Shown here: in pieces, positions 1 to 64,000 of the stretch
Layout: every line of letters begins with the position of its first letter
How positions within the stretch are numbered: the first letter of the stretch is position 1
NCBI GenBank assembly: GCA_963823665.1
Contig: CAWGMQ010000011.1
Location: 416,001 to 480,000 of the forward strand
DNA: 64,000 bases
Direction of reading: 5' to 3'
Source: an uncultured Planctomycetota bacterium
GTDB taxonomy: Bacteria; Planctomycetota; Planctomycetia; Isosphaerales; Isosphaeraceae
The notes under the pieces: generated by a model
Told to the model about the DNA's origin: nothing
Database searches by the model: none
The model's input: only the letters and a program-made list of their open reading frames with translations
Made by a program: the position numbers and the translations under genes

Positions 1-960
1 AAGGCCGCTGCCAGCCTGCTGGGTAAAACGCTGGTGACGTATCAGACTGGGCTGCAAGGCAGCCCGATCTCCAAGGTGCTCGTCACCGTCGGGCACGACA
101 TCGCCCGCGAGCTTTATCTCGGCATGGCGATCGACCGCGGTCTCCAATGTCCCGTGCTCATGGCGTCGACCGAAGGTGGCGTCGAGATCGAGACCGTTGC
201 GCACACGAATCCCGAGAAGATCTTGCGGGTGCCGATTGATGTGGGCCTGGGACTGGCTGATTTCCAGGCGCGGAAGATCTGCAAGGCCCTTGCGCTTTCG
301 GGCGACTCGGCCAAGAAGGGAGCTGTGTTCTTCAAGAACTTCGTCAAGCTCTTCCAGGATACCGATGCGTCACTGGCCGAAATCAATCCGATGATTGTGA
401 CTGCCTCGGGAGACGTTCTGGCGCTCGATTGCAAGCTCAACTTCGACGACAACGCGCTCTTTCGTCACAAAGACATCGCCGCGATGCTTGATGAAACCGA
501 GGAAGACCCGGCCGAGCTGCGTGCCAGCCGCATCGGGCTTTCCTACGTGAGCCTGGACGGCGACATCGCCTGCCTGGTCAACGGGGCGGGCCTGGCGATG
601 AGCACGATGGACCTGATCAAGTATCACGGCGGCGAGCCGGCGAACTTCCTGGACGTGGGCGGTGGCGCCAACAAAGACCAGGTGCTCGAGGGTTTCCGCA
701 TCCTGCTTTCGGCCCCGCGCGTGAAGGCGGTGCTGGTGAATATCTTCGGCGGGATCATGAAGTGCGACACGATCGCGACGGCGCTTCTGGCCGCCTATAG
801 CGAGCTCGATTTCCGCGTGCCGCTCGTGGTGCGGCTTGAAGGAACCAACGTCGAGCTGGGCAAGAAGCTCATCAAGGAAAGCGGCCGCCCGATCGTGACG
901 GCCGACGGCCTCGCCGACGCGGCGAAGAAAGTGGTGGCAGCGTCCAAGGGGGCGGCGTGA
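1..960 (+). CDS. sucC: Succinyl-CoA synthetase beta subunit (5' end outside window)
   Basis: Frame open from base 1. Motifs [52 protein letters not shown]. Followed by sucD. Confidence 0.97.
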
Positions 961-1099
961 GAGTGAGAGGTGCGCAGGACCTCGCCGATGTCATCGGATT
1001 GATACGTCAGAACAAACTGACTGGTGATTTCGCAACGCACATGGACAAGTCACTCCGTGGTGAGTATCGCAAATTAGTGAAAGCAATCCGGGAGGATAA

Positions 1100-1981
1100 A
1101 TGAGCATTCTGGTCGACAAGAACACGCGGCTGATCTGTCAGGGCATCACCGGCAAGGCCGGGGCGTTTCACTCGGAACAGTGCCAGGCTTACGGCACGAA
1201 CCTGGTCGGCGGCATCACGCCCGGCCGGGGCGGGACCACGACGCTGGGCGTGCCGATTTTCGACACGTGCGCCGAGGCCGTCGCGGCCACTGGCGCGAAC
1301 GCCACCATGATCTTCGTGCCTCCGCCATTTGCGGCCGACGCCATCATGGAAGCGGCCGACGCCGGCATCAAGGTGATCGTGGCGATCACGGAAGGCATCC
1401 CGGTGGTCGATATGGTGCGTGCCGTTGCCTACCTCAAAGCCCATCACCCCGCTGCGCGGCTGATCGGACCGAATTGCCCGGGGATCATCACGCCGGGGGC
1501 CTGCAAGATCGGCATCATGCCGGGTTATATCCACAAGCCGGGGCGCGTCGGCGTGGTCAGCCGATCGGGAACGCTCACCTACGAAGGCGTGTGGCAGCTC
1601 ACGAGCCTGGGTATCGGACAGAGTACGTGTGTCGGCATCGGCGGCGACCCGGTCAACGGCACGAGCTTCGTCGATACGCTCACGCTCTTCGAAGCCGACC
1701 CCGATACCGACGCCGTGCTGATGATGGGCGAGATCGGCGGCAATGCCGAGGAACAAGCGGCGGCACTCAAGGCGTCGGGCAAGTTCACCAAGCCCATCGC
1801 CGCGTTCATCGCGGGGCAGACCGCGCCGCCTGGTAAGCGCATGGGACACGCCGGCGCGATCATCTCGGGCGGCTCGGGCAAGGCCGAGGACAAAATCGCT
1901 GCTCTCGAGGGCGCCGGAATCCGCGTGGCCAAGAGCCCGGCCGACATGGGTAGCACCTTGCAGGCGGTCCTCAAGGGGTGA
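1100..1981 (+). CDS. sucD: Succinyl-CoA synthetase alpha subunit
   Basis: [35 protein letters not shown] and the phospho-His motif MGHAGA. GGAGG RBS upstream. Confidence 0.98.
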
Positions 1982-1989
1982 GGGCAGAG

Positions 1990-2568
1990 ATGAGCACCCG
2001 ACCAGACTGCACACACCCGGCCAACCCCTGGAAGACGCTCTCGAGCCGGGCTACGTACGAAAACCCCTGGATCGCCGTGCGAGAAGATCAGGTGATTCGC
2101 CCGGATGGATTACCCGGTATCTACGGCGTCGTCCACTTCAAGAATCGCGCTGTCGGTGTCTTGCCTGTCGAGCGGGATGGCACCATCTGGCTGGTCGGGC
2201 AATACCGCTATCCGCTCGCAGCCTATTCGTGGGAGATTCCCGAGGGAGGGTGCCCCGAGGCGGAATCGCCGGAAGAGACCGCCAGGCGCGAGCTGCGAGA
2301 GGAGACCGGGCTCGTGGCCTGTCGGATCGAGCTGGTGGCAACTTCGCATCTCTCGAACTCGGTCAGCGACGAGCTGGGCTACGTCTTTCGCGCCACGGAG
2401 CTAGAGCAAGGTGCCGACGAGCAGGAAGGGACCGAGCGGATTGCCGTGCGGAGAGTTGCTTGGGATGAAGGCTGGCGGATGTACAAGGCGGGCGAGATCA
2501 CGGATTCACTGAGCGTGATTGCCATTCTGCACGAGGCCGTGCGGCGGCTCGAGCGGGGCTTTGAGTGA
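1990..2568 (+). CDS. NUDIX hydrolase (ADP-ribose pyrophosphatase-like)
   Basis: Nudix box [22 protein letters not shown] and QYRYP motif. Confidence 0.9.
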
Positions 2569-2639
2569 GCGATGCGAGTCCGCCTCCGTGCGGTCTCGTA
2601 TCCCCTTGACGTGGCTCTTGGAACTGCACGTTAATGCGA

Positions 2640-3762
2640 TCAGTAGCTTGGCTTCAGGTCGCGAACGACTTTCCACGCGGCGCGAACCGGGCGGCGGGCG
2701 GGTTGTGAGTCTTTCGAGAGCGCCAGGATCTCGTCGTTCGGGAAGTGGCGGCCCGGGCAGACGGTCTTGGTGGCAGCCAGATGCGAATGGGTTTGAACTC
2801 GGGCCTGGGCGATGTTGTAACGGTTGCTCAGATGAGCAACGAGCGCCTTGGCGGCGGCGATCTGGCGGGCGGTTGGCGGCTCTTTGTCGAGATCACCGAC
2901 CAGGCAGATGCCGATTCCGTATTCGTCGACGTCGTGAGTGCGGGCGTTGCGGCAGTGCACCCCCTGCTTCTGGTTGTTCCACCGCTGAGCGACTTCGATC
3001 TGGCCGTCGCCGCTGCCGTTGCCGTTGCCGATGACGAAGTGGTAGCCGCAGCCGTCGATTCCCAGGATCTTGCGGTGCTCAGCGTCGATCTGGTCATAGC
3101 TGCCGCTTGGGGCGGCACTGTGATGCAGCACGATATACCGCCAGGGCCGATCGGCCTTGTTGGGGTAGATCAGCTCGTTGGCGTTCGAATCATCCAGGAA
3201 GGGCTTGAGCTGGTCGCTCAGGCTGGCGCGCCGAACGCGGCTGGAGTTAGTACCCGCAACTGCGCCTGGCGCGACGGGTCCGTCTCCCCAGTTCGAGGAC
3301 GGCGAAAGCAACGTTGTCGGGCCTGAAATGGGTGGGCCTGACCCTGCCCCGCGCTGCGCCGAGCGGCTTGGGCGGAGGAGGAGGACTGGTCTTGTCGTCG
3401 AGGGTTGAACTGGTTTCGTCGAACGGGGGCTCGCCCAATCTCGATTTCGCCTTGGGCTCGACTTTCGAGTTTACCGTGCCGGATCCTGAGCGGCTCGGCA
3501 TCGGAGTGGTTGAATCCAGCATCGAGGGCTCGGACGACGGTACGGATGTGACCGGCGGCAGGTCGGACTCCTCGGTGACCGTAGCGGCGGGCCCGCAATT
3601 CTTGCACGGGGTCGAAACCGTTGCCGGTGAAGTGTAGACAGGGCGATACGAAGTGCGGCGGCCTGAGCAGCCTGTGAGCGCCGCGGCCGCGAGCAGGGTC
3701 GCACCGACCCAGAGCACCGTTCGTGGGCGCACCACGAGCGCGGCCATCGTTTTGAGGGCCAT
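2640..3762 (-). CDS. Lipoprotein N-acetylmuramoyl-L-alanine amidase (Amidase_2/PGRP-like), apparent frameshift near 3330-3350
   Basis: ORF 3247-3762 has a lipobox (LTGC) and a Pro/Ser-rich linker. ORF 2640-3311 has IVLHHSA, GYHFVIGNG, IGICLVG and H...CPG Zn ligands. Confidence 0.8.
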
Positions 3763-4308
3763 TGAGAGTCTCCTTGCCAGTTGGAACTGCCGTCCGACAT
3801 CCCGGGTCGGAAGTCAACAGGTACAGAACGCAAGCGGGATGCCGAACCGTGAATCGATCCTTTCATGACGATCGATCCAGAATCCTGGCTTTCGACTCAA
3901 GTCTACACGCCGTTTGGCCGAGCGGCGGATCTCGAAATCATTTTTTTGAGAATTCCTCAAGTTCGCGCCGCAGAGTTCCGCAACGATGTTTGTCAAAATT
4001 GCAACGCCTCGGCAGGAAAGTGTACAGTTGTAAGCAGAGCCATCTCCGACCGTGCTGATTGCGAGGGTCGCGACGGACTGCAGGATCTCGACCATTCGGG
4101 TGGGGCGGACTCGAGCAGATGTGCGGATTTCGCGGCTACCGTTCCGGCGGGAAATCTGGCGTCGCGCAGACCGAATCGTTATCCTGAGATGCCGACACGT
4201 GTGAGGTTGGACTGCCCCCGAACCCGCGGCGGGCTTTTTTTGTCAACGGAGCAGCCAGCGGGGTCAGGCGAAGTCACCCGTCACGGCCGGAGATCGAGAT
4301 CCAGACCG

Positions 4309-7096
4309 ATGCCCGCGTATCACCCTCAGCGTATCGAACCGAAGTGGCAGCTCGAGTGGGAGCGAAACAAAACCTTCCGCGCCATCGATCTCGATCCCTC
4401 TCGCCCCAAGATTTACGTCCTCGACATGTTTCCGTACCCCAGCGGCGCCGGGTCTCCACGTGGGCCATCCGGAGGGCTATACCGCCACGGACATCTATTG
4501 CCGCTACAAGCGAATGCGGGGGTTCAACGTCCTGCACCCGATGGGCTGGGACGCCTTCGGCCTGCCCGCCGAGCAATACGCCGTTTCGACGAATACGCAT
4601 CCGAGAATCACGACACAAACGAACATCGATACATTTCGCCGCCAGATCAAGTCGCTCGGGTTCTCGTATGACTGGGACCGCGAGATCGATACGACTGATC
4701 CCGGCTATTACCGGTGGACGCAGTGGATCTTCCTCAAGATCTATGACACCTGGTACGACCCCGACTTCGAGTGGACCGACTGGCACGGACCGAACACGCC
4801 GGGGAAAGGGTCGGCCCATTGCCGAGCTGCCCATTCCGCCGGGCACTGCCGACCCGGAAGCTTATCGCGATTCAAGAAGGCTGGCGTACCGGCGCTCGTG
4901 CCGGTGAACTGGTGCCCGGAGCTTGGCACCGTGCTCGCGAATGAGGAAGTGATCGACGGCAAGAGCGAGCGCGGCGGGTTTCCCGTCATCCGGATGCCGC
5001 TCACGCAATGGATGCTGCGCATCACCGCGTATGCCGAGCGATTGATCGAAGAGCTCGACGAGGTCGACTGGCCGCGCCCTATCATGGACATGCAGCGCAA
5101 CTGGGTCGGACGCAGCGTCGGCGCCGAAGTCGACTTTCCCATCGATGCTGGCGGCGGCCGGCAGATCATGGCCGAGGGCTATCGCGCCTGGTCCGAGACA
5201 GCGAGCCCGGATGTGATCCGCGTCTTCACGACCCGCCCCGACACGCTCTTCGGCGCCACGTACATGGTGCTCGCGCCCGAGCATCCGCTGGTCGACCGCC
5301 TTACGACTCCGGAGCAAAAGGCCGCGGTCGCCGCTTATCGCGAGCAGGCCGGGCGAAAGAGTGAGATGGACCGCACCAGTCTGGCCAAGACCAAGACGGG
5401 TGTGTTCACGGGCGGCTTCGCGATCAACCCCGTCAATGGGGAATCGATTCCGGTCTGGATCGCCGACTATGTGCTGATCACGTATGGAACCGGCGCGATC
5501 ATGGCCGTACCGGGACACGACGAGCGCGACTTCGAGTTCGCGCGTGCATTCGACTTGAAGATCGTCCGGGTGGTCGCGTCGCAGTCTTCCGGCGCGGCGG
5601 CGCCGCTCGAAGAGGCCGAGCCCGAGGCCGGCATCTCGGTGAATTCGCGGAACGCGGAGATCGCCCTCGACGGCATGCCCACCGCGGATGCGAAAACGGC
5701 AATCACCGGCTGGCTCGAGAGACGCGGGCTCGGCAAGAAAACGGTGAATTACAAGCTGCGTGATTGGCTGTTTTCGCGACAGCGATACTGGGGCGAGCCG
5801 TTCCCGGTTGTGTTCGATGCGGACGCGCGGCCGCAGTGCGCTTGCGGAATCGGAGCTTCCCGTCCGTTTGCCCGATCTCGCAGACTTCAAGCCGACCGGG
5901 AAGCCCGAGGCCCCGCTCAGCAAAGCTAGAGAATGGGTGCGCTACTCCGAGACGCTCGAGCGCGAGACCAACACGATGCCGCAATGGGCCGGATCGTGCT
6001 GGTATTATCTGCGCTTCCTCGACCCGAAAAACGACAAGGCGGCGTGGGATCCCGAGAAAGAGGCGTACTGGATGCCGGTTGACCTCTACATCGGAGGGGC
6101 CGAGCACGCCGTACTCCACCTGCTCTACAGCCGGTTCTGGCACAAGGTGCTGTACGACCGCGGACCTCGTGAGCACGCCCGAGCCGTTTCGCAGGCTGAT
6201 CAACCAGGGGATGATCCTGGGTGAAACCGAATTCACGGGCCATCGCGACGAAAAGGGGAACTGGGTTTCGACGGACGAGAGCGGCCGAGCCGGCGTCACA
6301 TCCGTCAAGCTCTCGGAAAGCTCAGGTCACGAAGAAGGGCGAGGGCTTCGTGCTCACCGAGAACCCGAGCATTCGCATCGAGGCGCGTGCTCACAAGATG
6401 TCAAAAGCGCGTGGCAACGTGATCAACCCCGACGCGATCGTCGCGGAATACGGCGCCGACAGCTTGCGGCTTTATGAGATGTTCATGGGCCCGCTCGAGG
6501 CCGTCAAGCCGTGGAGCATGAAGGGCGTCGAGGGGGTCTACCGGTTCCTGGCCAGGGCGTGGCGCATGATCGTCGACGCCGAGGCCGAAGCGGTGAAGCT
6601 CGATGCTCGCGTCGTGTCGCAGGAGATTACGCTCGAACAGGCCAAGGCCCTTGCTCGCACCGTCGCATCGGTCACTGAAGATTACGAGGCGCTGCGATAC
6701 AACACTGCGATCAGCCGCTTGATGGAGTTCGTCAATTTCTTCACGGGCAGGAGACACGCCCGAACAAGGCGATGCGAGACGTTCACACTCTTGCTTGCCC
6801 CGATGGCGCCTCATATCGCTGAGGAGCTCTGGCACATCCTGGGCAACACGAATTCTCTGGCATACGAGCCGTGGCCGGCCTTCAACCCGGCGCTTCTGGT
6901 GGAAGACCAGCTCGAGATTCCGGTGCAGGTCAATGGCAAGCTCCGAGGGCGAGTCGTCGTGCCGGCTGATTCAGACAACGCGGGAGTCGAGCGGCTTGCC
7001 CGTGAAGACTCACGCATCGCAGCCGTCCTGGACGGCAAGACCGTTCGCAAAGTCGTGGTGGTGCCGGGCAAGCTGGTCAATTTCGTCGTGGGCTAA
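4309..7096 (+). CDS. leuS: Leucine--tRNA ligase, split by several apparent frameshifts
   Basis: [31 protein letters not shown] (HIGH motif), [12 protein letters not shown] editing domain, [35 protein letters not shown] and QVNGKLR occur in order across consecutive frames. Confidence 0.96.
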
Positions 7097-7116
7097 AGCG
7101 GGCCTCGAGGCAGGGA

Positions 7117-10024
7117 ATGACTCGGTCGCACTACCTTGTCGGGATCGATCTGGGCACGACCAACTGCGCGGTCGCGTACGTGGATACGCACGGCCGCGAA
7201 CGCCCCGCGGCGGATATCCGCAACTTCCCGGTGCCGCAGCTTGTTGCCCCGGGAGAGACGGCGCCGCGCGCGATGCTGCCCTCGTTCCTGTACCTGCCAG
7301 GCCAGCACGAGCTTCCGGCGGGCGCAGCTCGGCTTCCATGGAGCAACCAGGCCGAACACATCGTCGGCGAATTCGCGCGGATCCAGGGCGCGAAGGTTCC
7401 CGCTCGCAGCGTCTCGAGCGCCAAAAGCTGGCTTTGCCATCCAGGTATCGACCGCGAAGCCGCCATTCTTCCGTGGGGCAGCCCGCCCGAGGTGAAGAAG
7501 GAGTCTCCGGTCGAGGCGTCAGCCGACTACCTGCGGCACATTCGAGACGCGTGGAACCATACATTCGCTGAAGAAAATGCCTCGATGCGGCTTGAAGAGC
7601 AGGAAGTGGTGCTGACCGTGCCAGCCTCGTTCGACGAGGCGGCGCGTGAGCTGACGCTCGAGGCTGCGAAGCGCGCCGGGCTCAAGTCGGTCACGCTGCT
7701 CGAAGAGCCGCAGGCGGCGTTTTACTGCTGGATCGTCTCGCACCAGGACCGCTGGCAGAAGGAAGTGCGTGCCGGCGAGCTGATCCTGGTCTGCGATATC
7801 GGCGGCGGCACGACGGACTTTAGCCTGATCACAGTCGTTGAAACGCCGACCGGGCCGGGGTTCCGCCGTGTCGCTGTGGGCGACCATCTGATGCTCGGGG
7901 GCGACAACATCGATCTGGCGCTCGCTCACCACGTCGAGAAGAAGCTGGGCGGAGCGCGGCTCGATGCCGACCAGTGGAGCGCATTGCGCTCGGCTTGCCG
8001 CACGGCCAAAGAGAAGCTGCTGGGCGAGGAAACGCCGGGTCTCGAACGCTGGCCAGTGACCATTGCGGGCCGTGGGTCGAAGCTGATCGGTGGCAGTCTG
8101 CAGGCCGAGCTATTGCGAAACGAAGTCGAGGCCATCGCGGTGGACGGTTTCTTCCCGATGACCCACCGGGATGAGATTCCCGACCGTGGGGCCCGATCAG
8201 GCATGCAGGAATTTGGGCTTCCGTTCGTGGCCGATCCGGCCGTACCCAAGCATTTGAGCCAGTTCTTGCGCCGGCATCGGGCCGAGGCCGGGGTGACGCA
8301 CCACACAGAGTCGAGCGGCCCGGATGGACCTGATGCCCTTGACCGGCCGGCACGGCCCGACGCGATCCTTTTCAACGGCGGGGCGCTCACGCCCGAAATC
8401 GTGCGGCGGCGGATCGTCGAGGTGATCACTGCCTGGTTCGCCGGCGAGGACGGACCGCCTTATGCTCCGCGCGTGCTGACCAACATCTCTCTCGATCTAG
8501 CCGTGGCCCAGGGCGCCGCATATTACGGCGTGGTGCGGCGCGGCGAGGGCATTCGGATCGGAGGCGGAACCGCCCGGTCTTTTTACGTGGGCCTCGAAAC
8601 GACCCAGACCGAGAATCCCTGGCTCTGCGTGGTGCCGCGCGATTCGCAGGAGGGCGAAGAAATCACGATCGCGGGTCATGATTTCGACCTGCTCATGGGG
8701 CAGCCGGTGGTTTTCCCACTGGCTAGCAGCTCGGTGCGGCCCGATGATAAGCCGGGTGACCTGGTGCGCGCCGATCCCGACTCGATTCGCGAGCTGCCGC
8801 CGCTCCAGAGCTTGATGCGGGTTAGCCGCAAGGCCAGGGCGGAGCGAGCGCCGGTGAGCCTGGCGGCGCGGGTCACGGAGGTCGGCACGATCGAGCTCTG
8901 GTGTCAGTCGCGGAACGACGAACGGCGCTGGCGGCTCCAGATCCAGCTTCGGGGCCCGTCAGGGCAGCTCACGCCGCGCGGCAGCGTGACGGGCGACGAA
9001 TCCGATCTGGTCGTGATCGAACAATCCGAGCTTGACGCCGCGATCGAGGCGATCAACACGGCATTCGAAGGACGGCCGGCCCCGGTGGTGAGCGCCGCGC
9101 CGCCGTCGGCGAGCGAAGATACTGGTCCCGCGCGGCTGGTGAAGCGGCTCGAGGAGACTCTGGACCTGCCGCGCGACGCGTGGCCGCCCTCGGCGCTGCG
9201 AACTCTGTGGGACCCGCTTCTGGCCTGCATGGAGAAGCGGCTGAAGGGCCCGCGACACGAGTCGCGCTGGTTCAATCTGGCGGGGTTCTTCCTGCGACCT
9301 GGGCGCGGCTATCCTCTTGACGAGATCCGGATCAAGGCGCTCTGGTCGATCTTCCATCAAGGGGTGAAGCATATCAAGGATGTGCAATGCTGGGCCGAAT
9401 GGTGGATTCTCTGGCGGCGGGTCGCGGCGGGACTCGCGCGAGCCGCACCACGAGGAGATCTACCGGCGGCTGGCCCCGTTCCTGCTGCCGGCCAAGGGGT
9501 CAAGCCCCGCGAAGAAGGCGGGAAGACCCAAGCCCGAGGGCCACGAAATGGCCGAGATGTGGCGGTGCGCTGCCAGCCTCGAACGAGTCTCACCCGACGT
9601 CAAGGAATCGCTGGGCGACGCTCTGGTCAAGGAGCTTGCGCACGGGTCGCCGGGTGCCCACGTCTACTGGTGCCTCGGCCGGCTGGGCGCTCGCGTGCCG
9701 CTCTACGGACCGGCAAATACAGTCGTTCGCAAGGAGGCAGCCGAGCGCTGGACATGCGAGCTGCTCGAACATGCCTTTGCGGCCGGGCGAGAGACCGGCG
9801 ACGCCATCTTCGCGCTCGCGCAACTGGCGAGAGTGGCCAACGACCGCGCCCGCGACCTGGAGGATCCGCTCCGGCAGAAAGTAATTTCGCGTTTGACCGA
9901 TCTCGGAGCCGACGAGAACGAACTGAAGCCCGTTCGCGAATATCACGAGCTGGAATCAGCCCAGCAGGTCCAAGCGCTCGGAGACTCGCTGCCGATCGGG
10001 TTGAGGCTCGTGAGGGAGGGGTGA
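7117..10024 (+). CDS. Hsp70/DnaK-family protein with extended C-terminus (DUF3731-like), frameshift near 9440
   Basis: GIDLGTTN, TVPASFD, EEPQAA, DIGGGTTD, LGGDNID. The C-terminus continues in ORF 9380-10024 (LGRLGARVPLYGP). Confidence 0.88.
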
Positions 10025-10190
10025 GGTTGAGCAAACCTCACCTCAGCAGGCACGGCTCAAGGAACACCGTCGCCCGGTGCGGCTGGCTCGTCGAACTCCG
10101 AATCGCCAGAAACCGGAGTGTTCGCGACGAACATTCTCATTTCGTCCACGACCACCGCCGTGACGACAAGCCCCACCAGCAGCACCCGCG

Positions 10191-11003
10191 TCAGCTCGCG
10201 CGCCCAGCGGGGGAGCCGGCGCACGGCGGCAGCTCGGGTAGCCAGGCGACGAGCGGGCTCGCGAACAGAACGATGGCATGCGTCGAGCTCAGCTCACCGA
10301 AGAATCGGCCGGCGACGACTAGTGAGTAGAACAGCACGATCGCCGTGCCGAGTGGGCGAGCGCCGCGCGATGACCACCGGAGCGTGAGTGTCGTAGCGAT
10401 CAATCCAGCAACCGCGCCCGCAAGCGCCAGCGTCGCCTGGCCGCCACTCAGGTACCCAGAAATCATGATGGCCAGACCGGCGCCGGCGCACGAGATCGCG
10501 AGACAAATCGCCGGTGATACCCCCCCTACCCTCGCCGACAACAAGTTCAACAGAGCCGACACCGCGATCAGCGCCGCCGCGAGGCCACCCAGGATCTGCA
10601 ACGCCTGGGCGGTCGACCAATCGGCGGTGCCGGGACCGGCCTGGTCGGTGATGTAACTGGTGCCGTGCAGCAGAATCGGAGCGACACACGCGGCGAGAGC
10701 GGCGCGTAGAACCCAGACCAGCGGCCGCGGCACACGGTGGAACGCCCCGACCAGCTCAACCAAGACGGCCGCAGGTAGCACCACGAGGAGCAGACGGTCC
10801 AGATCTTCGACCAGCCGCCAGTGCGGCACTTTGCCCAACAGACAGCAGCCGAGCAGGGAACCCGCGGCTGGCCCCACCACCCAGCCGATGTCGACTCCGG
10901 CGGTGCCAGTCTTTCGGCCGCGCCAGCCGAAGAGGACGAGCATCACCGCCGAAGCCGCCAGTGCGGCGCCGATGGCCGACAAGATCGAAAGCGGATCAGG
11001 CAT
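10191..11003 (-). CDS. Multi-pass membrane protein of unknown function (3' end may be frameshifted and extend to about 10043)
   Basis: About 8 hydrophobic segments. Directly downstream of the YceI gene on the same strand. Confidence 0.65.
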   Translation of the reverse strand: MPDPLSILSAIGAALAASAVMLVLFGWRGRKTGTAGVDIGWVVGPAAGSLLGCCLLGKVPHWRLVEDLDRLLLVVLPAAVLVELVGAFHRVPRPLVWVLRAALAACVAPILLHGTSYITDQAGPGTADWSTAQALQILGGLAAALIAVSALLNLLSARVGGVSPAICLAISCAGAGLAIMISGYLSGGQATLALAGAVAGLIATTLTLRWSSRGARPLGTAIVLFYSLVVAGRFFGELSSTHAIVLFASPLVAWLPELPPCAGSPAGRAS

Positions 11004-11038
11004 GATCCGGCTCCGCGATTGATCGGATCAAAGCGGTA

Positions 11039-11617
11039 TTATCTCTTCTTCGTCGCTTCGAGCCCGACCGAGACCTGAACTTCGTCGCCGAGCATCTTCA
11101 TGGTCTTGGCGATGCCGAAATCGGTTCGGTTGATCGTGAAGTCTCCGTAAAACCCGATTTTCGTACCGGCGCGGGGATCGTTGATGGTTTTGCCGCCTTT
11201 GAGAGTGAGCGTGATCGGCTTGGTTTCCCCGTGCAGCGTCAGATCGCCGGTCACCTCGTAGCCGCCGTCGGCAGCCGGCTTGACAGCGCTGCTTTTGAAC
11301 GTGATGGACGCAAACTGCTTGGCGTTGAAGAAATCCGGGCTCCGCAGATGGGTGTCTCTGCCTTGATTGTTCGTGTCCACGCTCTGGGTCTTGATCGCGA
11401 AGTCGAACGAGCTCTTGGCCGGGTCGGCTGAATCGATCTTCAACGTGCCGGAAAAGCTATTGAAGCGGCCGTGAACATAGCTCAGACCCATGTGCTCGAT
11501 CTTGAAGCTGACGCTCGAGTGCGCGACGTCGACGGCGAAATCATCGGCCGCGGCAAATCCGCCGAATCCGAGAAAAAGAACGACGACTGCAGTGGCCTGA
11601 GAAAGGAAGGATCGCAT
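11039..11617 (-). CDS. YceI-family lipid/polyisoprenoid-binding protein
   Basis: Signal peptide, VDVAHSSVSF, GRFNSFSG, RDTHLRSPDFF, GDLTLHG, INRTDFG. Confidence 0.93.
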   Translation of the reverse strand: MRSFLSQATAVVVLFLGFGGFAAADDFAVDVAHSSVSFKIEHMGLSYVHGRFNSFSGTLKIDSADPAKSSFDFAIKTQSVDTNNQGRDTHLRSPDFFNAKQFASITFKSSAVKPAADGGYEVTGDLTLHGETKPITLTLKGGKTINDPRAGTKIGFYGDFTINRTDFGIAKTMKMLGDEVQVSVGLEATKKR

Positions 11618-11712
11618 GTTGAAAGGCTCCCATGGGTGAAAAAGCAGGATACCGGCAGAAAACAATCACCGGGAATCCCGTGCTGAAAAGTGAGTCGATT
11701 GAACCAGCGGGC

Positions 11713-13344
11713 TCACTGCCCGGCCGCTTCGCGGGCTTTGGTCTTCTCTTGCTTGGGCTCTTCGGACTGCGGCTTCTGGTCGCGCCGCTGCTGGAATTCG
11801 GGGGCGTCGAACATCGAGGGCTCGGGTGTCTTGGGACTTCGGGGCAAGATCTCCGGGAGCATGGCCACTCCGTACGCCCACCCCGCAAGCACTTTGGCCC
11901 CCTGGTTCACCTCATCCGGATAAACCTTGTCGACCGTGTCGCTCTCCGTGTGGTGTGTTTTCCGATACTCGGCTTCGTCCTGTACGACCGCGAATGCCGG
12001 GACGCCATGCGGAAGAAACGACATGTGGTCGGTTCCCATCATGGTGCGCATGCTGAGCTCCTCGAGGTTGACGGCCTCCTTGAACGGATCGACGACCTGC
12101 TCCATGACTTCGCGCAAGTCAAAGCGGCCTTGCAGCCCGATGCTCTTGACCCGGCCGGTTCCCATGTCGTGGATCAGCACGCCGCAGATCTTGGACATCT
12201 CCTTTTCGTGCGCTTTCACGTAGGCTCGCGAGCCGTGCAATCCCTCTTCCTCCCCCGAGAAGAGGACGCAGCGGATCGTGCGCTTCGGCTTGGCGCCGAC
12301 CGCCTTCAAGGCCCGGGCGGCCTCGAGCACCGCCATGATGCCCGTGCCATTGTCGGTGGCGCCGGTTCCCAGGTCCCAGCTATCGATGTGCCCGCCGATG
12401 ATCACCACCTCGTCGGCCTTGTCGGATCCTGGAATCTCTGCCACGGTATTGTAAACCTCGACTTCTCCCTTGCTGAACGTGTTTTGCAAGTCGATCTCGA
12501 CCTCCACCGGCCCGCGCTTGAGAAGCCGCCAGATGAGGCCGTACGATTCGGTGGTCAAGAACGCTTCGGGAAGCTCCGCCTGCGCAAACTTGGCTGACGC
12601 CCCCGTCATGTTGATCAGGCCGTGCTCCTTGTTCGAGTCGATCAAGAGCCCGGCGGCTCCTTCGTCAATCAGGAACTTCCGAAGCTGGGGCCGGAAGCTA
12701 CGGCCGCGCACGTATTCGCGAATTCGCTTTTTCATGTCGCCTTCGAGGTTGGCCTTGCCCTGCTTGGGCGACGGCTGGACTGACACCTCGGAGAGCAGCA
12801 CCCACGCTCCCTTGATCTTGCCCTTGTAAGCGGCGAGCTCGTCGGCTGACTGGGCCTTCACATGGACGACCGGCCCGCGCTTGGGACCATCGGTCGACGG
12901 GCTCCAACCGGCCGATTCTAGGAGAATCCGCTGCTCCACCGGCACAACCACGCGACCCTTGGCGTCGCCGCGAATCCAGGCTCGGTCGATCGTCCAGGGT
13001 TCGAGGTGCGCGTTCGATAATCCGTACTGTTCGAACTTCCTCTTCGTCCAATCGTTGGCTTTCGTCAGATTTGGCGAGCCGGTCAACCTCGGACCGATCA
13101 TGTCGCAGAGATATTCGATGTTGGTCATCAGCTCTGAGTGCTTGTCGATTTCATCCAGAATCGCTTGGGTCACGGCCTTGACCTCGCCACTCGATTCCTT
13201 CGCTGCGGGGGCCGCGCCCGGCTGCGCTCCTGCGCGTTGTCGCTCGCGCGCGGGCGGACCTCCCGCGGGCGGAGCTTGCGCGAGAACCGAGGCACACAGC
13301 CCGGCTGCCGATACAGAGATCAACCACGCACGAATGGATTTCAT
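11713..13344 (-). CDS. Secreted M28-family metallopeptidase (glutamate carboxypeptidase-like, PA domain)
   Basis: IGPRLTGS, GGHIDSWD, GATDNGTG, FSGEEEGLHGS, TDH, HHTESD. Confidence 0.9.
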   Translation of the reverse strand: MKSIRAWLISVSAAGLCASVLAQAPPAGGPPARERQRAGAQPGAAPAAKESSGEVKAVTQAILDEIDKHSELMTNIEYLCDMIGPRLTGSPNLTKANDWTKRKFEQYGLSNAHLEPWTIDRAWIRGDAKGRVVVPVEQRILLESAGWSPSTDGPKRGPVVHVKAQSADELAAYKGKIKGAWVLLSEVSVQPSPKQGKANLEGDMKKRIREYVRGRSFRPQLRKFLIDEGAAGLLIDSNKEHGLINMTGASAKFAQAELPEAFLTTESYGLIWRLLKRGPVEVEIDLQNTFSKGEVEVYNTVAEIPGSDKADEVVIIGGHIDSWDLGTGATDNGTGIMAVLEAARALKAVGAKPKRTIRCVLFSGEEEGLHGSRAYVKAHEKEMSKICGVLIHDMGTGRVKSIGLQGRFDLREVMEQVVDPFKEAVNLEELSMRTMMGTDHMSFLPHGVPAFAVVQDEAEYRKTHHTESDTVDKVYPDEVNQGAKVLAGWAYGVAMLPEILPRSPKTPEPSMFDAPEFQQRRDQKPQSEEPKQEKTKAREAAGQ

Positions 13345-13512
13345 GATCGAACTGGGCCTCTTGCAAAAGTTGAACATCGATGGTGGGCTGGCTCTATCTC
13401 TGCCAAGCCCCGGCGTCCCGCAAAGCCACAGGCCATCGTAGGTGTGCCGCGACGGATTGGCAAGCGTTGCGTTTCCAGCCAAGTCCTGTACTGCCCGTGT
13501 CCCGAAGCATCG

Positions 13513-14475
13513 TCACTTGCCAAGCGGAACGACATTTTTTCCAACGTAGTCTTCAACGGGCGACGGTGGCGCGGGGCCGATGTAGTGAAATGCTTCGGCA
13601 TACTCCACTCCGTATTTCCGTCCCAGCTCGCGGTTGCGGGCCAGCAGGAATTCCTTGATGTAATTGCGGTCGGCGGTTACATCGTCGTCGCCCAAAAGGG
13701 GCAATCGCTGCTGTTTTTTCGCGAGCTCGGCGCGGAGCCGCGATCCGTGACGACCACCGGGACCCTTCGCTTGATTGGCGCGGTTTGCCTCGACCTTCCG
13801 ATCAACGAACGAGCTGATATCCACCACGCGGGTGATCTCCGGGCGTCGGGCGTAATAATACTTCTCGCGGACGGCGTGCGGTTTCAATCCCGCCGCGAAT
13901 TGCTCGGCGTAATCGTGATCACGGCCCGCCATCCAGCACGATGCTTCCACTCCGCGAGCGATTGCGTAATGATCGGGATTCTCCTCGTCGTGCGCCCAGG
14001 GATCCCAGCAGATGACGGTATCCACTTTGAGCAGGCGGATGAGAAAGATCAGCCGGCACTGCAGCTCATTCTGCGAGACATCGCCCATCCGGTGGTTCCC
14101 GTAATTGAAGTTGAAGACGCGCTTGAGCCCGAGAACTCGCGCGACCTCGTCGTTGTCGCGCTCGTTGCCGAGCACGTTCTGGCCGACTGTGCCGGTCGTC
14201 CCGAGCTCTCGTGCGTCGCCCATGTCGTCATTGGTCGCACGAAGCAGGTAGCCGGTGTAGCCCTCGCTCACGAGCTTGGCGACGGTCCCGGCCGCGAACA
14301 GCGGAATGTCGTCGGAGTGAGCCTGTACTGCCAGCAATACCTTGCCTTTGTGCGGCGTCTCGTGCTCCAAACGCTCGAGGTACACGTCTGGTGCCGCTCC
14401 CTGGGCTTTCGCGGATCGCGATCGCGAAAGCGCCAGGCTGCACAACATCGCGGTGAAGAATTCGCGCCGTTGCAT
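13513..14475 (-). CDS. PIG-L/LmbE-family deacetylase with Tat-like signal peptide
   Basis: MQRREFF N-terminus, AHSDD, NPDH, YAEAF. Confidence 0.85.
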   Translation of the reverse strand: MQRREFFTAMLCSLALSRSRSAKAQGAAPDVYLERLEHETPHKGKVLLAVQAHSDDIPLFAAGTVAKLVSEGYTGYLLRATNDDMGDARELGTTGTVGQNVLGNERDNDEVARVLGLKRVFNFNYGNHRMGDVSQNELQCRLIFLIRLLKVDTVICWDPWAHDEENPDHYAIARGVEASCWMAGRDHDYAEQFAAGLKPHAVREKYYYARRPEITRVVDISSFVDRKVEANRANQAKGPGGRHGSRLRAELAKKQQRLPLLGDDDVTADRNYIKEFLLARNRELGRKYGVEYAEAFHYIGPAPPSPVEDYVGKNVVPLGK

Positions 14476-14875
14476 TCTAGCGTCCTCATTGTGAATGACT
14501 TACGCCCTCTCATGTCATCGCCGTCCCAAGAATTTCCACCGCTTGCTCCAAGAAATCAACCGCTCAATCGTCCTTCTTCAGTTGAACGCGGTCACCAGGA
14601 CGAGATGATCGCGCCGCGCCGCGATCCGGCACACTGTGCTGGCAACGGGCAGCTTGGGAGTCAAATGAACGACGAACTTTGCGACTTGGATTGCTCTTGG
14701 TACCGCCGTGCTGGCGTGGCACAAACGGCGACACGGTTCGACGAAGGTCCATACGCTGCAGTCGAGCAGGTGGGCGCACCCGCATTCCGCTCACGGGTTG
14801 GTGGCCAAGACGAAGCAATCTGGCGTGAGGAGTTTGTGCACGCGGTCGCCCGCGCGTTCGGTTCCTGAAGACTCC

Positions 14876-16955
14876 TTACTTCTCATTTTCGGTCAAGTGA
14901 ATCGTCTCGGACGATCCGCTGGCGCTGAAGGAGATCGGCACGTTCCAGATGAGGCTGCGAATGCGGCAGAGGCTCGATGGCTCGCTACACACCAATGTCT
15001 TGAGTGAGAGCTTCAGATCGAGCTTGTCGCCGGGGTCGGGAACCTTGGCCAGGGGGACGGTGATCTTGAACTCGGTCTTGGGCGGATTCACCTTGCCGCC
15101 TGAGGGCGAGACGTCCGCCGCGAGGATCCCCTCCTTCTCCGGAGTTTCGACCAGGTAGGCCAAGGGCGCCTCCTCGTTGAGCTTGTAGCCTTTGGCGAGT
15201 GGGACCGTCACTGCGAGTGTGATCGACTTTGCTGGCGCGAGCCTCGACCGCCGGCACGCTGATCGTGGTGGCGTTGGGAAAAGTCGGTGGCCGGGCGGCG
15301 AGTTGCGGGGGCGACAGACCATCGAGCGCGAGCGTCGTGACGGCCTTGGTCTTCAGGTCGACGATCTTGATCTTGTGATTGTTGGTATCGGCAACGTAGA
15401 GCTTGGAGCCGGCTACGCTCAAGCCTCCAGGCTGATAAAAATGGGGTGGGTTTTCGCCGTCGCCGGCCTTCCGGGTGCCGACCAAGGTCCTGACGGTGCG
15501 GTTTCTGGGCTCGCAGATCTTGATCTTGTTGTTGTAGGTATCGGCGATATAGAGATGGTCGGCACCGAAGGCCAGCCCCAGGCAGTGCTGGAGCCGGACG
15601 GTACCGCCCTTGCCGTCGATGTCGTCGAATGCGAATAGACCTTCGCCGACGATCGTGCGAACTGTCGGCCCGCGAGGGTTTTGCATTCCGGTGAGCACCC
15701 GGACGCCCGAGACTTCGGAGTCGGCGACGAACAGGTTTTCGCCGTCGGTCGCCAGCCCGCTGGGCTGGGCGAAGTTGGCCGTGGCCGCCGGGCCGTCGAC
15801 GATGTCTTCGCGACCTGATCCGGCGAAGACGCCCACCACACCTCCGGGGATGTCGAGCTTCCAGATCTGGTGAGGACCGGCCATGGCGATGTAGAGTGCT
15901 TTGTCTCCCGGAATCTGAATGACATCCCACGGGCTGCAAAGAGGGGTTGTCTTCGCCGGTCCGGAAGACCCCGCCGGGAAGACTCGCATGCCCTGGCTGC
16001 CGGTGCCAGCGATCGTCGAGACGTTCCCCGCTTTCAAGTCGATCGCGCGAATGGCGTGGTTTTCGGTGTCGGCGACGAAGAGCGTATCCTCACTCAGGTA
16101 CATTCCCTGCGGGCGGCTGAACGACGCCTTCTTGAAATCGCCGTCGTCAAAGCCCTCTTCGCCGCTGCCGATCGTAACCGGGTTGGAGCCATCCAGGTCG
16201 GTCTGGATGATGCGGTTATGGCCGGTGTCGGCAATGAACAGGTGCTTGCCGGTGGCGTCAGCCACAATCTTGCCGGGATAGAGCAGCGGGCCATTGGTGG
16301 GGCGCTCCATCTCCGGGGTGAAACTGAGCGGCGTGAGGTTGAGCTCGCCCTTGGCCTTGTGCTGTTCCACGAGCTCGCCGATTGCCCGGTCGACCGTGTC
16401 GTAGTTTCCCTCGCCGCTGGCGCGGCCGGCGTAGTGACCGTTGGCATCGATCAAGACGAGGGTCGGCCAGCTATTGACCTCGAATCGCTTCCAGATCGCC
16501 ATGTTGGCGTCATTGACGACGGGATGCTTGATCCGGTATTCGGCGACCTTGCGGCGGATATTCTCGGTATCCTTCTCGGCGTCGAACTTGGCAGTGTGCA
16601 CGCCGATCACCACAAGCTCGTCCTTGTACTTCGCTTCAAGCTTGGCGAGGTCGGGAAGAACGTGGTGGCAGTTGATGCAGCAGAAAGTCCAGAAATCAAG
16701 CAGCACGATCTTGCCGCGCAGCTCGGCGAGGGAGATCGGACCGGAATTGATCCAGGCGATGCCTCCCTTCAAGCTCAACGGGCCGGCTTGGCTATATGAG
16801 GCCAATTCCATCGGGGGAGGGGTCCAGAGACTACCGACATCGTGGGGCGTGTTGGCTCTGTTGAAATGGTAACGGACAAGAAGCACGGCAGAGACAAGAA
16901 GAAAGACAGCAATAGCAGTCGAGAGGCAGCGAGTCAGGAATCGGATGGCGTGCAT
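14876..16955 (-). CDS. Thioredoxin-like plus NHL-repeat protein (NHLRC2/SOQ1-like), frameshift near 15240
   Basis: DFWTFCCINC, SWPTLVLID, several NHL repeats (IADTGHNRI, VADTENHAI, MAGPHQIW, VADSEVSGVR, IADTYNNKI). C-terminal Ig-like part lies in ORF 14876-15322. Confidence 0.9.
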
Positions 16956-17287
16956 GCCGGTGGCCTCGCGATGGTGGGGCGATTGATCCGGTGCCACGTC
17001 GGCGCCGGAAATTCCACTATTGGGTATTGTAAACGACCGGCGGACATTCGGCATGCCTTTTTCGGTCGGCATGCGATCCCGCCGGCGAGGATAGGTCGAG
17101 CGACGTACGCAACTGGTGGCGGAAGACGGCTTCACCGCACCTGGCAGTTTTGATTTCCGCACGATAGAATGAAAGTCCCAATTCAGGATGAGCGATCGCG
17201 CCCGTGTCAAGGCGCGTGGTGTGACGCCAGAGCGTGGTCCGCTAGGGTTGGCGGCTTCCGAACGATCGGGAAGGCGGAGCGACAACC

Positions 17288-18286
17288 GTGGGCAAAGATA
17301 AATCGCTGATCCTGAGCGAAGAATCCTCGAAGAAGACGGATCCGTACGGCGAGCTGAAAGTCTTCGCAGGCAGCTCCGGACAGTCGCTCGGGCGCACAAT
17401 CTGCGAGTATCTCCGGATGGATCTCGCGAGCTCGGAAGTGCATGTATTCAGCGAAGGGAACGTCTTTGTGCGCGTGCTCGAAAACGTGCGCGGGCGCGAC
17501 GTTTTCATCGTGCAGGGGACCGATTTCCCGGTCAACGACAATTTTGTCGAGCTGCTCTTCTGGATCGACGCCTTCAAACGCGCAAGCGCCACCCAGGTGA
17601 CCGCCGTCATTCCGTATTTCTCTTATGCCAAGGGGGATAAGAAAGACGAGCCGCGGGTGTCGATCCGGGCGCGGGTGTGCGCAGACTGCATCGAGGCTGC
17701 CGGGGCCGACCGGGTGCTGACGATGGATCTGCACAGCCCGCAGATTCAGGGATTCTTCAAGATTCCGGTTGATCACCTGTATGCGATGCCGGTTCTGGTC
17801 GATTACTTTCGCTCCAAGGAAATACCCGACCTGGTGGTGGCCGCCCCGGACGTCGGGTTCGGCAAGCAGGCGTACAAGTTCGGCGAGATGATGCACGCGC
17901 CGGTGGTTTTCGGGAACAAGACGCGCAAGGGCCACGACGAGAAGGCCGAGATGCTCACGATCGTGGGCCAGGTCGAGGGGAAGAACGTGTTGATCGTGGA
18001 CGACTTCACCATCACGGGAGGTACCCTGATCGAGATGGCCAACGGCTGCAAGAAGCGAGGTGCCAAGGACATCTATGCCTGTGTATCGCACGGCGTTTTC
18101 TCGCGCGGCTCGGCCGAAAAGATCGAGGCGAGCCCGATCAAGGAGCTGGTGCTTACGGACACGATCGAGTACCGCTTCGAGCCGCTTCCCAAATGTTGCA
18201 AGATCGTCTCGGTGGCGAGGCTCTTCGCGCAGGCGATCCTTTCGATCCACCGTCGTGAGAGTGTGAGCCGGTTGTTTGATTATTGA
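17288..18286 (+). CDS. prs: Ribose-phosphate pyrophosphokinase
   Basis: FSEGN, NVRGRDVF, PYFSYAKGDKK, DLHSPQIQGFF, PRPP-binding IVDDFTITGGT. Confidence 0.95.
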   Translation: MGKDKSLILSEESSKKTDPYGELKVFAGSSGQSLGRTICEYLRMDLASSEVHVFSEGNVFVRVLENVRGRDVFIVQGTDFPVNDNFVELLFWIDAFKRASATQVTAVIPYFSYAKGDKKDEPRVSIRARVCADCIEAAGADRVLTMDLHSPQIQGFFKIPVDHLYAMPVLVDYFRSKEIPDLVVAAPDVGFGKQAYKFGEMMHAPVVFGNKTRKGHDEKAEMLTIVGQVEGKNVLIVDDFTITGGTLIEMANGCKKRGAKDIYACVSHGVFSRGSAEKIEASPIKELVLTDTIEYRFEPLPKCCKIVSVARLFAQAILSIHRRESVSRLFDY

Positions 18287-18305
18287 GCGATAGGCAGGGT
18301 TTTTA

Positions 18306-19742
18306 ATGAGTGTGGATCGGCCCCGGACGCTCGGTGAGCTGGCAGCAAGCGGTTATCGGATTCAGTCGGTCAAGGACGAGATGCGGCGCAACCTGATCGC
18401 CATGCTCCCTTCCGGCGAGCCGCTTTTTCCCGGAATCCTGGGCTACGACGAGACCGTCGTTCCCCAGGTACAGAATGCGATCCTTTCCAAGCACGACATC
18501 CTCTTTCTGGGTCTGCGCGGCCAGGCCAAGACGCGCATGCTGCGCGAGCTCGTGCGATTGCTGGACGACGCGATCCCGATCGTGGCCGGCTCGGAGATCC
18601 ACGATAACCCGTTCGCACCCGTTTCGAAGCATGCCCGCGACTTGATCGCCTCGCAGGGCGATGCCACGCCGATCGAGTGGATCGGCCGGAGCGACCGCTA
18701 TCACGAAAAGCTGGCCACGCCGGATGTGACGATTGCCGACTTGATCGGTGAGGTCGACATGATCAAGCACGCCGAGGGCCGCTATCTCTCGAGCGAGCTG
18801 ACCATGCACTTCGGCTTGATTCCCAGGGCGAATCGGGGAATCTTCTGCATCAACGAGCTTCCTGATCTGGCACCCAAGATTCAGGTCGGCCTCTTCAACG
18901 TGCTCGAAGAGCGCGACGTTCAGATTCGCGGGTATCCCGTGCGTCTGGATCTGGATCTGTGCATGGTCTTCTCGGCCAACCCCGAAGACTACACCAACCG
19001 CGGCCGGATCGTCACGCCACTCAAAGACCGGATCGGATCGGTCATTCGCACGCATTACCCGCTCTCGCGCGAGATCGGGATCGCGATCAGCGACCAGAAC
19101 GCGTGGCTCGATCGCGCGGTGCCTGGCGCGGCGAAGATGTTTGTTCCTCCTTTCATGAAAGAGCTGGTCGAAGAAGTTGCGCGGCTGGCTCGCGCATCGC
19201 CGCACGTCAACCAGCAGTCGGGTGTTTCAGTTCGCATGTCGATTGCCAACCTGGAGAACATTGTCTCCAACGCCGAGCGGCGAGCGATCGTTCACCAGGA
19301 ACGATGGATCGTGCCCAGGCCGTCGGACCTGACGTTTGCCGTGCCGAGCTCCCGTGGCAAGCTCGAGCTGACGATGACCGAGGAAGAAGGGCACGAAGAC
19401 AAGCTGATCGGGCGCATCATTGACGAGGCGATCAAGAACATCTCGACAGCTCACGTTGATCTGCGCGAGCTCCGCGGGGTTGTCGACCACTTCGAGAGTG
19501 GCCAAAGCGTCGAGCTGGGGGACGGGCTTGCCACGGCTGCGGTGCTCGAGCGAGTGGCCAAGGTCCCAGGCCTGCGCAAACGGGCCGAGGAGCTCTCGGC
19601 GGGCTGGGTATCGCCGGGAAGCGACGGCGACCTGCGTGCGGCGGCGGCGGCGAGCGCGGCCGAGTTTCTTCTCGAGGGCCTGCACGTGCACAACAAGATC
19701 AACAAGCAGGCGAAATCCGGCGGCACATCCTACAGGCGCTGA
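18306..19742 (+). CDS. Magnesium-chelatase-like AAA+ ATPase (Rv0958-like)
   Basis: Walker A variant GLRGQAKT, GIFCINELPDL, SANPEDYTNRGRI, SGVSVR. Confidence 0.88.
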   Translation: MSVDRPRTLGELAASGYRIQSVKDEMRRNLIAMLPSGEPLFPGILGYDETVVPQVQNAILSKHDILFLGLRGQAKTRMLRELVRLLDDAIPIVAGSEIHDNPFAPVSKHARDLIASQGDATPIEWIGRSDRYHEKLATPDVTIADLIGEVDMIKHAEGRYLSSELTMHFGLIPRANRGIFCINELPDLAPKIQVGLFNVLEERDVQIRGYPVRLDLDLCMVFSANPEDYTNRGRIVTPLKDRIGSVIRTHYPLSREIGIAISDQNAWLDRAVPGAAKMFVPPFMKELVEEVARLARASPHVNQQSGVSVRMSIANLENIVSNAERRAIVHQERWIVPRPSDLTFAVPSSRGKLELTMTEEEGHEDKLIGRIIDEAIKNISTAHVDLRELRGVVDHFESGQSVELGDGLATAAVLERVAKVPGLRKRAEELSAGWVSPGSDGDLRAAAAASAAEFLLEGLHVHNKINKQAKSGGTSYRR

Positions 19743-19746
19743 AGCA

Positions 19747-20886
19747 ATGGCGATTTTCGAGTATTCGAAGTGGGACGGCTCGCAGCAGTTTCTGCCGCAA
19801 TCGGCGGATCGGGTCTTCGACCAGCTCGCCGAGTTTCTCATGCGGCACGGCGACACGATCTTGCAGAATATGGACGATCTCGAAGACGAGATTCCCGAGA
19901 TCATCGATCTGATCCAGAAAGAGGGCCTGATCGAGAAAGACCGCGAGGGCCGATGGAGCGTGACGCCTCGGGGCGTGCGCAGGATTCAGGACAAGGCGCT
20001 CGAAGACCTTTTCCAAACGTTTCGCCGAGACTCCCTCGGCAAACACGATACGGCCGAGAAGGGCGAGGGAAGCATCGTACTCGAAGACACGCGGCCTTAC
20101 GTCTACGGCGATTCGCTGGCCAATCTGAATCTGCACGAGACCTTGAAAAACGCCTATGTGCGCCAGGGCGGCGGCGTGCCGATCAAGCTGAGCTCGGATG
20201 ACTACGTCGTGCACGAAACCGAGTATCAAACCCGGTGCGCGACCGTGGTCTTGATTGACATGAGCGGCTCGATGGGCCGTTACGGAAAGTATTACACGAC
20301 CAAGAAAGTGGCGCTCGCGCTCCAGGCGATGGTGCGAGCCCGGTACCCGCAAGACTCGCTGCAGATGATCGGTTTCTACACGTTCGCCAGCATGATGAAT
20401 GAGCGGCAGCTCTTGAGCTCGGCGCCCAAGCCGGTGAGCATCTTTGACAGCCGCGTGCACCTGCGCGTCGACCTCGACCACCCGCCGGGCCGAACTCCCC
20501 AGCATTTCACCAACATTCACGCGGGCCTTCGTCTGGCGCGAAGCGTGCTGTCCCGACAGCCCGCGACGAACAAGCAAATCATCGTCATCACCGATGGCGA
20601 GCCGACCGCGCATATCGAAGGGCGGGAAGTCGTCTTGATTTACCCGCCCGCTGAGAAAACGGCCAAGCACACCTTGGGCGAAGTGAAGAACTGCGCGAAT
20701 GCAGGCATTCGTGTCTCGAGCTTTGCGCTGATTGAAGATTATTTCTATCTCGGGCTGGTGAATTTCGTGGAAGAAATGGCGCGGGTGTCGCGCGGTGTGG
20801 CGGCTTATTGCTCGACGGACGATATCGGGAACCTGGTTTTCGATAGTTTCGTGGGCGGACGGCGGAAGCGGCGGTATGATACGTGA
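19747..20886 (+). CDS. von Willebrand factor A domain protein, partner of the AAA+ ATPase
   Basis: YSKWDGSQ N-terminus, MIDAS DMSGSM, TNIHAGL, IITDGEPTAH. Starts 4 nt after the ATPase stop. Confidence 0.88.
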   Translation: MAIFEYSKWDGSQQFLPQSADRVFDQLAEFLMRHGDTILQNMDDLEDEIPEIIDLIQKEGLIEKDREGRWSVTPRGVRRIQDKALEDLFQTFRRDSLGKHDTAEKGEGSIVLEDTRPYVYGDSLANLNLHETLKNAYVRQGGGVPIKLSSDDYVVHETEYQTRCATVVLIDMSGSMGRYGKYYTTKKVALALQAMVRARYPQDSLQMIGFYTFASMMNERQLLSSAPKPVSIFDSRVHLRVDLDHPPGRTPQHFTNIHAGLRLARSVLSRQPATNKQIIVITDGEPTAHIEGREVVLIYPPAEKTAKHTLGEVKNCANAGIRVSSFALIEDYFYLGLVNFVEEMARVSRGVAAYCSTDDIGNLVFDSFVGGRRKRRYDT

Positions 20887-20930
20887 CGCGAGATTGAGTC
20901 CCCGCGCAGAATGACGTTCGGGACGAACGA

Positions 20931-23341
20931 TCAGGCCGCTGTGGCGTCAAGCAGGGCGGGAACTGCTCGATAACCAGGCGTCTCGCGAATCTGTCGCAGG
21001 AACCGTTCTTGTGAGTGTTGTTCGAGTAAACGGCGGTAGCCTTGCTGCACCAGCCGGGCGGCCCCGGCTCGGTCGGCGTCGATCGAGCGCAGGGCGGCCA
21101 CGAATCCGCTCACGTCATCGAATGGCTCGATCAAGTAGCCGGTTTCACCCGTTTGGATCAGCTCCTTGACGCCGCCGGCGCTCGAGGCCACCACCAACAG
21201 GCCTTGCGCCATTGCTTCATGAAGGACATTGGGAAGGCCGTCCCACTGGGATGTGTACAGGAAAACATCGAAGTCATCCACCGGCAATCGATCGAAGCCG
21301 TCGAATGGACCATGGAAAGTCAGTTGAGGCCCGTGCGGCTTGGGACCATCAAAATCGAGCACGTGGCTTCCATAGGCGTGGATTTCAAAGGCATCGTTGG
21401 CGCAGGCTTGGGCAACTGCATTCAGCACGTCGACTCGTTTCTGTCGATCGAGCCGGCCAGCCCAGAGAATCTTGAGCGGTCCTTTCGAGCTGGCAATGCG
21501 TGGCGGCCTCGGCGCCTCGATTGCGACCGGCTGATAATGTGTGATCAACCGCCCGGGGTCGAGGTGATAGATTTCCTGGATCTCGTCGAGCATCGTTCGA
21601 TTGTCGCTAATAACGGCTGAGAGAGTGTCGAAGCACTGCGGGATGTGCTCCACCGGATAGCCGACGCGGCGACCTTCTGGCGTCGTATCGCAGCAGAAGA
21701 TGTGACCCAGGAGATGCGAGACCTGGGCGAGGGCCTTGCCGTGCGTCAGGAACGTCTCATAGCCGAGCCAGGAGTTCACGTTGTGAATCACCCGCGGCGC
21801 CATCTGAAGCAGCAATCGCACAAGCAGACGCTTGCGCTCGGCCGGCGCCAGGTGACGGTAGAGCTGCCCGATCGGCAAGAATGTCACGCCGGGAGGCAGG
21901 CGCCTGGCCCAGGGTGATTCCGCATCCTCGGTCGCCAGGACGACGATGCGGCGGGCCAACCCGTGCTCATGGATCGCGTGAATGTAATTCAGAGCGGTGC
22001 GATCGGATCCTCCCGTGGTGAGCCAGGGAACCAGGAAGACATGGCTGGGCCAGGTGGCGCCGAGCCGGCGGCATGCGTCGAGGTAGGCCTCCCCGGCGGG
22101 CGATTCTTGAACCTCAAGGCTCAGACGGGTGGCGCGAGCTGTTCACTTGAAGGGAATAGCATCGGCTCGATCGCGTGGATCTCCTTCCAGTCATCGAGCA
22201 GCCACGCAGGCAACCGGGTTCCCTGAGCCATCTCTGAATCGCTAGTATATGCTCTTTTATGATATATGGATTTTAACGTGTTCCAGACCGTCGCTGGCAG
22301 GATCGCCTTCGCCATCCGCTTCGCTGGTCGGGAAATAGGCCGGGCCACTTTCTTGGCGGATTGCTTGGACGCTCGCCAGAGCGACCGCACGAAATCAACT
22401 GTGCCACGTTGAAGTGTGTCGCAGCACAGCCGTTCCAGTGCGCGATCAATTTGTTCTGGCAGATGAGGCTGCAGGTAGCGACTGTAGAAGACGTTGCGGA
22501 TGGAACGAGCAGACGAAGGCGACGATTCATTCTCTATCGCATAACCGCTCAATGAGTCGGAATCAGCCGCCGGGGACTGGAGGTCGACACCCAATCGCTC
22601 CAATCCCGCGAAGTCGAAAAGCCGTGTGGGCCGATACACCGCGTGGTGCTGGATATGAAACTCCGAGCGCGAGCTGTTGCGGCGGCGATAGAAGAAAGAG
22701 GAGCCATCGACCACCTCGATGGCCACGCCGGCGGCGAGCAGCTCGCAGTGCCAGTGCCAGTCTTCAGAGCCGAAACCCGAAGTGGGAATACACTCTTTGA
22801 ACGGGACCTGCAGTGCGATCTCGCGGGGGATCAGCATTGCTGGAAGCCAATGGCAAACGTCGATGAGTCGCTCAGGCCGGAAATCTGGATCGCTCGAAGC
22901 GATGTGCTGCCATACGACGCTTTCGTTCTCAAATATCACGGTGAGCTGCGGGCTCCAGACCGCGGGATGATCGGCCAATTCCGCCGCTTCCAGGGACTTT
23001 GCGATCCAGGGTCGACTCATCAGGTCGTCAGCGTCGAGGAAACTGATGTACCGGCCTCTCGCTTGTTTGACGCCGAAGTTGCGGGATGGGCCCGTGTCGC
23101 CGAAGTCGACCTCGTAGAGCCGCAGCTCGCGCTGTTGTTCGAAGAAGGATCTCGTCGTCGCGTCCGGTCGATCGAGCACGACGACGATCTCGGAGCTCGC
23201 GCCATGGGCTTCGGCGAAGGCGATCGATCGGCGCACGCTGCGGAGCGTTCGGTGCGGCAGGCGACCCTCCCGGTGGGCGGTGATCACAACCGATACGTCG
23301 AAGCCATCTTTCTCTCGTGGCATGAGATCCTCCATTGTCAA
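20931..23341 (-). CDS. Bifunctional GT2 + GT4 glycosyltransferase, frameshift near 22135
   Basis: GT2 motifs VSVVITAHREG, SRNFG, FLDADD. After a frame change the sequence reads LVPWLTTGGSDR, WAGRLDRQK, SQWDGLPNVLHEAMAQG. Confidence 0.85.
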
Positions 23342-23994
23342 AGCCGCCAGACTGACCCCACAAGCTGCGCGGGCCCTCCGGCTTGTTCGACCGCCTCGAT
23401 GACGCCGGGAAAGTCAGTCGAGTAATCGTGCCCGCTGATGATCTGAGCACCCGCGCTTCGGGCCCATGCAATATCTCTTGCCGTCTCGGGATAGTCGTGA
23501 ATCGCGTCGAGGAAAACGAGCGCCGGAGGTTCACCGCGATAGGCGTCGTAAAAGGCGTTCTTGCAAGAGACCACCAGCTCGACGTGGTTCGTCCGCGTGA
23601 GGTAGTAGAGCATCTGCGTCGTGATGTCGCGATGCTGCTCTCGTGTGAGTCCCCAGGGATTCCAGTAGAACAAGTCGACGGTGATGATCTTCTTCTCTGG
23701 ATCTTTCCAGAGCGCCATATGGGTCGTGCTTACGCCCAGCAACGTCCCGATTTCGATAATCGGACCAGGGAGCTGGTTTGACTCCTTCACGAGCGCCTCG
23801 AGCAGAGGAAGCTCGTCGTCACGCACCGTGCACATTCGCGGGACGATCGGTTTGAGGGGCGCCGGGTCTTGCGTGGCTTCCGCGAGAGATCGCGGCCTGA
23901 TGCGCGACCGCAGGACATGTCCAACCCTGGCCCTGAGCCGTCCCATCGTCGTCGGACGAGTGGGACATGAATCGCATCTGGTAACACTCGACAT
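23338..23994 (-). CDS. Class I SAM-dependent methyltransferase (Methyltransf_24-like)
   Basis: IEIGTLLG, VFLDAIHDY, ISGHDY. Its stop overlaps the start of the next gene. Confidence 0.85.
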   Translation of the reverse strand: MSSVTRCDSCPTRPTTMGRLRARVGHVLRSRIRPRSLAEATQDPAPLKPIVPRMCTVRDDELPLLEALVKESNQLPGPIIEIGTLLGVSTTHMALWKDPEKKIITVDLFYWNPWGLTREQHRDITTQMLYYLTRTNHVELVVSCKNAFYDAYRGEPPALVFLDAIHDYPETARDIAWARSAGAQIISGHDYSTDFPGVIEAVEQAGGPAQLVGSVWRL

Positions 23995-24062
23995 CGTCCA
24001 TTACCTCCACGAGATCTCGTTCGCCGTCATGCCTTTCGGAAGAGTGATTCGGGTGTCTTCGT

Positions 24063-25102
24063 TCAAAACTCAGAGGTCTGGCTGAGTGACGTGGCTCGGG
24101 CTCGAAAATCGCGGTGCAGATTCATGAGTGACTTGCCAAGTCGCTCTCTGAGACTGTTCCGAGGAGCGAGCCACCCGCGGTGCCTGCGCGCGAACCTGGC
24201 CATCCTCCTGCCCGCCTGGAGCGGAATGGCCTTGAAGAGGGGTCGCGTTCGCTCTTGCTCGAGCTCGGCCAGCAGCCGATCCATCGCGGCGCTCGTGCCG
24301 CGGGCGATCGGTTCCGGGAAAGGCGGGCTCGCCTCGGGCGTTCGCCCGCGTGTGCTGCTGGCACGAAGCTCGCACACTTCCTTCAGCAGGTCGAGATAAT
24401 CGTAATTTGTAACAAAGAGAGTCTCGATGCGCTCGAGCGTCGTCGTCAACTGTTCGTGCGACCGATCGTAAACCAATCCAAGAGAGCAATTCTGGGCCAT
24501 ACCACGCAACTCTCTTGCAAGAGTCATGGCCCATGGAGAATCCGGCGGGAACGTGGAGGTCAATGCGGCCAACTGCCGGCACTCGCCGATCCTCCCCAGG
24601 CCGAGGGCGATCACGATGGCCGCCCTGTTTATGTCCAGGATCTCCAGAGCCAGTTGACCGGCTTCCGAGACCGCGTCTTGTCGGTCTGCGGCGATCACCA
24701 CGACGTGCCGGAGAGAAGTTTCCCCCGGCGTACGCTCCAGCAGTCGCAAGGCGGATCGCAGTTCCGGCAAGACCTCCCAGTGAGCCCGACCTTGATCGTG
24801 CTGTCCGAGCGCAAGAGCACAGGCGAGACAAGAGGATTCGGTCGGATCTGGACCTAGCCATGTCAGCACGCGAGCGACGCGCTCATGAGCCAGCGCCAGA
24901 CACGAGACCTCGGCCGGCGCGCGGTCAAGTCGGTCAGAGCAAGCGGACCGGGGAGAAACTCGAGGAGCAGCGTCACGATGTAGGCGTCGAGCGCAGAAAG
25001 CTGGCGCACGGCGACGACGCCCTTGAGCAGGTCGCGATAGGCCCGCAGGGGACGTGCCGCGAGATCGACTGTTGCGACCGGTTTCAACGTCTGTGGAACC
25101 AT
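24063..25102 (-). CDS. Hypothetical protein in the glycan cluster (ORFs 24863-25102 and 24063-24869, probably one frameshifted gene)
   Basis: Co-oriented and contiguous with the cluster. C-terminal basic amphipathic segment (WLAPRNSLRERL) of the kind seen in glycan-cluster proteins. Confidence 0.5.
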
Positions 25103-25923
25103 CGCACCCTTTCGTTCAGAACGAGTGATTTTCCAGCGCGGGGGAAGTCGTACTCAGATCGCCAACATCCGGGTGATATCGACGAAAGTACGCGTTCACC
25201 CGCGCGCTGGCGGAAACCGCTCTGGTCGAAAATCCGTTGCGACCTTGCCCGTATTGCGTCGCCGTCGCGCGCCAGGCGAAGGTTCGAGAGCGGCAGTTCG
25301 TAATAGAATCCGACCACGACCGGGACGAAGACCACGAGCCGACCTTCGGCAACCACGTGCTGCCACAGTTCCCAATCTTCGTGGGGCAAAGCATCGTGGA
25401 AGCCGCCGAGGTCAAGCAATTGGCGCCGGTCGACCAGCGCCATGGTGTCTATGTAATTCCCTTTGAACAGGCTCGGCTGTACACACTCGTTGCTGTACAC
25501 GCCGGTCGCCCTGTGCTGGTCTGGCTGCCGGATCAAAACGTTGCCGTAGACAGCGGCAGCACGCGTCTGGCGAAGGGATCGATAGAGGACGGGAAGGCTC
25601 GATGGCACGACTTCGTTGTCGGCATCAAGAAAGAAGATGTACCGTCCACGCGCCTCCAGCAGTGCAGTGTTGCGTGTCTGGGCCGGGCCGGTGTTTCGCG
25701 CGTGGATGACCACGCGCAATGGCTCCTCGGCGTAACGCAGCTCGAGCTGCCGCAGCAGCCCATGCGATCCATCGCGAGATGCGTCGTCGACCAGGAGCAG
25801 CTCGACCGGGACGCCCGAACCGCGGAGCAAGCGCGCTGCCCTGACCGCCGAGGACGTCGACCGGGCCAGGAAGACTTCATGATTCCAGTTTGGAATGACA
25901 ATCGAAATACCATTATCGTCCAT
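25084..25923 (-). CDS. GT2 glycosyltransferase
   Basis: ISIVIPNWN, VDDASRD, GPAQTRN, FLDADN, EDWELW. Confidence 0.9.
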   Translation of the reverse strand: MDDNGISIVIPNWNHEVFLARSTSSAVRAARLLRGSGVPVELLLVDDASRDGSHGLLRQLELRYAEEPLRVVIHARNTGPAQTRNTALLEARGRYIFFLDADNEVVPSSLPVLYRSLRQTRAAAVYGNVLIRQPDQHRATGVYSNECVQPSLFKGNYIDTMALVDRRQLLDLGGFHDALPHEDWELWQHVVAEGRLVVFVPVVVGFYYELPLSNLRLARDGDAIRARSQRIFDQSGFRQRAGERVLSSISPGCWRSEYDFPRAGKSLVLNERVRWFHRR

Positions 25924-25927
25924 GGAT

Positions 25928-27175
25928 TTAACCGTAATTATTCATGGATTGAGTCGCGCGACTTCCGCTGGAGGGCCGCGTTACCAGGCTGGCAACCTGG
26001 CCAGAAGCAGGGTAGACCGGCGAGCAAACACGTTGAGACGAGACGCTCACGCCCAGGGCGGCTAGCAAACGCGACAACTCGTCCTCGAGCCGCGGCCGTC
26101 GCAGATAGTCTGCCCGGAGCTGCTCGGCCCGCTGGGGAAAGCAGCTCGATCGGAGGGCGGCGATCACGTCTGCTTCGCGGACCAGGGAATAGGCCAGCGG
26201 TGCGTCATCCGGAACCTCAACCAGGTTGCCGATGACTTTGATCGCGGCGCATCCGGCGGAAACCGATCTGCGGTATCGCGCCGATTCGTAATAGAAGACA
26301 TTGGATTGTCCAATCCATATATTGCATTTCGTAAGAGAAAGAATGTGTTCGACCTGGCTGCCCTTCCAGGGCGAGCAGCCGAGATCCAGCAGCGCCGCAG
26401 AGTCGCTCAGGTAGACCAATCCACCGGGGTCGAACTCCGAAACGAGGAGATCGGTTAGCCAGATCCGATCTTGATTCTTGATTCCGAGATGCGCCCAGGG
26501 CAGCGGCCGGTCGTTCAGCGACAGGGCTGGTGAGGCGCCCAGTGAGTCGGCTTCGTCCGCTAGCAGCCCGTCGAAGATGTGGTGAAAAGGCATCCGGCGC
26601 TTGCGGAGAGCGCGATCATTCTGCGGAAGAACTCCTGAATCGACGATTGCATCGGCGCCTACGCGCTCGCTGGCGCGCAGGTTTCTCGCGAACCAAGTCG
26701 AGGTGACCGGCTCGACCGACAAACTCAGAAGGACCTGGGCCCGCTTCCGAATCGCGCGAAGGGACCGCATTACCGACACTCCGCCGTTTGCGCGGAGAAT
26801 CTCGCTCAGTCCGCTGAGAATGCACAGATCGAGAGATCCTTGAGGAATGTCAGCCAGCTCACAACAAAGGACCCGGAAGCCCAGACCGCTCAGCGCCCGG
26901 CCAACGCGAGTGGTATACCCGTGGTAGTAGTCGTTCTGAGCACCCGGAGAGACAATGACAACCGCCGGGAGGTCCGCATGACTCCTTGCAGCCGAGCCTG
27001 CATCAATTCGTTGACGCGGATCACCCATATTCGCAGCCCTCCTGGCTTCAGCCCGACCGTCGTCCGCCGGTATTATCGACACTTCCGTCGTGAACCACCA
27101 CGTTCTCAGCGCAGCGAGGTGAAGTTTTGTTGTGCCTATCGCTTCGCGGCACACAACTTTGGAAAGGACGGCCAT
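25928..27175 (-). CDS. Hypothetical protein, possibly a divergent GT-B glycosyltransferase (start uncertain)
   Basis: 415-aa ORF at the head of the co-oriented glycan cluster. Only weak GT-B-like features. Confidence 0.5.
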   Translation of the reverse strand: MAVLSKVVCREAIGTTKLHLAALRTWWFTTEVSIIPADDGRAEARRAANMGDPRQRIDAGSAARSHADLPAVVIVSPGAQNDYYHGYTTRVGRALSGLGFRVLCCELADIPQGSLDLCILSGLSEILRANGGVSVMRSLRAIRKRAQVLLSLSVEPVTSTWFARNLRASERVGADAIVDSGVLPQNDRALRKRRMPFHHIFDGLLADEADSLGASPALSLNDRPLPWAHLGIKNQDRIWLTDLLVSEFDPGGLVYLSDSAALLDLGCSPWKGSQVEHILSLTKCNIWIGQSNVFYYESARYRRSVSAGCAAIKVIGNLVEVPDDAPLAYSLVREADVIAALRSSCFPQRAEQLRADYLRRPRLEDELSRLLAALGVSVSSQRVCSPVYPASGQVASLVTRPSSGSRATQSMNNYG

Positions 27176-27337
27176 TCCGATCCGCTTTTAGCCGGTTTTG
27201 GGAGGGATTCAGCCAGTCCCACACTTCATCTTTGGCTTAGCTTGTGAAAGTAGCCCAGATCCTACACTTCCATCCGGGCGAAGAGCCTGAACATGGTTTG
27301 ACTCCAGGGGACCGTCCTCGCTGATGACGTTGCAGCC

Positions 27338-27928
27338 TCATCCCTCCGGGCGATCGAGAAGTTCCTTCAGTCTCGCCGCGAGCTCCGCCGGCAGCTTGAG
27401 TAACCAGGATTCGTCAATCAATTCGACGCCGATCATGTCGCGGAGGTGCGTTCGATCCTTGTCGCGAAATGAAGTCAGCTTCATTCTCACGAGCGACTCG
27501 AACGCGACCACGTTGTGGGCGCCGACGATTGTCGACTCGGTGACCTCGGGTGCGGGAATTGGATCGGCAGAGCGAACTCTTTCGCCGGCAAACAGAATAT
27601 GGACTGCGTCCCGGGCCTTCGCGCCGGGACCGTCAAGGAACATATCGATTCCTTTTACATGCCGGAATGTGAAGCCGGCCGTCGCGAGCGTGGTTTTCAC
27701 CGCTTCGAGGTCGGCACGCCTGATGAGCAAGTCAACATCCTGAGTGTTTCGCACTGCGGCTTCATCGACAGTCGCAACCCAGGCCGCCACAGCGTTTCCC
27801 CCGACAACGGCATACGGAATACCAGCCGCTTCGAGGGCGGCGGCGGCCCGATGCAGACGCTCTCGAACTTTCTCCACGGCTCGCACCATCCTGTCCAGGA
27901 TCTCTTCGGTCAGGTGAAGTTCGTTCAT
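27338..27928 (-). CDS. Nucleotidyltransferase-family protein (Pol-beta superfamily)
   Basis: VVGGNAV...RNTQDVDLL (GG + DxD) and MKLTSFRDKD. Confidence 0.82.
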   Translation of the reverse strand: MNELHLTEEILDRMVRAVEKVRERLHRAAAALEAAGIPYAVVGGNAVAAWVATVDEAAVRNTQDVDLLIRRADLEAVKTTLATAGFTFRHVKGIDMFLDGPGAKARDAVHILFAGERVRSADPIPAPEVTESTIVGAHNVVAFESLVRMKLTSFRDKDRTHLRDMIGVELIDESWLLKLPAELAARLKELLDRPEG

Positions 27929-27929
27929 T

Positions 27930-29276
27930 TCAAATCCCCTGTTTGTCGATGGTATAAGGAAGCACCTTCACCTTGCGGGCCTTGAGGGGCGCGAGTGCGT
28001 CTTGGAGCTTCGCTTGTTCTGTTTGCTGAGCGTCGGGTGAGGCTGGCGATAAGAGCCCCGGAGCCTTGTCGGGATCGCGCAGCTCATTTGCATCGAGCAG
28101 AAAAACGAAATCGCCCGGGCGCAAATCGAGAGACATGATGAGCGCGGCCGTTGAAGCGGCATGCGACTCGGTATGCTCGACCCCGCCCGCACCGACCACC
28201 GTCAAGATGCTGGCACCGAGGCCGGCTGCCTTGAGATCCGCGAACGTGTCGCGTAATTCTTCGTCAGCCCATTGCTGGTGATAAAGCCGCCTCACCACGG
28301 CGTCTCCCGAGGCGACCCCGACACTCACGCGCGCCAGGCCGAGTGCAGCCAGTGCGTTCCACGCAACGCCTCCGGAAGCGCCCGGGCGAAAGTTGTCCAG
28401 AAAAACATGGACGCCATCGAATCGCGGTGCGAGATCGCCCCCATTTGGCACTCGATCACGGCCCGGTTTTGCCGCGGCAGCCTCGATTGGGAAGACCTCG
28501 CCGATCGCAGTCAGATGCTCCTTCAGATCAGACTCCGGCAGCCGCAGCACATCGCTTCCTGCGAGGAAAATGGCGCGACTTTGCAGAAGCCTGCGGCCCC
28601 ACAACGCTGCGACCTCGCGAGCATGCTGACGGAATTCATCCGGGGAACGTCGACGTGGCTCCACGACCGGAGCCCGCCCCGACCCAAATTGGTCGGTCTG
28701 ACCGAGCGTTGCCTGCAAGACAACCGCATTCAGGCACTCCGGAGGTAGGAATGGCATCGGGCCGTAGGTCTCGAAATACCGTCCGCGATGCGCGAACCAG
28801 GCGGCGGCGTCCCAGCGCGCGATCTGAGCGAGAAACTCGCGCAGCTCGTCTGACGGCAGAGCGATTGCCTTGGGCGAGGAAGGTTCGACGCGTCCGAGCT
28901 TGCCGGCGTCTAGATCGGCGATCAAGTCGAGCGCCATCGAGCGAATCTGCGCGTCGAATTCGCTCGCGGCGGCTTGTGTCAACGTGTTCCGCTTGAGCAC
29001 AAGATTCGGGCCTTCACGAACCCGATCGATGGACTGGACACCACCGTCGAGCGATTTCCGATAGTGCGTGCCATCCACAAACGCCCGTTGCCAGCGGCCT
29101 TCGAGGTCGAAGTGATAAAATGGGGCGTCTCCGAAATAAACGGCGAATGCACCCGGCTTGAATCCCGTGAAGATCGGCTCGCCATGGCCCTGTACGGGCT
29201 TCAACCCGACCCGCCGCCGGTAGGTGGCACCCTGCTCGATCAAACACGCCGCCTCGGAAAGATGACCTTCCGCCAT
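27930..29276 (-). CDS. Radical-SAM-like protein lacking CxxxCxxC
   Basis: FLPPE..AVVLQATLG, RSPDEFRQH, IFLAG, LGLARVSVGVASGD, LKAAGL..VGAGG follow the layout of a radical SAM barrel, but there is no Cys triad. Confidence 0.65.
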   Translation of the reverse strand: MAEGHLSEAACLIEQGATYRRRVGLKPVQGHGEPIFTGFKPGAFAVYFGDAPFYHFDLEGRWQRAFVDGTHYRKSLDGGVQSIDRVREGPNLVLKRNTLTQAAASEFDAQIRSMALDLIADLDAGKLGRVEPSSPKAIALPSDELREFLAQIARWDAAAWFAHRGRYFETYGPMPFLPPECLNAVVLQATLGQTDQFGSGRAPVVEPRRRSPDEFRQHAREVAALWGRRLLQSRAIFLAGSDVLRLPESDLKEHLTAIGEVFPIEAAAAKPGRDRVPNGGDLAPRFDGVHVFLDNFRPGASGGVAWNALAALGLARVSVGVASGDAVVRRLYHQQWADEELRDTFADLKAAGLGASILTVVGAGGVEHTESHAASTAALIMSLDLRPGDFVFLLDANELRDPDKAPGLLSPASPDAQQTEQAKLQDALAPLKARKVKVLPYTIDKQGI

Positions 29277-29409
29277 AATTCGCTCTCCTCGAAATCGGGA
29301 ACACACACTATATTACGCGATCCCAGGCACGTGCGCCGGCGCTTCGCGCTGCGCTCGCCGGGATCTTCCTGCCCCAAGATGGCGGCAGGGTCGTTGCAAG
29401 GAGGATGCA

Positions 29410-31149
29410 TTGGAGCAGGAGAAAACGCCGGCTCAAGCGAGCACGTCGAACAATTGGTTCCGTCCAAGGCTGCGCTGGAGCTGGTTCGAGCCGGCATCCT
29501 ATGCGCTTCTGGCACTCGTGCTCAACCTGGCCGGCAACGCTCAGACCGGCCTCTGGGATCGCGACGAGCCGCGGTACGCTGTCTGCGTGCGCGAAATGCG
29601 CGAGCGCAGCGACTGGATCTTTCCGACCTTCAACGGCGAGCCGCGCTACCATAAGCCCGTGCTGATTTACTGGCTGATGCGACTGGGAACGGCGATTGGC
29701 GGAGACAATCCCTTTGGCATTCGCCTGATCTCATCGATCGCCGGAGCCGCCACTGTGCTTGGCGTGACAGTACTGGGCCGGAGAATGCTGGGTTGCTACG
29801 GCGGCCTGGCGGGGTTGATCCTGGCCACGGCGCCGATCGCGGTTGCCGAGTCGAAGCTGGCGACCACGGACGCAACCCTGGCCTTTCTCATCTTCGCATG
29901 CCAGTTCTGCCTCTGGGAGCTCGGTGAGCGCCCATCGCACACGCTGGCGGGCCTGTTCTGGTTGTTCATGAGCCTCGGAATCCTCGTCAAGGGCCCGGTT
30001 GCGCCGGCACTCGTCGCTGCGTCATTCATTTTGGCCTGGTGTTGCGGTTGGCGCACGGCGGCGTGGAAACGACTGTACTGGCGAAACGGCCTGATCGGAC
30101 TGGCGGTCATCACACTCCCCTGGTTCGTGGCGATCAGCGTTGCCTCGAGAGGCGAGTTCCTTCGGTTTGCGATCGGCCGGCAGATCCTGCATCGCGTTTC
30201 GACCGACATGGAAGCTCATGGCGGTTTTCCCGGCTACTACCCGGTCGTGTCGACGCTGGTCTTTTATCCCTGGTCGGTATTTATCCCGGCCGCACTCCTT
30301 GGTGCGTGGGTGCACAGAAAGAAGAATCCCGCTCTTGGATTCCTGATCGGCTGGGCGATCGGACCGCTGATCTTGCTCGAGTGTTTCAAGACGAAGTTGA
30401 TCCACTATTATCTTCCCGCATTTGCAGCATGTGCCTTGCTCTTGTCGTGGCTGGTGGGCGCTCTCGCCTCGGACGAAGTCAACATCAGACGCAGGCCGCT
30501 GGGCCGGCTGGCACTGGCGCTTCTGGTTGGTATCGGGCTTGCCGGCGCTGTCGCGCTCTCGGCCGCCGCTGTGTTCGTGCGGGGCGCTCTCGCACTTCCG
30601 ATGCTCGTGGTCGGCTTGCTCATCGCTCTCGCAGCGCTGGTCGGCATGTTGTGGCTTCAGCGCGGGTCGACCGAGCGAGCTATGTACTTCGTTGCCGGGA
30701 CCTGGGCGGCCATCTTGTTTTGTTGCAGCGTCTGGCTGGTGCCGCTCGTGGAGCCATATCGCACGTCGCGGATCATCGGGGAGAAACTGGCGGCCCATTC
30801 AAGGGCGCTGGGAATTGAGCCGGTCTTGCTCGAGTATCAAGAGCCCGGCGTGATCTATGCACTGGGCCACCCGATCGCGACCACTCGCGACCGCGATGGC
30901 TTCTATGCTCATCTCGAGGGCGGGCGCTCCGTGCTCACCGTGGCGCTTCCCAGCGAAATCGCGGTGATGCGCAAGCATTTCGGGCTGGTGGTGACTCCCG
31001 TGGACGAGGTTGACGGCTTCGTGTTGACCAAAGGCAAGAGCCAGACGCTCCAGATCGCGGTGGTTCGTGCAGGAGAAGCTCCCGCGGCCGACGAGCCGCT
31101 AGACCCGAACGTTCACCGGGTGGGTCTCAAGGAGACGCTCATAAAGTGA
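29410..31149 (+). CDS. ArnT/PMT_2 (GT83-like) membrane glycosyltransferase
   Basis: LWDRDEPRY, FNGEPRYHKPVLIYWL, LVKGP, KLIHYYLP, many transmembrane segments. Confidence 0.92.
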   Translation: MEQEKTPAQASTSNNWFRPRLRWSWFEPASYALLALVLNLAGNAQTGLWDRDEPRYAVCVREMRERSDWIFPTFNGEPRYHKPVLIYWLMRLGTAIGGDNPFGIRLISSIAGAATVLGVTVLGRRMLGCYGGLAGLILATAPIAVAESKLATTDATLAFLIFACQFCLWELGERPSHTLAGLFWLFMSLGILVKGPVAPALVAASFILAWCCGWRTAAWKRLYWRNGLIGLAVITLPWFVAISVASRGEFLRFAIGRQILHRVSTDMEAHGGFPGYYPVVSTLVFYPWSVFIPAALLGAWVHRKKNPALGFLIGWAIGPLILLECFKTKLIHYYLPAFAACALLLSWLVGALASDEVNIRRRPLGRLALALLVGIGLAGAVALSAAAVFVRGALALPMLVVGLLIALAALVGMLWLQRGSTERAMYFVAGTWAAILFCCSVWLVPLVEPYRTSRIIGEKLAAHSRALGIEPVLLEYQEPGVIYALGHPIATTRDRDGFYAHLEGGRSVLTVALPSEIAVMRKHFGLVVTPVDEVDGFVLTKGKSQTLQIAVVRAGEAPAADEPLDPNVHRVGLKETLIK

Positions 31150-32274
31150 GCGAAGCTCGCGGGCCATCGTCTCGTGCCGGAACTGATCGGCAAATCGCCT
31201 GCGGCCTTCCTGGCCCATGGCGGCACGGGTCGACGGACTGGCGGCCAGATCAAGGATCGCCCGTTTCAGCCCACTCAGATCGCGGGGCTCGAGCAGGACG
31301 CCTGTTTCCGGTATGACAACTTCGCGAGCGCCGTCGATGTCGTAGCTGATCACCGGGCGTCCCACCAGAAGCGCCTGGGGAAGAACGCGCGCGAGGCCCT
31401 CGCGCAGGCTGGGGTGGATCACCGCGTCGACAGCGTTCAACAGCTCCGGAATGCGGTCGGGCGGAACCAGCCCAGTAAGGATGAACGATCGCCGGATGCC
31501 AAGCCGCTCGAGCTCGGCGGTCAGCCGGTTCCGGAGGATGCCGTCGCCGATCCAGACGAACTTCACGTTCGGGTTCGAAGCGAGAACCTCGCGGGCAACG
31601 GCGATGATGTCGTCGTGTCCCTTGAGCTCGAAGAGGCGAGCAACAGTGGCGAACGCAACGTCGTCAGCGGCCAGCCCCAGCTCGCACCGGACTTCCTCGC
31701 GCGAGCGGCGGGGCGTGAGGAAGGCATCGGCGTCCATCCCGCTATACACGGTGATGAACTGTTCCGGCCGGCCCACGCTTGCGGCAAGCGCCTGCGAGGT
31801 CATGGCATCGCACACGCTCACAATGGCGTGCGCCCGGCCGGCGGCCCACTTCTCAACCGCGATGTACAGGCGGTTCTTGAGCGGTGTCTCGAACGGGCCG
31901 AACGGCATCCCGTGGATGGTGTGCACAATCGCCGGCACGCGTTCGTGCCACGCGGCGGCCCGGCCCACGATGCCCGCCTTCGAGCTGTGGGTGTGTACAA
32001 CGTCGGGCTTCAATCGTCTGAACGCAGAGCGCAAGCGGCAGTAGGCCCTCCAGTCCAGCCAGGGCCGTATGGGACGCACCAGCTCGGGCAACACCTCGAC
32101 GGCGAGCTCGCGGCGAGCGGCGACGTCAAAGAGATCACCTTCGGGCCCTTCGGCCGGGCCGGTGATCAAGGTCACTTCATCATGATAACGATGATGCAGC
32201 TCGTCGACGGTCAGAAGGGTATTCTCCTGAGCGCCCCCAAGGATGAGTCTTGTGATGACGTGTACGATTCGCAT
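31099..32274 (-). CDS. GT4 glycosyltransferase
   Basis: GGAQEN, VHTHSSKAG, HTIHG, ARLFELKG, PSLREGLARV. Confidence 0.92.
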   Translation of the reverse strand: MRIVHVITRLILGGAQENTLLTVDELHHRYHDEVTLITGPAEGPEGDLFDVAARRELAVEVLPELVRPIRPWLDWRAYCRLRSAFRRLKPDVVHTHSSKAGIVGRAAAWHERVPAIVHTIHGMPFGPFETPLKNRLYIAVEKWAAGRAHAIVSVCDAMTSQALAASVGRPEQFITVYSGMDADAFLTPRRSREEVRCELGLAADDVAFATVARLFELKGHDDIIAVAREVLASNPNVKFVWIGDGILRNRLTAELERLGIRRSFILTGLVPPDRIPELLNAVDAVIHPSLREGLARVLPQALLVGRPVISYDIDGAREVVIPETGVLLEPRDLSGLKRAILDLAASPSTRAAMGQEGRRRFADQFRHETMARELRSLYERLLETHPVNVRV

Positions 32275-32311
32275 TGAGACTTGTCAGTTGCAGATCACAC
32301 GGAACTTATAT

Positions 32312-33052
32312 TTACTTGTCGTAGTGGATCGCCACCAGGAACAGGCCTTGCGGGGGCGCGGTTGGGCCGGCTTCGGTGCGGCTTAGAGCGGCGAGCACGT
32401 GCGCCACCCACTCGGGTGGGCGCTTGCCGCAGCCAACCCACACGAGCGTTCCGGCGATCGAGCGGACCATATTGTACAGGAAACCGTCGGCCTCGACTTC
32501 GATGGTGACGGATGGGCCCGAGCGTTCGACGTGCAGGTCAAGGATTGTGCGCACACTGCTGGTGCGGTTGGGCCAGTCGGTCTCGAAGCTATGGAAATCG
32601 TGTCTGCCCAGGAGCGCCGCGCCCGCCGCGGTCATCGCGGCCACGTCGAGGGTCCGACGAACATACCAGCTATAGCGAAGCTCAAAGGGGCTGGCGAACC
32701 GGCCGTTGTCGATCGCATAGCGGTAGCGTTTGGACCTGGCATCGAGCGTTGCGTGAAAGGCCTGAGGCCGGTCGCGGGCATCCAGCACACGAACGTCGGG
32801 CGGCAACATAGCGTTCAAGGCCCGCACGATCGTGTCAGTTGAGTGTTGCGACATAGTCAAGAAATGGACGGATTGAGCCAGCGCGTGCACACCGCGATCG
32901 GTGCGACTGCAGGCGGTCACGGACGCTGGTGCGCCGGTCAATTGCTTCAGTGCTTCCTCGAGAACCTCTTGAATCGTTCGGAACCCGGGCTGGCGCTGCC
33001 AGCCGTGGAAGTCGGTGCCGTCGTAGGCGAGAATGAGCTGGATGTTCCGCAT
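32312..33052 (-). CDS. truA: tRNA pseudouridine(38-40) synthase
   Basis: YDGTDFHGWQRQ, SRTDRGVHA, GRHDFHSF, GFLYNMVR, TAPPQGLFL. Confidence 0.97.
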   Translation of the reverse strand: MRNIQLILAYDGTDFHGWQRQPGFRTIQEVLEEALKQLTGAPASVTACSRTDRGVHALAQSVHFLTMSQHSTDTIVRALNAMLPPDVRVLDARDRPQAFHATLDARSKRYRYAIDNGRFASPFELRYSWYVRRTLDVAAMTAAGAALLGRHDFHSFETDWPNRTSSVRTILDLHVERSGPSVTIEVEADGFLYNMVRSIAGTLVWVGCGKRPPEWVAHVLAALSRTEAGPTAPPQGLFLVAIHYDK

Positions 33053-33084
33053 CGCGCGGTGGTTTCAGTCAATCAGACGGTTGG

Positions 33085-34101
33085 TCAGACCTGCTCGGGC
33101 ACGAGCTCCAGGAGGTGCTCGGCAATCTGCACGGCGTTGGTGGCTGCCCCCTTGCGAAGGTTGTCGCTGACGCACCAGAAGAGCAAGGTGTTGGGCTTGC
33201 TCAAGTCCCGGCGGATCCGGCCCACGAAGACATCGTCCTTGCCGGCGGCGGTAGCGGCGAGTGGATAGCGGTTGCGCGCGGGATCGTCGACGACGGTCAC
33301 ACCGGGTGACCGCGCCCAGATCTCGCGGGCCTCCTCGGGTGAAATCGGCCGTTCGGTCTCGATCAAGATCGATTCGCTGTGCGAGATCCTGACCGGCACG
33401 CGGACGCAGGTGGGGCTGACGTCGATTGACGGGTCGCCCATGATCTTGCGGGTTTCGTTCACCATCTTCATTTCTTCCTTGGTGTAGCCGCTCGGCAGGA
33501 AGTCGTCGACCTGAGGGATGCAGTTGGCGAAGATGGGGTGCTGGAATTTGGACGGAGGCGGGATGGGGGCATTCTGCACGGCGGCCTGCGTCTGCTGTTC
33601 CAGATCGCGCATTCCCTTCATGCCTGCGCCGGAGACCGATTGGTACGTGCTGACGACGATTCGCCGTACGCGTGCGAAGTCATGCAACGGCTTGAGCGCG
33701 ACCACCATCTGGATCGTCGAGCAATTGGGATTGGCGATGATTCCCCGATGCTTCATGATGTCAACCGGGTTGACTTCGGGGACCACCAGCGGCACGTCGG
33801 GCTCCATGCGAAACGCGCTCGAGTTATCAACCACGACTGCTCCGGCCGCAGCGGCGATCGGGCTCCACTCTCGCGACACACTTGCCGGAGTGCTCGACAG
33901 GACGATGTCGACTCCGGCGAATGCCGCGGCGGTGAGCTCGCGGACCGCGTGATGCTCGCCTCGAAAGATGACCGAGCGGCCCATGCTTCTGGCTGACGCC
34001 AGGAATTGAATTGAAGCCACCGGAAAGGAGCGTTCTTCGAGCAGGCGGGTCAAAAGCTCTCCGACGGCACCCGTGGCCCCGACGATCGCGACGTTCTTCA
34101 C
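33085..34101 (-). CDS. asd: Aspartate-semialdehyde dehydrogenase
   Basis: GATGAVG, DNSSAFRM, ANPNCST, CVRVPV, SDNLRKGAA. GGAGGA RBS before the GTG at 34101. Confidence 0.97.
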   Translation of the reverse strand: MKNVAIVGATGAVGELLTRLLEERSFPVASIQFLASARSMGRSVIFRGEHHAVRELTAAAFAGVDIVLSSTPASVSREWSPIAAAAGAVVVDNSSAFRMEPDVPLVVPEVNPVDIMKHRGIIANPNCSTIQMVVALKPLHDFARVRRIVVSTYQSVSGAGMKGMRDLEQQTQAAVQNAPIPPPSKFQHPIFANCIPQVDDFLPSGYTKEEMKMVNETRKIMGDPSIDVSPTCVRVPVRISHSESILIETERPISPEEAREIWARSPGVTVVDDPARNRYPLAATAAGKDDVFVGRIRRDLSKPNTLLFWCVSDNLRKGAATNAVQIAEHLLELVPEQV

Positions 34102-34425
34102 AACTGATTCCTCCACCCGGCGCAGCACATTTGCAAGGAGTACCTCAAGCTGAAGCCTGACCCGGCTCCGGATTGGCCGCAGGATCTGGACTCTTGATTC
34201 TCGAACAGGGTTCGCACGTGGTCAAGAAGACCTTCGCGAAAAGAGCCGACTGTGCGGCGGCGGGCTGTCTTTATAAAATGGAATGTCTGTCGCCGGGTGG
34301 CTAAGAGTCGCCTTTCGCTCCGCGAAAGTGCGTCCCGTGTCTTTATAGAATAGTAGAATGTCAGTCGCTAGCGTGGACCGGGTGCGGATTGTTGTGAACG
34401 ATTCCCGAGGATGGGGGCCTGTGCC

Positions 34426-35934
34426 TTGAAAGTCCTGGTCGTCGGCAAAGGAGGGCGCGAGCACGCAATTTGCTGGAAGCTCAAGCAGTCGCCAAAGGTG
34501 ACCACGGTATTCTGTGCGCCGGGCAACGCGGGCACGGCGATCGACGCGCAGAACGTTTCGATCGAGCCGGGCGATCACCGCGGTCTGGTTCAGTTTGCCA
34601 AACGAGAGGGCGTGGGTCTGACGGTGGTCGGCCCGGAAGAGCCGCTCGTCAAGGGAATTGTCGACATCTTTCAGCGCGAGGGCATGCGAATCTTCGGGCC
34701 GCGGAAGGAGGCGGCGGAGCTGGAGGGAAGCAAGGTCTTCGCCAAGGAGCTGATGCGGCAGGCGGGGATCCCGACGGCCGACTACCGCGTATTCCGTACG
34801 GCGCCTGACGCGGAGCTTTACGTCCGGTCCCGCGAGGTGGCGCTGATCGTGCGGTCGCGAGGCCGGTCCACCTTGCGGCACACTCTTCACTGCCGCACGG
34901 CCGGCGAGACGCTCGAGGCAATCGACCGGATCATGGACCCGCGCGAGATGCTCTCGCCCGGCGTGCAGGTGGAGATCGAAGAGCGCGGCGAAAAGCGGAT
35001 CTTCAACACGGCCGCCGAAGCGCGTGATTTCGTCCTGGGGCGCCCGCTTGGCCTGGTTCTCAAGGCCGACGGCTTGGCGGCGGGCAAGGGGGTTTACGTC
35101 TGCGACAACCTTCGGCAGTCGCTCGAGGCGATCGACCAGATCATGATCCGGCGCATCTTCGGCCAGGCCGGAGACAAGCTGATCATCGAGGAGCGGCTCG
35201 ACGGCACGGAGGTCAGCGTCCTGGCAATCACCGACGGCCGCACCATCATCCCGCTGGAATCTGCCCAGGATTACAAACGAGCGTTTGACCACGATGAAGG
35301 GCCCAACACGGGCGGGATGGGGGCTTTCTCGCCCAACACGGCTCTCACCTCGGAGGTGATGGAGCAGGTCGAGCGCGAGATCCTCGTTCCGGCGATTCAC
35401 GCGCTCAAACGGGCCCGCCGTCCGTTCCGCGGCGTGCTTTACGCCGGCCTGATGCTCACGAATCAGGGCCCGAAGGTGCTTGAATTCAACGTTCGCTTCG
35501 GCGATCCGGAAACGCAAGTCGTGCTCGCGAGACTCAAGACGGACTTGTTCGATCTGCTCGACGCCGCGGTCGACGACCGTCTCGACTCCATTTCCCTGGA
35601 ATGGGACCCGCGGCCGGCCGTGACCGTGGTGATGGCTGTGGAGGGTTACCCCGGAGCGTACGAGCGCGATTGCGTGATTCCCAATCTCGACGCCGCGGAC
35701 AGGATGCCGGACGTCAAGGTCTTTCACGCGGGCACTGCCCTTCGCGCTGACCCCGCCGTCGGCCGCGAAGGCCGCGTTGTCAGTGACGGGGGCCGGGTAC
35801 TCGACGTGACCGCGCTCGGCGCAACGCTCGCGGAAGCCCAGGCTCGCGCCTATGAGGCGGCGCGTGCCGTCAAGTTCCCCGGCGCCTGGTATCGACGCGA
35901 TATCGGCGGCCGGAGGGGCCGCCCGGGCAAGTGA
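34426..35934 (+). CDS. purD: Phosphoribosylamine--glycine ligase with a 70-aa internal duplication
   Basis: GGREHA, APGNAG, VGPE, LEGSK, KADGLAAGKGV, GPNTGGMGA, EFNVRFGDPE, FHAGT, GGRVL. Confidence 0.96.
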   Translation: MKVLVVGKGGREHAICWKLKQSPKVTTVFCAPGNAGTAIDAQNVSIEPGDHRGLVQFAKREGVGLTVVGPEEPLVKGIVDIFQREGMRIFGPRKEAAELEGSKVFAKELMRQAGIPTADYRVFRTAPDAELYVRSREVALIVRSRGRSTLRHTLHCRTAGETLEAIDRIMDPREMLSPGVQVEIEERGEKRIFNTAAEARDFVLGRPLGLVLKADGLAAGKGVYVCDNLRQSLEAIDQIMIRRIFGQAGDKLIIEERLDGTEVSVLAITDGRTIIPLESAQDYKRAFDHDEGPNTGGMGAFSPNTALTSEVMEQVEREILVPAIHALKRARRPFRGVLYAGLMLTNQGPKVLEFNVRFGDPETQVVLARLKTDLFDLLDAAVDDRLDSISLEWDPRPAVTVVMAVEGYPGAYERDCVIPNLDAADRMPDVKVFHAGTALRADPAVGREGRVVSDGGRVLDVTALGATLAEAQARAYEAARAVKFPGAWYRRDIGGRRGRPGK

Positions 35935-35971
35935 CGCAGTCCTCGCTCTACGCGGGCGATTCACGTCGTTG

Positions 35972-37768
35972 TTACTTCTTCGCCTTGTGATGTCGCGGGA
36001 TCGCCGGGACGTGATCAATCTTGAACAAGCCCTTGAGGCCGTCCTGACCCACGTCGTACTTCGTCGGCGTCGCGTAAGGCTGGTAGGGCACCGTGGGCGG
36101 AATGACCGGCCCGTGGATCAGCTTGACCGACTTGGCGAAGAACGCCCTGCCCTGGCTCTGCGGCTGCACGGCCGAATTATTGGCGTTGCTGATGTTTCCT
36201 TCGACCTTGGCGTTGATGACGCCGCGCGGCAGGATCAGATCTTGCGGTGTGCCGTACCCGTTGCCGGTCAAACCGGTCGGGTCGGGCTGGACCGAAGCCG
36301 AGAAGACCGAGTCGATCACGCTTCCGGCGATCCGGACCTGGGTCGTACCGCCGTTCTGCGCGGTCGGCTCCATCTGGCCGGTGAGCGTATTGAGCTGCGG
36401 ATTAGCCACGGTTGGCGGCGGCTGGCCGAAGAAGGCACCGCTACCGGAGGCGAAGAGGCTGGTGGGGGGCAAGTTCACGAACGTGAAGAGGCTCTGGGCT
36501 TCACCCACGTTCACATTTGTGTTCTGAACGTCACCGCCGATCAAGAGGTTCTGGATCGAGCGACTTACCGTGACGGTGGAGTTGAGCGCATCGCGATTGG
36601 CACGCAGGGATGCGATGCTAAGGGAGCTGATGGTCACGTTATCCATGCCGAGCCCGAACGCAATGTTCCGGGAACCGGACGGGGCCATCAAGAGCACGTT
36701 CTGGGTTTGTCCGCCGATGTAGTAGTTGCTGATCTTGGCGTCGAGCTGCCCTTCGGACGCAGCCACGTTGAGGGGATCTTCGGTCACGAGCGTGGTGAAG
36801 TTCGTGGCGTTGCCGCCGACGCGAACGTCACCGATCTGCCCTGTCGCCGCACCACCCTGGGAAATGACGAAGGTGCCTCCCGGTGAATCCCCGGAGCTCG
36901 AAGGCGAGTTCACCAGTTGAGTCGGCACCAGTCCCGACGTGGTGTTTCCATCGATTTCATTGGCCTGGAACAGGTTGAGCCGCCCGGTGACCAGGAAGGT
37001 CGCGTAGTCCTGGAACGGAGCTGAGCCGGCGGTCGAGTTGGCCTCGGCGTCGCTGTTCACTGTGTTGACGATGACACTCGTGCCCTGCACGATCGGTAAA
37101 CCGAGGCTGATCTGAAACTCGTTGCTCTGGCCGGTCTGGTTGAGCGGAGTCCCGCCCGCCGGCGTGTAATCGACGTCGACTCCGCCAAATCGGAGGTTGA
37201 TCACTCCCTGCGGAATGTAGATCTCACCGGCCGACATCGCACTGGTATGGATCTGCGATGCCACACTCGGTTTCGTCGTGTCGGTATGCGCCAGATAGAA
37301 GTTGGGCATGTCCACCGCGAGGATCCCGTTCTGGACGGTCCGGAAGTTGCTGACCTGCCCCTGGTCGATCTTACCCAGCTCACCCGTGGGCGTGACGATC
37401 AGGTTCTCGAAGAACACCTTGGCATTGTGGGTCGTCGGATCGGGATAAACCGTGGCGACCAGACGCGTCTGCGTGGTGATCGCACCCGCGACCGTGATGG
37501 TGTTGATCGATTCTTGCAAGTCACCAGTCGCACGCGTGAACACGTCGCCGTCGACCCCGACAACGTTGAGCGCCCCGGGCCCGAACAGTCGCATCGTCCA
37601 CTGGGCGCCATCCGGATCCATCCCCCTGACGACCGCCGTCGCAGGCCCGGTCGGCACTCCCTTCGGCACGGGTTGCCGTCCAGTCGCATCCAGAAGCTCT
37701 CGTGCTTCGAGACCCTCGGCCATCGGTTTAAGGGACCGCCGGGACGGCGTTGGCTTCCACTTCGCCAT
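35972..37768 (-). CDS. Planctomycete extracellular protein (Planc_extracel-type N-terminal motif)
   Basis: RRSLKPMAEGLEARELL matches the planctomycete LExRxLL signature. Body is rich in T, N, G, V and lacks Cys. Confidence 0.75.
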   Translation of the reverse strand: MAKWKPTPSRRSLKPMAEGLEARELLDATGRQPVPKGVPTGPATAVVRGMDPDGAQWTMRLFGPGALNVVGVDGDVFTRATGDLQESINTITVAGAITTQTRLVATVYPDPTTHNAKVFFENLIVTPTGELGKIDQGQVSNFRTVQNGILAVDMPNFYLAHTDTTKPSVASQIHTSAMSAGEIYIPQGVINLRFGGVDVDYTPAGGTPLNQTGQSNEFQISLGLPIVQGTSVIVNTVNSDAEANSTAGSAPFQDYATFLVTGRLNLFQANEIDGNTTSGLVPTQLVNSPSSSGDSPGGTFVISQGGAATGQIGDVRVGGNATNFTTLVTEDPLNVAASEGQLDAKISNYYIGGQTQNVLLMAPSGSRNIAFGLGMDNVTISSLSIASLRANRDALNSTVTVSRSIQNLLIGGDVQNTNVNVGEAQSLFTFVNLPPTSLFASGSGAFFGQPPPTVANPQLNTLTGQMEPTAQNGGTTQVRIAGSVIDSVFSASVQPDPTGLTGNGYGTPQDLILPRGVINAKVEGNISNANNSAVQPQSQGRAFFAKSVKLIHGPVIPPTVPYQPYATPTKYDVGQDGLKGLFKIDHVPAIPRHHKAKK

Positions 37769-38076
37769 GGAACAGACACCCCTTTCCCACGAGGCAAGAC
37801 CATACGCTGGTCGTTACGCAGCCTATCGAATCTGTTTCCAGTCAAAGATTTGCGCCGGAAACCGATTCGTCATCCCACTGGACCGCATTCACGTTTTCCG
37901 TGAACCGACTTGAACGCAATCATTCCGATATGCGACCATCCCGCAATGCGCATCACGACGGGTACAGTCCGTCCGCTTTGGTCAAGGATCGACATTCGTT
38001 ACGGAATACTTGAGAGAATCGCTAAAATCGTTTCGATCCTCACAACCGGACAGGTTTGACAAGCACCCGCGCGAAC

Positions 38077-38541
38077 ATGAGCGATCAAGGCACGTTGAGA
38101 CGCCGACCATCTGTTCACATCACGCTCCAGCGAGCGGCTCGACTGCATCGCCTCGTTCGGTTCGTTGCGAGTGCGTCTCGAACGCGATCAATGATCCTCT
38201 CAGAACTTGGGATTGGCCTGCGGACGTTTTACCGGGAGCTGGAGCTGCTCAAGAAATGCGGAGTAAAGATCCGCCACAAGCACAAGCTGTACCACCTGCT
38301 GCCGACCGCCGCTGAGGCCCTGGGCCGCTTGCCGTTTCCAGATCCCCAACTGAGTTTTGCCGAGCTGGCCGAACTGGCGGCCTGCGACTGTGCGGCGGGG
38401 CGTCGCCTGGCGGGTTTGCTCGCCGCCGTGGTCCAAGAGCCAGCACCGGCCAAACCCGGAGCAAGTCGAGCGGCCCGGACCAGGAATCGGAACCCGCGCC
38501 CAAACGCTGAACCGGGCCGACGAGAAAAAACTTCAACGTGA
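38077..38541 (+). CDS. Small HTH (HTH_11-like) DNA-binding protein
   Basis: RAARLHRLV...ILSELGIGLRTFYRELELLKKCGV. Confidence 0.7.
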   Translation: MSDQGTLRRRPSVHITLQRAARLHRLVRFVASASRTRSMILSELGIGLRTFYRELELLKKCGVKIRHKHKLYHLLPTAAEALGRLPFPDPQLSFAELAELAACDCAAGRRLAGLLAAVVQEPAPAKPGASRAARTRNRNPRPNAEPGRREKTST

Positions 38542-38948
38542 TCCATTGTAAGATCCACCACGGGTCGGACGGCGCCGGCCGCGATCGCAACGGTACAATC
38601 GATACCATCGGCTCGATCGAAACGCAGAATGAAAAAAACGGGGTGTTCTCGAAGTCCCGGCCGATTTGGCCCGGGGTTTGCTCTCCTACCGCGGGCATCG
38701 GCCCAATCGCCGATTCCTGATCGCCGTGAGGCACTGATCTTTCTTACCGGCCATTCGGCGATGTCTGACCTGAACTGAGAATCCTCCCCGCGTTTCCCCA
38801 GGTCCACGGACGGAAGACGGGCGTCGCTCGGAAGCGAGCGATGGTCGCCGTCGGCGCACGTGTTGCACGGATCGGTCTGCGCCCGAACAGGGTTTCCCGG
38901 GGTTTCCCTCGAGACGTACGACCTCCGTCCGAAGAAAGGGGAATACCC

Positions 38949-39473
38949 ATGAATCATGTCTCCCGAATCCTCATTGTGGCTGCGGCCCTTCTTATCAGTG
39001 CATCGCAGGCTTTCGCAGAAGATCAGCCCGCCAAGCAATGGGTGTGGCTCGAGAGCCAGGGAGTGTGGGGCTACGGCTACCAGATCAAGGAGGGGCCTCA
39101 TCGCGGCCTTTGGCGGGTCGACCCCGATTCGAAGCGGGCGCCGGAAGAAGCTGTACCGAACACGGACCCGTACGGATTCGCCGCCATCCTGAACCAATAC
39201 CGTGCGGAAGCGGGGCTGCCTGCTCTGGCCTACGATCACGAACTTTCCGCCTGGGCCGCCAGCAACAACGCAGCGCAGGCCGCCTTGGGCATGGGCCACC
39301 ACGTCACGCCCAATTGCTACCAGAACGCCGCCTGGAATGCTCCGGACGCCGCCAGCGTGGCGCAGGCCTGGATGGAGTCTCGCGGTCATCGCAAAAACAT
39401 GCTCTCTTCGTCGGTCACGACCTTCGGCATCGCCTACGGCCCCGGTCCGTACTGGACGATGAACGCGAAGTGA
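38949..39473 (+). CDS. Secreted CAP/SCP-domain protein
   Basis: Signal peptide ending AFA, LNQYRAEAGLPAL, WMESRGHRKNML, GIAY..YWT. Confidence 0.88.
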   Translation: MNHVSRILIVAAALLISASQAFAEDQPAKQWVWLESQGVWGYGYQIKEGPHRGLWRVDPDSKRAPEEAVPNTDPYGFAAILNQYRAEAGLPALAYDHELSAWAASNNAAQAALGMGHHVTPNCYQNAAWNAPDAASVAQAWMESRGHRKNMLSSSVTTFGIAYGPGPYWTMNAK

Positions 39474-39592
39474 GAAAAAAATAGCCAGGCCCACGGACGG
39501 GCCGTTTTGCCCCACGACCCCTGCCCGTCCATCGGGATGGAATCTCTCAATCAACGAATCATGAATCTCCGGTGAGGCAAACCGAGTCAGAC

Positions 39593-40195
39593 TCATCCGC
39601 TCGGCGTATGTTGACGCGTGAGCGTCAAGAGCGGGTCGTAATTTCCCAGGTCGGCTTCTTTGATGGCCGCCAGGTACTCGTCGCGGATCGTGCTTGCAGT
39701 CCCAATCAGGTTTTCTGGCCACGACGTATGGGTATGACCGCGCGATCGTAACAGGATATTTGCAAGCATCCGCGACCAACGTCCATTTCCGTTGAAGAAC
39801 GGGTGAACTCCAACAGCGAGATGATGGAGCCGGACCGCTTGCTCCACCAGGTTCATGCCCGATTGGTCCCAGAACGCGAGATCACCCAATAGGTTCTCGA
39901 GTTTCTCATCAATCAGGCTCCAGCGGACGCCAAGGTTCAAGTCGCGAGTCCGAATCTCGCCCGCCCATTTCCACACGTCGCCGAACATTTCTTTGTGCAA
40001 CCGCTTGACCCACCTGAGGTCAAACGGAGCCATCCGCTTCGTCGGCCGCCTGCGGCCGAAATACTTGGACACGGCCTTGCGGATGTTCCTGGCTTCGACC
40101 AGATTCAATTCCTGACGGGTCTTGACCCACGTGATCTTGAGGTGCGAAACATCGATCGGCGTCTCGCCCGGCAGTTCTTGCCAGCTAGATGCCAC
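39593..40195 (-). CDS. Mobile mystery protein B (Fic domain)
   Basis: PGETPID..ELNLVEARNI, LHKEMFGDVWKWAG, Fic motif HPFFNGNGRWSR, EYLAAIKEAD. The GTG start at 40195 is inferred. Confidence 0.9.
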   Translation of the reverse strand: MASSWQELPGETPIDVSHLKITWVKTRQELNLVEARNIRKAVSKYFGRRRPTKRMAPFDLRWVKRLHKEMFGDVWKWAGEIRTRDLNLGVRWSLIDEKLENLLGDLAFWDQSGMNLVEQAVRLHHLAVGVHPFFNGNGRWSRMLANILLRSRGHTHTSWPENLIGTASTIRDEYLAAIKEADLGNYDPLLTLTRQHTPSG

Positions 40196-40200
40196 GGAAT

Positions 40201-40614
40201 TCAGCAGCTCCAAAGCCGGTGACTCGATCCCGCGAGCAATTCGTGGTAAGTGTTTTCCACCATCGCTCGATATTCATCGTCGCTCACCGCCTGACCCTCG
40301 AGTGCGGAAGTGCCCTGGACCATGCCAACAATCCACGCGGCCTTCTTACGCGCTTGCCGCTCCCGAAGGGCTTGTGCGCTCACGGCCGGCTCGAATTTGA
40401 TCGACCCATCGTCCAGAATTCGGATGGTGCCCATACCCAGCACCCGCGCCACGGACGCAATGCTCGTGACGCCGGGTGACTCGACCTTGCCGGTCAACAA
40501 TCGCTGGAGCGCGGGCTGAGAAACGCCGCTCAACTCGGCCAGCGCCGAAAAGGAAATACCCAGCTCGCGACGCCGCAAGTCGAGCGCGTCATACGGTGTG
40601 GTGATTGCATTCAT
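40201..40614 (-). CDS. Mobile mystery protein A (XRE-type HTH)
   Basis: RRRELGISFSALAELSGVSQPALQRL, then RQARKKAAWIVGMVQGTSALEGQAV. GGAGG RBS before the ATG at 40614. Paired with the Fic gene. Confidence 0.88.
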   Translation of the reverse strand: MNAITTPYDALDLRRRELGISFSALAELSGVSQPALQRLLTGKVESPGVTSIASVARVLGMGTIRILDDGSIKFEPAVSAQALRERQARKKAAWIVGMVQGTSALEGQAVSDDEYRAMVENTYHELLAGSSHRLWSC

Positions 40615-40652
40615 ATTCTTGCCTCCCACAGATTTCGCACTCGAACCATTGC

Positions 40653-40706
40653 ATTCTATATCGTTTAAGATCTAAAGTCAAGTAAATTCAATATCGTAAA
40701 CGATAT
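40653..40706 (-). promoter_or_regulatory. Sigma70-type promoter with two palindromic operator-like sites upstream of mobile mystery A
   Basis: Minus strand TTGACT (40681-40676), 17-nt spacer, TAGAAT (40658-40653). Palindrome ATATCGT-AA-ACGATAT at 40691-40706 and a degenerate copy ATATCGTTTAAGATCT at 40658-40673. Confidence 0.7.
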
Positions 40707-40872
40707 CACAATGCCTCAGAAATCGAACGTTCGCCTCTAAGAGGCGAGCGACTAGGCTTCAGCCTGACGATCTCCCCGCGCCGCGCGAACGAAAACGGTG
40801 CTCCCACGACCGCGAAGTTCCGGCTGATGTTCGCACACGCACGCCACGACCGTAATGCCCTCCCGCGGAGGA

Positions 40873-41014
40873 AACGGGGTCAGAGGAAACGGGGTCAGGT
40901 CCGATATTGGCAAAATAGGTGGTCTATTGGTACAGAGCAGCACAGCAGCAGCAGAACGGGGTCAAAGGAAACGGGGTCAGGTCCGATATTGGCAAAATAG
41001 GTGGTCTATTGGTA
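40873..41014 (+). repeat. 60-bp direct repeat (2 copies) at the left flank of the RAYT gene
   Basis: 40873-40932 and 40955-41014 read AACGGGGTCA(G/A)AGGAAACGGGGTCAGGTCCGATATTGGCAAAATAGGTGGTCTATTGGTA, with 1 mismatch. Confidence 0.95.
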
Positions 41015-41374
41015 ATTTGGGTGGATGCCAAGAACAGCACGGGTCGCTCCAGGCGGCATGGTTTTCCACGTCTTGAATCGAGGCGTGGTGCGCATGCAGT
41101 TGTTCGAAGAGCCAACGGATTACGAGGCGTTTGAGCACGTCTTGCGGGAAACACTCGATGAATCGCCGTTGCGGGTCTGTGCCTAGGCGCTGATGCCCAA
41201 CCACTGGCATCTTCTGGTTTGGCCGGCGGGCGATGGAGACTTGGCAGCGTTCATGCAGCGGCTGACGGTCACCCATGTGCGACGGTGGCAACAGTATCGC
41301 GGCTACGCGGGGCTGGGCCATGTTTACCAGGGTCGGTACAAATCGGTCCCTGTCGAAAGCGACGAGCATTTCTG

Positions 41375-41559
41375 GGCGTGGTTCAAACGCGGGTAACACG
41401 CCTCGACGCCATTCGAGGCGCAACCGGCCCGCCGGTCCCTTCGTACGGTGGGTGTAACCCACCATCCCATATCGTATTACGACCGGTGGGTTGCACCCAC
41501 CCTACGTACTGCCGCCCATTGACGGTGTTACCGTAGCGTCGCGTCCGTTGAACCACGCC
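41375..41559. mobile_element. MITE (185 bp) with terminal inverted repeats and target-site duplication
   Basis: TIR GGCGTGGTTCAA / TTGAACCACGCC. Flanking direct repeat CATTTCTG at 41367-41374 and 41560-41567. Removing the element and one repeat copy restores ...ESDEHFWVVARYVERN. Confidence 0.9.
41443..41505. repeat. Inverted REP doublet (REPIN-like) inside the MITE
   Basis: GTACGGTGGGTGTAACCCACC (41443-41463) and the reverse complement of 41485-41505, GTAGGGTGGGTGCAACCCACC, are 19/21 identical. Both have GTAG-type tetranucleotide plus hairpin architecture. Confidence 0.8.
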
Positions 41560-41943
41560 CATTTCTGGGTTGTGGCGCGGTACGTGGAGCGCAATGCATT
41601 GCGCGCGAATCTGGTCTCGCGAGCGGACGATTGGCGGTGGTCCAGTCTGTGGCGACGGTGCCACTGAACGCAGGTGGAGCAGTCGTTACTGGCAGCTTGG
41701 CCCGTTGAAGTGCCACCGAATTGGGTCGAGCGAGTCAATCAGGCCGATGACGGGCGGGAGTTGGAAGCGCTTCGCCGGAGCGTACAGCGAGGGCGCCCCT
41801 ACGGCCGGCCCGAGTGGCAGAAGGAGATCGCGAAGCGCCTTGGACTGGAGTCGGCTTATCGTCCGGCGGGGCGGCCGCGGAAGGCGGGAAACGATCCGAG
41901 CGAGCCGCGAGAAGTTTAGACTGGTTGTCTAGATCGCCATAAA

Positions 41944-42040
41944 CGGACCTGTCCCCGTTTCCCTGCTGCTGCTGTGTGCTGTGTGTGGTTTCCCTGCTGC
42001 TGCTGGTGTCCCCGTTTCCCTTGCCCTTGTTGGTGTCCCC
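41944..42040. repeat. Right-flank repeats of the RAYT, inverted relative to the left flank
   Basis: CGGACCTGTCCCCGTTT is the reverse complement of the left-flank AAACGGGG(T/A)CAGGTCCG. Iterated TGTCCCC and CCCTGCTGCTGCTG units follow. Confidence 0.8.
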
Positions 42041-42041
42041 C

Positions 42042-42911
42042 TACCGGGTGATGAGCCGGGCCGACCGCGACGCCCCGCCGGCGGCAGCGCCCCTGTGGGC
42101 GCGGGAACCCGCCCCGGCGACGGCCCCGGCACCGCTGCGGATCCTGGTGGCCGAGGACAACGAGTTGAACGCGCAGCTCGTGGAGCAGTTGCTCCTCCGG
42201 CGGGGCCACCGCGTGCGGCTGGCGAGCAACGGCCGGGAGGTGCTGGCCGTGGCGGAAGAGGACGCCTTCGACCTGCTGCTCCTGGACGTCCACATGCCGG
42301 AGCTGGACGGCTTTCACGTGGTCCAGACGGTTCGAGAACGGGAGCGTTTCGCGGGGGGCCATTTGCCCGTCATTGCCTTGACGGTGCGCATGCGCAACGA
42401 AGACCGCGAGCACTGCCTGGCGGCTGGCATGGACGATTTCCTCGCCAAGCCGATCGGCCCCGCGGAGCTCTTCGCGGCGATCGATCGGGTGTCGGCTGGC
42501 CGAACGCCGTCCGATTTGGCGCTTGCCGTGTCCACGGAGCCCGGAATCTTGGTCGACCCGGTTACACTGCTCGCGGCGTGCGACAACGATCCGGTGCTCC
42601 TGGATCACCTGATCCACATCTTTCGGAACAACGCACCGGGCTCCCTGGCCCGGGTTCAGGAGGCCATCACGCGGCAAGACCCGGCCCGCCTGCGGGAATC
42701 GGCTCACCAGTTGCGCGGCCTCCTCTCGACTTTCTCGCCGAAGGCCGCTCAGGACGCCGCCCTGCTCGAGGCGATGGGAGCCGGCGGCGAGCTCGGCGAT
42801 GCCGCCTCGTGTTTCAAGACGCTCGCCGATCTGATCGAGCGCCTCTGGCCACTCCTGGAAAACCTGCCGATCGACGAGCTGCGCCGCCGCTCGCGACGCC
42901 CCCTGGAGTAA
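42042..42911 (+). pseudogene. C-terminal fragment of a hybrid histidine kinase (receiver + Hpt)
   Basis: LRILVAEDNELN, LLLDVHMPELDG, GMDDFLAKP, Hpt AHQLRG. Begins with a linker (YRVMS...PAPATAPAP) directly after the RAYT flank, with no kinase core. Confidence 0.75.
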
Positions 42912-43403
42912 GCTCGAAGGCGGTATGACCGCCGCGGCCCAGACTCTAGAGGATGCCACCTCATGAACTCGCTAGCAGTTTCGCCATATCTCGTCGCGGC
43001 ATCTCGTTATTCGATTACTTCGCCGACGAACTCCAGCACGCCAATGTTTTACGTTTGCAGCCTGCCTGACATCGATCAGCAGTCGCAGTCGACTCGTCGC
43101 GAGTCTCTTGCAACGCCGCATGCCGCCGCGATCCGGAATTCAGGCCATTATTGATCGACGCCGAGCGGAATCAGATCCGTGGCTGGACGATGAACACGAT
43201 TGACGGCCCCGAGGTCGGTCTCGACTGCCCGAGGCCGTTCAGGCCGTCGCCATTCCAGCGTACGTTCGTCGCGGAAAGAGAACCATGTTGCCCAAAATCC
43301 TAGTCGCATTCGTGAAACGTTCCGGCATAGCGTCAGGAGTGGGGTCGCCGCCGCAGTCAAGGTTCGTCCGCCGTCTCGAACAACTGTTCCCGTACGTCGC
43401 GCC

Positions 43404-44069
43404 CTACCGCGTGACTCTCTTGCCGCAGGCATCGATCAACCACCATTCTCCTCCTTCCCAGAATGGAGGTGCGTCGTAGAACACACGAAGGGTTCCTCCC
43501 ATGTGAACCCTGGCTATGCCGCCCTGAAAGCTGTGTGCTTCGTTAAAGACGGGCTCGATTTGGTACTTGCCGGTCTTGTCGATGTAGCCCCAGGCGTCAC
43601 CTCGCCCATAGACAGTTGTTTTCTTGATTCGCACGGCGGCGAGCCCTTCACTGAAGTCGTGCGCTTCACCAAATCGTGGGCTGATCACCACTTTCCCCTC
43701 ATGGTCAATGTAACCGTATGATGAATTCTCATCGCTCTGGGCCTCACCGCCGCGCACGATGACCACCGCCAGCCCCTGATGAAACTGCTCCGCCCAGCCG
43801 TCCACGCTCAGAACTGCATTTCCTATTCGGTCAATGAAACGGGTGCGCCAGACCTCTCCCGGAAGGCTCCGATCGATATGCTCAGGCGCGAGTCCTTCAA
43901 GAAAATCGCCCGTTTCGGTTTGCGATCCTCCGCTGCCTGTGTGCCCCGAATCCGGGCTGTCGACAACGTGGGTGGGACCGACGAGAACAAGGGCCACGAC
44001 CAAGATCGTTCCCGTGGCTGCAACAAGAAAGCGGAATGCGATTTTCTTCAATGACACGCCTGATATCAC
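43404..44069 (-). CDS. WG-repeat (KWG-like) protein with N-terminal membrane anchor
   Basis: FHQGLAVV..YGYIDHEGKVVISPRF..FSEGLAAV..WGYIDKTG..FQGGIARV. Confidence 0.82.
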   Translation of the reverse strand: MISGVSLKKIAFRFLVAATGTILVVALVLVGPTHVVDSPDSGHTGSGGSQTETGDFLEGLAPEHIDRSLPGEVWRTRFIDRIGNAVLSVDGWAEQFHQGLAVVIVRGGEAQSDENSSYGYIDHEGKVVISPRFGEAHDFSEGLAAVRIKKTTVYGRGDAWGYIDKTGKYQIEPVFNEAHSFQGGIARVHMGGTLRVFYDAPPFWEGGEWWLIDACGKRVTR

Positions 44070-44258
44070 TTACACGGAAAAGTGGCAACGGCGAGCCTCA
44101 TAGCCCCGCCGTGGTCCACCTTTCATCTTGTTCATCGGCTGAATGCCGGTTTTACCTGGCTCATGGCGCATTCGCTGTGATATTCCGCCATATTCTCAAC
44201 CGAGGGCGTATCCGTCAATGTTCGCGTAAGTTGTGGTTCTGCAAGGCGATGTCTTCAA

Positions 44259-44681
44259 TGACCGGGGAGGGGCTCGAACCCTCGACCAACGGATTAACCT
44301 ACCTCATCGGCTTTCGCCGACCGCGTGGAATCGAGTACCGGGTGCTTTCGGGTGCAGCGGCAATCGAATCTGGCGTTGAAAGTCTGGACTATACCATCGC
44401 CATCGCAGGCGTGCCGCGTCTAGTCTCTGAGGCTGAGACCGATCAAGGACCGGACTCTTGCCTGCTGATTACCCAATCCGCCCACTTTTCAAACCGTCGC
44501 GCTTGCCGTTACCGGCTTCGCTGTGGTGCAGGCGGCTCTCAGGGCGTTCCAGCAAATTGCGGCATTCACTCGTCGCGGTTCGGCTTCTTCCCGCGCGAGG
44601 CTCCTGAGCTTCGATCTCCCTTGGTACTTACCTGACTGCTCCCTGTGAAGTCCGTTGCTCTACCGACTGAGCTACCCGGTC
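44259..44681 (-). tRNA. trnK: tRNA-Lys(UUU), intron-containing. 5' exon 44681-44648, 3' exon 44297-44259, CCA not encoded.
   Basis: Spliced sequence GACCGGG TA GCTC AGTCGGTA GAGC A ACGGA CTT^TTAA TCCGT TGGTC GAGGG TTCGAGC CCCTC CCCGGTC A forms a perfect cloverleaf with discriminator A73. Confidence 0.9.
44298..44647 (-). ncRNA. Group I self-splicing intron (350 nt, no ORF), probably subgroup IC with a P5abc extension
   Basis: P AATTTGCTGGAAC, Q AATCAGCAGG, R CCTCAGAGACTAGA, S ATGGTATAGTCC. Pairings P3 TGCCGC/GCGGCA, P4 TGCTG/CAGCA, P7 GACTA/TAGTC. Preceded by U and ends in G. Confidence 0.93.
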
Positions 44682-44953
44682 TACGGACATACAGATTAAG
44701 GCAGCGAACCGCGCACGTCCAGCCAGGACCGATCTGACACCCTCGCGCTGGATGATGTACACGGCGTGACGCGGGGGCTAGAATGAGTGCGTGGCAGGAG
44801 GTCTCGCTGCAAGCGGCGATGCAGGCGGCCGGTTCCGCGGCCCGGATCCGAGGGGCGTGGGGCCGACTCACTGAGCCCGCACGCGGACGGTTCGGCCCGT
44901 GAATTTCGTTCCGTGCCGGAGAACGCACGCCCCCAACGCTCGAGGGAGACTTG

Positions 44954-49117
<4,164 letters not shown>

Positions 49118-49137
49118 CGTGGGCGCTCGTGAGCGGG

Positions 49138-50978
49138 TGGCAGCCTTCGCTTCCAGGGCGAGATCCAGCGGCGCCTCGGGTTCCGGCAGGAATGCAGCTC
49201 GGTCTCGGGCAGGGCCTCCGAGTGTGCGATCACACGCTCACCGGGCTCGAGGCCTCTCACGACCTCGGCGAAATCGGCGTCGGTTACCCCCAGCGCGATG
49301 GGCCGCCATTCCCAGTCTTCACCGGTCGTCGACACCAGCGTCGCGGCGTAGGACCTGTCGCCGACCCATCGAACGGCCTCGAGCGGGATTCGCGTCACAT
49401 CGTGCCGTGTCTCGATCAGGAAATCCAGCTCGGCGGAAAGGCCGGTGGTCATCTCGTCGAATCCCCCGGATTCGATGCGAACGATGGCGAAGAAGCTGCG
49501 GACGTCCGGAGAGGCCGCACCGGCAGACGATGGAATCGGGACAATCTGCGCCACGCTGCCCTGGAGCGGCTGCTCGGGAAACGCCTCGAGATGGATCATC
49601 ACGGGCAACCCGGGCCGGATGCGCGCGACCTGCGACTCGTTGATCCTGGCCCTCACCTGGATGTGGTGCGAGTCAAGGAGGCGGAAGATCGGCTGCATGG
49701 TATGAACGATCAGTCCCTCGCGAATCTGGTTATCGCTTGTTGCAGAGCCGTACGGCGGGTTGGCGTAGACGACGGTTCCGTCGCGCGGCGCCCGCAAGGT
49801 GCAGTTTGCGACCATGGTTTCGATTCGCTTGAGTCGCTGGTGCTCCAGCCGGAAGGACCACTCGAGAGACAGCAAGTCGGCCCGGATCGCCTCGATTCTG
49901 GCGCGGCGAGCTTTGAGGATGCGTTTGCCGGTGTATTTCTCGAGCTGCTCGAGCATCCCCTCGGCATTGCGGAGAGCGATCGTTGCCTGCTCGACCAGCG
50001 CCTTATCGGCGTTGACCTGGGTCTCGGTACGAAAACCCTTTCTGAAAGCCCGGCGCGACCAGTCGAGGTTGCGAGCGGCCTGTTCTTTCTCGATCCGGCG
50101 AATGGCGATATTCTGCCGAACCAGCTCGATGTCCTGCGGGAGCAGGCCGGCTTCATACTCCCGAAGCGCGATCATGTCGGCCTCGAGAACATATTTCGCC
50201 TGCTCGACCCACGCTTTGGCTTGCGCGTTCGAAGCTGCTGTACGGTGAGCGCATCGCGCAAAGCCGATGAATCGAGCTCGCACACAACCTCGCCGGCCTT
50301 GACGTGGGTTCCCTCGTCCAGGATCGAAATGATCGAGAGCGGCGCGGGAGCCGTCGTCGCCATCACACCCAGATCAGGGAGCGTCGAACGCAGCGGAACG
50401 TGCGGCTCGACGACATAATCAAAGCTGCGGATTGCAGACCGGCTCAGGGAGCCCGTTGAGTCGAATGTCGCCGCCGGACTCGAAAACGCGAGGGCCGACG
50501 ATCCGGCGGCCGGGTTCGATCCCGGCAACTTCGAGTCCGAGACTCTCCCCGGCGCCGTGCCGGAGGGCGCCGCCAGCCTGGCCTTCGAGGTACTGAGCGT
50601 TTTGGCGACGGCCGCGAGTGCTGTTTCCCTGGGTTGTGTCGCGGAAGATCCGCCGCCGATCCTCCTGCCCGCTCGAGGCGACGGAGACGGGGATGCTCCC
50701 GCGGGCGGTGCACCGACTGGGAGACCCAGAAGCGACTCGACGCGGCAGCGCACCACGTCATCCACCGAGCTTTCGAGAACGCCGTTCTCGGTGACGACGA
50801 GTGAAACGTCGCCCTGGTCGACCTCGACCGTCGCCACCTCCGGTGCCGATTCGCGTGGCAATGGTCCGCCCCGGCGTTCCAGAAACAAGGCAAGACAGAG
50901 GGCGGAGAGCACGGCCGCCGCGAGCCATCCTCGCGCGCCTCGCATGCCGTGCGCGTTGGTATTTTGACCTGTTGACAT
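49138..50978 (-). CDS. HlyD/MacA-like efflux periplasmic adaptor, frameshift near 50230 (3' end uncertain)
   Basis: N-terminal TM, VTENGVLES, EGTHVKAGEVVCELD, coiled coil, LRAPRDGTVVY, INESQV, GLEPGERV. Confidence 0.8.
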
Positions 50979-51351
50979 TCCCGATCACTCCATGAAGAGC
51001 TACGAGTCAGAAGCGAATCCGTTCAAGCGCGGCAACGAGAGAGCGTCTTGCTCACGGCAAGGTGCTGACGCCGGCAGGCCTCTGGCGAGCTGACGAATAT
51101 CCAGGTCTCGCTCGACGGTCTATGGGCGGGCGATGTCTCGAGAGGGCGTCAGGAGCCCCTGGCGGGCAAAAGGGTGTCGTCGGCACGAGGGACGAGCAAC
51201 CTTCTTGAACCAAAGTTAAACATTTTCCGGCTCATTTGTCAAACGAATGTTTAACGGGAGCGGGATGATAGCGGGTTCACTTCTCCAGTGGACCTCCGCA
51301 GGTGTCGGTACGACGATTTGATCCCGTCATCTTGAACGGATCGCGAAGTGA

Positions 51352-51409
51352 CCCGTCGAGCGGGCCGCTACGTCTGCATCCCCGTCGGGCGGGCCGCTAC
51401 GTCTGGATC
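51352..51409 (+). repeat. 29-bp tandem duplication at the end of the DUF1501 remnant
   Basis: CCCGTCGAGCGGGCCGCTACGTCTGCATC followed by CCCGTCGGGCGGGCCGCTACGTCTGGATC (27/29 identical). Confidence 0.85.
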
Positions 51410-51636
51410 ACGGGAAGCGGGTCGAACCGCCCTCCGAGCGCGCCGGCCGCCGGCAGCGCCAGCCAGTCCTGGAGCACGGCGGCGTAAATCCGCCGGACGT
51501 CGACCGCCATCTTCAGGTCGCCGTCCTCGAGGTCGAGGAGGCTCGGGGTGTCACCGGCCAAACCGGCTCGCAGATGCTTCCCGACGAGGAAGACGGGCCC
51601 GGCCGTGCCGTGGTCCGTCCCGCCCAAGGCGTTCAA
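51397..51636 (-). pseudogene. C-terminal remnant of a DUF1501-family gene
   Basis: GTDHGTAGPVFLVG...PSLLDLEDGDLKMAVDVRRIYAAVLQDWL. The N-terminal part of the family protein is absent. Confidence 0.8.
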
Positions 51637-51639
51637 AGC

Positions 51640-52674
51640 GATCCTTTCGTCCGGGGATCGGGGTCAAGCGAGTTGAGCTTCGGGCGACGACAGGATCAGG
51701 GCGACCGCCCGCCGCTCGGATTCGGAGAGAGACGGCGAGCCTGGTGAGCCGATCGCGCCAGCCCGCGCCGGGATCGGCCCCCAGCAGGATTTCCACCAGC
51801 GATCTGACCACCCGATCGAGGCTCAACGCGCCGCTGGCCGGCCCGGTCAGGCGGAGTGCATCCGGGGGCTCGGCCAGGCCGAGCTCGCGTCCGGAGGCCA
51901 GCGCCGTCGCGAAGTTCATCCGGGCGATCATCCCGCGCGAGCTGAGCCAGGACCGCCCCCCGGCCCAGCCGCCGACGTTCGGAGGGTCGAACAGGTCCTG
52001 GCCCATCCGGGTCGCCCATCCGGCCAGCACCAGCGGGTTCGGCGCCGGCTCGAGGCAACCCAGCGCCCGCACCGCGCCGACGACGAACTCGACCGGCCCC
52101 ACGACCCGCGTGCCGAGGTTCGCCGCCGCGAAGAAGGCGCGCAATCGCAGGATCATCGCGACGCCCCAGCCGCTGTCGAGGTGATGCGCCCGCAATCCCT
52201 CCGCCAGCTCGTCCAGGTCCTGCGAGCGGACGCTCGCCTCGCCCATCTGCGAAACAGGTCGTTCTGCCGCCGCATGGCGGCCAGGTCGTTGACCTTCTGG
52301 TTGCCGGTGGCGAAGTGATTGTGCCACAAGAGCGCGAGCCGCTCGCCCAGCGGGTCGGGGCCGAGCAGCATGCGGAAGACCCACCACGCCTTGAGGCGGT
52401 CCGGATCGCCGGTCGCGACCGCCGCCTCGGCGATCGCCGCCGAGGCACGTTCGAATTCGGCAACGGCCCCCGCGGGGCGTATCCGGCCGGCCAGGAGCCG
52501 GTCGACACTCGCCTCCGCGCCATCCTCCAGGTCGCGCCGCAGCTCCGCGCCGGTTGCGGCGAACCCCGCCCGGCGGTGGAGGTGGACGACGCGGCGGAGG
52601 TCCCAGGGCGTTTCGGGCGTCGGCCGGTAAGGGGCCCAGTAGCTCCCCGCGAGTCTGTTGTCGGGATGACTCAT
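51640..52674 (-). pseudogene. DUF1800-family gene with a large internal deletion
   Basis: HLHRRAGFAA..ERLALLWHNHFAT..QNDLFRR joins, with a frame change near 52240, directly to late-domain motifs PVEFVVGAVRAL..MGQDLFDPPNVGGW..RMNFA. The central region is missing. Confidence 0.8.
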
Positions 52675-52696
52675 GGTCCACGCTCCGGTCGTCAGT

Positions 52697-55615
52697 TCAA
52701 TCCTCGGCCGTGAAGTCGCCCAGCTCCTTGACTTCGCCCGCCCGCGTGCTCACGTCCGCGGCCACCCTGCCAGCGAACCGGCCGTCCTGAAAGACTTTCA
52801 GGCTGTATTTCAGGCCCGGGACCAGTCCGGAGAACCGGAACCGCCCGTCCTTGTCGGTCCTCATGGACGAGGGGAGGGCCCCCTTCTCGAGCGCCTTATC
52901 CTCTTCCTCGAAGAGGATCGGGCGGTTGCAGTTCAACAGGGCCCCGGCCTGCGGCAGGCCGCCGCGATCGACGAGCCGGCCGGACCAGGTCCCGCACGGT
53001 TCGAGCTTGACGGTCAGGGGGCCCGCCTCGTCGGGCTTGACCACATAGGCCCCGGCGAGGTGCTTCGCCTCGTGATAGAAGAGCAGCCCGCGCTTCCGCT
53101 CGGTTCCGAGCGCGTGCACCTCGAACTCGGCCGTGGGAAGCGGTCGCTCGGACCATGCTCCCTGGACGTCGTCCTCCGCGCCCGTCATCAGGGCGCCGGC
53201 CACCGGCTCGCCGTCGGGGCCGACGAGCTTGCCCTTGAGCGTCCGGCCGCGGTCGAGCCCGATGTCGACCGTGACCGACTCTTCCCCTGGCCTCGGATCG
53301 ATCTCGACGAGGGTGTTGAAGTTCGCCGGAATGATCGGGCGGGGTAGCGCAGGGACCACCGCGAGCCCCCGCGAGTTCAGCCCCTTGATGTTTTCGAGCC
53401 CGGCTCCCAGCCGGTAGGGACCTGCGGACCAAGGCACCAGGATGCCCCGGCCGGGGATGACCGCGATCTGGAATTCACCGTTCTCATCGGTTTGGAAGGG
53501 CCGAGCCGACGGTACGGGCCGTACTCCGGGTAGTCCTTCACGTGCGGATTGTCCTCGAGGATGAAGTAATCGAGTTCCGCAGGGACCGGCCTGCCGGTCG
53601 AGCGATCGATGACCCGCCCGTGCGCCCAGGCGCCGCGCCGCAGGGCGAAGTCCTTGCGGACCGAGGCCGGCCCGGGTGCTTCGCCGACGTGCTGGAGCGA
53701 CCCGACGTAGGGCGGCCCCTCCTTCGCGCAGGCCAGGAGGTCCTGGTCGTGGCCCAAGGTGTCCTTCAGGGGTAAACCCGAGAGCCGGTAATCGCCCCGT
53801 GCGTCGGTGGTCGTCTTGAAGAAGCGGAACGGATCACCGAAGGGCGGTATCGTCGTCTGCACGGTGATGCCGGCCAGTGGCCGGCCGCTGTCCTTGTCGC
53901 GGACCGTCCCGACGATCTCGAGGCCGGGGCCGGCCGCGAGCTCGGGCGCTGCGCCGTGATACACGACGTCGCGTCCGGGATTGTGGGAGGGGGACGCTTC
54001 CAGGACGTGGACTTTCACCGCCGCCACGTCCCGGGTCGCGGCGTACTCGAAGAGTGTCTCGATGCCCGGACCGCCGACGAGCAACGCGGCGATCCGCTCG
54101 CGGCCGACCCCCTTGAGCGTGAACCGTCCCTCGCGGTCGGCCACGACGGCGGGGAACAGCCCCGGGATGTCGCCGCCGGACCATGATCGGAGCGTCCTGG
54201 ACTGGGCCGGGTAGGCGGCCCTGCTCCCTCTTCAGGGCATCGAGCCACTCGTCGAGCGTGCCGGAGTTGGGCCGGAGGATGCCGACGAGCTGGACCGTGG
54301 CCCCGGCGACGGGCCGGCCCTGGATGTCGATCACCCGCCCTCGGATCGGCACGTCGTCCTTGGCGAGGCGGAGCACCGGCGCGGCGTCGCCGCCCGCCGG
54401 CTCCAGGAACGCCGGCCCGTACCCCTCGGCCATGGCCACGAGCTGGGCCGATGGGTCCCGAGCGGCCTTCACGTCCCCCGGCGACAGGCGGAACGAGCCG
54501 TCGGGGTCCGTGCGGGTCAGCAGGACCGCGGCCTTCGTCCGGCGGCCGACTGCATTCCGCAAGGCATCACCGAGGGGATCGGGCTCGGGGTGGGATCGGT
54601 ACACGGTCGCCCCCGCGACGGGCTTGCCGTCGGGGTCGAGCACCCGGACGGTCACCGTCGCGCCGGAGTTCGGCTGCACCGGCGTCTGCGTGGCCGAAGG
54701 TAGCCGGGATTCCGCTGGCCGCCCTCCGGCCACCGGCGAGGAACGCTTCATCGGCTGTTGGTCTTGGGTGGCCGTCACGCCGGCAATACCCCAGCCAATT
54801 CCCGCGGCAGCCAACAACGCAACCGCTCCCAGCTTCAACTTGGTCATGAGCATCGTCCTTAGCACCTCCCGGCAGAGGGCGGCCGTCGATGCCGAGACCA
54901 TCCCCGCCGCCGCCCGCGATGCGGAGTAAGTCGTCCGCTCAATCAGAGCCCTCGGTACAATCTCCGCAGAGGCGCGTTCGTGGAGTAGCGCCGCCAATGC
55001 GACAGCCGGCTCGAATCCGCGACGGACGAGCCTGGAGCGGAGCAGCTCCTTGGCGCGCCCCAGTCGCCCGCGAACTGAGCCCTCGGTCCAGCCGAGCTGG
55101 GCCGCGGCTTCCGCCCTGGTCCGCCCCTCCAGCACGCAAAGCACGACCGGCAGGCGATAGGTCGCAGGGAGCCGGTCGATCTCATCATAGATCTCTGGCC
55201 ATCGGTCGTCGTGAGTCATATCGATAACGGCCTCGACCGCCCTCAACTCGGCTGCCCTCCGTTCGTGACTTCTCCTGCGAGCTGCCGCGCGGTTGGCGAG
55301 GAGACAGACCCGACGCGCCACGCCGTAAAGCCACCCCCCCAAGGAGTCGCGCCCCCGTACCGACGCGGGCCGCCGGGCGAGGACCAGGAACGTGGCCTGG
55401 AACGCGTCATCGACCTCGCCGGGATTCTTGAGCGACCGGCGGCAGACCGCCAACACCATCGGCGCGTGCCGCTCGACCAACATCGTGAAGGCGTCCTCGT
55501 CCCGGTGTGAGAGGAATCGCTCCAGCAGTTGGCCGTCCGCCAGGCCGACGAACGAGCCCTCGGTGAACAGCCGGTCGAGATGCCCCAGGGCGGTCTGAAG
55601 TCTTGAAATAGCCAT
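52697..55615 (-). CDS. ECF sigma factor fused to a long C-terminal extension (TM + carboxypeptidase-regulatory-like repeats), frameshifts near 54215 and 53490
   Basis: DGQLLERF..DEDAF..RHAPMV..DDAFQATFLVL, region 4 EGRTRAEAAAQLGW. Repeated GRVID..GRPV, TDARG and PGLKY beta modules across three ORFs. Confidence 0.88.
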
Positions 55616-55918
55616 CGCCAATGAGTCCTCGGTGCGCCAACAAGCCGCACTGCCCATGATGTTGCCGGCGACGGCCTGAATGGCACGGTTTTTTTTCGAC
55701 GATCATTTTGGAGTGTGAGTGGAAGTTATGCCCGCACATCAATCATCCTAACCGTTCACGAGCTGCCGAAACCTCTGCTGACCACGCACCGACGCACGTG
55801 GCGATGCGGCGTCATCTGCGGCTTGCTGCTGCACGGTAGCTGCAGTCTAGCGGCCGATGAAGAGCAAGAACGCGCAGCCCCATGGCGTGACTGCCCAGGC
55901 GCTGCGCGGCCGTGACGC

Positions 55919-57319
55919 TCAGGAAAGCGAGTTGTCGAACAAGGGGGTGATGACCTGGCCGCGATTGAGCTGGAGGGGGCGGCCGAGCTGGTCGCGAACC
56001 TGGCTCGCGGGGTCGGCACCGAGGGCGTGATAGATCGTCGCGCCGAGGTCGGCTGGGTAGTATCCCCGGTGGCGGGATATGCGGCGATCTTGTCGGACTT
56101 GCCGATCACGCAGCCGCCGCGCACGCCGGCTCCCGCGAACACAGCCGAGAAGACGCCGGCCCAGTGATCGCGGCCGGTGCGCTGAGATGCGTCATTGGTG
56201 CTGCTCTGGCCGATCCTGGGAGTGCGGCCGAATTCGCCGACCATCACCACGAGGGTTTCCTCGAGCAGGCCGTGCGCTTCGAGGTCGTCGAGAAAAGCGG
56301 AGACGCCCTGATCGAGCGGCGGCAAGAGCCGTGTGCGGAGCTGCTGGCAGTTGTCGATGTGGGTATCCCAGTTATTCATGTGGCCCATGTTGGCCTGGAC
56401 GATCGGGACGCCGGCCTGGACGAGCCGGCGCGCCAGCAGGAGCGATTGGCCGAACATGTGCCGGCCGTAGCGATCGCGGAGGCGAGGATTTTCGCGGTCG
56501 AGGTCAAATGCCCGTTTGACTCCGCTCGAGGTCAACATCGTGAACGCTTTGTCGTGAATACCGCTGAAAGCCCGGCCGATTCCCAGGTTTTCGAAGAGCG
56601 TGGCCTGGCGGTCGATCTCCGCGAGCAGCGCCCTGCGGTTACCGACCTTTTCGGCGGTGAGGCCAGGCGGGAAGCGTCAGCTCCTCGACCCGAAACGCCG
56701 GGTCGCTCGGATCAGTCTTGATGTGCCAGGGATCAAATTTGGGGCCGAGCACGCCGGCGTTCTGGCCCGAGAAGCCGTATCCGTTGTTGAGATACGTCGG
56801 CAGATTGACACCGTTCGGGACGCCATCGGACCTGGGGCGGACGAAATCGAGGCCCGAGGCATAGCACGGCCAGTCGGCCCGGGAGGCCATGTGCGTGGAC
56901 CCGGTCGGCAACTCGTTGATGCCGGTGAGCATCATGTGGGTGGCATGTTCATGACTGGGAAGGCCGTGGGTCATCGAGCGAATGACGGCCATCTTATCGG
57001 CCCGCGCGGCGAGCCCGGGAAGGTGTTCGCAAAACGAGACTCCCGGCGCCGTCGTGGCGATCTGCTTGAACTCACCCCGAATCTCAAGGGGCGCTTCAGG
57101 CTTCAGGTCGAATGTATCGAGATGGCTCGGAGCGCCAGTCAAGAAGATCAGGACGACGGAGCCGGCCCGCTTCGGGCGTGCGACTTCTGACGTTCCGGAC
57201 GACCGGCCGGCCCAGAGCGAAGTTGCGCCGATTCCGAGCAAGCCCGAGTAACCGACTTGCAACAGCTCGCGGCGGGTGATCCCGATCCCATGCCGGTGGG
57301 TTGTTGCTGGTTGCTCCAT
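55919..57319 (-). CDS. DUF1501-family protein (Tat-like signal), apparent frameshifts near 56670 and 56065
   Basis: TRRELLQVG, GAPSHLDTFDLKP, YGRHMFGQSLLLARRLVQAGV, WDTH, GEFGRTP, GRDHW. Confidence 0.9.
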
Positions 57320-57548
57320 CGTACGGTTCTCCTGTGGGGCTCCGATCGGCGGCGGGCAACGCCCCCCCTGCTCCGTTCGTGTACCAAATGTTACACCTTT
57401 GTTGGACATCGGGCAACTGTTGCAGGAGATCCACGTCCCAATCGCGTGACGTTTGAGAGGCCGGCGGCGAATGGTGGCGCGTCGACGTACCCGGAGCGGT
57501 AGAATCGGGGACGTACTGTCGAAAGTAGCGGGAGGGTCAATTCTTGCG

Positions 57549-59255
57549 ATGACCATGCGGTGGGAGACAGGACCGGTCTTTGCGTTCGAGAGCCTGGTCG
57601 CGACGCGGCGATGGCAGACATACGCGCTGCGCAGCGCGTACGTAGCATTGTTGCTGTTCGGCTTGACGATGACGTGGGGGCCGTCGGATCAGACGATTCG
57701 TACTCTGGCGGATTCAGCCAAGATCGTTGGCGTGTTTTTTCGCACGCTGATCGCCGTCCAACTGGCGGTGGTGCTTCTGGCCGCGCCCGCGGCGACGGCG
57801 AGCGCGGTGTGCGTGGACAAGTCGCGCGGGACTTTGCTCCATGCTCTTGTCACGGACCTGACGGATCGTGAGATCGTGCTGGGCAAGCTGGGAGCGCGGC
57901 TGATCCCGGTGCTCTCGCTCCTCGCCTGCGGCCTGCCGGTGCTGGCGATCGGGAGCTTCCTGGGCGGGCTCGATCTTGCGGCGGCGGTGGGGGCCGAGCT
58001 GGTCACGGTGGGCACGGCGGTCGTTTGCTGCAGCTTGGCGCTACTCGCCTCGGTCTGGGCCCGGAAGCCGCACCAGTCGCTGCTTCTGGCCTACGTGGTC
58101 GTCGGTCTGTGGCTGGCCGTTGCACCTCTGGCGTTTTTCCTCTTTTTGTCTGGACCCCCGGCCACGCCAGGCGCGGTGATTGTTCTCGTGTCGAACCCGA
58201 TTCTCGCCGCGTTTGCGCCCGATCTTTCCGCACCGACCTGGTCGCTTGGCTTGAAGGAACAGGTCGGTTTTCTTTTGGGTGCGCTCGTGATCGCGAGCGC
58301 GCTCACGCAAATCGCGATCCTTCGCTTGCGTCCGACGGTCCTGCGCCAGGTGAGCCGGCCGGCGAAGCGCGCACGACCCGATGCGCCTGCGCGGCTGCTC
58401 GACTATCTGCCCGGTCCATCGCTCGACCGGAATGCGATCCTCTGGCGCGAGTGGCATCGCAAACGGCCCTCGCGCTGGACCGGGCGTTTCTGGATGGCGT
58501 ATGCGATTGCTTCGGCCGTGGCGAGCATCTACGTTCTCGGCGGGTATTATGTGTGGCCGGACAATCTGGTCTACCGCAACATCCACACGGTTGCGGCACA
58601 GGTCAACGCCTGGCAGGTATCGATCGGCTTGCTGCTCCTCTCCGTATCGGCGGCCACGTCGCTCGCCGAGGAGCGGGACCGCGGCAGCCTCGAGGTGATC
58701 ATGACCACGCCGCTTTCGGCTCGAGAGATCGTCTGGGGAAAGTGGTGCGGCACCATTGCGACGGTGCCGCGGCTGGCGATCTTGCCCCTCTGGGTGGGCA
58801 TCGGTGCGGCGATGATCAGCCAAGGCTGGGATGGTCTTATTTTGATGTTTGGATTGATTCTGGCCTACGCCGCGGCGATCACAAGCTTCGGACTGGCGCT
58901 GGCGACGTGGATCAAGCGGCTGGGGCGCGTGGTTGTGATCAGCGTGGTGGCTTATGTCTTGATCGCGGTCGGGTGGCCCTTGATCGTGGCGGTTATCGGG
59001 ATGTCGAACGGGGTGCCGCGCACGGACGTGGACTGGCTCTTACTGGCCAGCCCGTTTTTCGGCATTTTCGAAACCACCGAGCGGGCGTCTTGGTTACCGG
59101 GGGGCTGGTGGTACGGCCGCGCGAGCTGGAACCCACTCTGGCCGCTCTTCTGGATCGGCGCGTACTCCGCAGCGGCCGCAATCCTGGCGTATGCAACATT
59201 GCTCACGTTTGATCGTTGCATGGGGCGGGCCGTAGAACGGGCGAATATGCCGTGA
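57549..59255 (+). CDS. ABC-2-type transporter permease with two permease halves, copy 1
   Basis: GPVFAFE, DKSRGTL..TDLTDREIVLGKL and EERDRGSLEVIMTTPLSAREIVWGK. About 12 TM segments. Confidence 0.88.
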   Translation: MTMRWETGPVFAFESLVATRRWQTYALRSAYVALLLFGLTMTWGPSDQTIRTLADSAKIVGVFFRTLIAVQLAVVLLAAPAATASAVCVDKSRGTLLHALVTDLTDREIVLGKLGARLIPVLSLLACGLPVLAIGSFLGGLDLAAAVGAELVTVGTAVVCCSLALLASVWARKPHQSLLLAYVVVGLWLAVAPLAFFLFLSGPPATPGAVIVLVSNPILAAFAPDLSAPTWSLGLKEQVGFLLGALVIASALTQIAILRLRPTVLRQVSRPAKRARPDAPARLLDYLPGPSLDRNAILWREWHRKRPSRWTGRFWMAYAIASAVASIYVLGGYYVWPDNLVYRNIHTVAAQVNAWQVSIGLLLLSVSAATSLAEERDRGSLEVIMTTPLSAREIVWGKWCGTIATVPRLAILPLWVGIGAAMISQGWDGLILMFGLILAYAAAITSFGLALATWIKRLGRVVVISVVAYVLIAVGWPLIVAVIGMSNGVPRTDVDWLLLASPFFGIFETTERASWLPGGWWYGRASWNPLWPLFWIGAYSAAAAILAYATLLTFDRCMGRAVERANMP

Positions 59256-59670
59256 CGGGGAAGCGAGCTTCGTGGCGAACCAGGAGGGCAAGCTGCTGGG
59301 GCGTCGCGGCAGGGACGAAGAGGGCGATGGCCACCCCGAATTCGACTGCGCCGAGATCCCTCCCGGTCAAAATAACATATGCCATAACATATGCCGCGGG
59401 CGCGATGATCGTGATGGCCGGCAACGTGCCCAGATCGATCAGCGAGATCGCCAGGGGCCGCCACGAGACTCGACACGCGTCGCTCCCTTCGGCTGTTGTC
59501 TGCGCGTGTATTCGTCGAGAAGACCGGGTTCTTACACCAGAACGTTTCCACCGCGCGATGACTTTGTGACGATGGCCGCCGGAATGCACGCCCGCTTGGA
59601 TCGCCCTGCCGAACGGCCTGAATGACATATGTCGTAGACAACGGCTCTTCCCTGGAAGATAATCGGAGCG

Positions 59671-61380
59671 ATGAGGATGAGCTGGGGTCCAGGTCCGGTT
59701 TTTGCGTTCGAGAGTCTGGTCGCCGCGCGGCGATGGCAGGTTTACGCGCTGCGCGCCTTTTACGTTGGATTGCTGCTCGCGGGTCTGACCCTGACGTGGG
59801 GGCCGTCGGAACAGACGATTCGTACTCTGGCGGATTCGGCCAGAATCGCCGCCATGTTCTTTCGCACGCTGATCGGCGTGCAACTGGCCGTGGTGCTGCT
59901 CGCCGCGCCCGCGGCGACGGCGAGCGCGGTGTGCGTGGACAAGTCGCGGGGGACTTTACTCCATGCTTTTGTCACGGACCTGACGGATCGTGAGATCGTG
60001 CTGGGCAAGCTGGGAGCGCGCCTCGTCCCGGTGCTATCGCTGCTGGCCTGCGGGATGCCGGTGCTGGCGATCGGCAGCTTCCTCGGCGGCCTCGATATGG
60101 CGGCGGTGGTGGGGGCCGAGCTGGTCACGGTTGGGACGGCGGTTGTTTGTTGCAGCTTGGCGCTATTGGCCTCGGTGTGGGCACGGAAGCCGCACCAGTC
60201 GCTGCTTCTAGCCTATGCGATCGTCGGCCTGTGGCTGACCATTCCGCAGGTGGCACTTCGTCTCTACTTGGGCGGACCCGTGGCCGCCGTGCCCCCAGGC
60301 GTGGTGATTTTCCTCATGTCGAACCCAATCATCGCCGCGTTCGCGCCCGACCTTTCCTCACCGATCTTGACGCTCGGCCTGAAGGAGCAGGTCGCGTTCT
60401 TTCTGGGTGCACTCTTGATCGCAGCCGCGCTCACGCACATAGCGATCCGCCGGCTGCGTCCCGCGGTCCTGTCCCAGGTGAGCCGGCCGGTGAAGCGCGA
60501 ACGACCCGATCCCCCGGCGCGACTGCTGGACTACCTGCCGGGTCCATCGCTCGACCACAATGCGATCCTCTGGCGCGAGTGGCATCGCAAACGCCCGTCG
60601 CGCTGGACCGGGCGGTTCTGGATGGCCTACGCAATCGCTTCGGCCGTGGCCAGTATCTACGTTCTCGGCGCGTATTATCTCTGGCCGGAACCTCACCTCT
60701 ACCGGATCATCCATGTCGTCGCTGCGCAGGTCAACGCCTGGCAGGTATCCATCGGTCTGCTGCTCCTCTCCGTATCTGCGGCCACGGCGCTCGCCGAAGA
60801 GCGTGACCGCGGCAGCCTCGAGGTGATCATGACCACGCCGCTTTCGGCTCGAGAGATCGTCTGGGGCAAGTGGTGCGGCACCATTGCGACCGTGCCGCGA
60901 CTGGCGATCTTGCCTATCTGGGTCGGCATCGGTGCCGCAATGGTGAGCGGAGGCGGGGATGGTCTCATATTGATGATTGGATTGATTCTGGCGTACGCCG
61001 CGGCGATCACGAGCTTCGGTCTGGCGCTGGCGACGTGGATCAAGCGGCTGGGGCGCGTGGTCGTGATCAACGTGGTGGCGTATGTCCTGATCGCGGTCGG
61101 GTGGCCCTTGATCGTGTGGGTGATCGCGAGGGCGAACCGAGTGCCGCGCGAGAAACTCGACGGGCTTTTTCTCGCCAGCCCATTTTACGGCATTTACGAA
61201 ACCACCGAGCGGGCGTCTCTTGTGTCGGTCAGCTCGTACGGCAGCGCGAGCTGGAACCCACTCTGGCCGCTTTTCTGGATCGGCGTGTACTCTGCAGTGG
61301 CCGTTATCCTCGCGTATGCAACATTGCTCACGTTCGATCGCTGCATGGGCCGGGCCGTGGATCGGGCGGAGCCGGCGTGA
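59671..61380 (+). CDS. ABC-2-type transporter permease, copy 2 (tandem paralog)
   Basis: Collinear with copy 1, with long identical peptide and DNA blocks. Confidence 0.88.
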   Translation: MRMSWGPGPVFAFESLVAARRWQVYALRAFYVGLLLAGLTLTWGPSEQTIRTLADSARIAAMFFRTLIGVQLAVVLLAAPAATASAVCVDKSRGTLLHAFVTDLTDREIVLGKLGARLVPVLSLLACGMPVLAIGSFLGGLDMAAVVGAELVTVGTAVVCCSLALLASVWARKPHQSLLLAYAIVGLWLTIPQVALRLYLGGPVAAVPPGVVIFLMSNPIIAAFAPDLSSPILTLGLKEQVAFFLGALLIAAALTHIAIRRLRPAVLSQVSRPVKRERPDPPARLLDYLPGPSLDHNAILWREWHRKRPSRWTGRFWMAYAIASAVASIYVLGAYYLWPEPHLYRIIHVVAAQVNAWQVSIGLLLLSVSAATALAEERDRGSLEVIMTTPLSAREIVWGKWCGTIATVPRLAILPIWVGIGAAMVSGGGDGLILMIGLILAYAAAITSFGLALATWIKRLGRVVVINVVAYVLIAVGWPLIVWVIARANRVPREKLDGLFLASPFYGIYETTERASLVSVSSYGSASWNPLWPLFWIGVYSAVAVILAYATLLTFDRCMGRAVDRAEPA

Positions 61381-61559
61381 CGGGGCAGTGAGTCTTGCGA
61401 AATGGATCTCAACAGTCAACTCGGGAAGGCTCGCGTCTAGAGCTCCCAGCGGCGCCGCGCTGAATCGTAACACCAAAAGTGCTTTACGCGGCTGACTTAT
61501 GGTAAACTACGCAGGTTTGCCGCCGCCCTCGACCCGCGAGTGCTCAAAGGACGGGACCG

Positions 61560-64000
<2,441 letters not shown>

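Follow-up and report, generated by a model that had tools for sequence, protein, structure and literature searches.

A group I intron splits the anticodon of the tRNA-Lys(UUU) gene in bacteria of the family Isosphaeraceae

We report that the anticodon of a standalone tRNA-Lys(UUU) gene of an Isosphaeraceae-type planctomycete is interrupted by an intron that comparative sequence analysis confirms as a genuine member of group I. Very probably, this ORF-less and vertically inherited element divides the gene between U34 and U35 and is spliced out to give a normal tRNA; we infer both the catalysis itself and its independence from protein. The gene lies on the minus strand of the window, by which we mean the whole 64,000-nucleotide stretch that was analysed (C11:416001-480000 of a 16.46-Mb genome in 12 contigs). 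A preliminary description made from the letters of the window had judged the host to be planctomycete-like, and the genome indeed belongs to the Isosphaeraceae (Planctomycetota). To that description we add a corrected guide sequence, a proof of the splicing register, a family-wide distribution and a guide that is common to both lysine isoacceptors. The result is a clear example of a ribozyme that has persisted for long in an important tRNA gene by vertical inheritance, and for which natural intron-less alleles fix the junction.

RESULTS

Identification of the split tRNA gene

Two minus-strand tRNA halves had been proposed to join into a single tRNA-Lys(UUU), and both are found at exactly the proposed positions (Table 1). 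When joined, the 73-nt sequence is called tRNA-Lys(ttt) by ARAGORN and forms a regular cloverleaf with the loop CU-UUU-AA and discriminator A. The lysine identity is corroborated both by this call and by the uninterrupted genes of four relatives, which are equal to the joined exons. Exon sequence is near-invariant across 30 homologous loci. As had been described, the insert between the halves measures 350 nt and has G as its last base, and the elements P, Q, R and S are found in it together with the GAAA-capped hairpin. Its assignment to group I is borne out chiefly by a covarying structure of the intron (P1-P9) and the tRNA among 30 homologs, next to which stands a match, below the gathering score, to the full length of the Rfam model RF00028.

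Standard tRNA callers had been expected to miss such a gene, and they do so. Within the 64-kb window, ARAGORN in its default mode reports no tRNA, and Rfam at its gathering score reports no match. A search with RF00028 under permissive filters had been suggested as a check, and it returns an alignment at 44657-44364 (minus strand) that spans the full model (1-253) with an E value of 4.7e-07 (751 bases searched), but at 34.7 bits the score falls short of the gathering score of 50. A second suggested check was ARAGORN with intron search: run on the region, it finds a split tRNA with a 350-nt intron, but it calls the product tRNA-Asn(gtt) and sets the intron at 33/34.

RF00028 detects this lineage of lysine tRNA introns unevenly. 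When the model was run on the loci of 14 relatives, six Lys(CUU) loci, in which guide and core are the same, scored 56.1-76.6 bits and one Lys(UUU) relative scored 60.2 bits, all above the gathering score of 50; three others gave 35-44 bits, which is under that score. No match at E <= 0.001 was obtained for five of the 14, among which are all four named Isosphaeraceae loci that were tested; the fifth is from another planctomycete.

Table 1. Features of the split tRNA-Lys(UUU) gene, in positions of the window; counts and percentages refer to 30 homologous loci
Feature	Positions	Strand	Description
5' exon of tRNA-Lys(UUU)	44648..44681	-	acceptor strand, D arm, 5' strand of anticodon stem, C32 U33 U34; 34 nt
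Group I intron	44298..44647	-	350 nt; RF00028 match and covariation in 30 homologs
Variable P1 extension	44605..44647	-	intron positions 1-43; 9-56 nt and unalignable among homologs; often a hairpin; contains the proximal GGAG
Internal guide sequence GGAG	44601..44604	-	intron positions 44-47, directly 5' of P2; invariant in 30/30
P2 hairpin	44569..44599	-	9 pairs, 3 compensatory; 94.3% of cells paired
P3, 5' strand	44559..44564	-	pairs with 44417-44412; 6 pairs, 3 compensatory; 100% paired
P4, 5' strand, inside element P	44549..44554	-	pairs with 44468-44463 (element Q); 6 invariant pairs; aligns to P4 of RF00028
P5 and extended P5a-c arm	44472..44544	-	GUAA loop end, A-rich internal loop; P5a compensatory in 7 of 8 pairs; distal helices covary
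P6, P6a, P6b arm	44431..44462	-	5 of 8 P6a/b pairs with compensatory changes
P7, 5' strand GACUA, inside element R	44421..44425	-	pseudoknot with 44391-44387; 5 pairs, 100% paired
P3, 3' strand	44412..44417	-	partner of 44559-44564
P8 hairpin	44398..44411	-	4 pairs; one compensatory (G-C in 26, A-U in 4)
P7, 3' strand UAGUC, element S	44387..44391	-	partner of 44421-44425
J7/9 and variable P9 region	44322..44386	-	length and sequence vary, unalignable; no structure assigned
Conserved 3' hairpin, GAAA tetraloop	44306..44321	-	6 pairs, 99.4% paired
Terminal G of intron (omega G)	44298..44298	-	G in 30/30
3' exon of tRNA-Lys(UUU)	44259..44297	-	U35 U36 A37 A38, 3' strand of anticodon stem, variable loop, T arm, acceptor strand, A73; 39 nt

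Structure of the ribozyme core

The structural evidence comes from an alignment of the gene from 30 genomes of the family, which has 458 columns and a mean column identity of 71%. RNAalifold alone recovers from this alignment P2, P3, P4, P5 with a long P5a-c arm, P6/P6a/P6b, P8, the GAAA-capped 3' hairpin and the arms of the tRNA, in a total of 83 pairs of which 24 show a compensatory change. We also drew by hand a full structure of 92 pairs that takes in the tRNA arms and the 3' hairpin as well as P1 (built on the conserved guide) and P2-P8 (P7 as a pseudoknot). Among the 30 homologs, 98.0% of the cells in this structure are paired, versus 32-41% if the partners are slid by 1-3 columns, and changes on both sides are seen for 29 pairs, versus 7-11 in the slid controls. 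Not one of 500 shuffles reaches the value of the 92-pair structure on any of five measures, a control that overstates the case because the sequences are related; the slid control is free of this weakness.

Core helices P3-P8 occur in group I order, with P7 crossing P3, and this arrangement is backed by covariation in the 30 homologs. Pairing is complete (100% of cells) in P3, P4, P5, P6, P7 and P8, and reaches 95.4% in P6a/b. The pairs of P4, P5 and P6 are constant or have changed on one side only, and since P4 and P5 never vary, covariation is neutral for these two helices. The last pair of P7 is A-U in 19 homologs, C-G in 10 and U-A in one. A search by eye found no consistent P10 or P9.0 pairing. 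RNAalifold mispairs the S element with GGACU, a strand of the anticodon arm that is complementary to it. As a separate observation, the P5 arm of the intron is longer than we would expect for an IC3 intron.

Register of the splice sites

The sequence from this genome cannot by itself choose between two registers, because 34/35 and 33/34 both provide a U at position -1 and a G at the intron end. In the second of these, the intron would sit one base further 5' and the gene would encode tRNA-Asn(GUU), as ARAGORN calls it in intron mode. Homologous loci distinguish the two registers clearly. The base before the 3' exon is G in all 30 homologs, whereas the base preceding it is G, C, A or T, and thus only 34/35 yields an invariant terminal G; with the intron of a tRNA-Asn gene, the last base would be any of the four.

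Natural intron-less genes give the same answer. The 5' exon was sought in five genomes of the family that lack an intron match (G100, G102, G105, G125 and G127). No match to it was present in G127, and each of the other four carries an uninterrupted tRNA-Lys(ttt) gene that equals our two exons, with ...GGACTT joined directly to TTAATCC..., and that has the loop CUUUUAA. With one such natural intron-less gene as the query, the present genome matches in exactly two pieces, which are bases 1-34 (100% identity) and bases 35-73 (97% identity), and it holds no other intact close copy of that gene. The preliminary description had put the splice site at 34/35 with a U.G wobble on U34, and this proposal is sustained by the terminal G, by the wobble itself (U34.G in 30/30) and by the intron-less genes of relatives. 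At the level of sequence comparison, three independent results settle the register as 34/35 and the gene as Lys(UUU).

Other observations also speak against asparagine. Bacterial tRNA-Asn would be expected to carry G73, and the discriminator is A in all 30 homologs. A standalone Asn(GUU) gene is already present on contig C8. With the intron boundary that ARAGORN itself selects, moreover, only 17 of 77 related loci come out as Lys and the others are spread over many different amino acids, so the register it gives is unreliable. We see practically no chance that the gene is a tRNA-Asn(GUU), a candidate that is ruled out by its variable terminal base among the 30 homologs and by the intron-less lysine genes.

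P1 and the guide sequence

P1 had been drawn as CUUC-ACAG-GGAG, using a GGAG at intron positions 6-9. Such a helix can form in this genome, but the proximal GGAG is not conserved, whereas a distal GGAG immediately before P2 is present in 30/30 homologs and is probably the true partner. This distal guide pairs with the exon as C32-G, U33-A and U34.G in all 30 homologs, and the first intron base makes a standard pair with the remaining G in 29. The exonic pairs occur without any variation, and the case for P1 is therefore one of conservation and of an architecture in which the guide is followed by P2, rather than one of covariation. What lies between splice site and guide is therefore best interpreted as an extension of P1 that varies among homologs and is often a stable hairpin.

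It is improbable that the helix between CUUC and the GGAG at intron positions 6-9 serves as the working P1 in this particular genome, even though the local minimum free energy (MFE) fold uses that proximal sequence here and a sister genome (G001) has GAG at the same position. A proximal GAG within the first 15 intron bases occurs in only nine of 30 homologs, at differing positions. The distal GGAG, in contrast, shows no variation, adjoins P2 in all lineages examined (the Lys(CUU) hosts discussed below among them), and is the one used by the local MFE fold in 26 of the 30 homologs. The exceptions are this genome, G002 and G034, in which the fold uses the proximal GAG, and G019, in which the register is shifted. 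With the distal guide as the partner of the exon, the proximal helix may represent a competing or transient pairing within the P1 extension.

Distribution within and beyond the Isosphaeraceae

The whole gene, used as the query, finds a match in 32 of 36 other genomes of the family, for the most part over the full length and at 70-92% identity, and other families of the class match only in tRNA-sized pieces. With the intron alone as the query, a match is obtained in 100 of 120 other Isosphaeraceae genomes. Among the genomes of the family that are at least 90% complete and at most 5% contaminated, the intron is present in 44 of 47 (G000 counted). Genus g68 has it in none of eight genomes, and the three g68 genomes checked have an intron-less gene. 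We read the intron as vertically inherited across the Isosphaeraceae.

Among 400 other genomes of the phylum, a BLAST-level search gave no intron match. We also scanned a species-level genome collection for exact copies of a 24-base core motif, which occurs in at least 118 stretches, and took the DNA of 80 of these. Matches among those listed include Singulisphaera, Paludisphaera, Aquisphaera, Tautonia, Tundrisphaera and many Isosphaeraceae metagenome-assembled genomes (MAGs). The search for homologs in Planctomycetota that had been recommended at the outset thus finds introns that include those of five named Isosphaeraceae genera.

ARAGORN recognizes a split tRNA in 77 of the 80 motif loci. 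Under a junction filter that demands U at -1, G at omega and a three-base anticodon, every one of these 77 typed loci has a tRNA-Lys solution, with 66 being Lys(UUU) split at 34/35 and 11 being Lys(CUU) split at 35/36. Hosts of the Lys(CUU) introns are eight Pyrinomonadaceae, one other member of the Acidobacteriota, one Chloroflexi MAG and one Clostridia MAG. Some of the 66 Lys(UUU) loci come from records labelled as planctomycete whose tRNA bodies differ and whose introns are shorter (238-259 nt), and the absence of matches in the 400-genome BLAST search should therefore be viewed as a miss of sensitivity or sampling. Intron length is 277-353 nt in the 30 homologous loci and 238-355 nt in the Lys(UUU) loci of the motif scan. 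Loci L154 and L158, for which ARAGORN makes no call, look like the same kind of split tRNA-Lys, and L164, from a member of the Paceibacterota, has the same core motif in an intron of 23S rRNA. The preliminary description had supposed that the combination of host and site was undescribed. This view does not survive the finding of the intron in 100 of 120 other genomes of the family and of related tRNA-Lys introns in other phyla.

Introns of the two lysine isoacceptors

In all 11 Lys(CUU) hosts, the 5' exon ends in ...CUCU, and GGAG is retained in the intron immediately ahead of a compact P2. In these genes every base of CUCU pairs with the guide, which puts the wobble on U35. In Lys(UUU) genes, CUU and the first intron base pair with the same guide, which puts the wobble on U34. 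The Lys(CUU) introns from the Acidobacteriota, the Chloroflexi MAG and the Clostridia MAG share with our intron the core motif and the GGAG before P2 and are 54-61% identical to it. They differ in that they reside in the other isoacceptor with a splice site one base further 3', are 247-282 nt long, have a P2 with a GGAAAC loop, and have almost no P1 extension.

Over the 15 Lys introns compared, identity to the present intron is 54-76%, versus 45% for the CAU-tRNA intron of the same genome. A midpoint-rooted tree of 16 introns groups the Lys(CUU) introns with some Lys(UUU) introns at a support of 100/99 and leaves the rest unresolved, and the CAU-tRNA intron sits on a very long branch of this tree. 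Given that the tree is mostly unresolved and midpoint-rooted, we draw from it no direction of transfer.

Other tRNAs, a second intron and the gene neighbourhood

The tRNA model RF00005 identifies at least 77 tRNAs in the genome and none on C11 (150 of 322 candidates scored). ARAGORN typing of the tRNA loci that were fetched includes, besides the standalone Asn(GUU) noted above, a standalone Lys(CUU) on C2. A check for a second, intron-free tRNA-Lys(UUU) had been proposed, and one intact copy exists: it is embedded in a dense array of divergent tRNAs on C5 and scores 63.2 bits with RF00005. Outside the divergent C5 arrays, no intact Lys(UUU) is found among the typed tRNAs. The split gene is the only standalone decoder of AAA, but it is not the only Lys(UUU) gene of the genome. 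The suggestion that AAA decoding may depend on self-splicing therefore holds insofar as no other standalone Lys(UUU) exists, but it is weakened by the copy in the C5 array, owing to which the split gene is perhaps not strictly required here.

Another group I intron is located 73 kb away on the same contig (C11:533412-533798; RF00028, 72.5 bits). Its 5' exon ends in ...CUCAU, the intron ends in G, and the 3' exon begins with AAUCCC. ARAGORN calls this tRNA Gln. Reading the locus by eye, we take the host to have the anticodon CAU with the intron at 36/37, and the Gln call to be wrong. Other standalone CAU tRNAs in the genome are one initiator-like gene and one more.

ORFs overlapping the lysine intron have no Pfam match, and no homing endonuclease ORF is present within or beside the intron, where the neighbouring genes encode a WG-repeat protein and a WD40 protein. 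No conserved neighbouring gene was seen at the intron locus. A scan for sigma-70 promoters and terminators returned no site on the strand of the tRNA-Lys gene, a result that carries no weight either way.

Sequences in metatranscriptomes

Metatranscriptome runs from soil and peat contain only small shares (0.09-0.13) of the stretch. Contigs of four runs cover the intron cores of relatives and both exon-intron junctions, a result for which DNA carry-over is a possible source. No exon-exon joint (from relatives) is present in the contigs of those four runs, and intron-less alleles with the same exons would make such a joint ambiguous. The runs therefore demonstrate neither that the present gene is transcribed nor that it is spliced.

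DISCUSSION

In the splicing pathway that we propose, a precursor of about 423 nt would be transcribed, and C32-U33-U34 would pair with the conserved guide GGAG to form P1, in which the U34.G wobble would mark the 5' splice site. Free guanosine would attack at this site, and the terminal G of the intron would then occupy the guanosine site in P7. Ligation of the exons would give the normal 73-nt tRNA with the loop CU-UUU-AA. The exons are probably held together by the anticodon stem and not by a P10 helix.

Two other explanations of the same gene deserve consideration. One is that the intron no longer functions and survives as a relic in a pseudogene, with AAA being read by the intact tRNA-Lys(UUU) of the C5 array. 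That intact copy, the RF00028 score below its cut-off and the lack of any spliced product among the sequences seen would all fit such a relic. However, the exons are near-invariant, and the helices of the intron keep their pairing through compensatory changes across 30 genera-level relatives, which is unlike a decaying sequence. Moreover, 100 of 120 other Isosphaeraceae genomes retain the intron, and we regard the relic explanation as very unlikely. Somewhat less remote, but still unlikely in our view, is that the RNA adopts the group I fold and splices efficiently only with help from a host protein such as a chaperone or a maturase-like factor. The failure to find P10 or P9.0 and the complementarity of GGACU in the anticodon arm to the S element would be consistent with such a need, and the large variable P1 extension and the P9 region could hinder folding. 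Nevertheless, there is neither an ORF in the intron nor a conserved neighbouring gene, and introns of related type in bacterial tRNAs, among them that of Azoarcus, are able to self-splice in vitro according to the available part of the published account (PMC13168695). A functional intron that is spliced from the precursor by its own ribozyme remains the reading that we strongly prefer.

The use of the same guide in a shifted register by sister introns of the other lysine isoacceptor invites a broader, and considerably more tentative, proposal. Perhaps one GGAG-guided lineage serves both lysine isoacceptors and has jumped between their genes. Reverse splicing into a near-cognate anticodon loop would be the simplest route for such a jump, and the splice site would be reset by where the U.G wobble falls. 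The lineage would then have become fixed family-wide in the Isosphaeraceae and been lost in one genus, possibly by way of intron-less alleles on integrating elements. We consider this scenario possible, but we would not give it even odds.

There are also practical consequences for genome annotation. Default tRNA finders and the curated cut-off of Rfam miss the gene, such that Isosphaeraceae genomes seem to lack a tRNA that decodes AAA. The intron mode of ARAGORN usually mislabels the gene as a tRNA for Asn or as another tRNA.

Comparison with known tRNA introns

The classical hosts of bacterial tRNA group I introns are tRNA-Leu(UAA), tRNA-fMet, tRNA-Ile(CAU) as well as tRNA-Arg(CCU). A survey of 5292 split tRNA genes raised these four types to 21 (10.1101/2020.01.27.920355). 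Our detection approach, a weak RF00028 match inside a split tRNA found by ARAGORN, is the same as that used in this preprint, which also states that, in a database of group I introns, the four classical types from bacterial tRNAs are labelled IC3 (10.1101/2020.01.27.920355). From the 21 types, its main text names Leu.3Ug, Arg.5Ug, fMet.2Ug, Ile2.5Ug and Leu.3Cg; Lys and Planctomycetes are absent from this main text, table and figure aside (10.1101/2020.01.27.920355). Neither Lys nor Planctomycetes is mentioned in the available part of a review of the subject (PMC3984707), and our literature search returned no paper text that names a bacterial tRNA-Lys(UUU) group I intron. Cyanobacterial tRNA 'group I introns' of 22-49 nt, with Lys(CTT) among the hosts, appear in the accessible portion of another article (PMC5733544); these are too short for a ribozyme core, and we do not count them as a precedent.

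A further point of comparison is the intron of Azoarcus pre-tRNA-Ile(CAU), an IC3 intron that likewise has no ORF, lies in the anticodon loop, carries its guide immediately 5' of P2, and has a short P1 and a GNRA-capped peripheral hairpin. It differs in its host tRNA, in its site at 36/37 and in its length of 205 nt, as given in the available part of the source (PMC13168695), and in contrast to it the P1 extension of the Lys(UUU) intron is long and variable and its P5 arm is extended. The second intron of our own genome (C11:533412-533798) is of the Azoarcus host type. Another bacterial tRNA intron type occupies the same loop position, 34/35, after the same 5' exon end, CUU, in a different host tRNA (10.1101/2020.01.27.920355). 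Among these systems, the split tRNA-Lys(UUU) gene is a real feature of an already known kind, that of group I introns in bacterial tRNAs, and it involves no new mechanism.

Tool typing and distribution of the split gene

Among the matches listed from the scan of species-level genomes with the 24-base core motif (80 loci, L091-L170), the intron mode of ARAGORN called Lys in only 17 of 77 split genes because of where the tool sets the intron boundary. The other calls were mostly Asn, with Thr, Leu, Pro, Ser, Phe, Gln, Glu, Pyl and Stop also represented, and annotations that rely on this mode will therefore give such genes wrong names.

The same core motif is also present in a group I intron on a Candidatus Paceibacterota MAG contig (L164). 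From its sequence, the host of this intron reads as 23S rRNA, and thus the motif is not confined to tRNA-Lys introns. Split tRNA-Lys(UUU) genes also lie on MAG contigs labelled 'Terriglobia' (L112) and 'Candidatus Kuenenia stuttgartiensis' (L158, at a contig end). The exons and intron start of the former are those of Isosphaeraceae, and its label may be due to mis-binning; the latter is similar to a planctomycete-labelled locus (L135) and an unlabelled one (L154).

A possible competing fold

GGACU of the anticodon arm (window 44653-44649, columns 29-33 of the 30-genome alignment A1) has its complement, AGUCC, in the S element (44390-44386, columns 322-326). Both strands are invariant in the alignment, and RNAalifold joins them in place of the P7 pseudoknot. 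This modelled pairing could represent a competing fold of the precursor.

Genomic context and integrating elements

Neither neighbour of the gene in the window, encoding WD40-repeat and WG-repeat proteins, shows any sign of a link to the intron. Directly 3' of the uninterrupted, intron-less alleles, a tyrosine-recombinase gene (PF00589) is found at two of four loci and a SIR2-like gene at one. These adjoining genes suggest that islands have integrated at the intron-less alleles, and loss of the intron might be linked to such elements. Additional partial copies in four other family genomes contain nothing but the 3' end of the split gene: 45-68 bases, made up of the 3' exon and 6-29 bases of the intron. 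Those in G001, G008 and G010 share a contig with the intron-bearing gene, 2.5-21 kb away, and that in G031 lies on another contig. These copies look like att repeats from islands integrated into intron-containing alleles.

Coordinates of features near tRNA-Lys(UUU) genes and elsewhere in the genome holding the window (G000)
Feature	Genome	Position	Strand	Details
WD40-repeat protein	G000	window 44951-49117	+	1388 aa; upstream of tRNA gene, divergent
WG-repeat protein	G000	window 43404-44069	-	221 aa; downstream of tRNA gene
Gene immediately downstream of intron-less allele	G102	L088:1575-3032		
Same	G125	L090:1575-3032		
Same	G105	L089:2-1099		
Partial 3' copy	G001	C5:3268713-3268780		
Same	G001	C5:3272251-3272295		
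Same	G008	C14:327788-327853		
Same	G010	C3:810447-810491		
Same	G031	C144:2478-2524		
Second group I intron	G000	C11:533412-533798 (L055:3413-3799)	-	outside window; RF00028 72.5 bits, 381 nt
Dense array of divergent tRNA genes	G000	C5: ~949.6-951.4 kb (L032, L028)		outside window
Same	G000	C5: 874.3-875.5 kb (L039)		outside window
Same	G000	C5: 829-834 kb (L052)		outside window
Same	G000	C5: 988 kb (L026)		outside window

Other tRNA genes of the same genome

The tRNA interrupted by the second group I intron of this genome carries the anticodon CAU, with the split at 36/37 (exon ends read by eye); ARAGORN intron mode miscalls it as Gln(ctg). Apart from it, the genome has two standalone tRNAs with this anticodon, one of them initiator-like, so the split gene probably supplies the last of the three CAU tRNAs that are required (Met or Ile2).

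The sole intact tRNA-Lys(UUU) of the genome sits among the array genes of contig C5. The arrays hold 13, 10, 7 and 3 typed genes, many of which have low RF00005 scores, and they look like the tRNA arrays known from prokaryotes and mobile elements.
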